Assembly (NCBI GenBank): GCA_963676835.2
Contig: CAXXFF010000002.1
Location: 1,760,001-1,824,000, forward strand
Direction of reading: 5' to 3'
Source of the DNA: Marispirochaeta sp.
Lineage (GTDB): Bacteria; Spirochaetota; Spirochaetia; JC444; Marispirochaetaceae
DNA length: 64,000 bases
Shown: one piece after another, positions 1 through 64,000 of the stretch
Numbering within the stretch: position 1 is the stretch's first letter
Layout of the letters: each line of letters starts with the position of its first letter
Notes under the pieces: model-generated
Told to the model about the DNA's origin: nothing
The model's database searches: none
Seen by the model: the letters and a program-made list of their open reading frames with translations, nothing else
Position numbers and translations under genes: made by a program

Positions 1-2
1 CA

Positions 3-488
3 ATCGAGTTGGGGAATATCTTCAAGCTTGGCGATACCTACTGCCGGGCTATGGGCCTTGAGTATGAAGATGACAACCATAAACGCTATTTTCCCCATAT
101 GGGGTCTTACGGTATCGGAATCGGACGGCTGATAAACGCCATGGCCGCCGCCCACGGCGACAGCAAGGGGATCGGCTGGCCTCTGGAGGCAGCTCCTTTT
201 CGGGTTTATCTGATGGGTATCGGAAAAAGCCATAAGGTTCGGGATGCCGTGTTTCGCCTGCATAAAGAGATCGGAGAAGATTATGTGCTTCTTGATGACC
301 GTATAGAATCTCCGGGGGTGAAATTCTTTGATGCCGACCTGATTGGGGTACCTTTTAGGATTGTGGTTACCACAGCACTGCTGGTTACGGGAGAAATAGA
401 ACTGTATGAGCGTTCCAGCGGGACCATCAGCCAGATCCCCATCGACACTGCAGCGGACGTGATAAACGGATATTTCAGCCATGATTAA
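3..488 (+). CDS. proS: Prolyl-tRNA synthetase, C-terminal part (5'-truncated by window edge)
   Basis: IELGNIFKLG and motif-3-like MGSYGIGIGR, then anticodon-binding domain LLDDR..SPGVKFFDADLIGVP; frame is open to the window start. Confidence 0.85.
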   Translation: MELGNIFKLGDTYCRAMGLEYEDDNHKRYFPHMGSYGIGIGRLINAMAAAHGDSKGIGWPLEAAPFRVYLMGIGKSHKVRDAVFRLHKEIGEDYVLLDDRIESPGVKFFDADLIGVPFRIVVTTALLVTGEIELYERSSGTISQIPIDTAADVINGYFSHD

Positions 489-1407
489 GCAGCTGACCCC
501 GGAGCTGACTGATCAGATAATCTACGGAATGGAAAACCAGCAGGAGTATTTTTTTCTCGACCTGGAGTCCGGCAGCGTTACAGCAGAATCTGCTGAGGAT
601 CCGGGAGAGACTGTAAAGGAAAAAGAGCGGATACCCCGGTGGACCCCGGCCGATGGGTTTCAGCTGATGGAGCGCTTTGTTGATTCCCTCAGGAATCCGG
701 TCTACCGCGACCGCCTGCGGGAGGCTCTGGGCGCAGGGAAAGGGGTTTTCCGTAACTTTAAGAATATTGTCAAAGAGCGGGATGAAATTCAGCACCTCTG
801 GTTTCAGTTCAAGGAAAAAGAGATGCGTTCCCGGGTAAGAAAATGGTTTGAGCAGGTCTGCGAAGCCCGGGGACTTGCTGTTATCGGATTCGAGGGGGAT
901 GAGCCTGAAGAGACGGATGATCTTGTTTTCAGTGACTTCCGGGTAGAAGAAGTCTCCGTGCGTCCCGATGACCTTGAAGTATATGACAGGAAAGTCTTGA
1001 GTGAAGCTTTGGATGATACTCCGGCCGATTTTGTGCATCTTCAGTATCTGCTTCGCCGCTCATTTTCTGAAGCTAATGCCGGCAGAATGAAAGTGCTGCA
1101 TCTTGTGGCTCCTGATGGTACTGCCGCCGGGATTGTCTGGGGTGCGGATTCTCTGCTTCCCGGGGATATTTCCGGGGCATTAACAACAGGCAGTGGCGTT
1201 TGCTTTCTTCTGCAGCTGTATATTGAACCCGAATACCGGGGCCTGGGGATGTCGAAGATCCTGCTTCAAGCCTGGATTGAAGAAGCCCGTAAGCGAGGTA
1301 TGGAGCGGGTCTCTCTGGATCTCTGGGGTGGTGCGGGCAGTCTGAAAAGGGGCTTGTCGGAATACGGCTTTGAGGCCTACCGGGAATCGTTTCTGCTAAG
1401 GCTTTAG
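481..1407 (+). CDS. UPF0158-like N-terminal domain fused to GNAT acetyltransferase
   Basis: N-term FLDLESG...GFQLMERFV...GKGVFRNFK; C-term acetyl-CoA motif LYIEPEYRGLGMSKILL. Confidence 0.7.
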   Translation: MIKQLTPELTDQIIYGMENQQEYFFLDLESGSVTAESAEDPGETVKEKERIPRWTPADGFQLMERFVDSLRNPVYRDRLREALGAGKGVFRNFKNIVKERDEIQHLWFQFKEKEMRSRVRKWFEQVCEARGLAVIGFEGDEPEETDDLVFSDFRVEEVSVRPDDLEVYDRKVLSEALDDTPADFVHLQYLLRRSFSEANAGRMKVLHLVAPDGTAAGIVWGADSLLPGDISGALTTGSGVCFLLQLYIEPEYRGLGMSKILLQAWIEEARKRGMERVSLDLWGGAGSLKRGLSEYGFEAYRESFLLRL

Positions 1408-1497
1408 GTTTTTACGGCATACTTCTTAAGTATTTGTAAAGTTAGTTTACTATTTGTGCAAAATCTGCATTCTCTCGTCCGCTCGGCTGAAAAATTG

Positions 1498-1526
1498 TTG
1501 CCCATCCTGCACTACTGCAGTATTGT
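1498..1526 (+). promoter_or_regulatory. Putative sigma70 promoter of opp operon
   Basis: TTGCCC-17bp-TATTGT, upstream of the AAGGAG RBS of oppA. Confidence 0.45.
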
Positions 1527-1562
1527 AATATCTATATCAATAACTTGAGCAAGGAGTAATGT

Positions 1563-3134
1563 ATGAAGAAAATTCTTGTAATTTCGCTGATGCTGCTCGC
1601 AACATTAGGAATATTTGCGGCAGGAGGGGCTGAAGGCGGCGGTGCCGAGTTTAGTCTGGTAAACGGTGCGGAACCGGAGGCACTGGACCCGCATCTGATT
1701 GAGGGCGTTCCTGAGCACCGAATCTATATGTCCCTTTTTGAGGGGCTTACCACCATAGATCCCGAAACCGGTGGTCCCGTCCCCGGTCTTGCTGAAAGCT
1801 GGGAACGCAGTGATGGTGGCCTTCAGTATACCTTCAAGTTGAGAAAGACCGTATGGAGTGACGGTACCAAGATTACCGCCCAGACTGTGGTTGATTCATG
1901 GCTCAGAGGTATGGACCCGGAAACGGCTTCTCCTTATGCCTGGTTTCCCAATATGTTTATTAAAGGTGCCGAGGATTATAACTCCGGTGCAGCCGGACCG
2001 GATGCAGTACAGATCCGGGCACTGGATGACTACACCTTTCAGATTGATCTGATCGGTCCCCTGCCATATGTAATTGATGCCCTGACCCACTACTCTTTTG
2101 CAGTGGTTCCCATGCATGTTATCGAGAAATACGGTGATGAGTGGACTCTGCCTGAAAACTTTGTCGGTAATGGTCCTTTTGTTCTGGAAGAGTGGAAGCC
2201 CCAGGAATATCTTTCCGCCGTTCCTAACCCCAAATACTGGGACAAAAAGAACGTTAATCTTTCCAGGGTTACCTACCTTCCTGTAGAAGACAACAATACT
2301 GCCTACAACATGTTTCTTAACGGAGAGGTTGACTGGATTACCGAAGTTCCTCTGGATATGATGGAGCAGGCAAAACAGAATAAAGATTATTATGTAGCCC
2401 CTTATCTGGGAACCTACTATTATCTGGTGAACAATGACCGTCCTCCTTTTGATGATCCCCGGGTACGTAAAGCCCTTGCCATGGCTTTTGACCGCCAGGA
2501 ACTGATTGACCGGGTAGCCAAGGCCGGCCAGCTTCCTGCTTACTCTTTTGTCCCCACCAACATGGCCGGATTTCCCGGCGGAGATCTTTTTAAGGAAAGT
2601 GTCGCGGAAGCACAGAAACTGCTTGCGGAAGCTGGCTATCCCAATGGTGAAGGATTCCCCTCTTTTGAGATTCTTTACAATACTTCCGAAGGTCATAAAA
2701 AGATTGCCGAGTATATTCAGCAGGCCTGGGTTGAAAACCTGGGAATCGATTGTAAGCTCTTTAATCAGGAGTGGCAGACATACCTGGCTACCCGCCGTAC
2801 CCATGATTTTGCCGTTGCACGGGCAGGCTGGATCGGAGACTATACCGACCCCAATACCTTCCTTGATATGTTCCTCACCGGCAGTGCCGGAAACGACGGT
2901 CTCTATGCTAATTCTGCATATGATGAAGCTATCAAAAAGGCTGCCACCATGCCCGATGGCCCCGAACGGTATCAGGTTCTGCGGGATGCAGAAACCTACT
3001 TTATCGGTGAAGACATGGGTGTAATTCCCATTTACTTCTATGTTTCCAAGAACATGGTTGATACCGAAAAGTGGGGCGGCTGGTTTACCAACGTACGGGA
3101 CTATCATCCTCCCAAGAATATCTACCTTAAATAA
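1563..3134 (+). CDS. oppA: Oligopeptide ABC transporter substrate-binding protein
   Basis: Signal peptide; family-5 SBP motifs (EPEALDP, PGLAESW, YTFKLR, VGNGPF, VRKALAMAFDR). Confidence 0.93.
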   Translation: MKKILVISLMLLATLGIFAAGGAEGGGAEFSLVNGAEPEALDPHLIEGVPEHRIYMSLFEGLTTIDPETGGPVPGLAESWERSDGGLQYTFKLRKTVWSDGTKITAQTVVDSWLRGMDPETASPYAWFPNMFIKGAEDYNSGAAGPDAVQIRALDDYTFQIDLIGPLPYVIDALTHYSFAVVPMHVIEKYGDEWTLPENFVGNGPFVLEEWKPQEYLSAVPNPKYWDKKNVNLSRVTYLPVEDNNTAYNMFLNGEVDWITEVPLDMMEQAKQNKDYYVAPYLGTYYYLVNNDRPPFDDPRVRKALAMAFDRQELIDRVAKAGQLPAYSFVPTNMAGFPGGDLFKESVAEAQKLLAEAGYPNGEGFPSFEILYNTSEGHKKIAEYIQQAWVENLGIDCKLFNQEWQTYLATRRTHDFAVARAGWIGDYTDPNTFLDMFLTGSAGNDGLYANSAYDEAIKKAATMPDGPERYQVLRDAETYFIGEDMGVIPIYFYVSKNMVDTEKWGGWFTNVRDYHPPKNIYLK

Positions 3135-3167
3135 ACAGCACCACATTAACCTGTGATTTTGTTTCAT

Positions 3168-3206
3168 AATCCCCGGCCGGCTTCACTGCCGGCTGCGGGA
3201 TTTTCT
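3168..3206 (+). terminator. Stem-loop after oppA (terminator or mRNA stabiliser)
   Basis: AATCCC-C-GGCCGGC / GCCGGCT-GC-GGGATT followed by a short T-run. Confidence 0.6.
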
Positions 3207-3322
3207 CACATCTCAGATTCTCATGAAATTCAGAAAAGAGATAATAAAAAACTCCAATGTATATCTTTATCCTGCAGCGGCGGAGTCGCACCTGCCGGGA
3301 TATCCATTTTTTCGGGGGTGCT

Positions 3323-4252
3323 ATGACCAAGTACATTATCCGGCGTCTTATCGGCCTGATTCCCACTCTGTTTATCATTGTAACCATCAGTTTTTTTATA
3401 ATCCGGATAGCCCCGGGGGGCCCTTTTCAGGCCGAGCGTGCTTTGACCGAGCAGGTCATGAAGAATATTGAGGCGAAATATCACCTTGATGAACCGCTGA
3501 TGATGCAGTATCTGCGTTATATGTGGGATGTTCTGCGGGGGGACCTGGGGCCCAGTTACCGCTATAACGATCATGATGTTAATTTCTACATCTTTTCCAG
3601 TCTGCCAAACTCTCTGTTTCTCGGAGTAATTTCCCTCGGTATCGCCATTGTGCTCGGTATCGGAGCGGGAATGGTTGCATCCCTTAAGCAGAACTCAATC
3701 ATTGACTATACCGCCATGTCCTTTGCCGTGGTTGGAATCTCGGTGCCTATGTTTGTTATCGGGCCGGTGCTTATGTGGATTTTCGCCATGAAGCTCCGCT
3801 GGCTGCCCACCTCCGGCTGGATAACCGGACGCTACGGCTGGGTAACCATTATTATGCCGGCCATAACCCTTGCCATGACTCCCTTTGCTAATATTGCCCG
3901 CTTATCCAGGGCGAGTATGCTGGAGGTTCTGCGGAGCGATTATATCCGTACCGCCCGTGCCAAGGGGCTCACCGACAGAGTGATTATGTTCAAGCATGTA
4001 CTTAAAGGGGCGTTGCTGCCGGTTGTCAGTTATCTGGGGCCTGCATTTGCCGCTACGGTTACCGGCTCTGTCGTAGTCGAGACAATCTTCCGTGTCCCCG
4101 GGCTGGGGCGCTTCTTTGTACAGTCTGCCCTGAACCGGGATTATACCCTTATTATGGGGACGGTCATTGTCTACTCGGTAATCCTCATTGTAATGAATTT
4201 TATTGTTGATATTGTCTATGGGTTCCTTGATCCCAGGGTTTCATACAAATAG
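3323..4252 (+). CDS. oppB: Oligopeptide ABC transporter permease
   Basis: MTKYIIRRL start after GGGGGTG RBS; EAA-like loop DYIRTARAKGL. Confidence 0.92.
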   Translation: MTKYIIRRLIGLIPTLFIIVTISFFIIRIAPGGPFQAERALTEQVMKNIEAKYHLDEPLMMQYLRYMWDVLRGDLGPSYRYNDHDVNFYIFSSLPNSLFLGVISLGIAIVLGIGAGMVASLKQNSIIDYTAMSFAVVGISVPMFVIGPVLMWIFAMKLRWLPTSGWITGRYGWVTIIMPAITLAMTPFANIARLSRASMLEVLRSDYIRTARAKGLTDRVIMFKHVLKGALLPVVSYLGPAFAATVTGSVVVETIFRVPGLGRFFVQSALNRDYTLIMGTVIVYSVILIVMNFIVDIVYGFLDPRVSYK

Positions 4253-4262
4253 GAGGTCATGA

Positions 4263-5339
4263 ATGTCTGAAACAAACAGTTCTGCAGTGGATGACCTGAA
4301 TCAGCCGGTAAAGGGGAACAGCCTTACCCGGGATGCCTGGAACCGCCTGAAGAAGAACCATATGGCCATGGCCGGACTTGTGCTGGTTATTGTTTATACG
4401 GTACTTTCTCTGGCTGCACCGATTCTGCCTATCTACTCGTACAAGAAAATTATTCCCGAGCATCAGGATCTGCCTCCAAGCCTCTCAAAGAGCGCCGGAG
4501 AGCTCTGGTATGCCAAGGAAGAAGCAGTTATGCATGCGGTTGCCAAAAAAGAGAAACGGGAACTGACTTCAGAAGAAACCGCCAAGCTGGCGGCCATTAA
4601 AGAGCAGATTGCCACGGAGACCATGGAGTACAAGGGTGAAACTGTTCTTGTCCATCAGCGGCATTACCTGCTGGGAACTGATTACCATGGCAGGGATATG
4701 CTGGCCCGTATTATCTACGGAGGGCAGGTTTCGATTGCCATCGGAATTGTGGGAACCTTCACCTCCTTTCTGATAGGCATCTTGTTGGGCGCACTGGCAG
4801 GCTACGCCGGGGGTAAAACGGACTACATCATCATGCGGGTGGTTGATGTTATGTACGGCCTTCCCTACATGCTGCTGGTTATAATCTTTATGGCCATTTT
4901 CGGCCGTAATATCTTAAACCTTTTTCTGGCCCTGTCGGTAGTCAGCTGGCTAACGGTCGCCCGGGTAGTGCGGGGGCAGGTGATCACTTTGAAGAATTCC
5001 GAATTCGTCGAGGCCGCCCGTTCCATGGGAGCCGGCACCTGGCGGATTATCCTGCGCCATCTTATTCCCAACTCGCTGGGAATTATTATTGTATTTGCCA
5101 CCCTGCGGATTCCCTCCTTCATTATGATGGAATCTTTTCTCTCCTATCTGGGCCTGGGTGTTTCCGCCCCTTATGCATCCTGGGGTTCCCTGGTAAAAGA
5201 GGGAGTTGACGGGATGACCGTCTATCCCTGGCGGCTGTTCTTTCCCGCAGGTGCGATGACTCTGTTTCTGTTTGCCATGAATTTTCTCGGCGACGGTTTG
5301 CGGGATGCCTTTGATCCTCAGAGCAAGAACAAACTATAG
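4263..5339 (+). CDS. oppC: Oligopeptide ABC transporter permease
   Basis: LLGTDYHGRD, EFVEAARSMGA, GDGLRDAFDP. Confidence 0.92.
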   Translation: MSETNSSAVDDLNQPVKGNSLTRDAWNRLKKNHMAMAGLVLVIVYTVLSLAAPILPIYSYKKIIPEHQDLPPSLSKSAGELWYAKEEAVMHAVAKKEKRELTSEETAKLAAIKEQIATETMEYKGETVLVHQRHYLLGTDYHGRDMLARIIYGGQVSIAIGIVGTFTSFLIGILLGALAGYAGGKTDYIIMRVVDVMYGLPYMLLVIIFMAIFGRNILNLFLALSVVSWLTVARVVRGQVITLKNSEFVEAARSMGAGTWRIILRHLIPNSLGIIIVFATLRIPSFIMMESFLSYLGLGVSAPYASWGSLVKEGVDGMTVYPWRLFFPAGAMTLFLFAMNFLGDGLRDAFDPQSKNKL

Positions 5340-5357
5340 GAAACCAAGGAGAAGCGT

Positions 5358-6362
5358 GTGACAAGCAGGGAAGTAATTCTTGAAGTAAAAGATCTGCGGA
5401 CCCATTTTAAAACTGACGACGGCGTAGTAAAGGCTGTTGACGGCGTTTCCTTTGTCCTGCACAAGGGGGAGACTCTTGGAGTTGTGGGGGAGTCTGGTTC
5501 CGGTAAATCGGTAACAAATCTTTCTATAATGCGGCTTATTCCCTCTCCTCCGGGAAAGATTGTTTCAGGGGAGGTTGTTTTTGAAGGCGGAGATATCCTC
5601 GGACTGAAAAACGAGGAACTGCGGAAGATCCGGGGAAACAGAATCTCCATGATTTTTCAAGACCCCATGACAAGTCTTAATCCATTTTTAAGGATATCCA
5701 CTCAGCTTATCGAGACGATAATGCTCCACCAGAAAGTGGACAAGAAAGCAGCCCGGGAACGGGCAGTAGAGATGCTGCAGAAAGTAGGGATACCCAATGC
5801 GGTTAAGCGGGTGGATAATTATCCTCACCAGTTTTCCGGCGGGATGCGCCAGCGGGTTATGATTGCCATGGCCTTAAGCTGTAATCCGGATATTCTCATA
5901 GCCGATGAACCGACTACCGCACTGGATGTTACCATTCAGGCCCAGATCCTTGAGCTGATGCAGGAGCTGGCCGAAGAGTTCGGTACTGCCCAGATTCTGA
6001 TTACCCACGATCTGGGTGTTGTGGCCGGGATGTGCGACAATATCTGCGTTATGTATGCAGGCCGGATTGTTGAGAAGGCTACGGCGGATGAACTGTTTGA
6101 AGATCCTCAGCACCCCTACAGTCAGGGCCTGATAAACTCGGTTCCACGGCTGGATCGTGAAAAAAAAGAGACTCTCTATTCTATAAAGGGGCAGCCGCCG
6201 AACCTTATAAACCTGCCTGACTGCTGTCCTTTTCATCCCCGCTGCGAAAAGGCTATGGATGTCTGCCGCAGCAAATATCCTCCTCAGACGGTTTCGGAGA
6301 GCGGCAGGATGGTTGCCTGCTGGCTCTATCGGGACGAATCTGAACAGAAGGAGCATGTCTGA
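5358..6362 (+). CDS. oppD: Oligopeptide ABC transporter ATPase
   Basis: Walker [27 protein letters not shown]-terminal Cys-rich extension. Confidence 0.93.
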
Positions 6363-7358
6363 ATGAGCACCGATGTTATTCTCGAAGCAAAAGATCTGAA
6401 ACTGCATTTTCCCATAGAAGAGGGGCTTCTCCTGAAAAAAACCGTCGGCCATGTCCGGGCGGTTGACGGCGTTTCGTTTTCAATTAACAAAGGTGAAACC
6501 CTGGGGCTCGTCGGCGAGTCCGGCTGCGGTAAAAGCACCACCGCCCGGGCTATTGCGCAGCTGTATAAGCCCACCGGTGGTGAAGTGCTTTTTCAGGGAC
6601 GGAATCTGCCTGATCTGGGGCCGCAGGAACTCCTGCGTGCCCGGCAGGACATGCAGATGGTATTCCAGGATCCGTATGCATCCCTCAATCCCCGTATGAC
6701 CGTACGCAACATTATTGCCGAACCAATAAACATCTACCGCAAACAGGGGCTGTTGAGACTTGATTCCCGGGAGATAGAATTGCGGGTAGAAGAGCTTATG
6801 GAGAGGGTGGGGCTTTCGAAGTACTACAAGAACCGTTATCCCCACGAGTTTTCCGGCGGTCAGCGGCAGCGTATCGGTATCGCCCGTGCCCTGGCGCTGA
6901 ACCCGAAGCTGATTCTGCTGGACGAACCGGTAAGTGCGCTGGATGTATCCATTCAGTCCCAGATTCTTAACCTGCTTACCCAGCTGCAGAAGGAGATGGG
7001 ACTTACCTATCTTTTCATTGCCCATGATCTTGCGGTTATCGAGTATATCAGTACACGGGTTGCGGTTATGTATCTTGGTAAGATTGTGGAAGTTGCCCGG
7101 TCGTCGGAGTTATACAAAAACCCTCAGCATCCCTATACTCAGGCTCTGCTTTCCGCGGCTCCCATTCCCGATCCGAAGGTGGAGCGCCAGCGGCAAAGAA
7201 TAATTCTTAGCGGAGATGTTCCGTCACCGGATAAGGAACGCCACGGTTGTTACTTTTATGATCGCTGCCCGAAACGGATGGACCGCTGCCGGGAGAGTAT
7301 TCCTGAGCTGAAGAAAACTGAAGACGGCCATGAGGTTGCCTGCTATCTTTACGAGTAG
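6363..7358 (+). CDS. oppF: Oligopeptide ABC transporter ATPase
   Basis: [25 protein letters not shown]. Confidence 0.93.
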
Positions 7359-7362
7359 AGAA

Positions 7363-7842
7363 TCAGGTTTCGTCCATAAATGAGATCCCGCATCGTTCCG
7401 CGATGCGGACACCCTTGAGGTTGAGTTCCTGTTTTTTTCGCAGGGGCAGTACCTCAAGGGTCTTTTTTTCTCCTTCCACGGTGGTGAAGCTCAGAACAGC
7501 ATAGCTTGGGAGCAGTAACGATCCCGGTGAGGTTCCGGTAGATTTTCCTTTGGTGAAGGATGACAGGAAAAGACCTTCAAGATCTTCAGCTTTCCATCGC
7601 TCCTTTCTACTGAACATAATCAGGCCGTGACGGCTTTCTATTCCAGTACTGCTGAAAACCCAGCGTTCCTCGTAGAGCGCTCCGAACAGGGCTAACAGGA
7701 AAAAGATGAGCGGACCTGCGGCAGGGCTGGTGATCATGGCTCCGGCGATGACTGCACTTATAATCAGAAGGCTGACCCGGAACCAGGGGCTGATGGTAAG
7801 GTTAAGGTTGCCTTCCTTTATTTCTCTGAGCTGCAGTTTCAT
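7363..7842 (-). CDS. Hypothetical membrane protein (two N-terminal TM helices)
   Basis: Hydrophobic segments at about aa 22-56; ATGA overlap with the upstream HAD gene. Confidence 0.65.
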   Translation of the reverse strand: MKLQLREIKEGNLNLTISPWFRVSLLIISAVIAGAMITSPAAGPLIFFLLALFGALYEERWVFSSTGIESRHGLIMFSRKERWKAEDLEGLFLSSFTKGKSTGTSPGSLLLPSYAVLSFTTVEGEKKTLEVLPLRKKQELNLKGVRIAERCGISFMDET

Positions 7843-8498
7843 TTCCCGCTGCTTCCTGTTCCAAAAGTTTTCTCTATAAAAATCGGCAGTTCTTCTATTT
7901 GCCGTATCACAGGATAGTCAGCTTCCGTCCGGCGGTTCAGTTCATCAATCAGAAGAACATGTCCTCCCATAGCCTGAAAAGGTGCCAGATAGGAGGGTAC
8001 ATCGTCGATAAACAGCACTTCTTCCGCTGGGTGGTCAATTTCCGCAAGTATACGGGTGTAGACTGCCGGATCAGGTTTCCCCTGCAGGTTGTTGTAGCGG
8101 AGATCGAAGACCCTTTCAAACTGATCAAGAATCTCCAGGTATTCAAGAACTCTGAGGGCATGCTCTTTCGGAGAGTTAGTCAGTATGGACCGTGGTACCG
8201 GGATGTCCCCCAGGATCTTTTTGAGGTCGGGATTCTTTTTGAGATACCGATCCATATCCTTCGGATGCACCGCATCCATATATTCATCAATTTTATCAAA
8301 ACCGTATACCTGCATAAGCCACTGCAGGGTTGTGCCGTAGGCCTTGCCCCGTGTTTTTCTCATGGTTCGGGCCTCGTCATCGCTCACTCCCAGAAAGCCT
8401 GCGGTGTAGTGGTTTATTGCTTCCTCAAACCGGGCGCCGAGAATGCTTGATTCCGGATAAAGGGTATTGTCCACGTCAAAAAGTATGTACTTGATCAT
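7839..8498 (-). CDS. HAD-superfamily hydrolase, pyrimidine 5'-nucleotidase-like
   Basis: Motif I FDVDNTLY, ILTNS, KPDP, FIDD; start reassigned to MIKYILFD. Confidence 0.85.
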   Translation of the reverse strand: MIKYILFDVDNTLYPESSILGARFEEAINHYTAGFLGVSDDEARTMRKTRGKAYGTTLQWLMQVYGFDKIDEYMDAVHPKDMDRYLKKNPDLKKILGDIPVPRSILTNSPKEHALRVLEYLEILDQFERVFDLRYNNLQGKPDPAVYTRILAEIDHPAEEVLFIDDVPSYLAPFQAMGGHVLLIDELNRRTEADYPVIRQIEELPIFIEKTFGTGSSGK

Positions 8499-8552
8499 AG
8501 TGTTCAAGGCTAACCGAAAGGCCCGAACGGGGCAAGTCCTGTTAAAACTGTA

Positions 8553-8601
8553 TTGACAGTAAGCTTCTGTGCAATTAGTATTAACTACCATGGTAGTTAA
8601 T
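8553..8601 (+). promoter_or_regulatory. Sigma70 promoter with overlapping 22-bp perfect palindrome (candidate TrmB operator)
   Basis: TTGACA(8553)-17bp-TAGTAT(8576); ATTAACTACCATGGTAGTTAAT at 8580-8601, centred on the start codon. Confidence 0.75.
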
Positions 8602-9429
8602 CAAATCCTTGAGAAGTTCGCAGAACTTGGGTACTCCGAGTACGAAGGACGGGTATATCTGGCAATCCTGGAGAAGAGCCCGGTTACCGCTTACGAGGCA
8701 TCGAAAAGAGCAGGAGTTCCCAGTTCCAAAATTTATCAGGTAATCAGCAGGCTCATTGAAAAGGGCATGGTTCATCCTCTGGAGGATGAAGGGAAAACAA
8801 AGTATCTGGCTCTGCCTCCCGGTGAGTTTATTGAATCACGCCGGGAAGCCATGGGAAGTATTTTTGACGGCCTGAAGCAGGATTTTGAATCTCTGGGTAA
8901 GCCCAGGGAAACCTCGTTTATCTGGAATATGAATAACCGTGAAGAGTTTACCCTGAGAGCCCGGCGTCTTGTTGGTGAGGCGAAAAAATCTCTGCTCATC
9001 TCGCTCTGGAATAATGAACTGGAGCTTCTCCATGAGGATCTTGAAGATGCCGGACAACGGGGCATCTCAACTGCAACGGTACTATTTGGTGAGGATGGTG
9101 CGAGCCCTTTGCAGCCGCTGTTCCATCACCCCATAGAAAATACCCTTTTTGCTGAGCGCGGCGGCCGGGGATTTACCCTTGTAACTGACTCCCGGGAGGC
9201 AATGGCGGGAACCTTCTATGCAGACGGACGGGTCGAAGGAGCCTGGTCAAGAAACCGGGGGTTTGTGACCCTGGCTGAGGACTATATCAAACACGATATC
9301 TACATTATGAAAATTGTCCGCAGATACGGAGAAGAGCTGTCCCGGCGTTTCGGTGACGACTTCGTACTTTTACGGGATGTTTTTTCCGACCGGGAAATTG
9401 AAGGAGATACAGATGAAAATATGGATTGA
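8590..9429 (+). CDS. TrmB-family transcriptional regulator
   Basis: LGYSEYEGRVYLAIL...AGVPSSKIYQVISRLIEKG winged HTH, plus C-terminal effector domain. Confidence 0.85.
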   Translation: MVVNQILEKFAELGYSEYEGRVYLAILEKSPVTAYEASKRAGVPSSKIYQVISRLIEKGMVHPLEDEGKTKYLALPPGEFIESRREAMGSIFDGLKQDFESLGKPRETSFIWNMNNREEFTLRARRLVGEAKKSLLISLWNNELELLHEDLEDAGQRGISTATVLFGEDGASPLQPLFHHPIENTLFAERGGRGFTLVTDSREAMAGTFYADGRVEGAWSRNRGFVTLAEDYIKHDIYIMKIVRRYGEELSRRFGDDFVLLRDVFSDREIEGDTDENMD

Positions 9430-10267
9430 CGGTAATATCAAAGATGAAAGTGAGGCGGTGATTTCCGTCTTTGACCATGGGCTTCTTTACGGGGATGGAA
9501 TTTTTGAAGGTATCCGTATCTACGGCGGCAATGTCTTTAAACTGGATGAACATCTGGACCGTCTCTATGAAGGTGCCCGGGCCATCAGTCTTACTGTTCC
9601 CTATTCACAGGACGAACTTGCAAAGTTTACCCGGGAGACCGTTGCCGCAGAGGGCTCTGATGAGGGTTACATCCGCCTGGTGGTAACCCGGGGATGCGGA
9701 ACCCTCGGGGTCAGTCCCGTACGTTGTCCCAAAGCCTCAGTTATTATTATTGTAGGCGGAATCCAGCTCTACCCGGAGGAGTTCTACCGCAAGGGCATCT
9801 CCCTTATTACCGCCTCTATCCGCCGCAGCACGGTGACCAATGTGGATGAACGGATCAAGTCCCTGAACTACCTGCCCAATGTTATGGCTTCCCTGGAGGC
9901 TCACAACTCCGGCTGTCAGGAGGCTCTGATCCTGAATCAGGACGGCTTTGTTGCGGAATGTTCTGCGGATAATATTTTCCGGGTACGAAAAGGACGACTG
10001 GAGACGCCCCCGATCTCTTCCGGGGCACTGGACGGAATCACCCGCCGTACGGTTCTCGAACTTGCGGGCAAGCTCGGTATTCCTTCCGAAGAGAAACTGC
10101 TTACCTGTTATGATTTTTATACCGCCGACGAGTGTTTTCTTACCGGCACCGGTGCTGAGCTTGTACCGGTTGCACGGATTGACGGGCGCAGCATCGGGAC
10201 AGGTGAACCGGGTCCGCTTACCGGAATGCTCGCTGAAGCCTACGGACAGCTGGTTCGGGGTAAGTAA
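9413..10267 (+). CDS. ilvE: Class IV PLP aminotransferase (branched-chain amino acid aminotransferase-like)
   Basis: DHGLLYGDGIFEGIR, IKSLNY (PLP Lys), LDGITR, FLTGTGAE; AAGGAG RBS. Confidence 0.85.
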   Translation: MKIWIDGNIKDESEAVISVFDHGLLYGDGIFEGIRIYGGNVFKLDEHLDRLYEGARAISLTVPYSQDELAKFTRETVAAEGSDEGYIRLVVTRGCGTLGVSPVRCPKASVIIIVGGIQLYPEEFYRKGISLITASIRRSTVTNVDERIKSLNYLPNVMASLEAHNSGCQEALILNQDGFVAECSADNIFRVRKGRLETPPISSGALDGITRRTVLELAGKLGIPSEEKLLTCYDFYTADECFLTGTGAELVPVARIDGRSIGTGEPGPLTGMLAEAYGQLVRGK

Positions 10268-10312
10268 AGCTGCTTTCTGGATACAAATAGAAATCCCGGG
10301 TAGAGTATAGTC

Positions 10313-11299
10313 ATGAGACCTTCTGTTATTTACCGGTTTATTCTGTGGATAGCTTTTTTGGCAGCATTCACAGTTCTGCTTGCAGCTGACGAGGATTCCG
10401 GTCTGCGGGTAACGGGAATTCAGTTTGACATCAGCCCGGAAATCTATACCTCACAGGAAGCATTCCGTGAAGCTGCAGATAGAGCGCTCCGGCAGGCAGT
10501 ACAGCCCTCGCAGCAGAGAGATCAGGCCGAACTTGTAGTGTTTCCGGAATATACCGGTGTTTTTTTTGTCTTTTTTGATGCACCCGGGGAGCTTGAGAGT
10601 ATTTCCTCCCTCGAAGAGGGGGGAGCTTTTCTGCAGAAAAACTATAATGCCTCAAACCTGCATGAGTTCTTCCTGACTGAACAGAGAAGAGCCGGGGAGG
10701 CGATGGATGCAGTCTGGGGAAATCTGGCCCGGCACTATGGTGTGTACCTGTTGGGGGGAAGTTATTTCTCCGCAGATCCTGCATCTTCAACCGGATTTGT
10801 TTCCGGAAAGCTGTACAACCGTGCGGTGCTCTACAGCCCTGAGGGGCAGCGGATTTACCAGCAGGATAAGGTCTACCTGACACCCTTTGAAACCGATCTG
10901 CTTCAGGTATCCCCCGGAGAAATTACTGATGCCCGGCCGTTTATAATCGGAGGGAGATCCATTGCTTTGTCCATTTGCAGAGATACCTTTTTTTCCGCCT
11001 GGGAGGAACAGTATCGCGATGCCGACCTCTGGATTGATATCAAGGCCAATGGTGAGGTTTTTACTCCTGAGCAGGCTGAAATTTTCCGGGGGGCTCTGCC
11101 GGAACGCCTGAAGCAGCTTCCGGGGGTGTTGGGCATGACTGTCTGTCTGAACGGAGAGTTTCTTGATCTGCTCTGGGAGGGCCCTTCCAGCGTAATCAGT
11201 GTTGAACCCGGCCCCGGCGGCAAAACAATACACTGGATAGACCGTGCCGGTACCGTGCGGGGCCAGGACCTGGTTTCTGTCAGGTTCCCGGTTCCCTGA
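10313..11299 (+). CDS. Exported carbon-nitrogen hydrolase (nitrilase-superfamily) protein
   Basis: Signal peptide; Glu-Lys-Cys triad in VVFPEY, QDKVYL, ICRD. Confidence 0.75.
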   Translation: MRPSVIYRFILWIAFLAAFTVLLAADEDSGLRVTGIQFDISPEIYTSQEAFREAADRALRQAVQPSQQRDQAELVVFPEYTGVFFVFFDAPGELESISSLEEGGAFLQKNYNASNLHEFFLTEQRRAGEAMDAVWGNLARHYGVYLLGGSYFSADPASSTGFVSGKLYNRAVLYSPEGQRIYQQDKVYLTPFETDLLQVSPGEITDARPFIIGGRSIALSICRDTFFSAWEEQYRDADLWIDIKANGEVFTPEQAEIFRGALPERLKQLPGVLGMTVCLNGEFLDLLWEGPSSVISVEPGPGGKTIHWIDRAGTVRGQDLVSVRFPVP

Positions 11300-11408
11300 T
11301 CATGCCCTGAAGCCTCAATTCGTGCGGGAGCAGTGTTGAGGGAAGCTTGACAGATGTGTAATCATTTAGGATGGTACTGGAACCAGGATTATTATCGCAG
11401 AGGTTTGA

Positions 11409-12467
11409 ATGAAAGAGTTTTTTGCTTCCAGAAAAGAGTCAATAAGCAGGTATCTGGAGGATTTTCTCACATCCCGTGGTGCAGAGCTTGAAAGTATAAA
11501 TGCCCAGGGACCTGTGGCCGCAAAGCGTCTGCTGGATTACAGCCGGGAAGGAAAGATGATCCGGGGATGCCTTGCAGGGCTTGCCCAGGGACTTTTTTCC
11601 AGTAAGGTTGATACCGATGCGGACCGCCTGGGCTCTGTTATGGAACTCTTTCAGTCGGCCCTGCTTGTCCATGATGATATCATGGACCGGGATCCCCTGC
11701 GCCGGGGAAAACCGGCAATGCATATCCAGTATGCCCGCAGTCTTAAAGAGGATAAGGCTGCTGATCCTGACCGTACCGGTGAGTCCCTTGGCATTTGTGT
11801 AGGGGATATTGCCTTTTTTCTGGCCTATGAAATCTTAAGTTCTCTGGACGTTTCGGCTCCAACATCCCTTGCCCTTCTGAAGCTGTGTTCCCGGGAGATG
11901 ACCGGTGTCGGCCTTGGCCAGATGCAGGATATTCGCGCCGGGGTAATGCCCGAACCTCCAGCTGTTGAAGATGTCCTTTCTCTATACGTTAATAAAACCG
12001 GAAGGTATACCTTTTCTCTGCCCCTTATGAGCGGTGCCGTACTTGGCGGTGCGGATGAGGAGATGATTGATGCCCTCAGTGAACTGGGTGAAGTTCTGGG
12101 CATTATTTTTCAGATTAAGGATGATGAACTTGGGCTTTTCGGAACTCCGGAGAAGATCGGCAAGCCTGTGGGGACAGATCTTTCAGAGGGAAAGCAGACT
12201 ATTTTCTATAATCTGCTTATGCAGAAGCTCAGTACAGAAGATGCTGTCCGGGTAAAATCACTGGTGGGCAGAGAGTCCGTGCCGGAGCAGGAAGTTCTTT
12301 TTGTTCGGCAAATGCTGGTGGAAACCGGTGTCATGGAGAAGGTTCGGGAGATTCTCAAGTCCCATCAGGAAAAAGCCCACCGGATTATGAAGCTGCTCCC
12401 CTTGTCTTCAGAGTACGGCAGGATATTTACAGATTTTGTTGAGTATAATCTGAGTAGAACAGTGTAG
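11409..12467 (+). CDS. Polyprenyl diphosphate synthase (GGPP synthase-like)
   Basis: GKMIR, first Asp-rich motif HDDIMD..LRRG, second motif FQIKDD. Confidence 0.88.
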   Translation: MKEFFASRKESISRYLEDFLTSRGAELESINAQGPVAAKRLLDYSREGKMIRGCLAGLAQGLFSSKVDTDADRLGSVMELFQSALLVHDDIMDRDPLRRGKPAMHIQYARSLKEDKAADPDRTGESLGICVGDIAFFLAYEILSSLDVSAPTSLALLKLCSREMTGVGLGQMQDIRAGVMPEPPAVEDVLSLYVNKTGRYTFSLPLMSGAVLGGADEEMIDALSELGEVLGIIFQIKDDELGLFGTPEKIGKPVGTDLSEGKQTIFYNLLMQKLSTEDAVRVKSLVGRESVPEQEVLFVRQMLVETGVMEKVREILKSHQEKAHRIMKLLPLSSEYGRIFTDFVEYNLSRTV

Positions 12468-12471
12468 ACCC

Positions 12472-14163
12472 TTAAATCCGCCCTGAGCGGATTATACCGA
12501 TTATGAGCCAGAGCCCGAGGATTCCTGCCAGTACAAAGCCTGCCAGGGCCAGCAGGGAGAAACCGAAGACCCGTATGCCGCCGTCACTCTGGTTCATGAA
12601 GGCGGACCCTACCAGAAGGCCTGCAATTACTATTGCGAATGAGAGACGGTTGAAGGACTTGTCCAGCTCTCTGGTTGTGGTATCCAGGCCCTTTACCTCC
12701 AGTTCCATTCTCAGTTTTCCTGCCCTCAGTTTTTTTAACACCATGCTTGCATCGCTGGGCAGGGCGCGTACAAAGGTGACCGTCTCCCGCAGGAAATCAA
12801 TTGAATCTGAAAATCGTTCTCCCGGTTTCAGCCGTTCCCTCATGTAGTCGTGAATAAAGGGCCGGGTAGCCTCGATAATGTTGTATTCCGGGTCCAGCTC
12901 ACGCCCCAGGCCTTCTGCTGTCAGAATTACTTTTAAGGTTAGGGCGAAGTCGGCGGGGAGGGAAATCCGGTAGGTACGGATAATCCTGGAGAGGTCCTCT
13001 ATGATTTTTCCTGCCTGAATATGAGAAAGGGGCATGCTGTAGTAGTAGTTGATCAGGTTGTTCAGATCGTGACGCAGGTCGTGAATGGAGGTCTCCTCTT
13101 CGATGAAATCCATACGCAGAAAGGTCTGAACAATCTTGTTCGGGTCCCTGCGTACAAATCCTTCAAAGAGGCTGAACAGGGCCTCCTTCATACTTCGGTC
13201 AATGAATCCGACCATGCCGAAATCCAGGGGGGCAAGTTTACCGTCGGGGGTAACAATAAAGTTGCCTGGATGGGGGTCGGCATTGAAGAAACCGAGTTTG
13301 AAGAGCTGAGTCAGGATATAATTTACCCCCAGATCTGCGAGGTGGCGGCGCTGTTCCTCCGGTATATTATCAACAATAAATTCTCCTACGGTTTGTCCTT
13401 CGATATAGGACATGCTTAAAACCGTTGAGTTGGAGGTCTCCCAGTAAACCCTGGGAATGATAATGTCTTCCTGGCTTTCGAAGCTTTTCCGGAAAAGATC
13501 AAAGGCTCTGCCTTCGTGATAGAAGTCGAGTTCCATTCGGATGCTGCGGGAAAACTCATCGACAATTTTAACCGGTCCATAGATTTTGAATGAAGGAAGG
13601 TATTTTTCCGCCAGTTCCGCAAGATCCCTTAAGATTGAGAGATCGGTTTCTATAAGGTTGACTATTCTCGGACGGCGCACTTTTACCGCCAGATCCCTGC
13701 CATCAAGACTTTTCGCGCGGTGAACCTGGGCAATTGATGCGGATGCTCTCGGGCTTGGGTCAAACCAGCTGAACAGTTCATTCAGGGGTTTCTGAAAGCT
13801 CTGCTCTATTTCTGTGATAATCTCTTCCCCGGGAAGAGGCAGTGCTGAAGCCTGCAGATTTGCAAGTTCGTCGGTGTAGTCATCCGGGAGAATATCGGAC
13901 CTTAGGCTCATAATCTGACCGAGTTTAATGAAGGTCGGTCCAAGGTCTTCAAGCAGAAAACGGAGCCTCACCGCCATGGGATCTTTGGGGGAGACCGTAA
14001 CGCCCCGCTTCTGAAAACGCCGGATCATACTTGGCCCTTTGATAATTCCCAGGTGTACCAGGAAATCATCAAAACCATAGGCGATAATCTTGGCAATTAT
14101 TTTCCGGTAGCGGCCGATCTTTCCAACACGATGATCTTTTTTTCTACTGAACAGTTTTCCCAC
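12472..14163 (-). CDS. UbiB/ABC1 atypical kinase
   Basis: LGPTFIKLGQ, ASASIAQVH, AVKVRRP, ADPHPGN, LDFGMVG; two C-terminal TM helices. Confidence 0.9.
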   Translation of the reverse strand: MGKLFSRKKDHRVGKIGRYRKIIAKIIAYGFDDFLVHLGIIKGPSMIRRFQKRGVTVSPKDPMAVRLRFLLEDLGPTFIKLGQIMSLRSDILPDDYTDELANLQASALPLPGEEIITEIEQSFQKPLNELFSWFDPSPRASASIAQVHRAKSLDGRDLAVKVRRPRIVNLIETDLSILRDLAELAEKYLPSFKIYGPVKIVDEFSRSIRMELDFYHEGRAFDLFRKSFESQEDIIIPRVYWETSNSTVLSMSYIEGQTVGEFIVDNIPEEQRRHLADLGVNYILTQLFKLGFFNADPHPGNFIVTPDGKLAPLDFGMVGFIDRSMKEALFSLFEGFVRRDPNKIVQTFLRMDFIEEETSIHDLRHDLNNLINYYYSMPLSHIQAGKIIEDLSRIIRTYRISLPADFALTLKVILTAEGLGRELDPEYNIIEATRPFIHDYMRERLKPGERFSDSIDFLRETVTFVRALPSDASMVLKKLRAGKLRMELEVKGLDTTTRELDKSFNRLSFAIVIAGLLVGSAFMNQSDGGIRVFGFSLLALAGFVLAGILGLWLIIGIIRSGRI

Positions 14164-14269
14164 AATTACATACTACTGCCATATTACCGTATAATCCAGT
14201 AATAAGAGTAGCAGGATGGATAGAGGACAGACCAGATGGAGGGCAGGGGTGAAGAAAACCATGCAGGGC

Positions 14270-14941
14270 TTAAAGCCCGCTGATGCGAAGACCTGCAAAA
14301 AAGCCTAACTGTATAAGCAGATAGTATACAGGCAGGTTCGATCCGGTTTTCAGCTTTCCCAGGCGGAAGAAAAAGGCACATACCGCCGCAATGAGAAACC
14401 AGGCAAGATAATTCTGCAGAGGTATTCCCTGCAGTGTGTCCCAGGTCCAGTAATCGAGAGCAATGGCCGCGGGTTCCATAATCCAGTCGAAGGTCGCTGC
14501 CAGAATCCCGGTAAGAATGGCTCCCCGCAGGGGATTATTGATAAAGCGGAAAACAATTGATGCAAGGGCAAATACGATCAGGGTCCAGTTGAGTCCGATG
14601 ATAAGGGGTACTTCAAGAAACTTGACCCCAAGGGTGCTTCCGTAGTGATAGGGGCCGAAAACCGCTCCGGTTGCAACTCCTGCGGTTTCTGCGGCAAAGG
14701 TGAACAGGTATGTTCCGGCAGTCCACAGGAGCAGATGCCGGGGATCATCGCGTACTGTCCGTATCAGTACCAGCAGGCTTGAGGCGGCGAGAATAAAAGG
14801 CGTCATGCCCAGCATAAGGGGCAAGGTCCCGGAGTTCAGGTGCCCGGTGAAACCTACCACAAAAAAGAGAGCCAGAGCGGAGGCAATAATTTTGTCGACG
14901 TGATTTCTGTCCAGACCTGCGGGCCCCGGTTTTCTGTCCAT
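14270..14941 (-). CDS. Carotenoid biosynthesis membrane protein, CruF-like (1,2-hydratase family)
   Basis: AETAGVATGAVFGPYHYG..LG, VPLIIGLNW, DWIMEP, PLQNYLAW; 1-nt overlap with crtB. Confidence 0.75.
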   Translation of the reverse strand: MDRKPGPAGLDRNHVDKIIASALALFFVVGFTGHLNSGTLPLMLGMTPFILAASSLLVLIRTVRDDPRHLLLWTAGTYLFTFAAETAGVATGAVFGPYHYGSTLGVKFLEVPLIIGLNWTLIVFALASIVFRFINNPLRGAILTGILAATFDWIMEPAAIALDYWTWDTLQGIPLQNYLAWFLIAAVCAFFFRLGKLKTGSNLPVYYLLIQLGFFAGLRISGL

Positions 14942-15771
14942 TATCCTGTTACCGTGTTTTTCAGCAGGCTTGCAAGAATCCTGATTTTGGAAGGTTTCAC
15001 TTTTTTCTCATACACAATATAGGGGTTCTTCTCAATCACTCCGGCGGTCCACAGGTACATGTCTCCTGCTGTTTTTATGGGGATCCGGTAACGTTTCGGG
15101 ATAAGCCGGTAACCCCCTTCCGCCTGTTTCTGCCATGCCTTGTAGCGTTTTGTCTGTTTTTGCATAAACTGCATAAAGGCATTCTCTTTTTTTCGGGTCT
15201 CCTCCGCTTTCAGAGAGGTCAGTGCTGACTCCTCCAGGGGCAGGTAGCGTCTGCCCAGACTTATATCCTCATCTATGTCCCGTATGAAGTTTATGTACTG
15301 CATGGAACGACCCAGCATTTTTGATGCCTCTTCAGCTTCCGGAGGGAGATCCATGATTCTTCCCATAAACAGTCCGATAACCTCTGCAGAACCGTAAATA
15401 TAGGTGAGGGTATCCTCGAGTTTATCATAATCCGATTTCTCCAGATCCATTTCCATGGAGGTCAGAAAGGCCTCTGTCCATGCTGGATCGAAGTTCCGCG
15501 CTTTTGAAAGTTCCACAAAGGAGTCGACAATGGGGTTGTCCGCCGCTGTTCCTGCCAGAGCATTGCGGTAACTTTCTCTGAAGCGGTAAAAACCCTCCCT
15601 GTCCTGGGGCTGGGAATCCACAAAGTTATCGGCAACCCGTACAAAGGCGTAGAGCACAGATACTTCATCCCGGACCGCCCGGGGAAAGAATATGCTGGAG
15701 TTGAAGTAGGTTTTACTGCCTGCTTTAAATACCTGATGATGTATTTTCTGTGCCTGAATTCGTCTGCTCAT
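14941..15771 (-). CDS. crtB: Phytoene/squalene synthase
   Basis: GSKTY, LYAFVRVADNFVD, MEMDL, YIYGSAEVIG, QYINFIRDIDED..LGRRYLP. Confidence 0.85.
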   Translation of the reverse strand: MSRRIQAQKIHHQVFKAGSKTYFNSSIFFPRAVRDEVSVLYAFVRVADNFVDSQPQDREGFYRFRESYRNALAGTAADNPIVDSFVELSKARNFDPAWTEAFLTSMEMDLEKSDYDKLEDTLTYIYGSAEVIGLFMGRIMDLPPEAEEASKMLGRSMQYINFIRDIDEDISLGRRYLPLEESALTSLKAEETRKKENAFMQFMQKQTKRYKAWQKQAEGGYRLIPKRYRIPIKTAGDMYLWTAGVIEKNPYIVYEKKVKPSKIRILASLLKNTVTG

Positions 15772-15832
15772 GTTTCTGTTTCCTGCAAATCAATATCTCC
15801 CTCCCTAAATATACCGGAAAAGAAGCCGTAAG

Positions 15833-15866
15833 GGCACCTCTAAAAATACCACGTTTTTGAGGTGCC
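15833..15866. repeat. Short inverted repeat between divergent crtB and pfk
   Basis: GGCACCTC-T-AAAAA...TTTTT-GAGGTGCC. Confidence 0.7.
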
Positions 15867-15951
15867 ATACGAAAAACCCGATCTCCCCTTACTTGCAACT
15901 TCTTGTCTGGTTACTTAAAATATCTGGAAGCGGCCTGTCAGGAGGTATTTT

Positions 15952-17274
15952 GTGAATTCTCTAAATTTTACTATTCCCAGACTCGGGGAAGCAAAAATTC
16001 AGTCACCAGTAAAGATGTCGACCCAAACCGGCGATAGTATTGCGAATTATGTAAGGGATGACGAGTTTATCCTCTATAATATCGATGCCAAGCCCGGCAG
16101 CTATAACCTTGAGTACAAGCATGGGGACCTCCTGGAAAAAGCCGGTCCCCGGGAGAAAATCTATTTTTCCCCCGGTCACGTGCATGCAGGAATTGTAACC
16201 TGCGGAGGGCTGTGTCCCGGTCTCAACAATGTAATCCGGGCCATTGTACGTACCCTCTGGTACAGCTACGGTATCCAGCGAATTTCGGGCATCCGCAACG
16301 GCTATCGGGGCTTTCTGCCCGAATACGGTATTCCCGTAATGCCCCTGGATCCGGAAATTGTTGACGATATCCATACCAAAGGGGGAACCATTCTCGGTTC
16401 CAGCCGCGGCGGCTCCGATGTTGATGCCATTTGTGACTCCATTACCCGGATGAATCTGAATATCCTCTTTACCATTGGCGGCGACGGCACCCAGCACGGG
16501 GCCTTCCTGATTGCCGAAGAGCTGAAAAAGCGCAACCAGAAGATTGCGGTAATCGGTATTCCCAAGACCATTGATAATGACCTGGCTTTTATTCAGAAAT
16601 CCTTCGGCTTTGAGACTGCTGTTTCCAAGGCGGTAAACGCCGTATCCAGTGCCCATACTGAGGCTTACGATGCAATTAACGGTATAGGCATAGTAAAGGT
16701 TATGGGCCGTGAGTCCGGTTTTATTGCCGCCCATACCGCCCTGGCCAACAACGAAGTAAATTTTGTGCTTATTCCCGAGATTGATTTTGACCTTGAAGGT
16801 GAGTACGGCCTGTTCAACACTATTCGCAAACGTCTGGAAAGGCGGCATCATGCTGTGCTCTGTATTGCCGAGGGCGCAGGACAGCAGTATTTGAAAGAGA
16901 AGAAAGGTACTGATGATTCGGGTAACAAGATACTTGGAGATATCGGAATGTATCTCAAAGATAAAATCAAGGAATATTTCAAATCCATCAATACCGAGGT
17001 CAATATTAAATACATCGACCCCAGTTACATGATCCGCTCAGCTCCGGCGAATCCCAATGATTCAATCTACTGTGCCAGGCTTGGAACCAATGCGGTTCAT
17101 GCTGCCATGGCGGGAAAGACCCAGACTCTCATCAGTCTGGTAAACAATACCTTTGTTCATCTGCCTATTGAGATAGCCATCAACAAACGGAATACCGTTG
17201 ATCCCGAAGGCCCTCTCTGGCGGGATGTTGTCAGCGCTACTCATCAGCCTCTGGTAATGAAAAACGAAAAGTAG
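15952..17274 (+). CDS. pfkA: 6-phosphofructokinase, probably ATP-dependent
   Basis: [36 protein letters not shown]. Confidence 0.9.
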
Positions 17275-17321
17275 ATAGAATTTGTCATCGGCAGCTCTGC
17301 AATGCTATTATGGAGTTGCCG

Positions 17322-18320
17322 ATGATCGATAAAACTGTAGAATCCCCTACAATCCTTGTCCCCTATGTTCCCGCAGATGCAGACTGCAGTTGCCAGGATG
17401 TGTTTTTCTACCTGCGGCCGGAAACCAACGGAGTTCTGGTGGAGAGCCGGATTATGCGGGTTATTCAGCAGGATCAGCGCTACAGGGATTCCATTGAGCT
17501 TGCTTATCTTGCGAATCTGCCGGGATCATTTATCCTTGAAAAAAAGATTGTCCACCGTCATTATCATGTGAAAATACATTTTGCCCGAATGGGTATTAAT
17601 GCTTTTACCGGCTATATGAGAAGTGCTTTCCGGGAGTTTACCGGGGTTGATCCAGAGAATGCGGAGATTCTGGGAGCTTTTGATGCCTGTGACGCCCTGG
17701 ACCTGAGTGCAGAGGAACTTTTTCATACCTGGGTTCCTGTGGAGGATATGCTGACTGTCTGCGGGCAGAGTGTCAAGAAAATCCGGGGAGTATGGGTGGT
17801 CAACTACGATATTCCCGCTATCCTTTCCAGCAACAATGTGAATACCGATATTGCGGTAATGATTTTCCGCACTTCCCTGGGCTATACAGATATACATCAG
17901 ATGGTTGAATCCATCGGCAACGAACTGCACCGGTCGGGTCTATTGAAGAAAGAAGTTCCCCTGGCACGGGCTTTCCACTATTCCAAAGGCCCATTTGAGC
18001 AGATTCTCGATGCTCAGGGATATCTGATCAGGGAAAACGGTAAAGCCTGGGAAATTGAGCACTCCCGTTTTTCCAGATATCTCATGGAGGTTGAAGGATT
18101 CTCCCTGAACGAGGTTAAAGGGATTCTTGATCATTCTATCTTCGGTTTTCACCATACAACCCGGGATGGTTCTGAGTACCGGGAGGAGGATATATTTCTC
18201 TATACCCAGGGAGATACCTATCCCGATGCGGCGGAAAAATTAAGCCGGGCAGCGACACAGTACCGGCTTTACGGTTACCATTCAGCAATTAATGCCAAAA
18301 ATATCTCTAAAATGAAGTAA
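17322..18320 (+). CDS. Hypothetical protein, possibly a divergent nucleoside-diphosphate-kinase-like fold
   Basis: Long ORF with GGAG RBS before ATG 17322; FFYLRPE near the N-term and FHYSKGPFE recall NDK motifs. Confidence 0.5.
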   Translation: MIDKTVESPTILVPYVPADADCSCQDVFFYLRPETNGVLVESRIMRVIQQDQRYRDSIELAYLANLPGSFILEKKIVHRHYHVKIHFARMGINAFTGYMRSAFREFTGVDPENAEILGAFDACDALDLSAEELFHTWVPVEDMLTVCGQSVKKIRGVWVVNYDIPAILSSNNVNTDIAVMIFRTSLGYTDIHQMVESIGNELHRSGLLKKEVPLARAFHYSKGPFEQILDAQGYLIRENGKAWEIEHSRFSRYLMEVEGFSLNEVKGILDHSIFGFHHTTRDGSEYREEDIFLYTQGDTYPDAAEKLSRAATQYRLYGYHSAINAKNISKMK

Positions 18321-18401
18321 ATGTTAAAAAAAATCGTTTTAATGGATAAAAAAATACTGTAACCTCTGGATTATTCTGATGTTTTTTATTATAGTTAGGT
18401 C

Positions 18402-18505
18402 ATAATCTTTCCGGGTGTCAGGAGAATCTGAAATAGTTCTTTTGACTATGCCCGACCTTTTATTTCCCCCCAGGGTTTTACCTCCTTTCCCTGGGGGTTT
18501 TTTTT
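18402..18505 (+). ncRNA. Candidate small RNA (two hairpins, intrinsic terminator with CCUCCU loop)
   Basis: TGGATT-17bp-TATAGT upstream; hairpin at 18412-18454; terminator at 18467-18505; 5' end is estimated. Confidence 0.45.
18467..18505 (+). terminator. Rho-independent terminator
   Basis: CCCCCAGGG / CCCTGGGGG stem, 13-nt loop, followed by T8. Confidence 0.85.
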
Positions 18506-18511
18506 GCCTTC

Positions 18512-18540
18512 TTGTCCCATTTTTTCATCTTCTCTACAAT
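18512..18540 (+). promoter_or_regulatory. Putative sbcDC promoter
   Basis: TTGTCC-17bp-TACAAT. Confidence 0.55.
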
Positions 18541-18579
18541 GATCCTATCTTCGAGTCTATAGTTGTCCGGGAGAAAAGA

Positions 18580-19788
18580 GTGATTCGTCTGCTGCATACA
18601 TCAGATCTGCATTTGGGGCACCGCCTGCTTGAGCGAAGCCGGATTGAGGAGCAGAAGCTCTTTCTCGACTGGCTTGTTGAACGTATTCGTGACGAGGACA
18701 TTGATCTTCTTATTGCAGCCGGGGACATTTTCGACACCGGCACTCCGCCGAATGCAGCAATTGAGCTTTATTATGATTTTCTTCACCGGGTATCCTCCAA
18801 TCTGAGCCTTGGTACCGTTATCGTAGGGGGCAACCATGACTCTCCGGCGATGCTGAATGCTCCCGGGACCCTGCTCAAAGCCTTTGATGTGCATGTTGTC
18901 GGTGGAGCTTCTTCTCCTGAAGAGGAACTGCTTGTTTTGAAAGATCCCGCCGGAACTCCCTCGGTGTGCATAGGGGCTGTTCCCTTTTTACGTGAACGGG
19001 ATGTAAGAACACCCCGTCCGGGGGAGAGCATCGAAGACCGTGACCGCAGCACCGTGGAGGGTATTCGTGACCACTACCGGAAAGTTGCTGCAGCAGGAGT
19101 TCCTCCGGGGATTCCCTTTATTGTCACCGGTCATCTTTTTGCCGGTGGAGAGAAGAGCGGCGGTGAGCGGGATCTGTATATCGGCAGCCTCGGGCAGGTC
19201 GGGTTTTCTGTTTTTCCCGGTAATGCCGACTATTATGCCCTGGGTCATCTTCACCGGCCCCAGACAGTAGGGGGTAATGAGCATGTACGCTACTGCGGTT
19301 CTCCCCTGGCTCTGGATTTCGGAGATGACTCTGCCAAATCTGTACTCCTCGTAGAGTTGGGAGATACAGGGCTTGAAGAAATCAGGAAAATTGAAGTCCC
19401 TGCCTTCCGGCGCCTTGTTGCTTTGCAGGGGAATCTTCCCGAGATACTCTGGAAGCTGAATGATTTATCTGCAGTTCCCGGGGAACTTACTCCATGGGCG
19501 GATATTCTGGTTGAAGACTCACTGCCGGATGCACAGGAACGGGTTGAAGAGGCTGCGGCTAACCTGAATCTGGAGATCCTTCGGGTTCGCTACAGCTCGT
19601 CAGCCGCCGGCGAAGACCCCTGGGCGGAAGGTGAGCAGCTTGAAGAACTTTCTCCCCTTGAGGTTTTCCGGCGCTGCTGTGAAGCGCAGGGAATAGAAGC
19701 TGATGATCTTCTTGAAGGGGCCTATGGGGAACTGCTGCTCCAGGCGGAACGGAATATTGCGGAAAATACCGCCGGGGAGGATGTATGA
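18580..19788 (+). CDS. sbcD: Exonuclease SbcCD subunit D
   Basis: HTSDLHLG, AGDIFD, GGNHDS, ALGHLH metallophosphoesterase motifs; GTG start. Confidence 0.92.
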   Translation: MIRLLHTSDLHLGHRLLERSRIEEQKLFLDWLVERIRDEDIDLLIAAGDIFDTGTPPNAAIELYYDFLHRVSSNLSLGTVIVGGNHDSPAMLNAPGTLLKAFDVHVVGGASSPEEELLVLKDPAGTPSVCIGAVPFLRERDVRTPRPGESIEDRDRSTVEGIRDHYRKVAAAGVPPGIPFIVTGHLFAGGEKSGGERDLYIGSLGQVGFSVFPGNADYYALGHLHRPQTVGGNEHVRYCGSPLALDFGDDSAKSVLLVELGDTGLEEIRKIEVPAFRRLVALQGNLPEILWKLNDLSAVPGELTPWADILVEDSLPDAQERVEEAAANLNLEILRVRYSSSAAGEDPWAEGEQLEELSPLEVFRRCCEAQGIEADDLLEGAYGELLLQAERNIAENTAGEDV

Positions 19789-22700
19789 AGATTCTCCGTC
19801 TGGCATTCTGCAATCTTAACTCCCTGAGAGGGGAGTTTTCCGTGGATTTTACCGTTTTTCCCTTTGAATCCGCCGGTCTCTTTGCGGTTACCGGGCCAAC
19901 CGGTGCAGGAAAGTCCACCGTTTTTGATGCTGTGTCTCTTTCTCTCTATGGAGAAACCCCCAGGCTGCGAAAACGCGGCGGCAGCGGGGAGGGAATCTAC
20001 GAGATTGTTTCCAGGCATACGGCTTATGCCTGGGCGGAAGTGGATTTTCAGGTGCCTTCAGGCAGGTACCGTGCCCGCTGGGAGACTCATCGGGCACGGG
20101 GAAGTGTAAAGGGGGCATTCCAGCAGCCACGGATGCGGCTGCAGCGAATCGCTTCCGGCGGGGAGGAGAAAGAAGAACTTCTGGAGGAGAAGCTCAGTGA
20201 AGTACCGGCCCGGGTTGCAGAACTTACAGGGCTGGATTTTACCCGCTTTACCCGCTCCATGCTTCTTGCCCAGGGGGCTTTCTCTGCTTTTCTTGAAGCA
20301 TCTCCGGCGGAACGGGCGGAGCTGCTTGAAAAGATGACCGGCTCCTTTATCTACTCAGAAGTTTCCCGGCTGGCCTTTGAGCGGGCAAAAGAGGAGGAGC
20401 AGAAGGAGGCTGATCTGAAGCGGCGCCTTGAGGAGCTCCCCCTGCTTGATGAAGCGTCTCATCAGCAGCTGGAGGTTTCCCTTGCTTCCTTGCTGGAACG
20501 TCGGGGGGACTCTTTGTCTGCCCGTGATCAGCTGATTGCCACTCTGGAGAAATCCCGCAGGAAAAAGTACTTAATCTCGGAGAAGGAAAAACTCGGTAAA
20601 CAACTCTCTATTATGGATGCCAGACAGGCGGAGATGGCGGAACTGCGTACTGCCCTCGAGATGCATGACAAGGTCCTTCCCAGCCGGGGCGAGCTGAATC
20701 ACCTTGAACGGCTTAAGAAACAGGAGACGGAACTGTCCGGGAGAATCGAGCTTCTGTCCAGCCAGGCAGCGAAGGTGGCACAGGAAGAAAGTCAGCTGCT
20801 TCGGCAGGCCGGGACGTCCGTGCTGAATGTGGATGCCAAAAAAGCAGAGTTGAAACGGATTCTTCTTGTTCAGCAGGAAGCTGACAAGATATCTCTTGCG
20901 CTGGCTGATCTTGATGCACGTCTGGAGGATGAAAAAAACCGGCAGACCGAAATAAGCATGAGAATGGGGGAGCGGGAGTCTGAACTTCAATCCTGTCGAG
21001 ATCGTATTGCAGAGATTGATCTGGAACTGCCGGGGCACGAGACAGTGACTGATAACCGCGCCCTTGCGGGTATCAGTGAAGAAATCGGCCTGATCCGCAT
21101 TCGTCTGGATGAAGCAGTTGAAGCAAAGAAATCTCTTGTGGTTCTTGATGAGGATATCAGGTCCTGTAGAATTGAGCTTTCAGACCTTGAGAGTGAGATT
21201 ACTGCCGCCGGCAGCAATGAAGGTCCTGAAAATCAGCTCAAAACCTGCCGGAACCAGCTGAAAGATGTCGACCGCCGGCTTGCGTCCCTGCCTGAAAGAA
21301 AACAGCTCTCCGAAGGGCAGAAAGCCCTCGAGGTAGAGCTCTCGGCGCTGCAGCTCTTCAATGAAAACAGGGTAGAACAAGATAAGATCAAGGCTGAACG
21401 TTCTATTCTTGGTGAGAAACTCGCTCTTCTTGATAAGGAGATATCATCTCTGCAACAGCATTCTGCTGCTTTGAAGGAGCTTCTTGAGGCGCAGAAAAGC
21501 AGTTCTCTTGCTGCTGCAGCTGCAGCTTTGAGGGAGAACCTGCGCAGGGGGCGGCCATGTCCTGTCTGCGGTTCAAAGGAGCATCCATCCTCCCATCAGG
21601 GAGAGCTCTTTGACAGCTTTTCCGGCGATGAAGAAAGCAAAGATGAGCATGACGGTGTGGAGGAGGAGTACCGGCAGTCTCTGGTCCGGCTTGCTGAGCT
21701 GGGAGAAGCCAGAAAGCACCTGCTGCAGGCTGATGCGAAAAAAGAGGAAGAGCTGCAGTCTCTATCAGCCGGTCTTGAAGATATCCCGGGGGATCCTGCT
21801 GAGCTTGAGAAGAGGATAAGCCGCCTTGAGGAGCAGCGGGAGCTGCTGGACAGCCTGGAGGCTGAGCGTACTGATCTTTTTCACCGCCTGGGAGAGCTGA
21901 CTGAATACGAACGGGAACAGAGCAGTTTTGTTGAAAAAAAACGCAATGACGCAGTCCTCCGCCGTGAACGGCTTGGGCGTCTTGAACAGGATAAAGAGAG
22001 GATGCTTGAGGCTGCATCCCTGGCCGATTCCTTTATAGAAAAACACCTTGTCCCGGCAGGAATCGATCCGGCCGCAGCAAATGCAGCAGAGCTGGTGGAG
22101 AGTTCTGTTGTCCAGTTCCGCCAGGCCGCGGATTCCCGTAAGGTCCTGTCCGGTGAAAAACAGGCCCTTTTAGAGAAAGCTCTTCTGTTTGAAAAGGAGG
22201 CGGCTGTAACAGGTTCTGAGCTTGAGACTGCAGCAGAGCGTGTTCAGGATCTGACCACCCGGAGAAACGAACTTTCCGGCGGGCTTGAAGTTCTGACCGG
22301 CGGCAAGGATGCGGATATGATGGTTTCTGCGGCAGAATCTGAGCTGAAGAGTGCTGAAGAGGCTGATTCCTCAATACGGCAGCAGCTTTCCTCCCTAAGG
22401 GAAGAAGCCGCCAGGCTTAAAGGTCTGGGCAGCGGGGCGGAAGAGAGCCGTGAACAGGGGCGAGTAGAGCAGAAATCTCTCGAATCCCTGCTCATGGAAA
22501 CAGCCGGGGCGCTGGGTTTTGACTCTTTAAACGGTTTTGCAGCAGCCCTCCTGAATGACTATTCTCAGCGCAGGCAGGAACTTGACGAATACGAGTCCCG
22601 CCGCAGCGAACTTGTCCGGGAAGCAGGAGTTCTTGATACCGAGCTGACATCCCTTGGTGATGTTACCTCTGATATTACCATCCTTGAAGGGAATCTGCGC

Positions 22701-23348
22701 TCTCTCGATGAAGAGCTCGAAAAGCTGCAGCAGGAACAGTTTTCAATGATGCAGCAGCTTGAGAAGGAAAAGGAAAACCGCGCCTTAAGAGAGTCTCTGG
22801 AGAAAGAGCTGGAAGATCAGTCCCGGGAATACAGCCTCTGGTGGCGGCTGAAACAGGTAATCGGTTCCGCCAGGGGCGATTCCTTCCGGAGATTCGCCCA
22901 GGGGCTTACCCTGGATTTTCTTATCCGTCTGGCCAACGGCCATCTGAAACGTTTTTCCGGACGCTACCGTCTGCAGCGTCAGCAGGGGGATGATCTGGCC
23001 CTTGAGATATGCGATACCTGGCAGGCGGATACGGTCCGTCCTGTGGCAACTCTCTCCGGAGGAGAGACCTTCCTTGTCAGTCTTTCTCTTGCTCTGGGGC
23101 TTTCTGAACTTGCAGGACGGAAAACACGGATCGACTCGCTTTTTCTGGATGAAGGCTTCGGTACTCTCGATGCGGAGACTCTGGAGACGGTTCTTGCCGC
23201 CCTGGATACCCTTCAATCCGGCGGAAAGCTGATTGGGGTAATCTCCCATGTTGAGGTGCTGAAGGAGCGGATTCCGGTACAGATACAGATTTCAAGAAGG
23301 GGAGCCGGCTCCAGTACCCTTTTTGTGGTACCGGAACCGGTGGCTTAA
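19785..23348 (+). CDS. sbcC: Exonuclease SbcCD subunit C (Rad50-like ATPase)
   Basis: Walker A GPTGAGKS, coiled coils, zinc hook CPVC, LSGGE, FLDEGFG. Confidence 0.93.
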   Translation: MKILRLAFCNLNSLRGEFSVDFTVFPFESAGLFAVTGPTGAGKSTVFDAVSLSLYGETPRLRKRGGSGEGIYEIVSRHTAYAWAEVDFQVPSGRYRARWETHRARGSVKGAFQQPRMRLQRIASGGEEKEELLEEKLSEVPARVAELTGLDFTRFTRSMLLAQGAFSAFLEASPAERAELLEKMTGSFIYSEVSRLAFERAKEEEQKEADLKRRLEELPLLDEASHQQLEVSLASLLERRGDSLSARDQLIATLEKSRRKKYLISEKEKLGKQLSIMDARQAEMAELRTALEMHDKVLPSRGELNHLERLKKQETELSGRIELLSSQAAKVAQEESQLLRQAGTSVLNVDAKKAELKRILLVQQEADKISLALADLDARLEDEKNRQTEISMRMGERESELQSCRDRIAEIDLELPGHETVTDNRALAGISEEIGLIRIRLDEAVEAKKSLVVLDEDIRSCRIELSDLESEITAAGSNEGPENQLKTCRNQLKDVDRRLASLPERKQLSEGQKALEVELSALQLFNENRVEQDKIKAERSILGEKLALLDKEISSLQQHSAALKELLEAQKSSSLAAAAAALRENLRRGRPCPVCGSKEHPSSHQGELFDSFSGDEESKDEHDGVEEEYRQSLVRLAELGEARKHLLQADAKKEEELQSLSAGLEDIPGDPAELEKRISRLEEQRELLDSLEAERTDLFHRLGELTEYEREQSSFVEKKRNDAVLRRERLGRLEQDKERMLEAASLADSFIEKHLVPAGIDPAAANAAELVESSVVQFRQAADSRKVLSGEKQALLEKALLFEKEAAVTGSELETAAERVQDLTTRRNELSGGLEVLTGGKDADMMVSAAESELKSAEEADSSIRQQLSSLREEAARLKGLGSGAEESREQGRVEQKSLESLLMETAGALGFDSLNGFAAALLNDYSQRRQELDEYESRRSELVREAGVLDTELTSLGDVTSDITILEGNLRSLDEELEKLQQEQFSMMQQLEKEKENRALRESLEKELEDQSREYSLWWRLKQVIGSARGDSFRRFAQGLTLDFLIRLANGHLKRFSGRYRLQRQQGDDLALEICDTWQADTVRPVATLSGGETFLVSLSLALGLSELAGRKTRIDSLFLDEGFGTLDAETLETVLAALDTLQSGGKLIGVISHVEVLKERIPVQIQISRRGAGSSTLFVVPEPVA

Positions 23349-23352
23349 GGGC

Positions 23353-24810
23353 CTATTTCCAGCAGACCCGGGGTTTTCGGGCTGCCAGCACTTCGTCCAG
23401 CCGTCCAACCGGGGTTGTTACCGGTGCGGATTTCAGAAACTCCGGATCTTCAGCCCCTTTTTCTGCAAGTTCAATTACAGTGGAGATAAAATGGTCCAGG
23501 GTTTCCCTGTTCTCAGTCTCCGTGGGTTCAATCATCAGGGCTTCGTGTACGATCAGGGGAAAATAGACCGTCGGAGGGTGTATTCCCTTGTCGATGAGGC
23601 CCTTGGCCATATCCGTAGCAGTAATGCCGCTGCGATCCTTCAGCTTTCTGGCGGAGGCGACAAACTCATGCTTACAGAGCCCGTTGTAGGGAATGTCCAG
23701 TGCCTCTTCCAGTGCCTTCCTGCAGTAGTTTGCATTCAGCACTGCCAGATCCGAGGCCCGGGCCAGGCCGTCGCTGCCCATGGCATGAATGTAGGCGGTA
23801 GCTCGAACCATTACCCCCGTATTGCCGTAGAATCCTGCAACTCTTCCCATGCTGTGGCTGCTCTCTTCCGACAGGTGATAGCTGTCGTTTTCTGTACGGA
23901 CAATATCCGGACCGGGAAGAAATGATTTCAGTCTGCTGCTTACCAGTACCGGTCCGGCCCCGGGACCGCCTCCGCCGTGGGGGGTGGAGAAGGTTTTGTG
24001 CAGGTTAAGGTGTACAACATCAAAGCCCATGTCGCCGGGGCGGCAGCGGCCCATTATGGCGTTAAGGTTGGCTCCGTCATAGTAGAGGAGTCCTCCGGCG
24101 GCATGGACCTTTGCGGCAATTTTATCGATCTCCCGTTCAAAGAGCCCCAGGGTATTGGGGTTTGTCAGCATAATTCCCGCAAGGTTACCGTCAATATGCT
24201 CTTCCAGGGCCTCCAGGGAAACCAGGCCCCGTTCGTCAGAGGGGATTTCCACCACGTCGAAGCCTGCTATATGGGCAGAGGCGGGGTTTGTTCCGTGGGA
24301 GGAGTCGGGTACCAGAATTTTTCGACGCTCTGTTTCGCCTTTTGCATTAAAGTAGCTTCTGAAAAGCTTCATACCGGTGTATTCGCCCTGGGCTCCGGCA
24401 AAGGGCTGAAGGGTTCCCCAGGACATGCCGGTTATTTCACAGAGATCCGACAGCAGCCGGTACATAAGCTCCAGAGTTCCCTGGGCAGCCTGAACGGGGA
24501 CATAGGGGTGGAGTCCGGTAAATCCTTTCAGGGCGGCGATATCTTCGTTTATCTTGGGGTTGTACTTCATGGTACACGAGCCCAGGGGGTAGAAACCCAG
24601 GTCCACACCGAAATTTCTGCGGGACAGGCCGGTAAAATGGCGGACCACATCCACTTCCGAGAGTTCCGGGAGCTCTGCCGCATCTTTTCTCAGCAGTCCG
24701 GCGGGTATAAGCTCATCCGCTCCGTTCTGGGGAATGTCAGTCTCCGGCAGGCGGTAACCCCTGCGGCCGCTGCGGCTTCGTTCAAAAATCATGGGGAATT
24801 CGCTTCTCAT
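23353..24810 (-). CDS. gcvPB: Glycine dehydrogenase subunit 2
   Basis: PLGSCTMKYNP, HGTNPASA, LNLHKTF..PHGGGGPG. Confidence 0.95.
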   Translation of the reverse strand: MRSEFPMIFERSRSGRRGYRLPETDIPQNGADELIPAGLLRKDAAELPELSEVDVVRHFTGLSRRNFGVDLGFYPLGSCTMKYNPKINEDIAALKGFTGLHPYVPVQAAQGTLELMYRLLSDLCEITGMSWGTLQPFAGAQGEYTGMKLFRSYFNAKGETERRKILVPDSSHGTNPASAHIAGFDVVEIPSDERGLVSLEALEEHIDGNLAGIMLTNPNTLGLFEREIDKIAAKVHAAGGLLYYDGANLNAIMGRCRPGDMGFDVVHLNLHKTFSTPHGGGGPGAGPVLVSSRLKSFLPGPDIVRTENDSYHLSEESSHSMGRVAGFYGNTGVMVRATAYIHAMGSDGLARASDLAVLNANYCRKALEEALDIPYNGLCKHEFVASARKLKDRSGITATDMAKGLIDKGIHPPTVYFPLIVHEALMIEPTETENRETLDHFISTVIELAEKGAEDPEFLKSAPVTTPVGRLDEVLAARKPRVCWK

Positions 24811-26153
24811 GCCAGAGCCTCCTTCAGTGCAGCTGCAAGTCCGTCAATCTCTTCTCTGGTGCGTTTTTCCGTGACAGCAACAATAATACGGTTGGAGTCG
24901 CCCCGGCTGTGGAGCCGTTTTTCCGGTACTCCCGCAAAGAAGCCCGCTTCAATCAGTCTGTCGGCGGTATCCTCTGCGTCGTTTTTCAGGTTCAGGGTGA
25001 ATTCGTTGAAAAAGCTGCCGGGGAAGGCCGCCTCTACGCCTGATACTGCAGTCAGCTTTTCAAAGGCGTAGCGGGCGTTGTTCATATTGCGCAGAGACGT
25101 TTCCCGGAATCCCTCTTTTCCCAGCAGACTCAGATGCACCGTTGAGGCAAGGGCCGCAAGAGCCTGATTGGAACAGATATTTGAGGTGGCCCGCTGGCGT
25201 TTAATGTGCTGCTCCCGTGCCTGCAGGGTAAGCACAAAGCCGCGGTTGCCGTCGCCGTCCTGAGTGAGCCCGGAAATTCGGCCCGGCATCTTGCGGATCA
25301 GTTTTTCTCCCGCCGCAATGTATCCTGCAGTGGGGCCGCCGAAGTTCTGGGGAAGGCCCAGGGGCTGACAATCGCCTACGGCAATATCGGCTCCCCATTC
25401 CCGGGGAGAGCGGCATACTCCGAGGCTCAAGGGGTTTGCGGAAATTATCAGGATGGAACCGTTGGCGTTAATCTGTTCATCCAGGCCGGTAAGGTCTTCA
25501 AGGATCCCGTAGACATTGGGGGTCTGGATCAGGACGCCCGCCACGCTTCCATCAAGGCGGTCGGCCAGTTCTTCCCGGGAGGTAGTTCCCTCTTTCTGTC
25601 CCAGGAGGCTGATCTTAACACCCAGATCGGCGTAATAGGTTTCCATTACCTCGATGGTCGCGGGATGCACAGTAGAGGAAACCAGGATTGTGTCCCCTTT
25701 CTTAACGCTGTTCAGAGCCATGGCCGCCGCTTCTGCAGCTGCCGTATGTCCGTCATACAGGGAGGCGTTGGAAACATCCAGCCCGGTAAGACGGCAGATC
25801 ATACTCTGGAATTCGAATATGCCCTGCAGCATCCCCTGGGACATCTCCGCCTGATAGGGGGTATAGGCGGTGGCGAATTCCGCCCGGGATGTAAGATGCC
25901 CCACCGCTGCGGGAATAAGATGATCATAAATACCGCAGCCGAGAAATGATATCGGCTCAACCCGGTTTTTCCGGGCAAGCTTTTCCATGCGGCGGTATAC
26001 TTCAAACTCTCCTGCCCCGGGGGGAAGGTTGAGTGCCTTTTTCAGCCGTACAGATTCGGGGATGTCTGCAAATAGATCATCCAGAGATTCTGCGCCGACG
26101 CTTTTCAGCATCTGTCGAATATCTTCTTCCGTGTGGGGCAGATAGGGAAACAT
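24807..26153 (-). CDS. gcvPA: Glycine dehydrogenase subunit 1
   Basis: YTPYQAE, NASLYDG, QAREQHI, ATSNICSNQ; start MFPYLPHT. Confidence 0.93.
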   Translation of the reverse strand: MFPYLPHTEEDIRQMLKSVGAESLDDLFADIPESVRLKKALNLPPGAGEFEVYRRMEKLARKNRVEPISFLGCGIYDHLIPAAVGHLTSRAEFATAYTPYQAEMSQGMLQGIFEFQSMICRLTGLDVSNASLYDGHTAAAEAAAMALNSVKKGDTILVSSTVHPATIEVMETYYADLGVKISLLGQKEGTTSREELADRLDGSVAGVLIQTPNVYGILEDLTGLDEQINANGSILIISANPLSLGVCRSPREWGADIAVGDCQPLGLPQNFGGPTAGYIAAGEKLIRKMPGRISGLTQDGDGNRGFVLTLQAREQHIKRQRATSNICSNQALAALASTVHLSLLGKEGFRETSLRNMNNARYAFEKLTAVSGVEAAFPGSFFNEFTLNLKNDAEDTADRLIEAGFFAGVPEKRLHSRGDSNRIIVAVTEKRTREEIDGLAAALKEALA

Positions 26154-26160
26154 TCTGTTT

Positions 26161-26553
26161 CTATTCCTCGTTTTCCGCCAGGAACTTCTCGTATCCTGCC
26201 GCGTCAAGAAGAGTGTCGACTTCGCCGGGATTGCTCATTTTAATGGCAAAGAGGAAGGCTCCATAGGGGTCCTGGTTCACCTTTTCCGGTGCGTCTTCGA
26301 GGTCACTGTTTACTTTGCTTATGGTACCGGAAACAGGTGCATAAATGGAGGAAGCAGCCTTTACGGATTCTATTGTGGTTACTTCATCTCCCTTTGAAAC
26401 CTCTGTTCCGGTTTCGGGAATCTCCACATAGACGATCTCTCCCAGGCTTTCCTGGGCGTGGTCACTGATTCCCACCAGGGCAGTGTCGCCCTCAATTTTC
26501 ACCCACTCGTGGCTTTCCAGATACTTAAGGTCCTTGTTTATTTCTGAACTCAT
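26161..26553 (-). CDS. gcvH: Glycine cleavage system H protein
   Basis: SHEW, lipoyl-Lys motif IESVKAAS, NQDPYG. Confidence 0.95.
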   Translation of the reverse strand: MSSEINKDLKYLESHEWVKIEGDTALVGISDHAQESLGEIVYVEIPETGTEVSKGDEVTTIESVKAASSIYAPVSGTISKVNSDLEDAPEKVNQDPYGAFLFAIKMSNPGEVDTLLDAAGYEKFLAENEE

Positions 26554-26586
26554 ATTTTACTCCTTCCGCTGTAATCTTCCGCCTTC

Positions 26587-27711
26587 TCAGGCGTATGCTT
26601 TTTTATAGAACGGTGTGGCTGTTATTTCTGCCTTTCGCAGCCTACCGTTAATTTCAACCTCTACAATATCCCCGGTCTTTACCAGGTCCCGGGGAAGCCG
26701 TACAATGGCGATAAAGCTGTCCAGACTGGGAGACTTGCCTCCGCTGGTTACTTCACCTCTTTTGTCACCGCCGACAAAAACCGGATACCCCTGGCGGGGA
26801 ACACCCTTATCGATCATCTGCAGTCCACGAAGAATCCGGTAGTTCCCGGTTTCCACCATGCCGGTCAAAGCCTCTTTGCCGATAAAAAACTCTTTTTCAA
26901 AATTGATAAAGCTTTTAAGGCCTGCCTCCAGGGGACCGGCATCGGCGGTCAGTTCGTGTCCATAGAGGGGAAGCCTTGCTTCCATTCTGAGGGTGTCCCT
27001 GCTTCCAAGGCCGCAGGGCAGGGCGCCCCTGTCGCGGGTATGATTAACCAGGGTGGTATAGATGGCTGCTCCCTCTTCTGCGGGAGAGTAGATTTCGAAG
27101 CCCGATTCGCCGGTGTAGCCGGTGCGGGAAATCAGGACTTCCGTACCGGACAGTGATGCCTTCTCCTCGAAGCCGTAGAAAGGAATATCCGCAAGATTGG
27201 TATCCACCAGCTCCTGGAGATACTCTTCCGCTTTGGGCCCCTGCAGGGCTATCTGGGCCCATTTATTTGAGCGGTTTTCTATAATTACAGACTCCGGTCT
27301 GCCGGCGGCTTCCGGATTTTCCGTGTATATCCAGTTAAAATCTTTTTCCGTATTGGATGCATTGACCACCAGCATGAAACGCTCTTCTGCAAGCCGGTAG
27401 ATTACCAGGTCGTCAACTGATCCGCCGTCGGGATAGCAGAGGATGGTATAAAGACAGCGGCCGGTTTTCATTGATGCCACAGAGCCGGTTACCAGTCTGT
27501 CCAGATAATCCCCGGCTCCTTTGCCTTCTACAAAGATTTCGCCCATATGGGAGACATCGAATATCCCGGCGTTGGAGCGGACTGTTTTATGTTCAGTTAT
27601 GATTCCGGTTGAAAACTGTACCGGAAGTTCCCAGCCGCCGAAGTCGATAAGTTTGACTCCCTCCATAGCGCTGTAGGCTGAGTAAAGGGGTGTTCTCTTT
27701 AATGATTTCAT
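26587..27711 (-). CDS. gcvT: Glycine cleavage system T protein (aminomethyltransferase)
   Basis: KRTPL, FDVSHMG, SRTGYTGE, GSRDTLRMEA. Confidence 0.95.
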   Translation of the reverse strand: MKSLKRTPLYSAYSAMEGVKLIDFGGWELPVQFSTGIITEHKTVRSNAGIFDVSHMGEIFVEGKGAGDYLDRLVTGSVASMKTGRCLYTILCYPDGGSVDDLVIYRLAEERFMLVVNASNTEKDFNWIYTENPEAAGRPESVIIENRSNKWAQIALQGPKAEEYLQELVDTNLADIPFYGFEEKASLSGTEVLISRTGYTGESGFEIYSPAEEGAAIYTTLVNHTRDRGALPCGLGSRDTLRMEARLPLYGHELTADAGPLEAGLKSFINFEKEFFIGKEALTGMVETGNYRILRGLQMIDKGVPRQGYPVFVGGDKRGEVTSGGKSPSLDSFIAIVRLPRDLVKTGDIVEVEINGRLRKAEITATPFYKKAYA

Positions 27712-27751
27712 GGTCCCTGCCTTGTTAATAAAAGGATAATCCTATCCGTGC

Positions 27752-28195
27752 TTATCCGCTATAGGGGACTTTGCTGTTGTAGCATTTGTACACAACAAAG
27801 GTTTCCACCGAGTCTATGTCCTTGATTTTTGAAACTTCCTGAGTATAAAACTCCAGAAGGCTGAAATCCTCTTCAAGAAGTACGTCTATGAGCAGATCAA
27901 ACCGGCCGGTGACAACCTTTACTGCCAGAACTCCCCGGAGACGGCTTATCTCTTCGCCTTTTTTAACCAGATCCATGGTGGCAAGCTTCACGCCTACCAC
28001 AATCAGCTGTCCGCCGGGGATAGCTTCGGGTTCCACCAGGGCTTTTATCTCCATCTGACCCGATTCTGTCATTCGGTTGACCCGGCTGCGTACGGTATTT
28101 TCTGTAATCTGAAGTTCTTCCGCAATTTCCCGAAAAGACCGGCGGCCGTCTTTGAGTCTGGTCAGTATGTCGCAGTTGAGCTGGTCAAGTTGCAT
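27752..28195 (-). CDS. Lrp/AsnC-family transcriptional regulator
   Basis: DGRRSFREIAEELQITENTVRSRVNRM HTH; VTGRFDL in the RAM domain. Confidence 0.88.
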   Translation of the reverse strand: MQLDQLNCDILTRLKDGRRSFREIAEELQITENTVRSRVNRMTESGQMEIKALVEPEAIPGGQLIVVGVKLATMDLVKKGEEISRLRGVLAVKVVTGRFDLLIDVLLEEDFSLLEFYTQEVSKIKDIDSVETFVVYKCYNSKVPYSG

Positions 28196-28375
28196 ATGTG
28201 CAAATGTCATGTAAATTGCTGATAATGTCAATAATTTTAAGGTAAATTGATGAAAAAGTTATTTGATGTATTGAATACTGCTGAAACAGGCGTTTCGGGT
28301 TTCGGGTTGCAGAAAAATGAGGCCGGGAGGATCAATCTTGGCGGTAAGGTGTCAAAATGCTATAGTGGTGCCAGT

Positions 28376-30091
28376 ATGAGATTTACAGACTTTGATTTTC
28401 ATCCGGATATCCTGAAGGGTATCGAAGAAGCCGGCTTTGAAGAGTGTATGCCTGTTCAGGAACAGTGTTTTCAGGCCGTTTTTGCCGGCAAGGATGTAAC
28501 CGCCCAGTCCCAGACGGGGACGGGAAAAACCGCGGCGTTTCTTCTTTCCATCTATCAGCTGTTTTTATCCAACGGTGTAGAGAAGAAAAAAGCCCTTATT
28601 GTCGCTCCAACCAGGGAGCTTGTTGTACAGATTGAAGAGGAAGCAAAACTGCTTGGAGCCCATCTTGATCTCAAGGTAGGCAGTTTTTACGGCGGCGTTG
28701 GATACGCCAGCCAGGAACATCTGCTGAAAGACGGAGTGGATATTTTCGTTGGAACCCCCGGTCGCCTGATAGATTTCGGGAAGCAGAAAAAGATCGACTT
28801 TAAAGAGTTCGGCGCTGTAGTCATTGACGAGGCCGACAGGCTTTTTGATATGGGATTTCTCCCGGATCTGCGCAAACTGGTAAAAATGCTCCCTCCCATT
28901 AATGAGCGCAAAACATTGCTGTTTTCGGCGACCATGAGTGTCAGGGTACAGAACCTTGCCTGGGAATATATGCGCGATCCGGCTCATATCGAAATTGAGC
29001 CGGAACAGATTACCGTGGAAGAGATCGAGCAGAGCATCTACCATGTTTCCCGGGACGAAAAAATGCGCATGCTCATTGGTATTCTGAAGAAGTTCCAGCC
29101 TCCTACGGCTATTATTTTCAGCAATACCAAGTTCGCGTCTGTGGAGGTGGCCAAACGGCTCTCCCTCAACGGCTTCCCCTGTGAATACATCATGGGAGAC
29201 ATGCCCCAGAAGAAACGGCTTGCCACCATAAATAAGATCAAGAACGGAGAACTCCGTTTTCTGGTAGCCACCGATGTTGCCGCCCGGGGACTTCATATCA
29301 ATGATCTTGCCCTGGTGGTAAACTACGATGTGCCGGAAGACCCGGAAAGTTATGTTCACCGTATCGGTAGGACAGCCCGGGCCGGACGGGAAGGCCGGGC
29401 GGTAACCCTTGCCTGTGAGCGCTTTGTATATGGGCTTCCTGCCATAGAAAGCTACATCGGCATGAAACTCCCCGTTGCGGAAGTGGAAGAGGGACTTATT
29501 GCCGAAGACCAGAGTGCCGGCATGAATGTTATGCACGACCATTATCTGAAGAGAGACCGTGAGAGGGATTCCCGTTCCGGCGGCAGAGGCAGAAATGACC
29601 GCCGCGGAGGAGGCAGGAACGACCGTCGCCGGGATTCAAAACCCCGCAATTCCAGAGACCGTGACCGGAACGACCGGAACCGGGAGAAAAGCGGCGAGAT
29701 CCACCAGGATATCGATTCCGTTACAGGCCGCCAGACTTCCGGCTCGGGATACAAGAAAGGACGGCAGGATGGTCCCTCCAGAAACCGCCAGGACCGCTCC
29801 GGCAACAAACGGAGAGACCCCCAGCGTTCCGGCCAGAAAAAGCCGCGGCAGGAAGCACCCCAGGGAGCTCCCCGGAACTCCGCCCCCCGGCGCAGCCGCA
29901 AGGTGGCTCCGGAAATCGCCAGAAAGGGAGATCAGTCCCTGGAATCGCGGATGGAGTACTACCGCCAGAAATACGGCGAAAACTTTACTGCCAGTCCCGA
30001 TGTGCTGAAGAATGAGAAGAAGCACTCTTCCAAGGAGTCTCTTTTCAAGAAAATCGGACGCTTTTTCGGCGGAAGTAAAAAGCAGCAGTAA
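28376..30091 (+). CDS. DEAD-box RNA helicase with long charged C-terminal tail
   Basis: Q motif, SQTGTGKT, PTREL, DEAD, SAT, ARGL, HRIGRTAR. Confidence 0.95.
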   Translation: MRFTDFDFHPDILKGIEEAGFEECMPVQEQCFQAVFAGKDVTAQSQTGTGKTAAFLLSIYQLFLSNGVEKKKALIVAPTRELVVQIEEEAKLLGAHLDLKVGSFYGGVGYASQEHLLKDGVDIFVGTPGRLIDFGKQKKIDFKEFGAVVIDEADRLFDMGFLPDLRKLVKMLPPINERKTLLFSATMSVRVQNLAWEYMRDPAHIEIEPEQITVEEIEQSIYHVSRDEKMRMLIGILKKFQPPTAIIFSNTKFASVEVAKRLSLNGFPCEYIMGDMPQKKRLATINKIKNGELRFLVATDVAARGLHINDLALVVNYDVPEDPESYVHRIGRTARAGREGRAVTLACERFVYGLPAIESYIGMKLPVAEVEEGLIAEDQSAGMNVMHDHYLKRDRERDSRSGGRGRNDRRGGGRNDRRRDSKPRNSRDRDRNDRNREKSGEIHQDIDSVTGRQTSGSGYKKGRQDGPSRNRQDRSGNKRRDPQRSGQKKPRQEAPQGAPRNSAPRRSRKVAPEIARKGDQSLESRMEYYRQKYGENFTASPDVLKNEKKHSSKESLFKKIGRFFGGSKKQQ

Positions 30092-30108
30092 GTCCTAAAA
30101 AAGGGGCT

Positions 30109-30264
30109 GTTGCGGTACGCTGTGGAACCGCGTGTTGGCAATGCCTGCCCCGCTCGTTCCGTCCGCGTTCCTCACTTCGTTGCGGTACGCTGTGGAACCG
30201 CGTGTTGGCTACGCCTGCCCCGCTTATTCCGTCCGCGTTCCTCACTTCGTTGCGGTACGCGGAC
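30109..30264. repeat. 70-bp tandem repeat (about 2.2 copies) with internal palindrome
   Basis: 30109-30178 and 30179-30248 differ at 4 positions; partial third copy; GTCCGCGT/ACGCGGAC stem at 30231-30264. Confidence 0.9.
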
Positions 30265-30267
30265 AAA

Positions 30268-33078
30268 CTAAAACAGGTCCGGGAGGCCCCGGATTTCGGC
30301 GGCCATGCGGCGTTCCAGGAGAATTGTGTCTCCCAGGGCGCTGCGGGCTGTTCGATCAACTACCATGACATCTACAGAATCCTCGCTTGTGCCGGCTCGT
30401 GCAGCCTGGTCCCGGACCTTTGCAATCAGCTCTTGTTCCAGGGTCAGTTCAGCGGCGGTAAGGTCGGGAAAGATTGTCTCCGTTTCTCCGTTAATGCGGA
30501 AACCGTTTTCCACGGGAATGATGGATCCGGAAACAGCAGCATGCACAGATGAGGTAATTGCTCCGATGGCGTTGGCCACATCCGCGTTTTCCGGTATCAG
30601 CGCTTCCATGCCGAAACAGGGTTTAATTCCTCCTAAAAGATAGGGCGCTGCAGCACCCAGTCCCACGATAGGAGCCGCAGGACTTACCTGAACTGCCGCT
30701 TTTGCGGTGCCCCCTCCCACCAGCAGTGCCGTGGCGGGATCGTCCAGGGGTATATCCATCAGTTTTGATACTACCCCGGAGGAGATAAGCTCCTCTGCTT
30801 TCTGCCACACTCCTTTGCTGTATTCGCTTTCCGGCATGCCAGCGGCGCTGGCGTGAATATTCAGGCCCAGTGCGGCGGTTTCGGGGTTCCCCAGTTTAAG
30901 CCGCTTTTCCGTATGCAGCAGGTCTGTGGGAGTCAGTCCGATACGCTCCAGACAGCGGACGGAAAAGAGGCGGTTGAGCTTCAGAAAGCGCCAGTGTCCA
31001 AGGCCCGCTGCCTCAGCCACATCAAGCATGGTCATGGGTCCCGCAGCAAGGCTATCCAGAACTTTCTGTTCCACCCTGTCCGGGGCAAAGGGCAGTTTTT
31101 TCCCGGTACTTCTTAAGATAAGACCCGCATCGGTATCCCCGCTGAGATCGTCGATTCTGTTGGATACTGTTTTGAGCACATAACTTTCTTCTTCAGAGAG
31201 CCTGCAGAGGGGTGTTATACGCTCAGGTCCCACCGAGAGGACTCCCGCCCGGTATCTGATAATACTGTCACCGCCTATTCCCAGGGTGACCATATCCACC
31301 GCCTGCACATGGGTTCTGTGGCTGCCGATTACCGCCCCGTTGGGGTCAGGCTCCACTCTGCCGTTATGGATACAGCCGATGTCCGAGGTGGTTCCTCCCA
31401 CGTCTATAATGGTTGCCTCCGGCAGTCCGGTAAGATATCCCGCTCCGGCGACACTTGCAGCAGGCCCTGAGAGGGCAGTCTCTATGGGGTGTTCCATGGC
31501 GAAGGAGGAGTTCATCAGGAATCCGTCTCCCCGGACAAAGAGTACCGGCGCATTAATGCCCAGTTCCTTGAGACATGCCTCGGCTGCATGAAAAAATGTT
31601 TCCAGATGGGGAATAATTCCGGCGTTGAGGACGGCTGTAGCAGCCCGGATGGTAAAATCAAGCTGACCGGAGAGCTCGTGACCGGCACAGACCATCAGCC
31701 CGGTTTCCCGGCGCAGCAGAGCGGCAATCTGTTTTTCATGCACCGGATTTACCGAGCCGCCATAGCCGGAAACCGCAAAAGCCTGAACTCCGTGGGTCCG
31801 GATCATTTCCGCCGCAGCGGCGAGAATCTCCTCGGTGTCGGGTTCTTCTATTACCTCACCGCTGATATTGATCCGTCCCCTGATGATTTTCCGCGGGCTG
31901 TGATTGATCTCTCTGGGTGTACTTCCTGCCAGGGGCATCAGCAGAAGGCCGACTTCCTGACGGTTGTTCTCCACTATGGCATTGGTGGCCAGGGTGGTGG
32001 ATACCGAAACAATTTCTGTTTTTGCTATATTTTCCGGCGGGATCTGTTCCAGCGCAGCCCTGATTCCCTCGGTGTAGTTCCAGGGGGTGGTGAGGGCTTT
32101 TGCCTTGTACTGAACCCGGTTTTCCTGGAAATCGAAGAGTACAGCGTCGGTGTAGGTTCCTCCGGCGTCTATGCCGAGGCCGTATCTGCGCTTTGCATGG
32201 GGCTTTCCGCCTTTTCCCGGAACTGCATATTCCCTGGGGATTTCAGAGTAGGCTCTGCTGCTGCTCTCCGGGGGGGCGGCCTTCATTTTTCTGGCTGCCG
32301 GGTCGTAGTAGCTGATCTGCCCCGGGGGAATTATCAGAATCTCATCGTCGCTTTCCCCGGCGGTCAGAGCTTTCTCCAGCAGCCGGTTTGAACCCTTGAT
32401 CGTCTCAGTCCGCCAGCCGAACTCCTGGCCGATTGCATCCACATGGCTGCTGTATTTATTGCGGTCCCCCGAACCGGTGTCTATAAAAACCGCCCGCTGG
32501 TAGTTTTTTTTCCATGAGTGGGTAACCTGGAGAATGGCTTCGGTGTTTTCTTCTCCATAACGTTTTACCAGCTCTTCCCGGGGGGTGTCGGAGATATCCA
32601 GACGGATAGTGCTGTGCGTTTCATTTCTGTTTTCCCCTGATTCGCGGTTCTTTCCGTTCTCTGCCCTTTCACCTTTTTTAGCTTTATCAGCTTTATCAGC
32701 TTTCGTTCCTCTGGGCTGAACCTGTTCCTCGTACCAGCCGGCGGAGATGTAATAGGTTCCCGGTGTTTTGCGGAACTCCCTGGCGTATGCGCCGTCGGAA
32801 CCGAGAAAGAGGGAGATGCAGTCGTGTACCCTGGGGATAACAAGGGAGGCCTTTCCGGCTTTGAGGCCGGCGGTTCCGCTGCCGCAGAGTCCGTAAAGGA
32901 GAATAATCCGATCAGCCTCTGTTTCAGCATTAATGGCTTCCTGCAGGGTTCCCCGAAGGAGGTTCGGTTCGCTGTGCAGGCCTCCTTCAAGATAAGTAAC
33001 CTTAAGATACGGAAAGTCGGGAAGAAGGGTTTCCAGGTCGGTTCTGAACACGCCGCAGGCAATAACAGAGATTTTCAT
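30268..33078 (-). CDS. DUF1638-like domain fused to hydantoinase/oxoprolinase A-type domain
   Basis: N-term IACGV, GLH, LYGLCG, HDCISLFLGS; then GIDAGGTYTD, STTLATNA, SGPAAS, DVGGTTSD, GIGGDS. Confidence 0.8.
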   Translation of the reverse strand: MKISVIACGVFRTDLETLLPDFPYLKVTYLEGGLHSEPNLLRGTLQEAINAETEADRIILLYGLCGSGTAGLKAGKASLVIPRVHDCISLFLGSDGAYAREFRKTPGTYYISAGWYEEQVQPRGTKADKADKAKKGERAENGKNRESGENRNETHSTIRLDISDTPREELVKRYGEENTEAILQVTHSWKKNYQRAVFIDTGSGDRNKYSSHVDAIGQEFGWRTETIKGSNRLLEKALTAGESDDEILIIPPGQISYYDPAARKMKAAPPESSSRAYSEIPREYAVPGKGGKPHAKRRYGLGIDAGGTYTDAVLFDFQENRVQYKAKALTTPWNYTEGIRAALEQIPPENIAKTEIVSVSTTLATNAIVENNRQEVGLLLMPLAGSTPREINHSPRKIIRGRINISGEVIEEPDTEEILAAAAEMIRTHGVQAFAVSGYGGSVNPVHEKQIAALLRRETGLMVCAGHELSGQLDFTIRAATAVLNAGIIPHLETFFHAAEACLKELGINAPVLFVRGDGFLMNSSFAMEHPIETALSGPAASVAGAGYLTGLPEATIIDVGGTTSDIGCIHNGRVEPDPNGAVIGSHRTHVQAVDMVTLGIGGDSIIRYRAGVLSVGPERITPLCRLSEEESYVLKTVSNRIDDLSGDTDAGLILRSTGKKLPFAPDRVEQKVLDSLAAGPMTMLDVAEAAGLGHWRFLKLNRLFSVRCLERIGLTPTDLLHTEKRLKLGNPETAALGLNIHASAAGMPESEYSKGVWQKAEELISSGVVSKLMDIPLDDPATALLVGGGTAKAAVQVSPAAPIVGLGAAAPYLLGGIKPCFGMEALIPENADVANAIGAITSSVHAAVSGSIIPVENGFRINGETETIFPDLTAAELTLEQELIAKVRDQAARAGTSEDSVDVMVVDRTARSALGDTILLERRMAAEIRGLPDLF

Positions 33079-33147
33079 GATTACGATTGTACTCTGCTAT
33101 ATGCTATACGGCTGTGATAAATACGGGGAAAATTGTTATTTTTCCGG

Positions 33148-34272
33148 CTATTTTTCCAGCAGGTTTTCCGGATTCAGTCCATCAAAGGCAGGGTCGGTAA
33201 AAATACCGTCTTTGCGGATTACTCGGCCGTCGAGTTCAATACTTCCGCCGCCGTATTCGGGCCGCTGAATACAGACAAGATCCCAGTGCAGAGCGCTGCG
33301 GTTGCCGTTGTCGGCCTCGGTATAGGCATTTCCCGGAGTAAAATGGAAGGATCCTGCAATCTTTTCATCAAAGAGGGTTTCGTCCATGGGTTCCAGTATC
33401 AGGGGGTTGCATCCCAGGGCGAATTCACCTATGTATCTGGCTCCCTGGTCCATGTCGAAGATGGCATTGATTTTTTCCGTATTATCCGCCGTGGCTTCAA
33501 CTATCTTCCCCTTTGAAAAGGTAAGTTTTATCTCCTTGAAGGTATGGCCGAACTGGGTTGATGGAGCATTGTAGCAGATTGTTCCTTCTACACTGTCTCT
33601 AACCGGGGCGGTATATATTTCCCCGTCGGGGATATTCCTCTCTCCAAAACAGGGAACAACGGGAATATCCTGAATGGAGAAGCTCAGGTCTGTTCCGGGA
33701 CCGCTGATATGAACCTCCCGGGCCTGTTCCAGAGCTTTCTTCGCCGGCTCCATGGCGTTCTGCATCTTTGCGTAATCCACACCGCTGGTAACGGAAAAGT
33801 AGAACTTTTCAAAAGCCCTGGTTGAGAGCCCGGACATGGCTGCCATTCCCGGAGTAGGGTAGCGCAGTACAACCCATTTGGTATCCGGTACCCGAATCTG
33901 CATATGTACCGGCTGGGCAAGATAGGTGCTGTAGAGGCGGTTGAGTTCATCGTCTACATCGGCGGTTTCTTTGGGGTTCTCGTAGCCCCGGATCCCGATA
34001 AAGGCATCCATCATCTTCATGCGGAAGGCTTCAGCTTCGGCAGCTGCTTCAAGACTCTCTCTGGTAGCGCCGCTTAATATCGCCCGGTGAATCTTTTCGG
34101 TACGGCTGTCCACCACGGGAAATCCCCCTGCTTTGTAAACAGCTTCTATCAGGGCTTCGAGCATTTCCTCCGGGATGTCATGACTTTGTATCAGACATTT
34201 TTCCCCCGGCTGAAGATTGAGCGAGTGGTGTACAAGCAGATCTGCCAGTTTTTCCTGCTGGGGATGGATCAT
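33148..34272 (-). CDS. M29-family aminopeptidase (AmpS/AmpT-like)
   Basis: NIPDGEIYTAP, GEFALG, FDEKIAGSFH, SALHWD; AAGGAG RBS before MIHPQ. Confidence 0.88.
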   Translation of the reverse strand: MIHPQQEKLADLLVHHSLNLQPGEKCLIQSHDIPEEMLEALIEAVYKAGGFPVVDSRTEKIHRAILSGATRESLEAAAEAEAFRMKMMDAFIGIRGYENPKETADVDDELNRLYSTYLAQPVHMQIRVPDTKWVVLRYPTPGMAAMSGLSTRAFEKFYFSVTSGVDYAKMQNAMEPAKKALEQAREVHISGPGTDLSFSIQDIPVVPCFGERNIPDGEIYTAPVRDSVEGTICYNAPSTQFGHTFKEIKLTFSKGKIVEATADNTEKINAIFDMDQGARYIGEFALGCNPLILEPMDETLFDEKIAGSFHFTPGNAYTEADNGNRSALHWDLVCIQRPEYGGGSIELDGRVIRKDGIFTDPAFDGLNPENLLEK

Positions 34273-34378
34273 TTTCGGCTCCTTGAAAAGATTCTCCTTC
34301 AACTATACTAAAAAAATAACCCCCCCGGGTAGTTATTTTCAGTTTTGCGTTCTCTGTATACATTAGTATTTTAGTCAT

Positions 34379-34642
34379 ATGAAAACAGATCTTGAACAGA
34401 CCAATGCAAAAGAAGCACGCCTTACTCTCGATGGTGCCCAGTGCACCTCGTGTGTCTATACCATCGAACACGCCGGCCGCAAGGTTCAGGGGGTGGGTGA
34501 TGTCGCCGTGGATATCAGCAAAGGGGAAATATCTGTCCGCTACGGCGGTAATGCGGGCTCCCTGGAACGGATCAAAGAGATTGTCCACCGCCTGGGTTAT
34601 TCCGCAGAGATTCAGTGGGATTCGGTAAAAGATACGGTATAA
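34379..34642 (+). CDS. Heavy-metal-associated (CopZ-like) domain protein
   Basis: GAQCTSC CxxC motif and C-terminal LGY. Confidence 0.8.
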   Translation: MKTDLEQTNAKEARLTLDGAQCTSCVYTIEHAGRKVQGVGDVAVDISKGEISVRYGGNAGSLERIKEIVHRLGYSAEIQWDSVKDTV

Positions 34643-34651
34643 GATTTACCC

Positions 34652-34683
34652 TTCACACTTTTTTCATTCTTCCAGTGTATACT
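34652..34683 (+). promoter_or_regulatory. OmpR-type direct repeat and extended -10 upstream of the response regulator
   Basis: TTCACA(34652)/TTCATT(34663) on an 11-bp pitch; TATACT at 34678. Confidence 0.45.
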
Positions 34684-34713
34684 TTATAACGGCAGAATCA
34701 TGAGGAGGTTGAT

Positions 34714-35430
34714 GTGGCCGGCGGTGTACGTATTCTGGTGGCGGAGGATGAACAAAGACTCAACGGGATGATTAGGGATTACCTCGAATCCCTGGGCTAT
34801 GACGTAGTACAGGCCTTTGATGGAGTGGAAGCTATGAAGCTTTTTCACCGGGAGAAGCCTGATATGGCCCTTGTTGATGTGATGATGCCTCTTATGGACG
34901 GGATTGATGTTACCCGTAGAATCCGCGAAATATCCACTATCCCCCTCATTATTCTTACGGCAAAGGCAGAAGAGCAGGATAAGCTGCTGGGACTGGATAC
35001 CGGAGCCGACGACTACATGACCAAGCCCTTCAGTATGAAGGAGCTTGCAGCCCGCATCCGTGCCCAGCTGCGCAGGGTTCAGATGTCTGATCATGCTGAC
35101 GGGTCCGAAGAGAATTCAAACCTCGAATACGGCGGTATCCGTCTCGATTCCTCCTCCCGCAGGGTTGAGGTGGACGGCCGCAGGGTAAATCTTACCTCTC
35201 TGCAGTTTGATCTTTTAAAGGGAATGATGCTCTCCCCCGGCAGAGTCTTTACCCGTATGGATCTCCTTAATCTTGTTCAGAACGACCCCTATGACGGGTA
35301 TGAACGTACCGTTGATGTTCACATAAAAAATCTCCGCAAGCTTATAGAAGCTGATCCAAAGCAGCCCGGATACATTCAGACTGTCTGGGGGGTTGGTTAT
35401 AAACTTGAAACAGAGGACGGTGAAGGGTGA
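34714..35430 (+). CDS. OmpR-family response regulator
   Basis: VAEDE, DVMMP, GADDYMTKPF, RTVDVHIKNLR, TVWGVGY. Confidence 0.93.
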   Translation: MAGGVRILVAEDEQRLNGMIRDYLESLGYDVVQAFDGVEAMKLFHREKPDMALVDVMMPLMDGIDVTRRIREISTIPLIILTAKAEEQDKLLGLDTGADDYMTKPFSMKELAARIRAQLRRVQMSDHADGSEENSNLEYGGIRLDSSSRRVEVDGRRVNLTSLQFDLLKGMMLSPGRVFTRMDLLNLVQNDPYDGYERTVDVHIKNLRKLIEADPKQPGYIQTVWGVGYKLETEDGEG

Positions 35431-36869
35431 AACAGCGACTTTTTATCACCTTCATCGGGGCCTTTACCCTGATAATCTTTCTGGGAGCAGCGGTGAATAT
35501 TGCTTTTGTGGCTGTTTCCTCACGCCGGGCCTATACCCGGATGGTTCGGACAGAAGACCGGATGCAGGCTGAACGTACTGCTCAGCTGGCGGAAGAGTAC
35601 TGTGAGGAGTACGGCACCCTCGATGGACTGGACGAGTTTTTTGCCGTTCCGCCGGTGTTCAGCCGCACCAGAAGCAGCAGGCATATGGGAGACCGCATGA
35701 TGGACAGGCCTCCGGAGTCGGGACCGTTTATCCCTCCTGTCCTGATTATTGCTTCAGACGGAACAACCGTTGCCGATCCCGGACATGTTCTCGAAGGCCG
35801 GATGGCCGATGAAATTGATCTCTCCGCCGGGGTTCCGGTGAATCTCGATGGTAAAACCCTCGGCTGGGTTTTCTCCGGAAGTATGCTCGGACCCGCGCTT
35901 GAGGCTCAGGATCATGAGTTTTTAGGCCTGGTCTGGCATTCTGCGCTTATCTCCTCCCTTCTCTCGGGAATTGTTGCCATAGTTCTCGGAGGTATCCTTT
36001 TTCGAAGTATTGCCCGGCCTGTTGAAGCCCTGGCATCTGCCTCCCGGTCAATCGCCGGTGGAGATCTTACTGCCAGGGTAGGAATAAAACGCACGGATGA
36101 ACTTGGAGAACTTATAACCCAGTTCAACGGAATGGCCCGGTCCCTTGAGAGCTCCGAGGAGTGGAAGCGGAGGATTATCAGCGATTCCGCCCATGAACTG
36201 CGGACTCCTGTAGCCCTCATTCAGGGTGAACTTGAGATGATTCTTGAAGGAGTGTATACCGCCGACAGGGACCGGATTGAAAGTCTCTACAGGGAAACAG
36301 AACTGCTGGCCCGCCTTATCGGCGAACTGGGTGAGCTTGCCGCCGCGGAAGGGGGCCGGATGGAGCTTCAGGTGGAGGAATGCTCCCTGGACCTGCTGGT
36401 GCAGGAGGCAGCCGGACTCTACCATGGTGAGGCTTCAAAAAAAGGGGTAGCCATCGTTCACGACCAGTGCAGCGGCGTTATCCATGGTGATTCCCAGAAA
36501 CTTATTCAGGTAATCAGAAACATCACCGGAAACGCCCTTAAGGCGGTATCTGAAGCTGAAGGGGAAGGGGAAGGGGGCCGTATCGATATTTACACCCTTC
36601 CGGAAGATGGTGGAAGGGGATTACGTCTCTGTATCGATGATTCAGGCCCGGGCATACCGGAGGAGCTTCGGGAGAAGGTTTTTCAACGCTTTTTCAGAAT
36701 CGATTCATCCCGTTCCAGGCAGTCCGGCGGGGTCGGGCTGGGGCTTGCGATATCCAGACAGATTATTCAGCTTCATGGCGGTTCCCTTTCTGTAGACCGG
36801 GGCCGGAACGGCGGAGCCCGGTTTATCATTGAGTTTCCTCCCCAAAAAAGCGGCCGGCCCTTGACTTGA
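35427..36869 (+). CDS. HAMP-domain sensor histidine kinase (BaeS-like)
   Basis: Two TM helices, HAMP, AHELRTP, DSGPGI, GVGLGLAI. Confidence 0.92.
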   Translation: MKQRLFITFIGAFTLIIFLGAAVNIAFVAVSSRRAYTRMVRTEDRMQAERTAQLAEEYCEEYGTLDGLDEFFAVPPVFSRTRSSRHMGDRMMDRPPESGPFIPPVLIIASDGTTVADPGHVLEGRMADEIDLSAGVPVNLDGKTLGWVFSGSMLGPALEAQDHEFLGLVWHSALISSLLSGIVAIVLGGILFRSIARPVEALASASRSIAGGDLTARVGIKRTDELGELITQFNGMARSLESSEEWKRRIISDSAHELRTPVALIQGELEMILEGVYTADRDRIESLYRETELLARLIGELGELAAAEGGRMELQVEECSLDLLVQEAAGLYHGEASKKGVAIVHDQCSGVIHGDSQKLIQVIRNITGNALKAVSEAEGEGEGGRIDIYTLPEDGGRGLRLCIDDSGPGIPEELREKVFQRFFRIDSSRSRQSGGVGLGLAISRQIIQLHGGSLSVDRGRNGGARFIIEFPPQKSGRPLT

Positions 36870-36897
36870 GGGTTTTTCTCGGGAATATTTCAAGCGT

Positions 36898-37293
36898 ATG
36901 TTCAGAACCTCGCTGAAACCCGGTGACTGGCTTCTTCTCGTTTTCTCCGCAGGGCTTGTTCTGTTTCTTGTTTTCCGCAGTTTCGGCGGGGCCGGGTCCG
37001 CTGCGCTGGTACGTATAGAAGGCAGCGAATCCAGCTATGTTTACCCTCTGGATGCCGAAGTCGAACTGGATGTTCCGGGGCCTCTCGGTTTAACCCATGT
37101 GCATATCCACGAAAATCAGGTATGGATCAGTGACTCCCCCTGTACAGAAAAAATCTGTATTGCCGCCGGGGAAATTCACCGCCGGGGTGATTTCGTCGCC
37201 TGTCTGCCCAACCGGGTGCTGGTACAGATTGAGGGGGGGATTGCAGAATCCGGTACTGAAGATGATGGAGACATAGATGTTCTTGCATTCTGA
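36898..37293 (+). CDS. NusG domain II-containing membrane-anchored protein
   Basis: N-terminal TM, GPLG, SPCTEKICI..G, ACLPNRV. Confidence 0.8.
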   Translation: MFRTSLKPGDWLLLVFSAGLVLFLVFRSFGGAGSAALVRIEGSESSYVYPLDAEVELDVPGPLGLTHVHIHENQVWISDSPCTEKICIAAGEIHRRGDFVACLPNRVLVQIEGGIAESGTEDDGDIDVLAF

Positions 37294-37819
37294 TCTGCAC
37301 AGAAAACGGATTGATCTTGTGGCTTTTTTAGGAGCCCTCTGTCTTTTCCTCTCCACCGTTGAGTATCTCTTTCCCAAGCCTGTTCCCTTTATGCGTCTGG
37401 GGCTGGCAAATCTTCCTATTTTAATCTCCTTGAGAATACTTCCCTTTCCCTATCTTATGCTGCTGACTCTGGTAAAGGTTCTGGGCCAGGGGCTGATAAA
37501 CGGTACTCTTGCCTCCTATGTCTTTTTATTCAGCCTGACCGGGTCCTATACCAGTTCTCTGGTAATGTACGCAGTTTCCCGGCTGCCCGGACGCTTTATC
37601 TCGGAAGTGGGTATAAGCCTTGCCGGGGCCCTTACCAGCAATACCGTTCAGGTTCTGCTCTCGATCCTGTTCATATTCGGGAAGAACTCCGGTGTTATTA
37701 CGCCTCTATTCCTTGGTATGGGGACTGGCAGCGGGCTTTTAATCGGGCTCATTGCTTCCGGGTTTGTCCGTCGTTCCCGCTGGCATCAGGAAATACGGAG
37801 GCAGTATGCGGAGAATTGA
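37277..37819 (+). CDS. Gx transporter family protein (often annotated heptaprenyl diphosphate synthase component I)
   Basis: E..FPKPVPFMRLGLAN, GISLAGA..SN..Q; multiple TM helices. Confidence 0.8.
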   Translation: MFLHSDLHRKRIDLVAFLGALCLFLSTVEYLFPKPVPFMRLGLANLPILISLRILPFPYLMLLTLVKVLGQGLINGTLASYVFLFSLTGSYTSSLVMYAVSRLPGRFISEVGISLAGALTSNTVQVLLSILFIFGKNSGVITPLFLGMGTGSGLLIGLIASGFVRRSRWHQEIRRQYAEN

Positions 37820-38435
37820 CCGCTTTGCGGGGATTATTTCTCCCGGACACCGTTTTACCTGGGGAATCCTTATGCTGCTCTGTTTTCTTTTTTCCAGTGG
37901 ACTTATTCCCAGGCTGGTTATGACCCTCTTCTTTGCTCTGCTTGCAATACTTGCGGGCAAAAGGATCCGCTTTGGATATTTTGTTTTTATGATATTCTCC
38001 ATAACCGTATTTAATCTGCTGACTCCCTGGGGGCCGGTTCTCTTTTCCGTGGGACGGCTGGCGGTTACCGGCGGTGCACTGGAGGCGGGGGTTACCAAGG
38101 GGCTTACCATCTGCGGTCTTGTTTTTGTTTCTCTCTTCTCCGTCTCTTCGAAGCTTATACTTCCCGGCAGGCTGGGACGGCTTTTAGGCAGAAGTTTCTA
38201 TTACTTTGAACGTCTCTACAGTATGAAAAAAAAGGTCAGAAGGGCTTCCTTTTTTGCTGATATTGATGAAATACTGCTCTCGCTTTTTCCTTCAACCCGC
38301 ACTGAAGTATCTCAGAGGGAAACAGAAGGAGAAGAGGCAGCCAAAACAGAGGTTTCCCAGGTTCAGACCGCCCTGAAAGGGTGGCTGGCGGCAGGAAGTT
38401 CTCTGGCTGCATGTGCGCTATTAATGCTGATATAG
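37806..38435 (+). CDS. Membrane protein, truncated EcfT-like
   Basis: Several TM helices, FNLLTPWG.VLF..G...VT.GAL..G pattern; GGAGG RBS. Confidence 0.55.
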   Translation: MRRIDRFAGIISPGHRFTWGILMLLCFLFSSGLIPRLVMTLFFALLAILAGKRIRFGYFVFMIFSITVFNLLTPWGPVLFSVGRLAVTGGALEAGVTKGLTICGLVFVSLFSVSSKLILPGRLGRLLGRSFYYFERLYSMKKKVRRASFFADIDEILLSLFPSTRTEVSQRETEGEEAAKTEVSQVQTALKGWLAAGSSLAACALLMLI

Positions 38436-38456
38436 AAGGATCCGGGAAGGTTCTCA

Positions 38457-39125
38457 ATGGCTAAAAAGACAATGGATGTAATAGAAGAGTTCAGAGAGTT
38501 TCTGGTGACCTATTTGCGGGGGAAGACCACCGCAGAGAAGCGAAGTCTCCCCTGGAAAGAGACCTGGCAGTTTGTCGTGGCCCACTCCAACCGGGTGGAG
38601 GCCTATGCTGTGGAACTGATCGAAGCTGCAGGCACCCTTTCTGAAGAAGAGGCTCTGCTTGTAAGGGCAGCCGCGCTGATGCATGATATCGGCTCTCTGG
38701 ATGACCGGAGAAATCACCCCAAAACAGGTGCCAGAATAGCCACGGATTTCTGTCATAACAAACCGCATATTCTGGAGGTGATAAACCCCAAAGTGCTTGC
38801 TTCCATGATAATCGGGCACCGCAAGAAAGACGGAAAAGAGAAAAAGCTGCCCCTGGCAATATTGAAGGATGCGGATATTCTCGATGAGCTTGGTGCCATG
38901 TCGGTCCTGGTTGCATCCTACGAAGTAGATCCCTCAATGCCCAACTATTATGCCCGGGTACTGAAACAGATTGAAAAAAATGAGTTCGGCTTTTTTCGCA
39001 AGCAGGAAGCTCGCTTGTCGACTCCGGCGGCGAAAAAAATCCTGCGCCGGAAGTTTGCATTCATCAAGGATTTCGCCATGAATCTCAGGGATGAGCTTAA
39101 GGGCACCGATGAGCTGAAGCTCTAA
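38457..39125 (+). CDS. HD-domain phosphohydrolase
   Basis: HSNRV, AALMHDIG, H, DADILD. Confidence 0.82.
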   Translation: MAKKTMDVIEEFREFLVTYLRGKTTAEKRSLPWKETWQFVVAHSNRVEAYAVELIEAAGTLSEEEALLVRAAALMHDIGSLDDRRNHPKTGARIATDFCHNKPHILEVINPKVLASMIIGHRKKDGKEKKLPLAILKDADILDELGAMSVLVASYEVDPSMPNYYARVLKQIEKNEFGFFRKQEARLSTPAAKKILRRKFAFIKDFAMNLRDELKGTDELKL

Positions 39126-39146
39126 CCACCGGCGTAATTTGTTGTC

Positions 39147-40103
39147 TCAGATATAGGTTCTGAGTTTCATCTCCACCGGATGGGGATGCAGATACCACTG
39201 TTCTGCCAGGTATTCTTCCCCGTATTTCCGTACATAATGATTCAGCATGGTCACCGGGACAATCAGCGGAATATTGCCGTTGCGGTACTGATCCAGAAGA
39301 TCCAGGAGCTCCTGTTTCTCATCTGATGAAAGTTCGGATTTAAAATATCCCATAATATGCTGCAGCACATTAATATGCTTTTTTACTGTTCCCGGATGGT
39401 CCATTGCCTGAAGCAGTTGAGAAAGATATGTCTCCAGCAGTTCCGGAAAGGGTTCTTTTCTTCCTTCTCCAACCAGTTTTCCCATGCTCCGGTAAAGGGG
39501 GACATCGTGGCTCATTATCAGCAGTTTGTGGCGGGTATGAAAATCAACAAGATCCCCATAGCCGGGATCTGATTTCAGCAGATCCCTCCAGCGGCGGAAT
39601 ACAAACACCTTTTCGATAAAGTTTTCTCTCAGCCCCGGATCATGGAGCCGGCCGTCTTCTTCCACGGGAATAAGGGGAAAACGGCGGGTAAACATATCCG
39701 CCCAGATACCCCGGCCATTATGCCAGATATGGCTGCTGTCGGCGGAATAAATTTTTACCCGGTGCAGACCTGATGAGGGTGATTTACTTTTGAATATGTA
39801 TCCGCAGAGATCCATGGGGGCAAGCTCTATCAGCCTTTTTTCGCCCCAGCTCTGCATCATCGCGGTTTTATCGGTTTTTGTTTTATGGGTTATAAGCCGG
39901 TAGTTTTCGGGAGTTCCCTCCAGTCGCATTGATTCCCGGGGAATGGCCATCCCGCATTCCACTTCGGGGCAGACCGGCACGTATTCAAAATATTGTCCAA
40001 AGGTGTTGAGTAAAAAGGCATCTTTTTTGTGTCCCCCGTTGTAGCGGACACTCTTTCCCATCAGGCAGGTGCTGATGGCGATACGTATTGGTGTTTCATT
40101 CAT
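39147..40103 (-). CDS. DUF523/DUF1722 (YbgA-like) protein
   Basis: STCLMG..VRYNGGH, VCPEVECG..IPRE, KSPS, VEEDGRL, FHTRHKLLIMSH. Confidence 0.85.
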   Translation of the reverse strand: MNETPIRIAISTCLMGKSVRYNGGHKKDAFLLNTFGQYFEYVPVCPEVECGMAIPRESMRLEGTPENYRLITHKTKTDKTAMMQSWGEKRLIELAPMDLCGYIFKSKSPSSGLHRVKIYSADSSHIWHNGRGIWADMFTRRFPLIPVEEDGRLHDPGLRENFIEKVFVFRRWRDLLKSDPGYGDLVDFHTRHKLLIMSHDVPLYRSMGKLVGEGRKEPFPELLETYLSQLLQAMDHPGTVKKHINVLQHIMGYFKSELSSDEKQELLDLLDQYRNGNIPLIVPVTMLNHYVRKYGEEYLAEQWYLHPHPVEMKLRTYI

Positions 40104-40579
40104 GCAGGGATTTCTCCTTCGAAGGAGGAAAATTCCCGCAGCTCCGGGGTGCAGAGATCGGTAAAGCTGGTTTCAAGATAAACCGCCAGCCTGGAGCGGA
40201 TCAGTTCGGAGGTAAAGGGTTCTGCTGCAGGCCCGGGAATCAGCAGCCGGTTGCTGCCGCTCTGTTCGGTGAAAAGAATTCCGGATTCGGTGTGTTGAAT
40301 ATCAAACATCTCAGAATCCAGAATAAGTTTTGCCGCAAGATGCATTTTTACCGAGATATCATGGTAGTAGTGCAGGCCCAGGGCTCCGAAAGAGCCTTTC
40401 AGCCCGTGGATATGACTGGCAAAGGCCTTGTAATCCGCTTCGTGTAATGATTGCTGCAGCGCCCTGAGGTGGGAGTTTATTTCGACCGGCGCCACGCTCA
40501 TCATCTGGTTCTGGTACTCTTTGCTGTAGCCTCTTTCGGCCAGATGGGAGAGAATCTGTTTGTACAGAGAATTGTTCAC
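40100..40579 (-). CDS. Hpt-like (histidine phosphotransfer) domain protein
   Basis: HIHGLKGSFGALG matches the HxLKGS Hpt motif; GGAGG RBS. Confidence 0.65.
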   Translation of the reverse strand: MNNSLYKQILSHLAERGYSKEYQNQMMSVAPVEINSHLRALQQSLHEADYKAFASHIHGLKGSFGALGLHYYHDISVKMHLAAKLILDSEMFDIQHTESGILFTEQSGSNRLLIPGPAAEPFTSELIRSRLAVYLETSFTDLCTPELREFSSFEGEIPA

Positions 40580-40647
40580 ACTACCTCCGGTCTGGTATCA
40601 TGTATAGTAGGAATTGAAGAGTTTTGCAAATGTTACGGGAGATAAAG

Positions 40648-42216
40648 ATGAAAAGAAATCCCGCGGAAAGGGATGCTCCGTGGATTATGGCCATTGATGC
40701 CGGCGGTTCCGGACTGCGGGCTGCAGCTGTCGGAAGGGACGGAAAATGCTTTAAACTGCTTCACCGCCCCCATACCGCCCTGCCGGGAAAAGACGGAGTG
40801 GTCGAGTATGATCCTGAGGCTCTCTGGGAGGGTGTGAAAGCAGTCTGCTGTGAGTTAACCGGCAGCACCGGCCTCGGTTCTTCACCCTCGGCAATCGGAA
40901 TAACCGTACAGCGGGCTACTTTCCTGCTTTTTGATCCTCATTCCGGCAGGGCAGAAACCAATCTCATCTCCTGGTCGGATGTCCGGGCTGCCGGAACCGC
41001 CGAAGCCATGAACCGTAATATTCTCTGGCGGGTTATCCGCTTCGGGGTGGGGATTCTTGCAAAGATTACCGGCAGTGCATTTTTCCGTACCGCTTCCATG
41101 CTGCGCTTTACCACGGTGCATGTTTCCTGCCGGCTTAAACATCTCCTGGACAGCACTCCCGGGCTGCGTAAAGAGTGCCGGGAAGGACGGCTGCGGCTGG
41201 CGACACTGGATACCTGGCTGCTGTACCGCATGACCGGCAGAAAGGTCTGGGCTACGGACAAGTCGAATGCTGCTGCAACATCTCTCTATAATCCTTTTGA
41301 TCTTAAATGGAACACTCTTTTCTGCCGGCTCTTCGGTATTCCCATGGAAATCCTTCCCCCGGTGAAGGATACGGTGGATGATTTCGGGCTCACCGATGCA
41401 GAAAGCTTTTGCGGTCTGAATACTCCGGTGTATGCCCTTGCGGGGGATCAGATGGCGGCCCTCTTCGGTCACCGCTGTTTTGACCCCGGTGAGGTAAAGG
41501 TTTCCAAGGGATCCGGTGGATTTGTCACCATAAATGTGGGCAAAAAACCCCGCTTCTCTCCACGGGGACTGTTCCCGCTCATTGCCTGGTCTATCCGGGG
41601 GGAGGTGACCTATATGCTGGAAGGGCAGGTCGCTTCCGTAGGAACCCTGATAGACTGGCTGTCAGGGACCCTGGGCTTTGCTTCCACCCCGGAAGAGCTC
41701 GACAGGCTGGCTGAGTCTGTCCCGGATTCCGGCGGTGTGGTTTTTCTTCCCACCCCTCTGGGAATCCGCTTTCCCTATTTTCGTTCCCGCATGCGCTGTG
41801 CTGTCTTCGGTCTTGGTCTGGACACCAGCAAGGGGGAAACTGCCCGGGCAATGTACGAGGGGATAGCCTTCAGAATCCGGGAGATTATCCGGGGCATCGA
41901 GAAGGATCTTAAGGTTTCGGTCAAGCAGATGAAGGTCGACGGCGGAGTCAGTCGCTCTGCAATCCTGGTTCGCCTTATCTCGGCAGCCTGCGGTATCCCG
42001 GTTCTCCGTTCGCCTGAGCCGGACCTGAGCAGTACAGGAGCTGCCCTGCTTGCGGGTATCGGGGCAGGCTGGTGGAGCGGAGAGGATGATCTGCGCAGTA
42101 TCTCCGGAGAGTACGAAACATTTTCATCCCCCAGGGAGGAAGAGTATATGGATCAGCAGTACCGGCGCTGGAAAAAAGCGGTCCATCTTGCACACCGCTT
42201 CAGCCGCGGTTTATAG
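40648..42216 (+). CDS. FGGY-family carbohydrate kinase, glycerol kinase-like
   Basis: AIDAGGS, GITVQRAT, SWSDVRA, GDQMAALFG, VDGGVS. Confidence 0.85.
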   Translation: MKRNPAERDAPWIMAIDAGGSGLRAAAVGRDGKCFKLLHRPHTALPGKDGVVEYDPEALWEGVKAVCCELTGSTGLGSSPSAIGITVQRATFLLFDPHSGRAETNLISWSDVRAAGTAEAMNRNILWRVIRFGVGILAKITGSAFFRTASMLRFTTVHVSCRLKHLLDSTPGLRKECREGRLRLATLDTWLLYRMTGRKVWATDKSNAAATSLYNPFDLKWNTLFCRLFGIPMEILPPVKDTVDDFGLTDAESFCGLNTPVYALAGDQMAALFGHRCFDPGEVKVSKGSGGFVTINVGKKPRFSPRGLFPLIAWSIRGEVTYMLEGQVASVGTLIDWLSGTLGFASTPEELDRLAESVPDSGGVVFLPTPLGIRFPYFRSRMRCAVFGLGLDTSKGETARAMYEGIAFRIREIIRGIEKDLKVSVKQMKVDGGVSRSAILVRLISAACGIPVLRSPEPDLSSTGAALLAGIGAGWWSGEDDLRSISGEYETFSSPREEEYMDQQYRRWKKAVHLAHRFSRGL

Positions 42217-42225
42217 TACAGGTAT

Positions 42226-42951
42226 ATGATACGGACGATTCTGGTTCTTTGCTTTGATCTTGCTGTAACTACCCTGGCTCTTCCCCTCGTGCTGATCGGG
42301 GGAGTCTTCAAGCTTTTTCGTCTTTATACTCTTGAGCGCTGGTATATTACCCCGCTTGCAGGTTTTTTCGGCTGGTTTTTCCTGGCAACCGCAGGTGCCG
42401 GGATTTCCGTTGAAGGAAAAGAGCACCTGAAAGGTCTAAAGGGAAAACCCCTCTGCGTAGTGGGTAATCATCAGGGAATCGCGGATATTCCCGTGGTGGT
42501 CCATGCGCTGCCGTTTTCCATCGGCTTTATTGCCAAGAAGTCGCTGACATATTTTCCCTGGGTCGGCATTTTAATGTGGATGATCCGCTGTGTACCCATC
42601 GACCGCTCCAGTCCCAGATCTTCTGTTAAAGCCATAGATAAAGGGGTCAGAAATATCCGCAACGGTTTTCCCATGCTGATCTTCCCCGAAGGCACCCGCA
42701 GCAAGGGCGGGGAAATGAAAAGCTTTAAAAAGGGGAGCCTTAAACTTGCAACCCGGGCGGAGGCTATCATTCTTCCGGTCAGTATCAACGGATCCTACCG
42801 CTTCTTCGAAGAAAAGGGACGGCTTGCCTCCGGAAAGGCATCGGTAACTTTTCATGCCCCTATCCATACAGCAGGTATGTCGAAAGAGGAGTTGGCGGGA
42901 CTCACTTCCCGGGTGGAAGAAGTTGTCCGGTCGGCGGTAGTTGCCGGTTAG
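42226..42951 (+). CDS. plsC: 1-acyl-sn-glycerol-3-phosphate acyltransferase
   Basis: NHQGIAD (HX4D), FIAKK, FPEGTRS. Confidence 0.88.
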   Translation: MIRTILVLCFDLAVTTLALPLVLIGGVFKLFRLYTLERWYITPLAGFFGWFFLATAGAGISVEGKEHLKGLKGKPLCVVGNHQGIADIPVVVHALPFSIGFIAKKSLTYFPWVGILMWMIRCVPIDRSSPRSSVKAIDKGVRNIRNGFPMLIFPEGTRSKGGEMKSFKKGSLKLATRAEAIILPVSINGSYRFFEEKGRLASGKASVTFHAPIHTAGMSKEELAGLTSRVEEVVRSAVVAG

Positions 42952-43014
42952 ATTTCCATTAAAACCGGTTATCCTTACTGGATGCCCCCTGCCGGACTGA
43001 AATAGAGTATCTCT

Positions 43015-44085
43015 ATGGATAAAGCCAGTCTGGATCAGGCCCTGTTCCTCATCAATCCAAGCCGGTTCCCCGGCTATACCCGCAGGCTCAAGAGAATCCT
43101 TAAAACCTTGTCTGCTCCCAATGTACGTGAATGCCGCAGCGCGGAAGAATTTACCGCGGCTGTACAAAATTTCGCTGCAGGTGATCTCCGTTTTCTGCTT
43201 ATCTGGGGCGGTGACGGCACTGCCAATCTTGCCATAAATGCCTATATGAACAGCCCGGTAAAAAAGAGCAGCTATCAGGCTCTCGGTTTTCTCCGGGGCG
43301 GCAGCGGCAACGGCATTCAGGACTCCTATGAAGTTCCTGTGGGAATCTCCGCCCAGGTTGAATCCTACCGTGAGGGGATCCGGCACGGCTATATCCAGCC
43401 GGTGGATCTTATCAATGTCAGCGACGGGAGCAGCTCAACCTATTGTCAGCTTCTGGGTACAGGCATTGATTCCCGGGTTCTTGAATACCGGGAAGGTTCC
43501 GGCGGCGGTCGCCCGGGGATGCTGAATTACTTTCTTGCCATAGGCCGTACGGTTTTCCGGGACTTTCACCGGCTACGCTGCAGAAAAACCCTGGTAATGC
43601 AAAGGGGAAAGTACGCCTTCAAGGGTACTCGAACCAATGCGGAGTTTCCCTTTGAAGAGTTTCGAAGAACCACCAGATCTCCCCTGATCGAGTTCGGAAC
43701 CCGGCCCTATTATGCTAAAATGTTTAAAATTGCCCCGGATGTGGTCTGTAATGACGGGGCCTTCGATGTCTACAATTACAATTTTCAGCGCCGCAGTGCC
43801 ATGGTGTTCAATATCGTATCCATCTGGAACGGCTGGCACAGCCGGATCAACCGGCAGCAGGCCCGCAAAGAACGGCCGGTGATTGAACGGTATGAGGTTT
43901 CCCGGGCGGAGATTGAGATGGATCAGCCTTTTTCCTATCATCTGGACGGAGAACTTCAGCGCTGTACTACACCTGCAGAAGATGGAGTTTACCGTATAAA
44001 AGCTGAGATAGTCCCGTCCTCGGTCAATTTCATTGTTCCCGGTAGTTTTTACCGCAAGTTTCATCCGTTTACAGAGAAGTCCTGA
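43015..44085 (+). CDS. Diacylglycerol/lipid kinase family protein
   Basis: INP, GGDGT, GGSGN, LDGE. Confidence 0.8.
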   Translation: MDKASLDQALFLINPSRFPGYTRRLKRILKTLSAPNVRECRSAEEFTAAVQNFAAGDLRFLLIWGGDGTANLAINAYMNSPVKKSSYQALGFLRGGSGNGIQDSYEVPVGISAQVESYREGIRHGYIQPVDLINVSDGSSSTYCQLLGTGIDSRVLEYREGSGGGRPGMLNYFLAIGRTVFRDFHRLRCRKTLVMQRGKYAFKGTRTNAEFPFEEFRRTTRSPLIEFGTRPYYAKMFKIAPDVVCNDGAFDVYNYNFQRRSAMVFNIVSIWNGWHSRINRQQARKERPVIERYEVSRAEIEMDQPFSYHLDGELQRCTTPAEDGVYRIKAEIVPSSVNFIVPGSFYRKFHPFTEKS

Positions 44086-45067
44086 GGAAAGCCCTGTATC
44101 TCTTTATGAGTTTATCCAGGAGCAGATCCTTTTTCTGATCCACCACTTTTGCTGCCGGATGAGCTTCAAACCAGGCGATTGATCTGCGGATACCCTGTGA
44201 GAAGGAAATCTGCGGTTTGACTCCCGGTGCGAAACGGCGGATTTTACTGTTGTCAAAGAGTACACTCCACCGTTTATCCCCCTGCAGTCCCGGGTAGAAC
44301 TCCGGAGCCTGCCGCCTGATATATTCCATGGGCAGATGCACAATTTCAACTTCTCTCCCCAGGGCTTCCGCCAACTGAAGGTGAATCATATCCCAGGTGA
44401 GGCTTTCATCGGAGGTAATGTGAAAAGCTTCCCCCAATGCCTGTGTATTTCCCGGAAGAGAGCTGAAATATGCTGCAAAGTCATCTGCGTGGGTGAGTGT
44501 CCAGAGACTCTGTCCGTCACCGTGAACAGCCACCGGTTTCCCTTCAAGGATCCGCTTCGCTGCCGTGTAATCCCGGGAACCGAAGGAGGAGGGTATCCAT
44601 CTTTCGCTGTAGGTATGGGAAGGCCGGACGATGGTAAGCGGGAATCCGGTTTTCTCCCATGCTGCCATGAGCAGGTTTTCACATTCTATTTTTCCGGCGG
44701 AGTAGTCCCACCATGGGTTGTGAAGAGGGGTGGATTCAGTAATATGCGGGCTTAAGAGGGGTTTGTGATAAGCCGAAGCGGTACTGATAAATATATACTG
44801 GGCTGTCCGGTCCCTGAAGATACGAATATCACGCTTCACCTCCTCAGGATGGTAGGCGATAAAATTAATCACCGTATCGAAGGTTCTTCCCTCCACAGCC
44901 TTCTCAAGTTCTCCCGGTTTTTCTGTATCACATATAACTGTTTCCACCGCAAAAGGAGATGGGGTAATGCCCCGGGTTATATGGATTACTTCATTTCCCT
45001 GGTTCAGAAGCTCAGCAGTGCAGGCTGAAGAGATATTTCCCGTTCCGCCGATCATTAGAATCTTCAT
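44069..45067 (-). CDS. NAD-dependent epimerase/dehydratase (extended SDR)
   Basis: GGTGNIS, ISTASAY, YSAGK. Confidence 0.85.
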   Translation of the reverse strand: MKILMIGGTGNISSACTAELLNQGNEVIHITRGITPSPFAVETVICDTEKPGELEKAVEGRTFDTVINFIAYHPEEVKRDIRIFRDRTAQYIFISTASAYHKPLLSPHITESTPLHNPWWDYSAGKIECENLLMAAWEKTGFPLTIVRPSHTYSERWIPSSFGSRDYTAAKRILEGKPVAVHGDGQSLWTLTHADDFAAYFSSLPGNTQALGEAFHITSDESLTWDMIHLQLAEALGREVEIVHLPMEYIRRQAPEFYPGLQGDKRWSVLFDNSKIRRFAPGVKPQISFSQGIRRSIAWFEAHPAAKVVDQKKDLLLDKLIKRYRAFLRTSL

Positions 45068-45114
45068 TCTCCGTGCCTCCTCTCTTTTCCTGCCATTTTC
45101 TTCATGCTCCTTTT

Positions 45115-45146
45115 GTCCTGCCTCTTTCGTCCTGCCTCTTTCGTCC
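45115..45146. repeat. 14-bp tandem repeat in a purine-rich (minus strand) leader
   Basis: GTCCTGCCTCTTTC x2 plus GTCC. Confidence 0.85.
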
Positions 45147-45318
45147 CATTCTCTATTTCTATTAGCTTATCTGGATCTCTTTAACACAGGGGGGAGCACG
45201 GCCGTAAGGGATTTTGACGGCATCAGCGCCTATATAATATCATAGTAGAGCTTTTGACCGTGAGAAAACGGAATGAAAGAGGGATATGGTACTGAAAGAT
45301 TATTCCTGGAATATTTCT

Positions 45319-46530
45319 TCAAGCAAGAAACTTGCGTACCTCTTCAAGTGCGGGAATCAGCTTGTCCAGCTCATCTCTGCGGGTATATATACCAAAGCTT
45401 GCCCTTAAGGAGCCGCTGATGCCGAAACGGCGGTGCAGAGGCTGAGCGCAGTGATGGCCCGACCGTAAGGCAAAGCCTTTCTTGTCCAGCATATAGGCTG
45501 CATCCAGATGATGAACCCCTTCAATATTAAAGGAGACTGCACCGCAGCATTCTCCTTCAGGAGCCGGGAGAAGATTAATCCAGGGCAGGCTGGAAAGGCT
45601 GGTTCTCAAGGTTCGGGTTAATTCCATTTCATGGGCACTGATTTCTTTTCTGTTGAAGCTGTCCAGATAATCCAGTGCTGCAGTTAGTCCTGCTGCCCCT
45701 GCAATATTGGGGGTGCCTGCTTCAAACTTCCAGGGCAGATCATTCCAGGTGGAACTCTGCAGCTCAACGGTATCAATCATATCGCCTCCTCCCTGCCAGG
45801 GAGGAAGCCGGTCCAGATACTCTTTTTTCCCATAGAGAACCCCGATACCGGTGGGGCCGTAGGTTTTATGGCCTGAGAATACCAGGAAATCGGCTTCCAG
45901 TTTCCGGACATCCGGAAACAGCCGGGGAACACTCTGGGCGGCATCAACCAGAACAGGGACTCCCAGTGAATGGGCAGCTTCAATAATCTCTTTCACCGGG
46001 TTGATGGTTCCCAGCACATTTGACAGGTGGCTCACCGCCACAATAGCAGTTGACGAGTCCAGTTTACGGCGGAAATCTTCAAGATCAAGACTTCCGTCAT
46101 CCATCACCGATACTGCCTGAAGCCGGGCTCCGGTACGGGAAGCCGCCAGCTGCCAGGGAACCAGGTTTGCATGATGTTCCATCCCGGTGACAAGGATCTT
46201 ACTGTCACTGGTGAGTAGCGCTTCCCTGAATCCCGCGGCCACAAGGTTGATTCCCTCGGTTGTTCCCCGGGTAAAAATTATCTCCTCTCTATAGGCTGCG
46301 TTGAGGAAGCCTTTTACCCGGTCCCGGGCCCCTTCATAGGCTTCCGTGGCGGCCTCGGCCAGCCGGTGTATTCCCCGGTGAACGTTGGCATTCTCTGCAC
46401 GGTAATAGCTGTCGATTCTGCTGATTACACTTTCCGGTTTCTGGGTAGTTGCCCCGCTGTCCAGGTAGACCAGCTCCGGGTTTGATGAGAGAAGAGGAAA
46501 ATCTGCAGCAATGTTATCTGCCTGATTCAT
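45319..46530 (-). CDS. sufS: Cysteine desulfurase, SufS type
   Basis: YLDSGATTQKP, EHHAN, SGHK, RSGHHCAQP. Confidence 0.93.
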   Translation of the reverse strand: MNQADNIAADFPLLSSNPELVYLDSGATTQKPESVISRIDSYYRAENANVHRGIHRLAEAATEAYEGARDRVKGFLNAAYREEIIFTRGTTEGINLVAAGFREALLTSDSKILVTGMEHHANLVPWQLAASRTGARLQAVSVMDDGSLDLEDFRRKLDSSTAIVAVSHLSNVLGTINPVKEIIEAAHSLGVPVLVDAAQSVPRLFPDVRKLEADFLVFSGHKTYGPTGIGVLYGKKEYLDRLPPWQGGGDMIDTVELQSSTWNDLPWKFEAGTPNIAGAAGLTAALDYLDSFNRKEISAHEMELTRTLRTSLSSLPWINLLPAPEGECCGAVSFNIEGVHHLDAAYMLDKKGFALRSGHHCAQPLHRRFGISGSLRASFGIYTRRDELDKLIPALEEVRKFLA

Positions 46531-46841
46531 GAATGTCCTTCAATATCAATATAGACCATTCCTGCTTCCACCTTTACCGGGTAGCTTCCCACCGCATCTG
46601 TAGCAGGAAAGGAGCGAACCTCTCCGCTTTTAATGCAGAACCGGGATCCATGCTTGGGACAGTAAACCTCTCCATCCCATATTTCCCCTTCGGAAAGGCG
46701 GGAGTACTCATGGGAACAGATGTCGTCCAGGGCGAATATTTCCTCATTCTGTTTAAAAAGAGCATAGGGGTGTCCTTCGATTTCAACCCGAGCGGAGGTT
46801 CTGAAATCGTTCTCGCCGGAAGCCTTGCGCCAGTCTGCCAT
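46527..46841 (-). CDS. Rieske [2Fe-2S] ferredoxin
   Basis: CSH...CPKH Rieske ligands; start MADWRK after GGAGG. Confidence 0.88.
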   Translation of the reverse strand: MADWRKASGENDFRTSARVEIEGHPYALFKQNEEIFALDDICSHEYSRLSEGEIWDGEVYCPKHGSRFCIKSGEVRSFPATDAVGSYPVKVEAGMVYIDIEGHS

Positions 46842-46845
46842 CGGC

Positions 46846-48006
46846 TTAAGTACCTCCTGCAAAGAGGGGGTGAGACTCCAGCCGGGTCCGTGCATTTTCC
46901 GCCACAGCCGGAGAGAGTCTTCCCAGGGCACCTTCAAAGAAACTCCACAGGAGGGTCTGTTCAGCCTCCTGTTTCGAGAATCCCCGGCTCTGAAGATAGA
47001 AGAGTTCCTCCGGATTCAGCTTGCCTGTGGTCGATCCATGGGTGCAGCGGACATCGTTGTTGAGAATCTGCAGGGAAGGTATGGAGTCAGCCCTGGCCCC
47101 GTCTGCGGTAAGCAGGTTTTTATTGGACAAATAAGCATCGGTTTTTGCTGCCCCCGGCTCAACCCGTATAAGCCCCTGAAAGACCGTTTGTCCTCCGGGA
47201 ATGAGCGCGCCTTTGTAGAGGCTGGTACTCTTCCCGCCGGGTAGCACATGGTCCTGCACGGGGCGCAGATTCTTGTGCTGCCCCGGTGCTGCAGCATAAA
47301 GTCCGGTAATACTTATTTCCGCGTTATAACCCATTGTTTTAAACACCGGGGCACTGACGCTTAAGGCGCTGCCAAGGTCTATTTCCGAAAATTCCAGCCG
47401 GGAATTTTCCGCTGCCTCGGCTGTATGGAAGAAGAAGCTCCGGGAGCTTCGGGAAAGATCCTGAATGACTGTTGCCTTTACACTGCTGCCTGCTTCAAGC
47501 TCCATGTGGAGGGACCCGGTGCAGAGGGTATTTTCTGTTTTTCCCTCTACTATCAGCACTATTTCAAAACTGCTCCCTTCTCCGGCGGTAATATGGCCGA
47601 AAACCGCCTGGTGAGTGCCTTCCGGACCGGAATTGAGACGGAGAATCAGAGGAGAATCCAAAACTTTCCCTTCCGGAACAGAGAGGGAGAACCCGCTGTT
47701 TACCCGGGTAAAATGGAATACCTCCACCTTATCTCTCCCGGCGAGGCCGGAATTTATAAGTACCTGCCGGCTGTTCTCTTCAAGCTCCGGAACACCCCTC
47801 CTGCTTGAGAGGGTCAGGCAATTGAGCATATCATCTTCGCCGGTGATTGATGGCAGAACTCCGAAGGGAAGGTATTCTGTAAAGTTGACTGTGGAGATAT
47901 CCGTCCGTCTCCAGTGTTCATCCCCCGGAGCGGGCCATTTCATGGAGTTATAGAACATGTTTAACCGGTCGCTTCCGGTTTTTATGCTGCCTCTTTCGTG
48001 TTTCAT
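46846..48006 (-). CDS. sufD: Fe-S cluster assembly protein SufD
   Basis: [29 protein letters not shown]. Confidence 0.85.
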
Positions 48007-49403
48007 CCTACGGATCCCTCCATTTCGAGTTCAATCAGCCGGTTCAGCTCCACGGCGTATTCCATGGGCAGCTGTTTCACCAGGGGGTCCAGAAACCCGT
48101 TGACGATCAGTCCCGAGGCATCTTCTTCCGAAAAACCCCTGCTCTGCAGATAGAAGAGCTGGTCTTCACCGATGCGGCTTACCCGGGCTTCGTGCTCAAT
48201 GGAGACATCATCGGACTCAATCTCCATGTAGGGATAGGTGTTTGTTGAGCTTTCCTCATTCAGCAGCAGAGCATCACATACAACCCTGGATTTTACGTTT
48301 TTAAGTCCCGGAGCAACCTTGAGCAGCCCCCGGTAACTGGATATTCCCTTTCCCTTACTGATGGATTTCGAGGTAATGGTCGAGGAGGTGTTGTCCGCCA
48401 TATGGACCATTTTTCCTCCGGTATCCTGCTCCTGACCGTCCCCGGCAAAGGCGATGGAAAGAACCTCTCCATGGGCGCCTTCACCCATAAGGTAGACCGA
48501 CGGGTATTTCATGGTTCGTTTGGAGCCGATATTTCCATCCACCCATTCAACCGTGGCATTTTCCCGGGCAACCGCCCGTTTTGTAACCAGGTTATAGACA
48601 TCGGTGGACCAGTTCTGAATGGTTGAATAGCGTACCCTGGAACCGGGAAGGGCTATAATTTCCACCACCGCGCTGTGCAGGGAGTCTGTGGTGTATACCG
48701 GAGCAGTGCAGCCTTCAATGTAATGCACAAAGCTGCCTTCATCTGCAATAATGAGGGTTCGTTCAAACTGTCCGAAGTTTTCCATATTTATGCGGAAATA
48801 AGCCTGCAGGGGAATATCCACATGCACCCCCTTGGGAACATACACAAAGCTTCCGCCGGACCATACGGCAGAGTTAAGGGCGGCAAACTTGTTGTCTCCG
48901 TAGGGGATAATGGTGCCGAAATAGCGGCGTACCAGCTCGGGGTGCTCCCGGACGGCTGTTTCCGGATCGCAGAAAATTACCCCTTTTGCCTCAAGCTCTT
49001 TTTTCAGGTTGTGATAGACAACCTCGGAATCATACTGGGCCCCCACTCCTGCGAGGAATTTCTGCTCCGCCTCGGGGATGCCGATACGCTTGTAGGTTTC
49101 CCGGATTGATTCGGGCAGATCCTCCCAGCTGCGGCTCTGTTTGTCCGTTGAACGGGCATAGTAGATAATCTCATCAAAGTTGATCTCTTTCAGGTCTGCC
49201 CCCCAGTTGGGCATGGGTTTGCGGTAGAAGGCCTCAAGGGCACGGAGCCGGAAGTTGAGCATCCACTCAGGCTCCTCCTTCTGCCGGGATATTTCCCGTA
49301 CCACCTCTTCGTTAAGGCCCTTCCCGGTAGTGTAGAGGGACGAATCGGGGAAGCGGAAGCCGAAGCGGTAGTCCTCCATGGTCAGTTTCTGTTCATCAGC
49401 CAT
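48003..49403 (-). CDS. sufB: Fe-S cluster assembly protein SufB
   Basis: [31 protein letters not shown]. Confidence 0.95.
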
Positions 49404-50160
49404 GGGCGGCCTCCGTACCGTACTCCTTGCGGATCCAGTCGTAGCCCCTGGCTTCAAGTTCTGCTGCAAGGCTGCCGTCGCCGGAGAGCACAATCCGGCC
49501 GTCGTACATTACATGTACCTTGTCGGGTTTCAGGTACTGAAGAATCCGCTGATAGTGGGTAATAACCAGAGAGCAGAACTCAGCCCCTGCCTGTTTGTTT
49601 ACACCCCTGGCTACCACTTTCAAAGCATCTATATCCAGGCCGGAATCGGTTTCATCGAGAACGGCAAAAACCGGTTTCAGGGTGAGCATCTGGAGAATCT
49701 CCATGCGCTTTTTTTCGCCCCCCGAAAAACCTTCATTCAGATAGCGGTTGATAAAGTTCTGATCCATTTCGAGGAAATCCATGTTGCTCCGCAGCTCGCG
49801 GATAAAACTTGAAACCCGTTTTTTTTCGGCCGGGTCATTTCTCAGCTCAGCGGCCCGCTTCAGATATTTTCCCACCGTAAGTCCCGGGATTTCCACGGGA
49901 TACTGAAATGCCAGAAACAGCCCTGCAAGGGAGCGCTGATCCGGTTCAAGATCAAGCAGTTCTGCACCGTTGAGGCGTACGGAGCCTTCGGTAACAGTAA
50001 ATTTCGGATGACCCATGAGTACACTTGCCAAAGTGGATTTTCCGGAGCCGTTGGGGCCCATCAGGGCATGGGATTCTCCGGTATTCAGGGTAAGGTTTAT
50101 TCCTTTCAGTATCTGTTTTCCTTCAACTGTTGCGTGAAGGTTTTCAATCTTCAATTCCAT
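49396..50160 (-). CDS. sufC: Fe-S cluster assembly ATPase SufC
   Basis: [33 protein letters not shown]. Confidence 0.95.
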
Positions 50161-50182
50161 ATGTTCTCCTGCTGATATGGGG

Positions 50183-50485
50183 TTAAATAGGGTAACCGAG
50201 TTCAAGCCGGGCGGCTTCACTCATTCGCTCGATACCCCAGGGGGGATTCCATACAAGGGAGGCGCCTACCGCCATTCCTGTAGCCTCTCCGACGGTGTTT
50301 ACAATCTGCTCCTGGATATAATCCCCTACGGGGCATCCGGGATAGGTGAGGGTAAACTGTACCGATACGGATTCATCACTGTTCAGGTCGATCCCGTAGA
50401 TCAGACCGAGATCGACAATATTTATACCCAGTTCCGGGTCAATAACATCCATAAGTGCATCAAGGACTGTACTTTCGTGCACCAT
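50183..50485 (-). CDS. Metal-sulfur cluster assembly factor (DUF59/SufT-like)
   Basis: DPELGINIVDLGLIY, TLTYPGCP, VWNPPW. Confidence 0.88.
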   Translation of the reverse strand: MVHESTVLDALMDVIDPELGINIVDLGLIYGIDLNSDESVSVQFTLTYPGCPVGDYIQEQIVNTVGEATGMAVGASLVWNPPWGIERMSEAARLELGYPI

Positions 50486-50507
50486 TGCTCTTCTCCGTTC
50501 GCAGCTT

Positions 50508-50570
50508 AAAGCTGATAAAAATAGTCATAAAAAACAGGCTTAAATTACTCATATAAGGGCTTCCTGTCAA
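50508..50570 (-). promoter_or_regulatory. suf promoter with candidate Rrf2/IscR-type operator
   Basis: Minus strand TTGACA(50570)-17bp-TAATTT; GAT-N7-GTC AT-rich box at 50508-50532. Confidence 0.5.
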
Positions 50571-50647
50571 ATGATTGTTTGCCGGGCCGATAAACGTATC
50601 AGGAATACATGCTATAGTTGATCATAAAGGTGTCCCAGGAGAGTTCC

Positions 50648-51250
50648 ATGGTAAAGAACAGTGTAATTATTGATGCCCATCCGGATGAGCGGTCCTTCAG
50701 CAGTGCCCTGGCAAAGGAGCTGGCTGCGGAAACAGAGGCTGCCGGGGGCAGGGCGGAAATTGTCAGGCTCTATGATGCGGGCTTTAACCCGGTGCTCTCC
50801 CTGGATGAGATGCAGCGCCGTTTCAGCTTTGATGAGGATGTTCAGGAGCAGCAGAACCTTATTCAGAATGCCCAGGTAATTATCTGGATTCATCCTGACT
50901 GGTGGGGCGGACTTCCGGCGCTTTTAAAAGGCTGGATCGACCGGGTTCTTGCTTCCGGTTTCGCCTTCAGCTTTGAAGAGCAGGAAGACGGGACCGTACG
51001 CAGAGTTCCTCTATTAAAAGGCAAGGCGGCACTTGCGGTTGTAACCAGCGATGCCGATGCATCGGAGCCGGTTCCCGCTGTTGATATCTGGCAGAAACGG
51101 GTTTTCGCCTACACCGGTCTGAATCCTGCGGAGGTACTTCTTTTTCCGGAAGTAAGAAGTTCGGACTTTCCGGTGCGAAAAGAGTTTATCCAGATCTGCC
51201 GGGAAACCCTGAGGGGTATAATTGCATCATCACCCGGGCAGGCTGAATAA
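50648..51250 (+). CDS. NAD(P)H dehydrogenase (quinone), flavodoxin-like fold
   Basis: AHP..SF, HPDWWGGLPALLKGWIDRV. Confidence 0.87.
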   Translation: MVKNSVIIDAHPDERSFSSALAKELAAETEAAGGRAEIVRLYDAGFNPVLSLDEMQRRFSFDEDVQEQQNLIQNAQVIIWIHPDWWGGLPALLKGWIDRVLASGFAFSFEEQEDGTVRRVPLLKGKAALAVVTSDADASEPVPAVDIWQKRVFAYTGLNPAEVLLFPEVRSSDFPVRKEFIQICRETLRGIIASSPGQAE

Positions 51251-51259
51251 GGAGAATTT

Positions 51260-51856
51260 ATGAGCTGGTCGCAAAGCAAGGATGATCACCAGTGGTCGGA
51301 GCTCTCCTCCCGGTATGTAATTAAAACTCCCATTTTCTCTCTTGTCCGGTCGAAACGGGTAGACCGGGAGAACCGTAAAGGGGATTTCTTTATTGTGGAA
51401 GCGCCGGAATGGGTAACGGTTATTCCCCTTTTCGAAAATGATCTTGAAAATGATCCTGAGAATTCCTCAGGGGATGAGTTTCTTATGGTGCGGCAATACC
51501 GTCACGGCTCTCAAGCGGTTACCGTGGAGTTTCCTGCCGGGATTGTAGACCCGGGAGAAGATCCGGTTGATGCTGCAGTCCGGGAACTAAAGGAAGAGAC
51601 CGGCTACGAAGCGCAGGAGATAATTCCCATCGGTTCTGTAAACCCCAACCCGGCATTCATGACAAATCATACCCACACCTTTCTGGCCCGGGGCCTTAAA
51701 AAGGTGGCGGAGCAGCAGCTTGATCCCCTTGAAAGGGTGGAGTACCGGAAAGTGCCTGTGGCGCAGGTTTTTGCCAATATGGGTGAGGGAGAATACGGCA
51801 ACGGTGTTATGCTGATATCCCTTGCGTTCTTTCAGAAGTGGAAAAAAGGAAAATAG
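51260..51856 (+). CDS. NUDIX hydrolase (ADP-ribose pyrophosphatase-like)
   Basis: VRQYRH, Nudix box GIVDPGEDPVDAAVRELKEETG. Confidence 0.88.
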   Translation: MSWSQSKDDHQWSELSSRYVIKTPIFSLVRSKRVDRENRKGDFFIVEAPEWVTVIPLFENDLENDPENSSGDEFLMVRQYRHGSQAVTVEFPAGIVDPGEDPVDAAVRELKEETGYEAQEIIPIGSVNPNPAFMTNHTHTFLARGLKKVAEQQLDPLERVEYRKVPVAQVFANMGEGEYGNGVMLISLAFFQKWKKGK

Positions 51857-51882
51857 TTGAAATCTGTTGAGGGGGAAAAGAG

Positions 51883-51954
51883 AGGCGCCGACCGGATTCG
51901 AACCGGTGCATAAAGGTTTTGCAGACCTCTCCCTTACCACTTGGGTACGGCGCC
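51883..51954 (-). tRNA. tRNA-Cys (GCA)
   Basis: GGCGCCG acceptor stem, D-loop TGG, anticodon loop CTGCAAA, T-loop GGTTCGAATCC; U discriminator, CCA not encoded. Confidence 0.96.
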
Positions 51955-52111
51955 GTGTTGCTCGCCGGAATTCTCCGGTGAATTGGTGCAAAAGATACCA
52001 AAAACCGCCTGCCCTTGTCTACCCTTGTATTTGCGAATTTCGCTTCCATTGTACTATACTTACAGCAGAGCTATGTGGCCCGAACATTGTGACAAATGAA
52101 AAGGGGATGTC

Positions 52112-53269
52112 ATGACATCGATCAACAAGTTTATTGCTCCTGAGTTTATATACGGGGTTGGCTCACGCCTGCAGGCCCCCGCTTACTGCAGGACCCTGCA
52201 TATGAAGAGAATTCTTGTTGTCAGTGATCCCGGAGTGAAGGACGCAGGCTGGACGGACGAAACAGTCAATCTCTTGAGACAGAACGGTTTTTTCATTTCC
52301 CTTTTTACCGGGGTGTCTGAAAACCCCCGTAAGACGGAAGTCGCCAGGGGTGCGGAACAGTATACGGCCGATAAATGCGATGGTATTGTGGCGGTGGGCG
52401 GAGGAAGTGTTCTGGACTGTGCCAAGGGCATCGGCGTTGTAGTTTGCCATGACAGACCTGTCGAGGAGTTCAAGGGCATCGACAAGCTTACCGAGTTTCT
52501 GCCGCCGCTGGTCTGTATTCCCACCACTGCAGGCAGCTCTGCAGATGTCAGCCGCTTTGCTATAATCAACAATGATGACCTTAAGGTTAAGTTCGCAGTA
52601 ATCAGCAGTGGACTTGTTCCCAGTATTGCTCTGATTGATCCCTTAACCCTAACAACCATGCATGCGGATCTCTCCACTGCCACCGGTATGGATGCCCTTT
52701 CTCATGCCTTCGAGGCTTATGTTTCCACCGGAGCTTTTTTTATGACCGACGGCATGGCCCTTGAATCGGTGGATCTGATTGCCCGGAATCTCTATATGAC
52801 CATAAAAAATCCGAAGGATATCTATGCCCGAAGCGGTATGATGCGGGCAAGTCTGCTGGCAGGTCTCGCTTTTTCAAATGCAAGCCTTGGGGCGGTTCAT
52901 GCCCTGGCTCATGCTGTGGGCGGTGTTTCCGATCTGCCCCACGGCCTCTGCAACGCGGTACTGCTTAAAGAGGTGGTACGGGCCAATTTCAGTTCTGCCC
53001 GGGACGGCTACTCCCGTCTCGGTTCTGTACTGCGGGCAGGACTCGGACTGCCTCCGGTAAACCGCGACAACGCCGTGGATGGGATTGTGGAAGCTGTGGA
53101 GCTGTTGGGAGAAAAGTGCGGGCTGGATCTGACCTTTAAATCGCACCATTTCAGCAGTGAGACTATTCATGAAATGGCCGTGCATGCCTCGGAGGATGCC
53201 TGTCTGCTTACCAACCCCCGACCGCTTACGGTAAGCGATCTGGAGGATATTATAAAAAGGGTAGTCTGA
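52112..53269 (+). CDS. Iron-containing alcohol dehydrogenase
   Basis: GGGSVLD, PTTAGS, DALSHAFE, HALAH..GG..LPHG. Confidence 0.9.
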   Translation: MTSINKFIAPEFIYGVGSRLQAPAYCRTLHMKRILVVSDPGVKDAGWTDETVNLLRQNGFFISLFTGVSENPRKTEVARGAEQYTADKCDGIVAVGGGSVLDCAKGIGVVVCHDRPVEEFKGIDKLTEFLPPLVCIPTTAGSSADVSRFAIINNDDLKVKFAVISSGLVPSIALIDPLTLTTMHADLSTATGMDALSHAFEAYVSTGAFFMTDGMALESVDLIARNLYMTIKNPKDIYARSGMMRASLLAGLAFSNASLGAVHALAHAVGGVSDLPHGLCNAVLLKEVVRANFSSARDGYSRLGSVLRAGLGLPPVNRDNAVDGIVEAVELLGEKCGLDLTFKSHHFSSETIHEMAVHASEDACLLTNPRPLTVSDLEDIIKRVV

Positions 53270-53277
53270 CCCGGCTG

Positions 53278-54357
53278 CTACAGCTCCGGGTCCATCCCTT
53301 CCGGTGATCCGCCGATGCTTGTCACCATGGTGGATACCGCCCGTGATGGATCAACCTCGCGGTTCAGAATCGAAAAGACGGTCTCACAGATGGGCAGTTT
53401 CAGTTTTCGCTGTATTGCAATCTGATGCACAAACTTGGCTGCCACCGCACCTTCCGGAAGATAGCCTACGGCTGCAATGTTATGTATAAGATCCTCAAGG
53501 TTCGAGAAGCGGTCAAGAATGCGGTCCTTGATTATCTCCCGGCCGAAACGCCGGTTTCGGCCGTGACGGCTGCGGCAGGTAACATCCAGGTCGCCTACGC
53601 CGGCTATGGAGGTAAAGGTTTCCGGATGGGTCGAGCCCAAAGCGGTTCCCAGCTTCATTATTTCATTCAGTCCTGCAGCTAAAAGCAGAGATTCCGTGTT
53701 GTCTCCCAGGGCATCGGAAAATTCCATCAGTGCATCCAGCATACCGAAGGCAATGGCCACAACGTTTTTTGCTGCGCCGCAGGTCTGTACTCCCACGATG
53801 TCGAGACTGGAGAAGACCATGAGGTTGCTTCCTCCCAGAAGCTCCCGGAAACGGATGGCATTTTTGCCGTTAGAGCATGCGGAAATAAGACCGGTAAGCT
53901 TTCCCCGGGCCACTTCTTCCGCATGGCTGGGGCCTGAAATATATACAACATTATGTTTATAGGCTTCGGGGAGAGTATCCTCAACAGCCTCTACTATCAT
54001 CCGCGGACCCTGATCGTCGGCGATAAAACCCTTTGTCACAATGCCGATAACCGTTTCTCCCGCAGCTATACCCGGAAGAGCGGCCAGGCTCTTTACCGCG
54101 TTAAGGATATAGAGCGAAGGGGTTGCGATAATTATGAATTCCTTGTCCGAGGCGGCCTGGGCAAGATCGGTTGTCGCTTTCAGGGAGGGGGGAAGGTTTA
54201 CGCCCAGAAGAAAGCGGTGGTTTGTCTGGTTGTTGTTAATGTCGTTGACCACATCTTCCATGAAGTCCCACATTTCAACCTGGTTGCCTGTCTCTGCAAG
54301 AACTTTTCCTATTGCAGTTCCCCAGGCTCCGGAACTTATTATTCCAACCTTTTTCAT
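53278..54357 (-). CDS. gpsA: NAD(P)H-dependent glycerol-3-phosphate dehydrogenase
   Basis: SGAWGTA, SGPSHAEE, AKNVVAIA, GVGDLDVTC.S..GRNRRFG. Confidence 0.92.
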   Translation of the reverse strand: MKKVGIISSGAWGTAIGKVLAETGNQVEMWDFMEDVVNDINNNQTNHRFLLGVNLPPSLKATTDLAQAASDKEFIIIATPSLYILNAVKSLAALPGIAAGETVIGIVTKGFIADDQGPRMIVEAVEDTLPEAYKHNVVYISGPSHAEEVARGKLTGLISACSNGKNAIRFRELLGGSNLMVFSSLDIVGVQTCGAAKNVVAIAFGMLDALMEFSDALGDNTESLLLAAGLNEIMKLGTALGSTHPETFTSIAGVGDLDVTCRSRHGRNRRFGREIIKDRILDRFSNLEDLIHNIAAVGYLPEGAVAAKFVHQIAIQRKLKLPICETVFSILNREVDPSRAVSTMVTSIGGSPEGMDPEL

Positions 54358-54366
54358 TACTCCTCC

Positions 54367-56190
54367 TTATTTGAGAGCCGAAGCGGCCCGGACGAAGGTT
54401 TCGATCCGTCCGCCGATAACGGAAAGCCCGCTTCTCCAGAAATTAATGTCTTCAATATCAAAACCGGCTTCTTTAGTTAATTCTACTGCATTCAGCCTGC
54501 CGGTGTCTTTAAGAATAGTGCGGTATTTTTGGGGAAATCCGCTGCTGTTCCTGCGGTATTCTCCGTACAGTGCCAGACCGAAAAGCAGTCCGAAGGCATA
54601 AGGGAAATTATAGAAGGCCAGTTCCGGCCGGTAGTAGTGGCCCTTTACTGCCCACATGTAGGGGTGCAGCTGTTCCGGATCCAGTCCCTCTCCGTAGGTT
54701 TTTTTCTGGGCATCAAGCATCATGCTGCAGAGTTCTTCAGGGCTGAGTTCGTGGTCTGCCCTGCGCTGCATAAGCTCGGATTCAAAATAAAAGCGGCTGA
54801 GAATGTCTACTATAACCTGAGTTGAATCCTGCAGGCTCGATTCCATTAAGAGCAGACCCGATGCCTCATCCATATCTTCCAGGGCCTTTTCCGCCACCAG
54901 GGTTTCGGAGAAGATTGAGGCTGTTTCGGCCAGGGTCATGGGATAATCCTGATGGAGTGGAGGAAGATCCCGTACCACATGGTGATGATATCCGTGGCCG
55001 AGTTCATGGGCCAGGGTGGAAATATCCCGCAGGTTGCCGGAAAAATTGGAGAGAATTCTGCTTTCGCCGGATTCTGGAAAGCTGATGCAGTAGGCTCCGC
55101 CCACTTTTCCTTCCCTGGGCAGGGCGTCGATCCACTGCCTGCTTACCGCTTCCGAGGCATATGCCGCCAGTTCATCCGAGAATGTTGCAAAATTACTGAT
55201 AATAAAATCTGCGGCTTCCCTGAAGCCGACGGATCTCTGCTGTTTACTGTTCTGCACCGGCAGCGGGGCAAACAGATCGTACCAGGCAAGAACCGGCAGT
55301 CCCAGGATATCCGCTTTTGCTTTCAGGTACTTTCTGAAGGCCGGCAGAGACTCTTCCATGGCGCCGATAAGGGCATCAAGGGTTTTTCTGCTGATCCTGG
55401 ACTGTTCCAGAGCCCTGTCCAAAGTGCTGGTATAACCCCTGCGGCTGTTCAGGGTATGGCTGAAGCCTTTTACGCCGTTGAGTGCGGCAGATACAGCCAC
55501 CTCTGCACTCTTCCAGGCTGCAGTTTCCATAGTGTATGCCTTTCTCCGAACATCCCTGTCCGCGTCAAAAGCCATGGTTCTCAGCTGGGTTACCGTTCGG
55601 GTTTCACCGGTTTCGGGGTTCCAGACAGATGACAGGGTGGCTCCCAGGGTGGACTGAAGCCTTGACCAGGCCTCTCCTCCGCTTCTGTTCAGATCCGCCG
55701 CCAGGTCCTCTTCTGCGGGAGAGAGCTGCCTGGACTGAAGAGTCAGGGATTCCCGGATAAACAGCCGGTAGTTACTCAAGGACTCATTGGAATCAAGGAG
55801 TGAATCTATTGAGCTTTCCACCAGTTTCAGGGTGTTACGGAATGCAATCTCCTGTTGTTTCAGTTTGAGCTCCGCTTTCTCAAGCTCACCTAATTCTTTC
55901 AGCGCTTCAGGGTCCCGGGTGGCTGTGCTGTAGCGGGCATAGGCATAGGCGTAGAGGTTTTCAAAGGTGCCTCTGAGACTGTTTGCCGTCTCAACTGCTT
56001 TTTCAAGCCAGTCCCCCGGGTTCAAACCTTCCAGAGCCGCCGGACTGAAAACTTCCTCGGATTCCTTCAGCTTTTCTGCAAGCTTCAGAAGTGCCTGTTT
56101 GTATTCTCTGCTTTTGTATCCGGGATAAATTGAATCCAGCGACCATCGTGGAGGATGGACTGTTTCAGAAGGCGTGTCTTGCGGTTCCAT
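54367..56190 (-). CDS. M3-family oligoendopeptidase (PepF-like)
   Basis: GKVGGAYC, TLAHELGHGYH, LAETASIF.E, FYNFPYAFG. Confidence 0.9.
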   Translation of the reverse strand: MEPQDTPSETVHPPRWSLDSIYPGYKSREYKQALLKLAEKLKESEEVFSPAALEGLNPGDWLEKAVETANSLRGTFENLYAYAYARYSTATRDPEALKELGELEKAELKLKQQEIAFRNTLKLVESSIDSLLDSNESLSNYRLFIRESLTLQSRQLSPAEEDLAADLNRSGGEAWSRLQSTLGATLSSVWNPETGETRTVTQLRTMAFDADRDVRRKAYTMETAAWKSAEVAVSAALNGVKGFSHTLNSRRGYTSTLDRALEQSRISRKTLDALIGAMEESLPAFRKYLKAKADILGLPVLAWYDLFAPLPVQNSKQQRSVGFREAADFIISNFATFSDELAAYASEAVSRQWIDALPREGKVGGAYCISFPESGESRILSNFSGNLRDISTLAHELGHGYHHHVVRDLPPLHQDYPMTLAETASIFSETLVAEKALEDMDEASGLLLMESSLQDSTQVIVDILSRFYFESELMQRRADHELSPEELCSMMLDAQKKTYGEGLDPEQLHPYMWAVKGHYYRPELAFYNFPYAFGLLFGLALYGEYRRNSSGFPQKYRTILKDTGRLNAVELTKEAGFDIEDINFWRSGLSVIGGRIETFVRAASALK

Positions 56191-56370
56191 AGGGTCAACT
56201 CCTGTGCACAGTTATATAGCACCTCTCCCGTCCATTGCAAGTTGTACTGCAGGCTGCTCCGGATTCAAAGAATTCCAAGCTTACTGTGCATTCGGATAAA
56301 TGATGTGCTACTATTGTCTTACCTGAAACATTACAAACCGGAGAAACCCGTAAACGTGAATTATCCATAT

Positions 56371-58044
56371 ATGAATATAAATAAGCTGTATAGAATTTCT
56401 GTTTTTCTGCTTATTCCTCTCCTCATATTCTGGCTTTCGGCAGTGTCTCTTTACGGCCAGTCTTCTGAAGAGCAGTATGATTTTCAGAATCAGTGGGATG
56501 GTGCAGGTTCCTCTGATATGTATGAGGGCAGCGGGGAAAGCGAAAACAGTGAAACAGCGGCAGCTGAGGAATCCCTGCCTTTTCAGGATGAAAACTCCTT
56601 TGAAAATCCGGATTTTACTGAAGATGCCTCAACTGAAGCTGTGCTGCCGCCGGAACTGCTTCCCGGGCTTCAGACCCGGGGAGTGATTGACCTGGATTCC
56701 GGGCTCAATTATGTAACCTACCGCCTGAACGTGTCTCCATCAGCTGTACGGGCAGAGATCCGCTTAAGCCGGGCCCGGGCAGATCTTGATCTTTATGTGC
56801 GGTATGGCACGGAGATCCTGGACTATGGTGCAGTTGATGCAGGCGCCGACAGCGACGACTTTAATGAAGAGCTTGTTCTTTCCCGTTTTGGCGATGCCGG
56901 CCTCTATGACGGAGAGTATTACCTCGATGTTGTCTATCAGCATGAGTTTCCCCCGTTTATCGACGGAAAACAGAGCAGCATTATCGATTTTGATATCCGG
57001 TACACCCTTGAAGAGCTTCAGATTGCAGAAACCATTTCTGCCGGCGACAGTGTATCCGGAACCCTTCTTCCGGAAGAAGGCATGATGAAACTCTACGCGG
57101 TCCGTGCTGCCGGCTGGGATTCGGCTCTGCGGATAGATGTTGCGGATACCACAGGTGATGTGGACCTTTTTGTTTCCAGAAATACCCCGGCGATCAGTCC
57201 GGAAAATGCGGAATTCCGCAGTGAAAGCCTGCTTGGCCGGGAGTCTCTGGTAATCAGCAGAGAAACTGATCCCTCCTATTCTCCCGGTACCTACTATATT
57301 CTGGTTCTTGATCAGGTTTCTGACCGGTTTCCGGTAATGTTTTCCCTGCATACCGGTACCTCCACCGATGCCCCGGGGGCCCTTATGGATATTCCCCCCG
57401 TACCGGATCCTGACGATCCTCTTCAGCATGCTGTCGGGGCAACCGTTGAGGTTATCGGTGAGAACGGCAGAGGCTCGGGCTGCATGGTATCCCGTGACGG
57501 ATATCTGCTGACCAACTGGCATGTGGTTAAAAACGGTGAGAATCAGCCCTCGGCTCCGGTATACGTTGCTGCAACGATTGATCAGCACCTGCCCCCGAAG
57601 GAACTTTTTTCCGGCAGCGTGGTGCGCTATGACGAAGATCTTGACCTTGCCCTGATAAAAATCGACGCCGGGAGATACGGACAGCCCCTCCCCGGGGCAT
57701 ACCGCTTCCCCTTCTTTGAGTTTACCGAAAGCGGAATTCCCCGCATGGGTGAACCCATCTCCATTCTCGGGTATCCCGCCAACGGCGGAATCGGCTCAAG
57801 AGTTTCGGTTACCCTTACCCGGGGTATTGTCAGCGGCTTCGAGGCATCTCCCCTTGGGGTATTTATTAAGACCGACGGGGAAATCTCCTTCGGAAATTCC
57901 GGCGGTGCAGTATTCAATGCCTTCGGGGAGCTGGTGGGGCTTCCGGTATCCATCTATACCGATGGAGAAGGGAAGCTGGGCTTTATTCTTCCTGTAAGCA
58001 TGATTCCTTCCTCCTGGCTCAAAATTATTTCCGGCACTCACTGA
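56371..58044 (+). CDS. Exported trypsin-like serine protease with two N-terminal pre-peptidase (PPC-like) repeats
   Basis: Signal/TM, acidic linker, DLDLYV and DVDLFV repeats, triad TNWH / DLAL / GNSGG. Confidence 0.8.
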   Translation: MNINKLYRISVFLLIPLLIFWLSAVSLYGQSSEEQYDFQNQWDGAGSSDMYEGSGESENSETAAAEESLPFQDENSFENPDFTEDASTEAVLPPELLPGLQTRGVIDLDSGLNYVTYRLNVSPSAVRAEIRLSRARADLDLYVRYGTEILDYGAVDAGADSDDFNEELVLSRFGDAGLYDGEYYLDVVYQHEFPPFIDGKQSSIIDFDIRYTLEELQIAETISAGDSVSGTLLPEEGMMKLYAVRAAGWDSALRIDVADTTGDVDLFVSRNTPAISPENAEFRSESLLGRESLVISRETDPSYSPGTYYILVLDQVSDRFPVMFSLHTGTSTDAPGALMDIPPVPDPDDPLQHAVGATVEVIGENGRGSGCMVSRDGYLLTNWHVVKNGENQPSAPVYVAATIDQHLPPKELFSGSVVRYDEDLDLALIKIDAGRYGQPLPGAYRFPFFEFTESGIPRMGEPISILGYPANGGIGSRVSVTLTRGIVSGFEASPLGVFIKTDGEISFGNSGGAVFNAFGELVGLPVSIYTDGEGKLGFILPVSMIPSSWLKIISGTH

Positions 58045-58059
58045 CAGGAGAGGGCTGTT

Positions 58060-59412
58060 GTGGATTCACTGTCCAGGCTGACATCACTACTTCAGGAGCT
58101 GATCCGTAATCGCTGTGTCAACGACGGTCACCATTGTAATGAAGCTGTGTCAGCAGCATCTCTCAAGCGGTTTTTCTCTGAGTACGGGATCGAAGCGGAA
58201 ATATTCTCTAAAAAAGAGGGCCGGGATAATCTGGTGGTGCGTATTCCCGGCACTGATCCAGATGCTCCCTCCCTTGCGTTCATGGGACATCTGGATGTAG
58301 TTCCCGCGTCCCCGGAAGACTGGAAACTGGATCCCTTTGGTGGTGAACTTGCCCATGGAGAGGTCTGGGGACGGGGTGCGGTGGATATGCTTAATATGAC
58401 CGCTTCCCAGGCGGTCGGCTTTGCGGAAGCAGTTAAGAAACATGGCGCCTTTCCCGGGGACCTTCTCTATATTGCCCTGGCGGACGAAGAGGCTTCAGGA
58501 AAGTACGGCGCCCGCTGGCTGACGGATCATCACTGGGACAAGGTCTCCTGCGACGTAATGGTCTCGGAGATCGGCGGCTTTTATATACAGGGCCGCCGGG
58601 GAAAGCATGCTGTTCTCGGGGTTGGGGAAAAAGGGGTCGCCTGGCTGAGGGTTATCACCCGGGGTGTTCCCGGTCACGGCAGTATTCCCTATGGTGCTAA
58701 AAACGCTGTGGATGACCTTGTTTCCCTGTCCTGTAAACTTGCTGAGGCAAGTCCCCGTCTGCGGATGGGGAGCATCTACCGGGGAATGGTCAAAGCATCC
58801 TCGGGTAATCTTGCTGAAGCGCTTCTTCTTAATACACCCCTGACTCAGGCTGCCGGTCTGTCCAGGCTGGCAGCAAGAAACCCCGGAGCCGCAAAATGGC
58901 TTCATGCGGCCTCCCTCACAACTGTGTCCACCGGTATGATACAGGGGGGGAGCAAGATAAATATAATTCCCGATACCGCCTATATGGATCTTGATATCCG
59001 TCTTGTTCCCGGGGAGAGCCTGGAATCTGCCATGGCTCTGGTCCACCGGGCGGCACGGTCCGCCGGGGTGGACGCGGAGCTGGAAGTGCTGGAATTTTTC
59101 CCCCCCACAATCAGTGAGAGTGAAGGACCCTTTTTCGATGCCAGTGCATCTTTGCTGAAAAAGAATGTGGAGGATGCCGAGCTCCTGCCTATTCTCGTGG
59201 GAGGCGCCACTGACGGCCGCTTCTGGCGACGAAAGGGTACCAGGGTATATGGATTTACCCTTTTTGATAAAAAAATGACCATGGACCGTTTTTCAAAACT
59301 TATCCATGGCCGTAATGAGCGTATTTCTCTGGACAGCCTCGCGCTGTCTCTGGAGTATTATACAAAACTCCCCGGTGAGTTTTTCGCCGCCTGGCAGGCC
59401 GCGCAGCAGTAA
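58060..59412 (+). CDS. M20-family metallopeptidase/amidohydrolase
   Basis: GHLDVVP, WGRGAVDM, ADEE, GHGS.P, IHGRNE. Confidence 0.88.
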   Translation: MDSLSRLTSLLQELIRNRCVNDGHHCNEAVSAASLKRFFSEYGIEAEIFSKKEGRDNLVVRIPGTDPDAPSLAFMGHLDVVPASPEDWKLDPFGGELAHGEVWGRGAVDMLNMTASQAVGFAEAVKKHGAFPGDLLYIALADEEASGKYGARWLTDHHWDKVSCDVMVSEIGGFYIQGRRGKHAVLGVGEKGVAWLRVITRGVPGHGSIPYGAKNAVDDLVSLSCKLAEASPRLRMGSIYRGMVKASSGNLAEALLLNTPLTQAAGLSRLAARNPGAAKWLHAASLTTVSTGMIQGGSKINIIPDTAYMDLDIRLVPGESLESAMALVHRAARSAGVDAELEVLEFFPPTISESEGPFFDASASLLKKNVEDAELLPILVGGATDGRFWRRKGTRVYGFTLFDKKMTMDRFSKLIHGRNERISLDSLALSLEYYTKLPGEFFAAWQAAQQ

Positions 59413-59419
59413 TTCCCGC

Positions 59420-60001
59420 CTAAACCAGCTGTTTAAGCTGTTCTTTTGCCTGTTTCAGCGCTTCGCTGTACTGGCTTTCCAGCTGGCCCAGATGGTCTTT
59501 CAGCACCTTGGTAAACTCGGGATCCTGGGAGGGTGAGAGTTTTACCGGCGATCCGGTCTGCCGGGCAATCTCCTGCTCTTTCTGTCTCAAACGCGGGGCA
59601 AACTGCTGTTCAAGACTGGAAACAAGCTGCTCCTGATTGGCCAGATACTGTCCAAAAAACTGATTAATCTGTTCGAACATCATGGATACCTGCTTCGTAT
59701 CTCCCGTCAGAATAGAAAAGGCCTCTTCCAGCAGGGCTGTTTTTTCGGAAAACTCTTTTGTCTGGGGCAGGCTGAGGTTCGCCGAAAGGGTTGAAAGCAG
59801 CCCGTCCTTAAGCCACTGCAGCTCTTCTTTGTCGGCAGTTTTAAGCTGTTTTTTCAGCTCCCCTGCATCAATATCTCCGGCGAGAAATTTCCCGGCCAGC
59901 CGTTTTCCTGCATCGGCTTTTTCCCTGGCGGCAATGCTCTTTTTATCTACTTCAATGTCCTTTGTTCGCTCAAGGGCAATCTCAAGGGCGGATTTGATCA
60001 T
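59420..60001 (-). CDS. Conserved-looking helical hypothetical protein
   Basis: Start MIKSALEIALERT with GGAG RBS; helical, charged composition. Confidence 0.7.
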   Translation of the reverse strand: MIKSALEIALERTKDIEVDKKSIAAREKADAGKRLAGKFLAGDIDAGELKKQLKTADKEELQWLKDGLLSTLSANLSLPQTKEFSEKTALLEEAFSILTGDTKQVSMMFEQINQFFGQYLANQEQLVSSLEQQFAPRLRQKEQEIARQTGSPVKLSPSQDPEFTKVLKDHLGQLESQYSEALKQAKEQLKQLV

Positions 60002-60061
60002 CTGAACTCTCCTGGTAACTTCGTTTCCTGCAGTAAAAATACAAAAATGGCCGGGACAATA

Positions 60062-61360
60062 TCAAGTCCCGGTATATTTCCGGATGGCATCGGCAATCTG
60101 TTCATAGGTTGTACGCCTTCTGGTATCATCCGCTTCCAGCAGTGTTACCCGGAAGCCGGGAAGATCGCAGCAGAAGCCGCTCAGGGGAACAACGCAGATT
60201 CCCGCTGAAGCCAGAAGATAGTAGACAAACCGTTTATCCGGAGCGACGGTATCAATCATGGAATTGATGTAGTCGCGGATCTCTTCATTCTCAATCGGCA
60301 GTGACTGGTGTGAGTTCAGAAGTCCCTTTTCGAAGACCGCAGTAATATAGAAGGCTCCTTTAGGTTTCACCACCTTTACCCCGGGTACGGCATTGAGAAT
60401 ATCCGCAGCCTCCTGAGCTCTGGCTTCATACAAGGCGTTTCTGTGCTTCAGATGTGCCTCATAGCGGGGATCGGAGAATACCGGCGGAATGGAAAGCTGG
60501 GGCAGGGTGGTTGAGCAGACTTCCAGTCTCTTTGCATCCAGCAGGCTGGTAATGTAACGGGCAAACTCCGGATCCTGCTTCTGGTTGTAGACCTCTATCC
60601 AGCCGCAGCGGCCGCCGGGCCAGGGATATTCCTTGGAAATACTCCGGAGAGCCATGCCGGGAACTCCGTCTATAACGTCACTTAAAAATGTACTGTCATC
60701 GGGGTTGTAGACGATACTGGCGTAGGTTTCGTCGCAGATGACAAAGAGATCGTACTTTTTTGCGATATCCACCATGGCGGTGAGCACTTCCCGGGGGTAT
60801 ACTGCGCCGGTGGGGTTGTCCGGGTTAATGAGCAGAATTCCCGCGATGGAGGGGTTGTAGCGGACCTTGTTTTCAATATCCGCCAGATCGGGCATCCAGT
60901 TATTATCCGGATCCAGCCGGTAGGTAAGATGTTCGTAACCCGAATGGGATGCCTCAGCGGACGAAAGGGTTGAGTATGCCGGTGACGGCCCGATTACCCG
61001 GGCTTCCCTTTTAAGATATTCAAAAATCCGGGCCACCGCATCTCCCAGGCCGTTGAAGAAGAAGATGTCGTCCTTGTCTATTCCGGCTCCGCCCCGGGCT
61101 GTAACACGCTCTGCCAGAAACTCCCGTGTTTGCGGTGCTCCCTGGGTATCGGTGTAGCAGTAGGAGGCATCCGTTGAGGCGAGACCTGTTACGGTTTCCT
61201 TTATCCAGTCCGGAACAGATTCGCCTTTCTGTACAGGATCCCCGATATTCTCATAAATTACCGGCAATCCTGCTGCTTCCACTTTGTGGGCAACCTTTAC
61301 AATTTCCCTGATCTCGTAGCGCAGCTCTCCGGCGCCGTCCCATACAATTGGTCTTCTCAT
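60062..61360 (-). CDS. Class I/II PLP aminotransferase, AlaA-like (probable alanine transaminase)
   Basis: YEIR..ENIGDP, INPDNPTGAVY, DETY, SISK...GGRCGW; start MRRPIVW after GGAGG. Confidence 0.8.
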   Translation of the reverse strand: MRRPIVWDGAGELRYEIREIVKVAHKVEAAGLPVIYENIGDPVQKGESVPDWIKETVTGLASTDASYCYTDTQGAPQTREFLAERVTARGGAGIDKDDIFFFNGLGDAVARIFEYLKREARVIGPSPAYSTLSSAEASHSGYEHLTYRLDPDNNWMPDLADIENKVRYNPSIAGILLINPDNPTGAVYPREVLTAMVDIAKKYDLFVICDETYASIVYNPDDSTFLSDVIDGVPGMALRSISKEYPWPGGRCGWIEVYNQKQDPEFARYITSLLDAKRLEVCSTTLPQLSIPPVFSDPRYEAHLKHRNALYEARAQEAADILNAVPGVKVVKPKGAFYITAVFEKGLLNSHQSLPIENEEIRDYINSMIDTVAPDKRFVYYLLASAGICVVPLSGFCCDLPGFRVTLLEADDTRRRTTYEQIADAIRKYTGT

Positions 61361-61408
61361 CTTTTTCTCCCTCCACCCCGCATCAGTGCCGGAATAACCC
61401 GGGGATAC

Positions 61409-61445
61409 AAAAAAACCGCGGGTTCCGTTTCCGGACATCCGCGGT
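61409..61445 (-). terminator. Attenuator terminator (segments 3:4)
   Basis: ACCGCGG..TCCG-GAAA-CGGA..CCGCGG followed by T7 on the minus strand, 48 nt upstream of the aminotransferase start. Confidence 0.85.
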
Positions 61446-61487
61446 GATGTATTCTGTTGTAGTGGAATACCTGTTATCCGCGGTGGC

Positions 61488-61553
61488 CTAAAAGGCGGCT
61501 GCCGCGGCGGCTGCTGAGATGCAGACGCTGTTTAACAGTGGTGTTCCAATCAT
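61488..61553 (-). CDS. Poly-Ala leader peptide MIGTPLLNSVCISAAAAAAAF
   Basis: 21 codons with seven consecutive Ala codons (GCA GCC GCC GCG GCA GCC GCC) just upstream of alternative hairpins. Confidence 0.78.
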   Translation of the reverse strand: MIGTPLLNSVCISAAAAAAAF

Positions 61554-61560
61554 GGAATCT

Positions 61561-61589
61561 ATAGTCGCATAGTCACAACCGCAGGTCAA
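61561..61589 (-). promoter_or_regulatory. Putative promoter of the leader/aminotransferase transcript
   Basis: TTGACC-17bp-GACTAT with TG extension; leader ATG lies 7 nt downstream. Confidence 0.5.
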
Positions 61590-61620
61590 GCGCTTGTTTC
61601 TCATCTCTTTCTCTAAAAGC

Positions 61621-62301
61621 TCAGCCCTTTTTTCCGCAGCAGTGTTTGTACTTTTTACCGCTACCGCAGGGGCAGGGGTCATTTCTGCCTGTGCTCTGAA
61701 CCTGTTGGCTCTGCCTTTGCTCTTTCTGGAGATACAGAAGAAAATAGTTTCTCAAGGCCATGATATTTTCGGGCATTTCTGCTGCAATTCGGGAGAAGGT
61801 TTCCGCCAGTTCCGGGCTGTCCTGGTTATTCGTAAAGACCTTGGGCCGGGCACAAAATGCTATTGGGCTCATGAGATTGATAAAGTCGTCATCAAAACCG
61901 GCGGCTTCCACTCCGGTACAGCGGAGGCCTTTAATGAAACCTTCGCACCATTCTCCAAGCTTCCCGATATCCTCGTTTGAAAGGGAGGTCTCTTCATCTG
62001 CAGGGACTGGAAAGGGAAATTCGTATGCGTCCTCCTTGCCTTCAAAAGAAGCAACAACCGCATTATAAGCAAGTACAGAAGTATCCAGAAATGTCTGTGC
62101 CTGCTCGCGGCTGGCAAACTCCGGCTGGTCGTTTTTCATGTTGAAAAATACCGGCATCCAGATGGCCGGAGCCGAGGGTCGGGGAGAGAGGGACACTGCC
62201 GCCAGAACTCCGTGTATTCCTGCCTGACTGAGCGGCTTCGGACAGATCTCTTCAAGGGTGGTATGAATAGTGTTCAGCATGCGGACGAGATTTTTCTGCA
62301 T
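61621..62301 (-). CDS. UPF0149/YecA-like protein with C-terminal SEC-C motif
   Basis: IHGVLAAV..SP, WCEGFIKG, GRNDPCPCGSGKKYKHCCG. Confidence 0.85.
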   Translation of the reverse strand: MQKNLVRMLNTIHTTLEEICPKPLSQAGIHGVLAAVSLSPRPSAPAIWMPVFFNMKNDQPEFASREQAQTFLDTSVLAYNAVVASFEGKEDAYEFPFPVPADEETSLSNEDIGKLGEWCEGFIKGLRCTGVEAAGFDDDFINLMSPIAFCARPKVFTNNQDSPELAETFSRIAAEMPENIMALRNYFLLYLQKEQRQSQQVQSTGRNDPCPCGSGKKYKHCCGKKG

Positions 62302-62320
62302 GGGTATCTGTTGCCTCCAA

Positions 62321-63448
62321 TTATCGGGGGGGTGAATTCTTCTGTTCAAACAGGGTGGAGAAGAATCTGAAATTTTCCTCATTCCGCAGATTGGAACCCA
62401 TTACTATGCTGTGGGCTACTGCGGGAATATCATCCGGAACGGTTCCGGTTTCCAGATAATACTCCAGAATACGCACGGCATAATAGCCCTGGAGCATGGG
62501 GTTCTGGTTGATGGCCGCCGTCAGCGCATGGCTTTTGAGGTAGCGTTCAGTGTTGGGCGTAATGCCGTGGACAATGATATTATGCCTGCCTTCAAGTCCG
62601 TGGCGCAGGATTACCTCGGCGAGGGTATCCTGAACCTCTGCAATGCTGTAGATGCCGGTAAAATCGGCCTGGGGGTCAAGTATGACCTGCTCGATTTCAT
62701 CCTTCAGGTTATCATCGTGCCGCCGTTTCCGGAAGCTTACCACCTGATGATCAACTCCGGGAAAATGGATAGACAGATAGTGAACAAACTGCAGCAGCCG
62801 CTCTTCGTTTACATGAGCGCCGGCAAGCACATGTTCTGAATTCACCGGGTTATGAATAATCAGTATGTTTCCCTTTTTACTCCCCTGTGCTCCGGCTGTT
62901 TTACCCAGAAATTCAGCAGCCAGACGGCCCCCTTCACCATAGTCGGGGCTTACGGTACAAAGCCGTCCTGTCTCCGGGGCATCTACACTGATGGTTATGT
63001 GGGGAATATTATTAGCTGTCAGAAAGCGGAATATCCGGGACATATCATATTCCGGGTTATTAACAATTCCCGCGGCTTCCATCCCCCCGTCCAGTGCTTC
63101 CTGAAGGAGCTGAAGATATGCTGCGGTATCCCTGGGGGGAACCGGCTGGTAACGGGCGGAATATCCGAGAAATGAAATCTGCTGGCGGGCAAGATCGATT
63201 CCCCGGGCTACCCGGTCCCAGAAATAATCCGGTGTACAGGAGGAAAATATAACTATGGAACGACTATTTTTGCGGCTCAGTCCCCGTGCCCCGCGATGAA
63301 CAAAATAACCGCAGGATGCGGCATGATCAATAATCCTGCGTCGGGTTGTTTCTGACACCTGCGGGGACCGTGCAAGGGCACGCTGAACGGTTTTGAGTGA
63401 GATTCCCAGCTCCCGGGCCAGTGTTTTCTGGGTCATACGTTTTTCCAT
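62321..63448 (-). CDS. LacI-family transcriptional regulator
   Basis: TQKTLARELGISLKTVQRAL...VSETTR HTH; hinge ARGL; periplasmic-binding-like domain. Confidence 0.87.
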   Translation of the reverse strand: MEKRMTQKTLARELGISLKTVQRALARSPQVSETTRRRIIDHAASCGYFVHRGARGLSRKNSRSIVIFSSCTPDYFWDRVARGIDLARQQISFLGYSARYQPVPPRDTAAYLQLLQEALDGGMEAAGIVNNPEYDMSRIFRFLTANNIPHITISVDAPETGRLCTVSPDYGEGGRLAAEFLGKTAGAQGSKKGNILIIHNPVNSEHVLAGAHVNEERLLQFVHYLSIHFPGVDHQVVSFRKRRHDDNLKDEIEQVILDPQADFTGIYSIAEVQDTLAEVILRHGLEGRHNIIVHGITPNTERYLKSHALTAAINQNPMLQGYYAVRILEYYLETGTVPDDIPAVAHSIVMGSNLRNEENFRFFSTLFEQKNSPPR

Positions 63449-63495
63449 CTGACCCTAGTATAGGTTGTAAAAAAGGCTGAAACAAGGGTTTATAT

Positions 63496-63523
63496 AGAAA
63501 ATGTCTTACGTAAGACATTTTCT
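63496..63523. promoter_or_regulatory. 28-bp perfect palindrome, candidate LacI-family operator
   Basis: AGAAAATGTCTTAC|GTAAGACATTTTCT with central CG. Confidence 0.65.
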
Positions 63524-63539
63524 TGAGGCGGGGAGCAGT

Positions 63540-63998
63540 TTATTTCCGGGTTTTCCGGTCCCTGTACTGGGTGGCGGTAAGTCCGGTTGTCTTTCTGAAT
63601 ACCTTGGCAAAGTAGAAGTAATCGTGAATACCGCAAAGATCAGAGATCTCCTGTATAGGCAGGGTAGTATGTTCCAGCAGGAAGCAGGCGTGATTAATTC
63701 TTGTTTTACGTAAAAACTCAATGGGACTCACCCCGGTTTCGGCTTTGAAAAGGCTTGAAATGCGGCTTTTTTTCAGACCGAAGATTTCAGAAAGATGATC
63801 CAGGTTAAGATCTGCATCGATGTTGTTTTTTATATAGCTTTTAATAGACGTCAGGGTATCTATAGACGGGGTAGGGGCACTTTCTTCTCTGTCCCTTTCG
63901 GGATACAGGATATTGGTCTGCTCATGAAGGGTTTCTATCATCTTTTCCAGACTGTCAAACTGACGAACCAGTATTGCCGGACTTGAGACAGGCTGAAG
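63540..63998 (-). CDS. AraC-family regulator, C-terminal part (5'-truncated by window edge)
   Basis: LFKAETGVSP...RINHACFLL...YFAKVFRKTTGLTATQYR; frame is open to the window end. Confidence 0.88.
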   Translation of the reverse strand, partial: LQPVSSPAILVRQFDSLEKMIETLHEQTNILYPERDREESAPTPSIDTLTSIKSYIKNNIDADLNLDHLSEIFGLKKSRISSLFKAETGVSPIEFLRKTRINHACFLLEHTTLPIQEISDLCGIHDYFYFAKVFRKTTGLTATQYRDRKTRK

Positions 63999-64000
63999 AT

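What the first reader, a model, noticed from the sequence alone, without database searches (positions are those of the whole stretch)
61409..61589. Candidate alanine-sensing transcription attenuator with a poly-Ala leader peptide
Seen (minus strand): promoter-like TTGACC-17-GACTAT, then leader ORF 61553-61488, MIGTPLLNSVCISAAAAAAAF, with seven mixed Ala codons. Four copies of the self-complementary hexamer CCGCGG lie at 61502 (inside the Ala run), 61478, 61439 and 61416. They allow mutually exclusive pairings: 1:2 (inner GCCT/AGGC), 2:3 antiterminator (inner GTATTC/GAATAC) and 3:4 terminator (GAAA tetraloop, T7). An AlaA-like gene follows. Established: this is the trp/his/thr/leu attenuator logic. 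Inference: stalling on Ala codons masks segment 1, so 2:3 forms and transcription reads through, while a ribosome at the stop codon masks segment 2 and termination occurs. Alanine is not among the classical leader-peptide attenuators I know, and this one appears leaderless and in a spirochaete. I cannot verify novelty without a literature search.
Basis: partly seen in the sequence, partly recalled or inferred. Interest (0 to 1): 0.92.

Follow-up and report, generated by a model that had tools for sequence, protein, structure and literature searches.

The report
Alanine-sensing leader-peptide attenuator before aminotransferase
A 21-codon mini-gene with seven alanine codons in a row, followed by a switchable transcription stop signal, sits before an alanine-aminotransferase-like gene and most likely turns that gene on when charged alanine-tRNA runs short.

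Summary
Present on the minus strand are a promoter-like site, an ATG 7 nt after the -10, a 21-codon ORF with seven consecutive Ala codons, four CCGCGG copies within 92 nt, a hairpin plus T7, and an AlaA-like aminotransferase gene.

The element is conserved. An Ala-run mini-ORF with a leaderless-type promoter and a terminator precedes the orthologous gene in 12 of 13 relatives with intact upstream DNA. A covariance model found it in 20 of 151 genomes of the class, always before that gene. Alternative antiterminator hairpins are far more stable than shuffled controls, and the ribosome geometry fits the classical model.

A differently built, Shine-Dalgarno-led Ala-rich leader precedes the orthologue in a second phylum, in 27 of 30 Desulfuromonadales-order loci.

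No Rfam family matched, and eight library searches found no paper describing it. The nearest precedent is the alanine-tuned whiB7 uORF of mycobacteria (PMC10274678).

This scan has already reported the same element on other genomes. The mechanism is textbook and the sensed amino acid is new. No expression data were available.

The parts
61584..61589 (-). -35-like hexamer TTGACC
   Evidence: A TTGAC-type -35 at 16-19 nt from a -10-like hexamer was printed for 30 of 32 spirochaete leaders. One further leader has TTTACA. One further promoter was read by eye.
61561..61569 (-). -10-like hexamer GACTAT (61566-61561) preceded by TG (61569-61568), i.e. extended -10-like
   Evidence: The hexamer matches TATAAT at only 3 of 6 positions and the consensus scan did not list it.
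61488..61553 (-). Leader ORF of 21 codons plus TAG. The ATG lies 7 nt after the -10 and has no Shine-Dalgarno, so the mRNA is presumably leaderless.
   Evidence: The -10-to-ATG gap is 5-8 nt in 27 of 32 spirochaete leaders and 10-12 nt in 5 (tallied by me from the printed rows).
61494..61514 (-). Run of seven Ala codons (the regulatory codons)
   Evidence: A run of at least 5 Ala occurs in 26 of 32 spirochaete leaders. It is the longest single-residue run among small ORFs upstream of 1941 terminator-like sites in the genome.
61502..61507 (-). Segment 1 (CCGCGG, inside the Ala run); pairs with segment 2
61478..61483 (-). Segment 2 (CCGCGG); pairs with segment 1 or with segment 3
61449..61470 (-). 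Small hairpin GTATTC/GAATAC that forms the apex of the 2:3 antiterminator
   Evidence: A hairpin at the same place, with a different sequence, is seen in the relatives.
61416..61444 (-). Terminator hairpin: segment 3 (61444-61439), GAAA loop, segment 4 (61421-61416)
   Evidence: In the alignment of 15 leaders, 4 of 11 terminator pairs show changes on both sides.
61409..61415 (-). T7 tract of the intrinsic terminator
60062..61360 (-). Regulated gene: class I PLP aminotransferase, 432 aa, AlaA-like
   Evidence: Pfam Aminotran_1_2, E = 7.6e-38. NCBIfam NF005334 (PRK06855), 668.5 bits against a cut-off of 443. Best solved relatives are 4cvq, E. coli AlaA (1.1e-41), and 1xi9 (5.3e-38).
60051..60072 (-). 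Terminator-like hairpin just after the aminotransferase stop codon, so the unit is probably leader plus one gene

Best explanation
This is a ribosome-mediated (leader-peptide) transcription attenuator that reads the supply of charged tRNA-Ala and controls one gene, an AlaA-like aminotransferase that I infer makes alanine from pyruvate.

Inferred sequence of events. Transcription starts at or within a few nt of the ATG at 61553, so the leader is translated as a leaderless mRNA.

- Plenty of Ala-tRNA: the ribosome runs through the seven Ala codons to the TAG. Its leading edge then covers segment 2 (61483-61478). Segment 3 is left to pair with segment 4, and the hairpin plus T7 ends the transcript about 145 nt long.
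- Scarce Ala-tRNA: the ribosome stalls on one of the Ala codons. It covers segment 1 but not segment 2. Segment 2, nucleated by the small GTATTC/GAATAC hairpin, pairs with segment 3 before segment 4 is made. The terminator cannot form and RNA polymerase reads into the aminotransferase gene.
- No ribosome: 1:2 and 3:4 form and transcription stops.

Shown here: the elements, their conservation, the alternative pairings and the geometry. Inferred: the start site, translation of the leader, the stalling, the termination and the enzyme's reaction.
For: (1) Anatomy at the stated coordinates.

(2) Conservation with the gene, not with the neighbourhood.
- Among 41 genomes (own plus 40 relatives), 15 hold an orthologue at 59% identity or more.
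- Of the 13 relatives' loci with intact upstream DNA, 12 have a promoter-like site, an ATG a few nt after the -10, an Ala-run mini-ORF and a terminator.
- The 14th relative's locus was cut, and its leader lies on another contig (L122).
- The upstream gene differs between loci.

(3) Covariance model R1 on 151 genomes of the class gave 20 genomes with E < 1e-6. The 10 new ones all have an Ala-run mini-ORF and the orthologue directly downstream. The other 10 were known. Of the 10 weak-hit loci examined (E > 1e-4), 0 had an Ala run.

(4) The signal is coding, not only structural. All 116 codons of the Ala runs of 22 leaders are GCN with a varying third base (GCC 52, GCA 28, GCG 25, GCT 11). The rest of the peptides is not conserved between clades.

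(5) Antiterminator. With a ribosome on the middle Ala codon, the window's downstream RNA folds into the 2:3 hairpin at -18.3 kcal/mol against -9.4 for shuffles (0 of 200 as low). At most 10 of 200 shuffles reached the observed energy in 20 of 25 leaders.

(6) Geometry.
- In the window, all 7 Ala codons leave segment 2 free, and the stop-codon ribosome's edge (A site + 13 nt, my assumption) ends exactly at the end of segment 2.
- In 25 of 25 four-segment spirochaete leaders the stop-codon ribosome overlaps segment 2, and in 21 of 25 it covers all of it.
- Five longer leaders have an extra hairpin pair that keeps the same logic.

(7) On the transcript cut before the terminator's 3' arm, the share of the 5' arm that is sequestered is 0.25 without a ribosome, 0.81 on average on the Ala codons and 0.32 at the stop codon.

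(8) The same genome holds a second leader of the same build. A Phe-rich mini-ORF close to its -10, followed by a terminator, lies before pheS. This is the pairing known from the E. coli pheST leader (recalled).

(9) A second lineage has a differently built Ala-rich leader: Shine-Dalgarno-led, with a terminator built on GGCCATGG. It precedes the orthologue in 27 of the 30 best-scoring loci of 59 orthologue-bearing genomes of that order. On a FastTree tree of 110 orthologues the two leader-bearing clades are separated by leaderless clades.

(10) The gene's best solved relative is E. coli AlaA.
Against: - No transcript data exist, so the start site, the ~145-nt terminated RNA and translation of the leader are all unshown.
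- At equilibrium the full-length leader keeps the terminator whatever the ribosome position (P >= 0.9 for the window). The switch therefore works only if folding is kinetic, as assumed for classical attenuators.
- The -10 hexamer is weak, and the consensus scan missed both the promoter and the terminator.
- Segment 1 lies inside the Ala run, so part of the GC-rich run could be kept for pairing.
- In several relatives the terminator's 5' arm is already sequestered without any ribosome (0.8-0.99), so the 1:2 element is not general.
- The 22-of-25 result is partly trivial, because the mask only grows as the ribosome advances.
- One close relative (G004, L006) and two named records (L073, L076) lack the leader. 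Two records (L033, L034) have a short Ala run and no T tract.
- Eleven Leptospiraceae loci and the other phyla sampled lack it.
- The enzyme's reaction and direction are inferred. It scores below the curated cut-off of the alanine aminotransferase model NF006230 (162.6 against 534 bits).
Confidence: 0.85

Rival explanations
1. The mini-ORF is a general translation-stress sensor. Any slowing of ribosomes (antibiotics, starvation for any amino acid in the peptide) gives read-through, as described for the whiB7 uORF, and alanine is not specifically sensed.
For: The architecture would respond to any stall upstream of segment 2. The whiB7 uORF senses many amino acids and ribosome-targeting drugs (PMC10274678, passages read).
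Against: The only conserved coding feature is the compact Ala run, which sits exactly where a stall frees segment 2. The regulated gene is an AlaA-like enzyme. The Phe-rich leader before pheS in the same genome shows residue-specific pairing of leader and gene.
Confidence: 0.08
2. The leader RNA is a switch set by a ligand, a protein or a tRNA (riboswitch, T-box-like or protein-mediated attenuation), and the Ala-run reading frame is a by-product of GC-rich stems.
For: Segment 1 lies within the run. The leader is strongly structured (z = -5.04). Alternative hairpins alone do not prove that a ribosome is involved.
Against: No Rfam family matched at E <= 10 in the window or at E <= 1 in six related loci. 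The frame, the ATG position after the -10 and the stop position relative to segment 2 are conserved, while the third codon bases vary. A second lineage keeps the Ala-rich ORF with entirely different stems.
Confidence: 0.04
3. The ORF encodes a small functional Ala-rich peptide, or is not expressed at all, and the hairpin plus T7 is simply the terminator of the upstream UPF0149/SEC-C gene.
For: The terminator lies about 205 nt downstream of that gene's stop codon. Small hydrophobic peptides are common.
Against: The leader travels with the aminotransferase gene when the upstream gene differs. In the relative where the aminotransferase abuts the SEC-C gene, the leader and terminator are gone (L006). 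Peptide length and sequence outside the Ala run are not conserved. A promoter-like site lies between the upstream gene and the ORF in all 32 leaders examined (31 printed by the script, one read by eye).
Confidence: 0.03

Closest known systems
Classical enterobacterial leader-peptide attenuators (trpL, hisL, leuL, thrL, pheL, ilvL; pheM before pheST). Recalled textbook knowledge, not tested against their sequences.
   Same: A short ORF with a cluster of codons for one amino acid. Four RNA segments with 1:2, 2:3 and 3:4 pairings. An intrinsic terminator. The regulated gene belongs to the metabolism of the same amino acid.
   Different: The sensed residue is alanine. The target is a single aminotransferase gene. 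The leader ORF has no Shine-Dalgarno and starts 5-8 nt after the -10, so it is presumably leaderless. No Rfam leader family matches.
Mycobacterial whiB7 5' leader uORF ('Ala leader'); PMC10274678, passages read
   Same: An upstream ORF enriched in alanine. Stalling gives antitermination at a Rho-independent terminator. The final output is more alanine aminotransferase (AspC).
   Different: There the uORF controls a transcription factor (WhiB7), which then activates aspC. That uORF is longer, diverse in sequence and senses many amino acids and antibiotics. Here a compact Ala run acts in cis directly on the aminotransferase gene, in other phyla.
Leaderless leader peptides: Deinococcus deserti (PMC4007540; passages and supplementary table rows read) and polycysteine leaderless short ORFs of mycobacteria (bioRxiv 10.1101/834739; search listing and start of abstract only)
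   Same: The leader peptide is translated from an AUG at or next to the 5' end of the transcript and attenuates downstream genes according to one amino acid.
   Different: None of the 8 D. deserti leader-peptide genes I saw listed is for alanine; they are Tyr, Thr, Trp, Met, Asp, Leu, Cys and DAHP synthase. I did not see the other 6 of the paper's 14. The mycobacterial case senses cysteine.
Ala-rich, Shine-Dalgarno-led leader before the orthologous gene in the Desulfuromonadales-order genomes (found here)
   Same: An Ala-rich mini-ORF, an antiterminator whose 5' strand lies in the 3' part of the ORF, a terminator, and the same orthologous enzyme.
   Different: About 35 nt of 5' UTR with a Shine-Dalgarno. 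Longer peptides with the Ala codons more spread out. The terminator is built on GGCCATGG instead of CCGCGG. The enzymes form a separate clade.

Membership tests
Ribosome-mediated (leader-peptide) transcription attenuator | Short ORF with a usable start signal at the 5' end of the transcript, upstream of the regulated gene | tested here: met
   ATG at 61553, 7 nt after a -10-like hexamer. All 32 spirochaete leaders have an ATG 5-12 nt after a promoter-like site. Translation itself was not observed.
Ribosome-mediated (leader-peptide) transcription attenuator | Cluster of codons for the regulatory amino acid in the leader ORF | tested here: met
   Seven consecutive Ala codons. Of 32 leaders, 26 have at least 5 consecutive Ala, 3 have 4 and 3 have 3. 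It is the longest single-residue run before any terminator-like site in the genome.
Ribosome-mediated (leader-peptide) transcription attenuator | Intrinsic terminator between leader ORF and structural gene | tested here: met
   Hairpin 61444-61416 plus T7. Of 11 consensus pairs, 4 show changes on both sides. L033 and L034 have no T tract.
Ribosome-mediated (leader-peptide) transcription attenuator | Antiterminator that shares a strand with the terminator and excludes it | tested here: met
   The 2:3 hairpin is -18.3 against -9.4 kcal/mol in shuffles, 0 of 200 as low. At most 10 of 200 shuffles were as low in 20 of 25 leaders. At equilibrium the terminator still wins, so kinetic folding must be assumed.
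Ribosome-mediated (leader-peptide) transcription attenuator | Ribosome position decides the fold: a stall on the regulatory codons frees the antiterminator strand, and a ribosome at the stop codon covers it | tested here: met
   In silico only, assuming a leading edge 13 nt from the A site. In the window, 7 of 7 Ala codons leave segment 2 free and the stop-codon ribosome ends exactly at its end. The stop-codon ribosome overlaps segment 2 in 25 of 25 four-segment leaders.
Ribosome-mediated (leader-peptide) transcription attenuator | 1:2 hairpin that gives termination when the leader is not translated | tested here: inconclusive
   Present in the window's minimum-energy fold (0.25 sequestration without a ribosome). 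In several relatives the antiterminator forms without a ribosome (0.8-0.99).
Ribosome-mediated (leader-peptide) transcription attenuator | Read-through responds to the supply of the amino acid or its charged tRNA | not testable with these tools
   No RNA run was listed for this DNA.
Ribosome-mediated (leader-peptide) transcription attenuator | The regulated gene acts in synthesis or charging of the sensed amino acid | tested here: inconclusive
   Best solved relatives are E. coli AlaA and an archaeal transaminase, 1xi9. The protein belongs to NF005334, which is named only as a PLP-dependent aminotransferase, and scores below the cut-off of the alanine aminotransferase model. Activity was not tested.
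whiB7-type uORF attenuator | The uORF and terminator control the whiB7 transcription factor gene | tested here: not met
   The downstream gene is the aminotransferase itself.
Known RNA leader families (Rfam His/Leu/Thr/Trp leaders, T-box, riboswitches) | Match to the family's covariance model | tested here: not met
   The only match in 60000-64000 at E <= 10 is a chance-level sRNA hit of 20.5 bits against a gathering score of 55. Six related loci gave no leader family at E <= 1.

The most novel reading that the evidence does not exclude
Alanine, usually treated as never limiting, is monitored directly through tRNA-Ala charging by dedicated leader-peptide attenuators. These arose at least twice, as a leaderless form in Spirochaetia and a Shine-Dalgarno-led form in the Desulfuromonadales order, on the same orthologous enzyme. 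This marks the widespread but unnamed PRK06855-type aminotransferase as the committed alanine-synthesising transaminase of these bacteria.
Probability: 0.6. Interest if true: 0.65.

Novelty: new member of a known kind. Interest (0 to 1): 0.6.

Why it matters
- It would add alanine to the amino acids read by classical ribosome-mediated attenuation.
- It shows the mechanism, in a leaderless form, at work in spirochaetes. The Phe leader before pheS in the same genome and a Leu-rich one before leuS in a relative suggest it is general there.
- It gives a regulatory argument for the function of a widespread aminotransferase family that curated models name only generically.
- The two differently built leaders on the same orthologue are a natural case of convergent regulatory evolution that is easy to test with reporters.

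Tried and rejected
- **Expression data.** No RNA holder was listed for the stretch.
- **Equilibrium folding.** Folding the full leader with a masked ribosome showed no switch, because the terminator dominates at every position. I replaced it with folds of the transcript cut before the terminator's 3' arm and a shuffle test.
- **Alignment-based structure.** MAFFT plus RNAalifold on 15 leaders recovered only the terminator. The other helices are too variable in register, so I judged them per sequence.
- **Consensus promoter/terminator scan.** It did not list this site.
- **Rfam.** Nothing relevant matched.
- **The 64-codon in-frame extension (61682-61488).** Rejected, because it overlaps the upstream gene and the upstream gene differs in relatives.
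- **Other candidates from the genome-wide scan.** Examples are a 4-Ala ORF at C2:8367 and Trp-, Cys- and Met-run ORFs. On inspection they lie in coding-like sequence or lack a promoter.
- **Loose detector on the tree.** The detector used gave one false positive (L070, the end of a coding region) and one weak case (L093).
- I replaced that step with detection by rule.
- **Literature.** Eight searches found no paper on an alanine leader peptide before an aminotransferase. The library lacks most subscription journals, so earlier comparative-genomics papers on attenuators may have been missed.

Full report
**What is there**

On the minus strand the gap between a UPF0149/SEC-C gene (62382-61621) and a class I aminotransferase gene (61360-60062) holds, in order:
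- TTGACC (61589-61584), 17 nt, and GACTAT (61566-61561) preceded by TG;
- 7 nt, then an ATG at 61553 with no Shine-Dalgarno;
- a 21-codon ORF ending in TAG at 61490-61488, whose codons 14-20 are all alanine (61514-61494);
- four copies of CCGCGG (61507-61502 inside the Ala run, 61483-61478, 61444-61439, 61421-61416);
- a small GTATTC/GAATAC hairpin between copies 2 and 3;
- a T7 tract (61415-61409).

The whole window has 20 CCGCGG copies, as many as chance gives (18.35 +/- 4.4), but four of them lie within 92 nt. The leader folds far better than shuffles (-56.4 against -38.2 +/- 3.6 kcal/mol, z = -5.04, 0 of 200). Its best fold shows 1:2, the small hairpin and the 3:4 terminator. The generic consensus scan listed neither the promoter nor the terminator. 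The same scan lists a terminator-like hairpin right after the aminotransferase stop codon (60072-60051), so the unit is probably the leader plus one gene.

**The regulated gene**

The 432-aa product matches Pfam Aminotran_1_2 (E = 7.6e-38) and NCBIfam NF005334/PRK06855 (668.5 bits, cut-off 443). The latter model is named only 'pyridoxal phosphate-dependent aminotransferase'. The next model is an alanine aminotransferase (NF006230), at 162.6 bits and below its cut-off of 534. Among solved structures the best matches are E. coli glutamate-pyruvate aminotransferase AlaA (4cvq, 1.1e-41) and 1xi9 (5.3e-38). 'AlaA-like' is therefore fair, but the reaction is inferred.

**Conservation in relatives**

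- A protein search of the window's genome and 40 relatives found an orthologue (59-88% identity) in 14 other genomes.
- Thirteen of those loci have intact upstream DNA. In 12 of them the script found a TTGAC-type -35, a -10-like hexamer, an ATG a few nt later, a mini-ORF with a run of Ala codons, and a hairpin with a T tract.
- In the thirteenth (L006) the gene abuts the SEC-C gene and there is no leader.
- The fourteenth locus was cut at its 5' end. Its leader and the first 81 codons of the gene lie on another contig (L122).
- The gene upstream of the leader differs between loci, so the leader goes with the aminotransferase gene.

In named public records, the 13 Spirochaetota loci outside Leptospiraceae divide as follows:
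- 8 have the full element;
- 2 have a short Ala run and no T tract (L033, L034);
- 2 have none (L073, L076);
- 1 is cut (L091).

L031 is identical in protein to L003 and is not independent. None of the 11 Leptospiraceae loci, nor any locus from Desulfobacterales, Planctomycetota, Nitrospirota or the other groups sampled, had such an ORF.

**A model-based census**

I built a covariance model from 15 leaders and ran it on 151 genomes sampled from the class. It matched 34 genomes at E <= 0.01 and 20 at E < 1e-6.
- Ten of the 20 strong hits were already known.
- The 10 new ones all carry an Ala-run mini-ORF with the same promoter spacing and the orthologue directly downstream. One is cut after 19 codons and one after 81.
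- The 10 weak-hit loci I examined (E > 1e-4) have no Ala run. They are other terminators or other leaders.
- The model missed or scored weakly three known longer leaders (those of G023, G006 and G007).

Across the 32 spirochaete leaders in hand, my tallies from the rows printed are:
- the gap from the -10 to the ATG is 5-8 nt in 27 and 10-12 nt in 5;
- 26 have at least five consecutive Ala, 3 have four and 3 have three.

**Coding signal against structure signal**

In the Ala runs of 22 leaders, all 116 codons are GCN with a free third base (GCC 52, GCA 28, GCG 25, GCT 11). The rest of the peptide is conserved only within close groups. In the window's genome I scanned 1941 terminator-like sites for small ATG-ORFs upstream. 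The seven-Ala ORF has the longest single-residue run of all.

The only other clean case is a Phe-rich mini-ORF, 9 nt after a TATAAT, followed by a terminator, before a gene that NCBIfam names pheS (295.5 bits, cut-off 237.45). That pairing is the one known from the E. coli pheST leader (recalled). It shows that this organism pairs leader residue with gene function.

**Does the RNA behave as an attenuator?**

- *Equilibrium.* Folding the full leader with a masked ribosome gave no switch. The terminator stays the most probable structure at every ribosome position in the window's leader and in most others. This fits a kinetic switch only.
- *Before the 3' arm exists.* On the transcript cut before the terminator's 3' arm, the fraction of the 5' arm that is paired upstream is 0.25 without a ribosome, 0.81 on average (0.91 at most) with the A site on the Ala codons, and 0.32 at the stop codon.
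- *Everything 5' of the ribosome masked.* In 22 of 25 leaders, sequestration on the Ala run exceeds that at the stop codon by at least 0.15. This is partly trivial, because the mask only grows.
- *Shuffle test.* With a ribosome on the middle Ala codon, the window's downstream RNA forms the 2:3 hairpin at -18.3 kcal/mol against -9.4 in dinucleotide shuffles (0 of 200 as low). Over 25 leaders, at most 10 of 200 shuffles reach the observed energy in 20, and the observed pairing probability in 16.
- *Geometry.* This assumes a leading edge 13 nt from the first base of the A-site codon, which is my reading of ribosome footprints.
  - In the window, all seven Ala codons leave segment 2 free, and a ribosome on the TAG ends exactly at the last base of segment 2.
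  - In 25 of 25 four-segment spirochaete leaders the stop-codon ribosome overlaps segment 2, and in 21 it covers all of it.
- *Longer leaders.* Five leaders insert one more hairpin pair, so that a stall gives 2:3 plus 4:5, and no stall gives 3:4 plus 5:6. The logic is kept (my reading of the printed folds).
- *The 1:2 element.* In some relatives the antiterminator forms without any ribosome, so 1:2 is not general.

**A second lineage**

In the records, six Desulfuromonadales loci showed another design:
- a promoter;
- about 35 nt of 5' UTR with a Shine-Dalgarno;
- a longer ORF with Ala codons in one or two clusters;
- a terminator built on GGCCATGG.

Sampling 61 genomes of that order found the orthologue in 59. 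Of the 30 best-scoring loci, 27 have an Ala-rich ORF ending within 140 nt of such a terminator. The remaining three divide as follows: two have the terminator but no ORF by my rule, and one has the ORF but no terminator by my rule.

On a FastTree tree of 110 orthologues, the leader-bearing rows form two separate groups:
- a Spirochaetia clade (29 of 35 rows with the leader);
- a Desulfuromonadales-type clade (17 of 19).

Leaderless clades lie between them. The tree needs 8 changes of the label, and its well-supported branches force at least 6. One labelled row elsewhere (L070) was a false positive and one (L093) is weak. The tree is a quick one, is not rooted, and cannot tell gains from losses. 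Together with the different build of the two leaders, I read it as two origins.

**What is known**

No Rfam family matches the window's leader or six related ones. Eight full-text searches found no paper on an alanine leader peptide before an aminotransferase.

The nearest published case is the mycobacterial whiB7 uORF. It is enriched in alanine, and stalling there gives antitermination and, through the WhiB7 factor, more AspC alanine aminotransferase. The authors themselves call it an 'Ala leader' (PMC10274678, passages read).

Leaderless leader peptides are described for Deinococcus deserti (PMC4007540, passages and supplementary rows read; none of the 8 rows I saw is for alanine). They are also described for cysteine in mycobacteria (10.1101/834739, listing and start of abstract only). 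An engineered trpL with alanine codons appears in a screening paper (PMC5039519, search listing only; that it is engineered is my recollection).

The library lacks most subscription journals. Older comparative-genomics surveys of attenuators that I recall (for example by Vitreschak, Seliverstov, Lyubetsky and colleagues) could not be checked.

**Earlier notes of this scan**

A word search returned 17 earlier findings with these terms. Six of them describe the same kind of element before an AlaA-like aminotransferase in other genomes, several in spirochaetes. Two describe Ala-rich leaders before ilvE in Asgard archaea. They agree with my reading. I reached it from my own calls before that look-up, and I count them as no independent support.

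**Verdict**

I rate an alanine-responsive ribosome-mediated attenuator at 0.85. It is a new member of a textbook class, with a close conceptual precedent in whiB7. It is conserved across a bacterial class and mirrored by a second design in another phylum. What is missing is any direct evidence of transcription start, leader translation, termination or response to alanine.

Noticed in passing
G000:C2:423400-424800 (L171), outside the window: A Phe-rich mini-ORF starts 9 nt after a TATAAT and is followed by a strong terminator. It lies directly before pheS (TIGR00468, 295.5 bits). It is a second leader-peptide attenuator of the same near-leaderless build in this genome.
   Followed up: partly
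G000:C2:1367924-1368072 (+), outside the window: A weak hit of the leader model (E = 0.003). It is a Shine-Dalgarno-led 30-codon mini-ORF rich in aromatic residues, with a promoter-like site and a terminator. No clear gene was identified downstream.
   Followed up: no
L138:1500-3140 (genome G052): A Leu-rich mini-ORF close to a -10-like hexamer, followed by a terminator, lies before leuS (TIGR00396, 624 bits). This suggests that leaderless leader peptides are a general device in this class.
   Followed up: partly
L132, L134, L136 (family f2 genomes); L135: Three related Shine-Dalgarno-led mini-ORFs with terminators, and one Cys-rich mini-ORF with a terminator, turned up as weak hits of the model. 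The downstream genes were not identified.
   Followed up: no
L006 (G004) and L131: One species of the window's own genus has no leader, and its aminotransferase gene abuts the SEC-C gene. The model's weak hit in that genome lies on a 465-nt contig without an Ala ORF.
   Followed up: partly
L033:984-1174, L034:941-1131: Two related records keep the promoter, the mini-ORF (with only 3-4 Ala) and hairpins but have no T tract. The gene lies 136-179 nt further on. This may be a decayed element or one with a different mechanism.
   Followed up: no
L093 (record labelled Pedobacter sp., 1.76-Mb contig): Its aminotransferase nests inside the Desulfuromonadales-type clade and has that clade's promoter, Shine-Dalgarno-led mini-ORF and terminator. 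The record's label may be wrong, or the gene may have been transferred.
   Followed up: no
L141-L170 upstream regions: Many Desulfuromonadales-order leader peptides share a short Ala-Ala-Arg-Ala motif a few residues before the main Ala run. Its role is unknown.
   Followed up: no
window 61621-62382 (-): The upstream gene encodes a UPF0149 (YecA-like) protein with a C-terminal SEC-C metal-binding motif. It adjoins the leader in some relatives but not in others.
   Followed up: no
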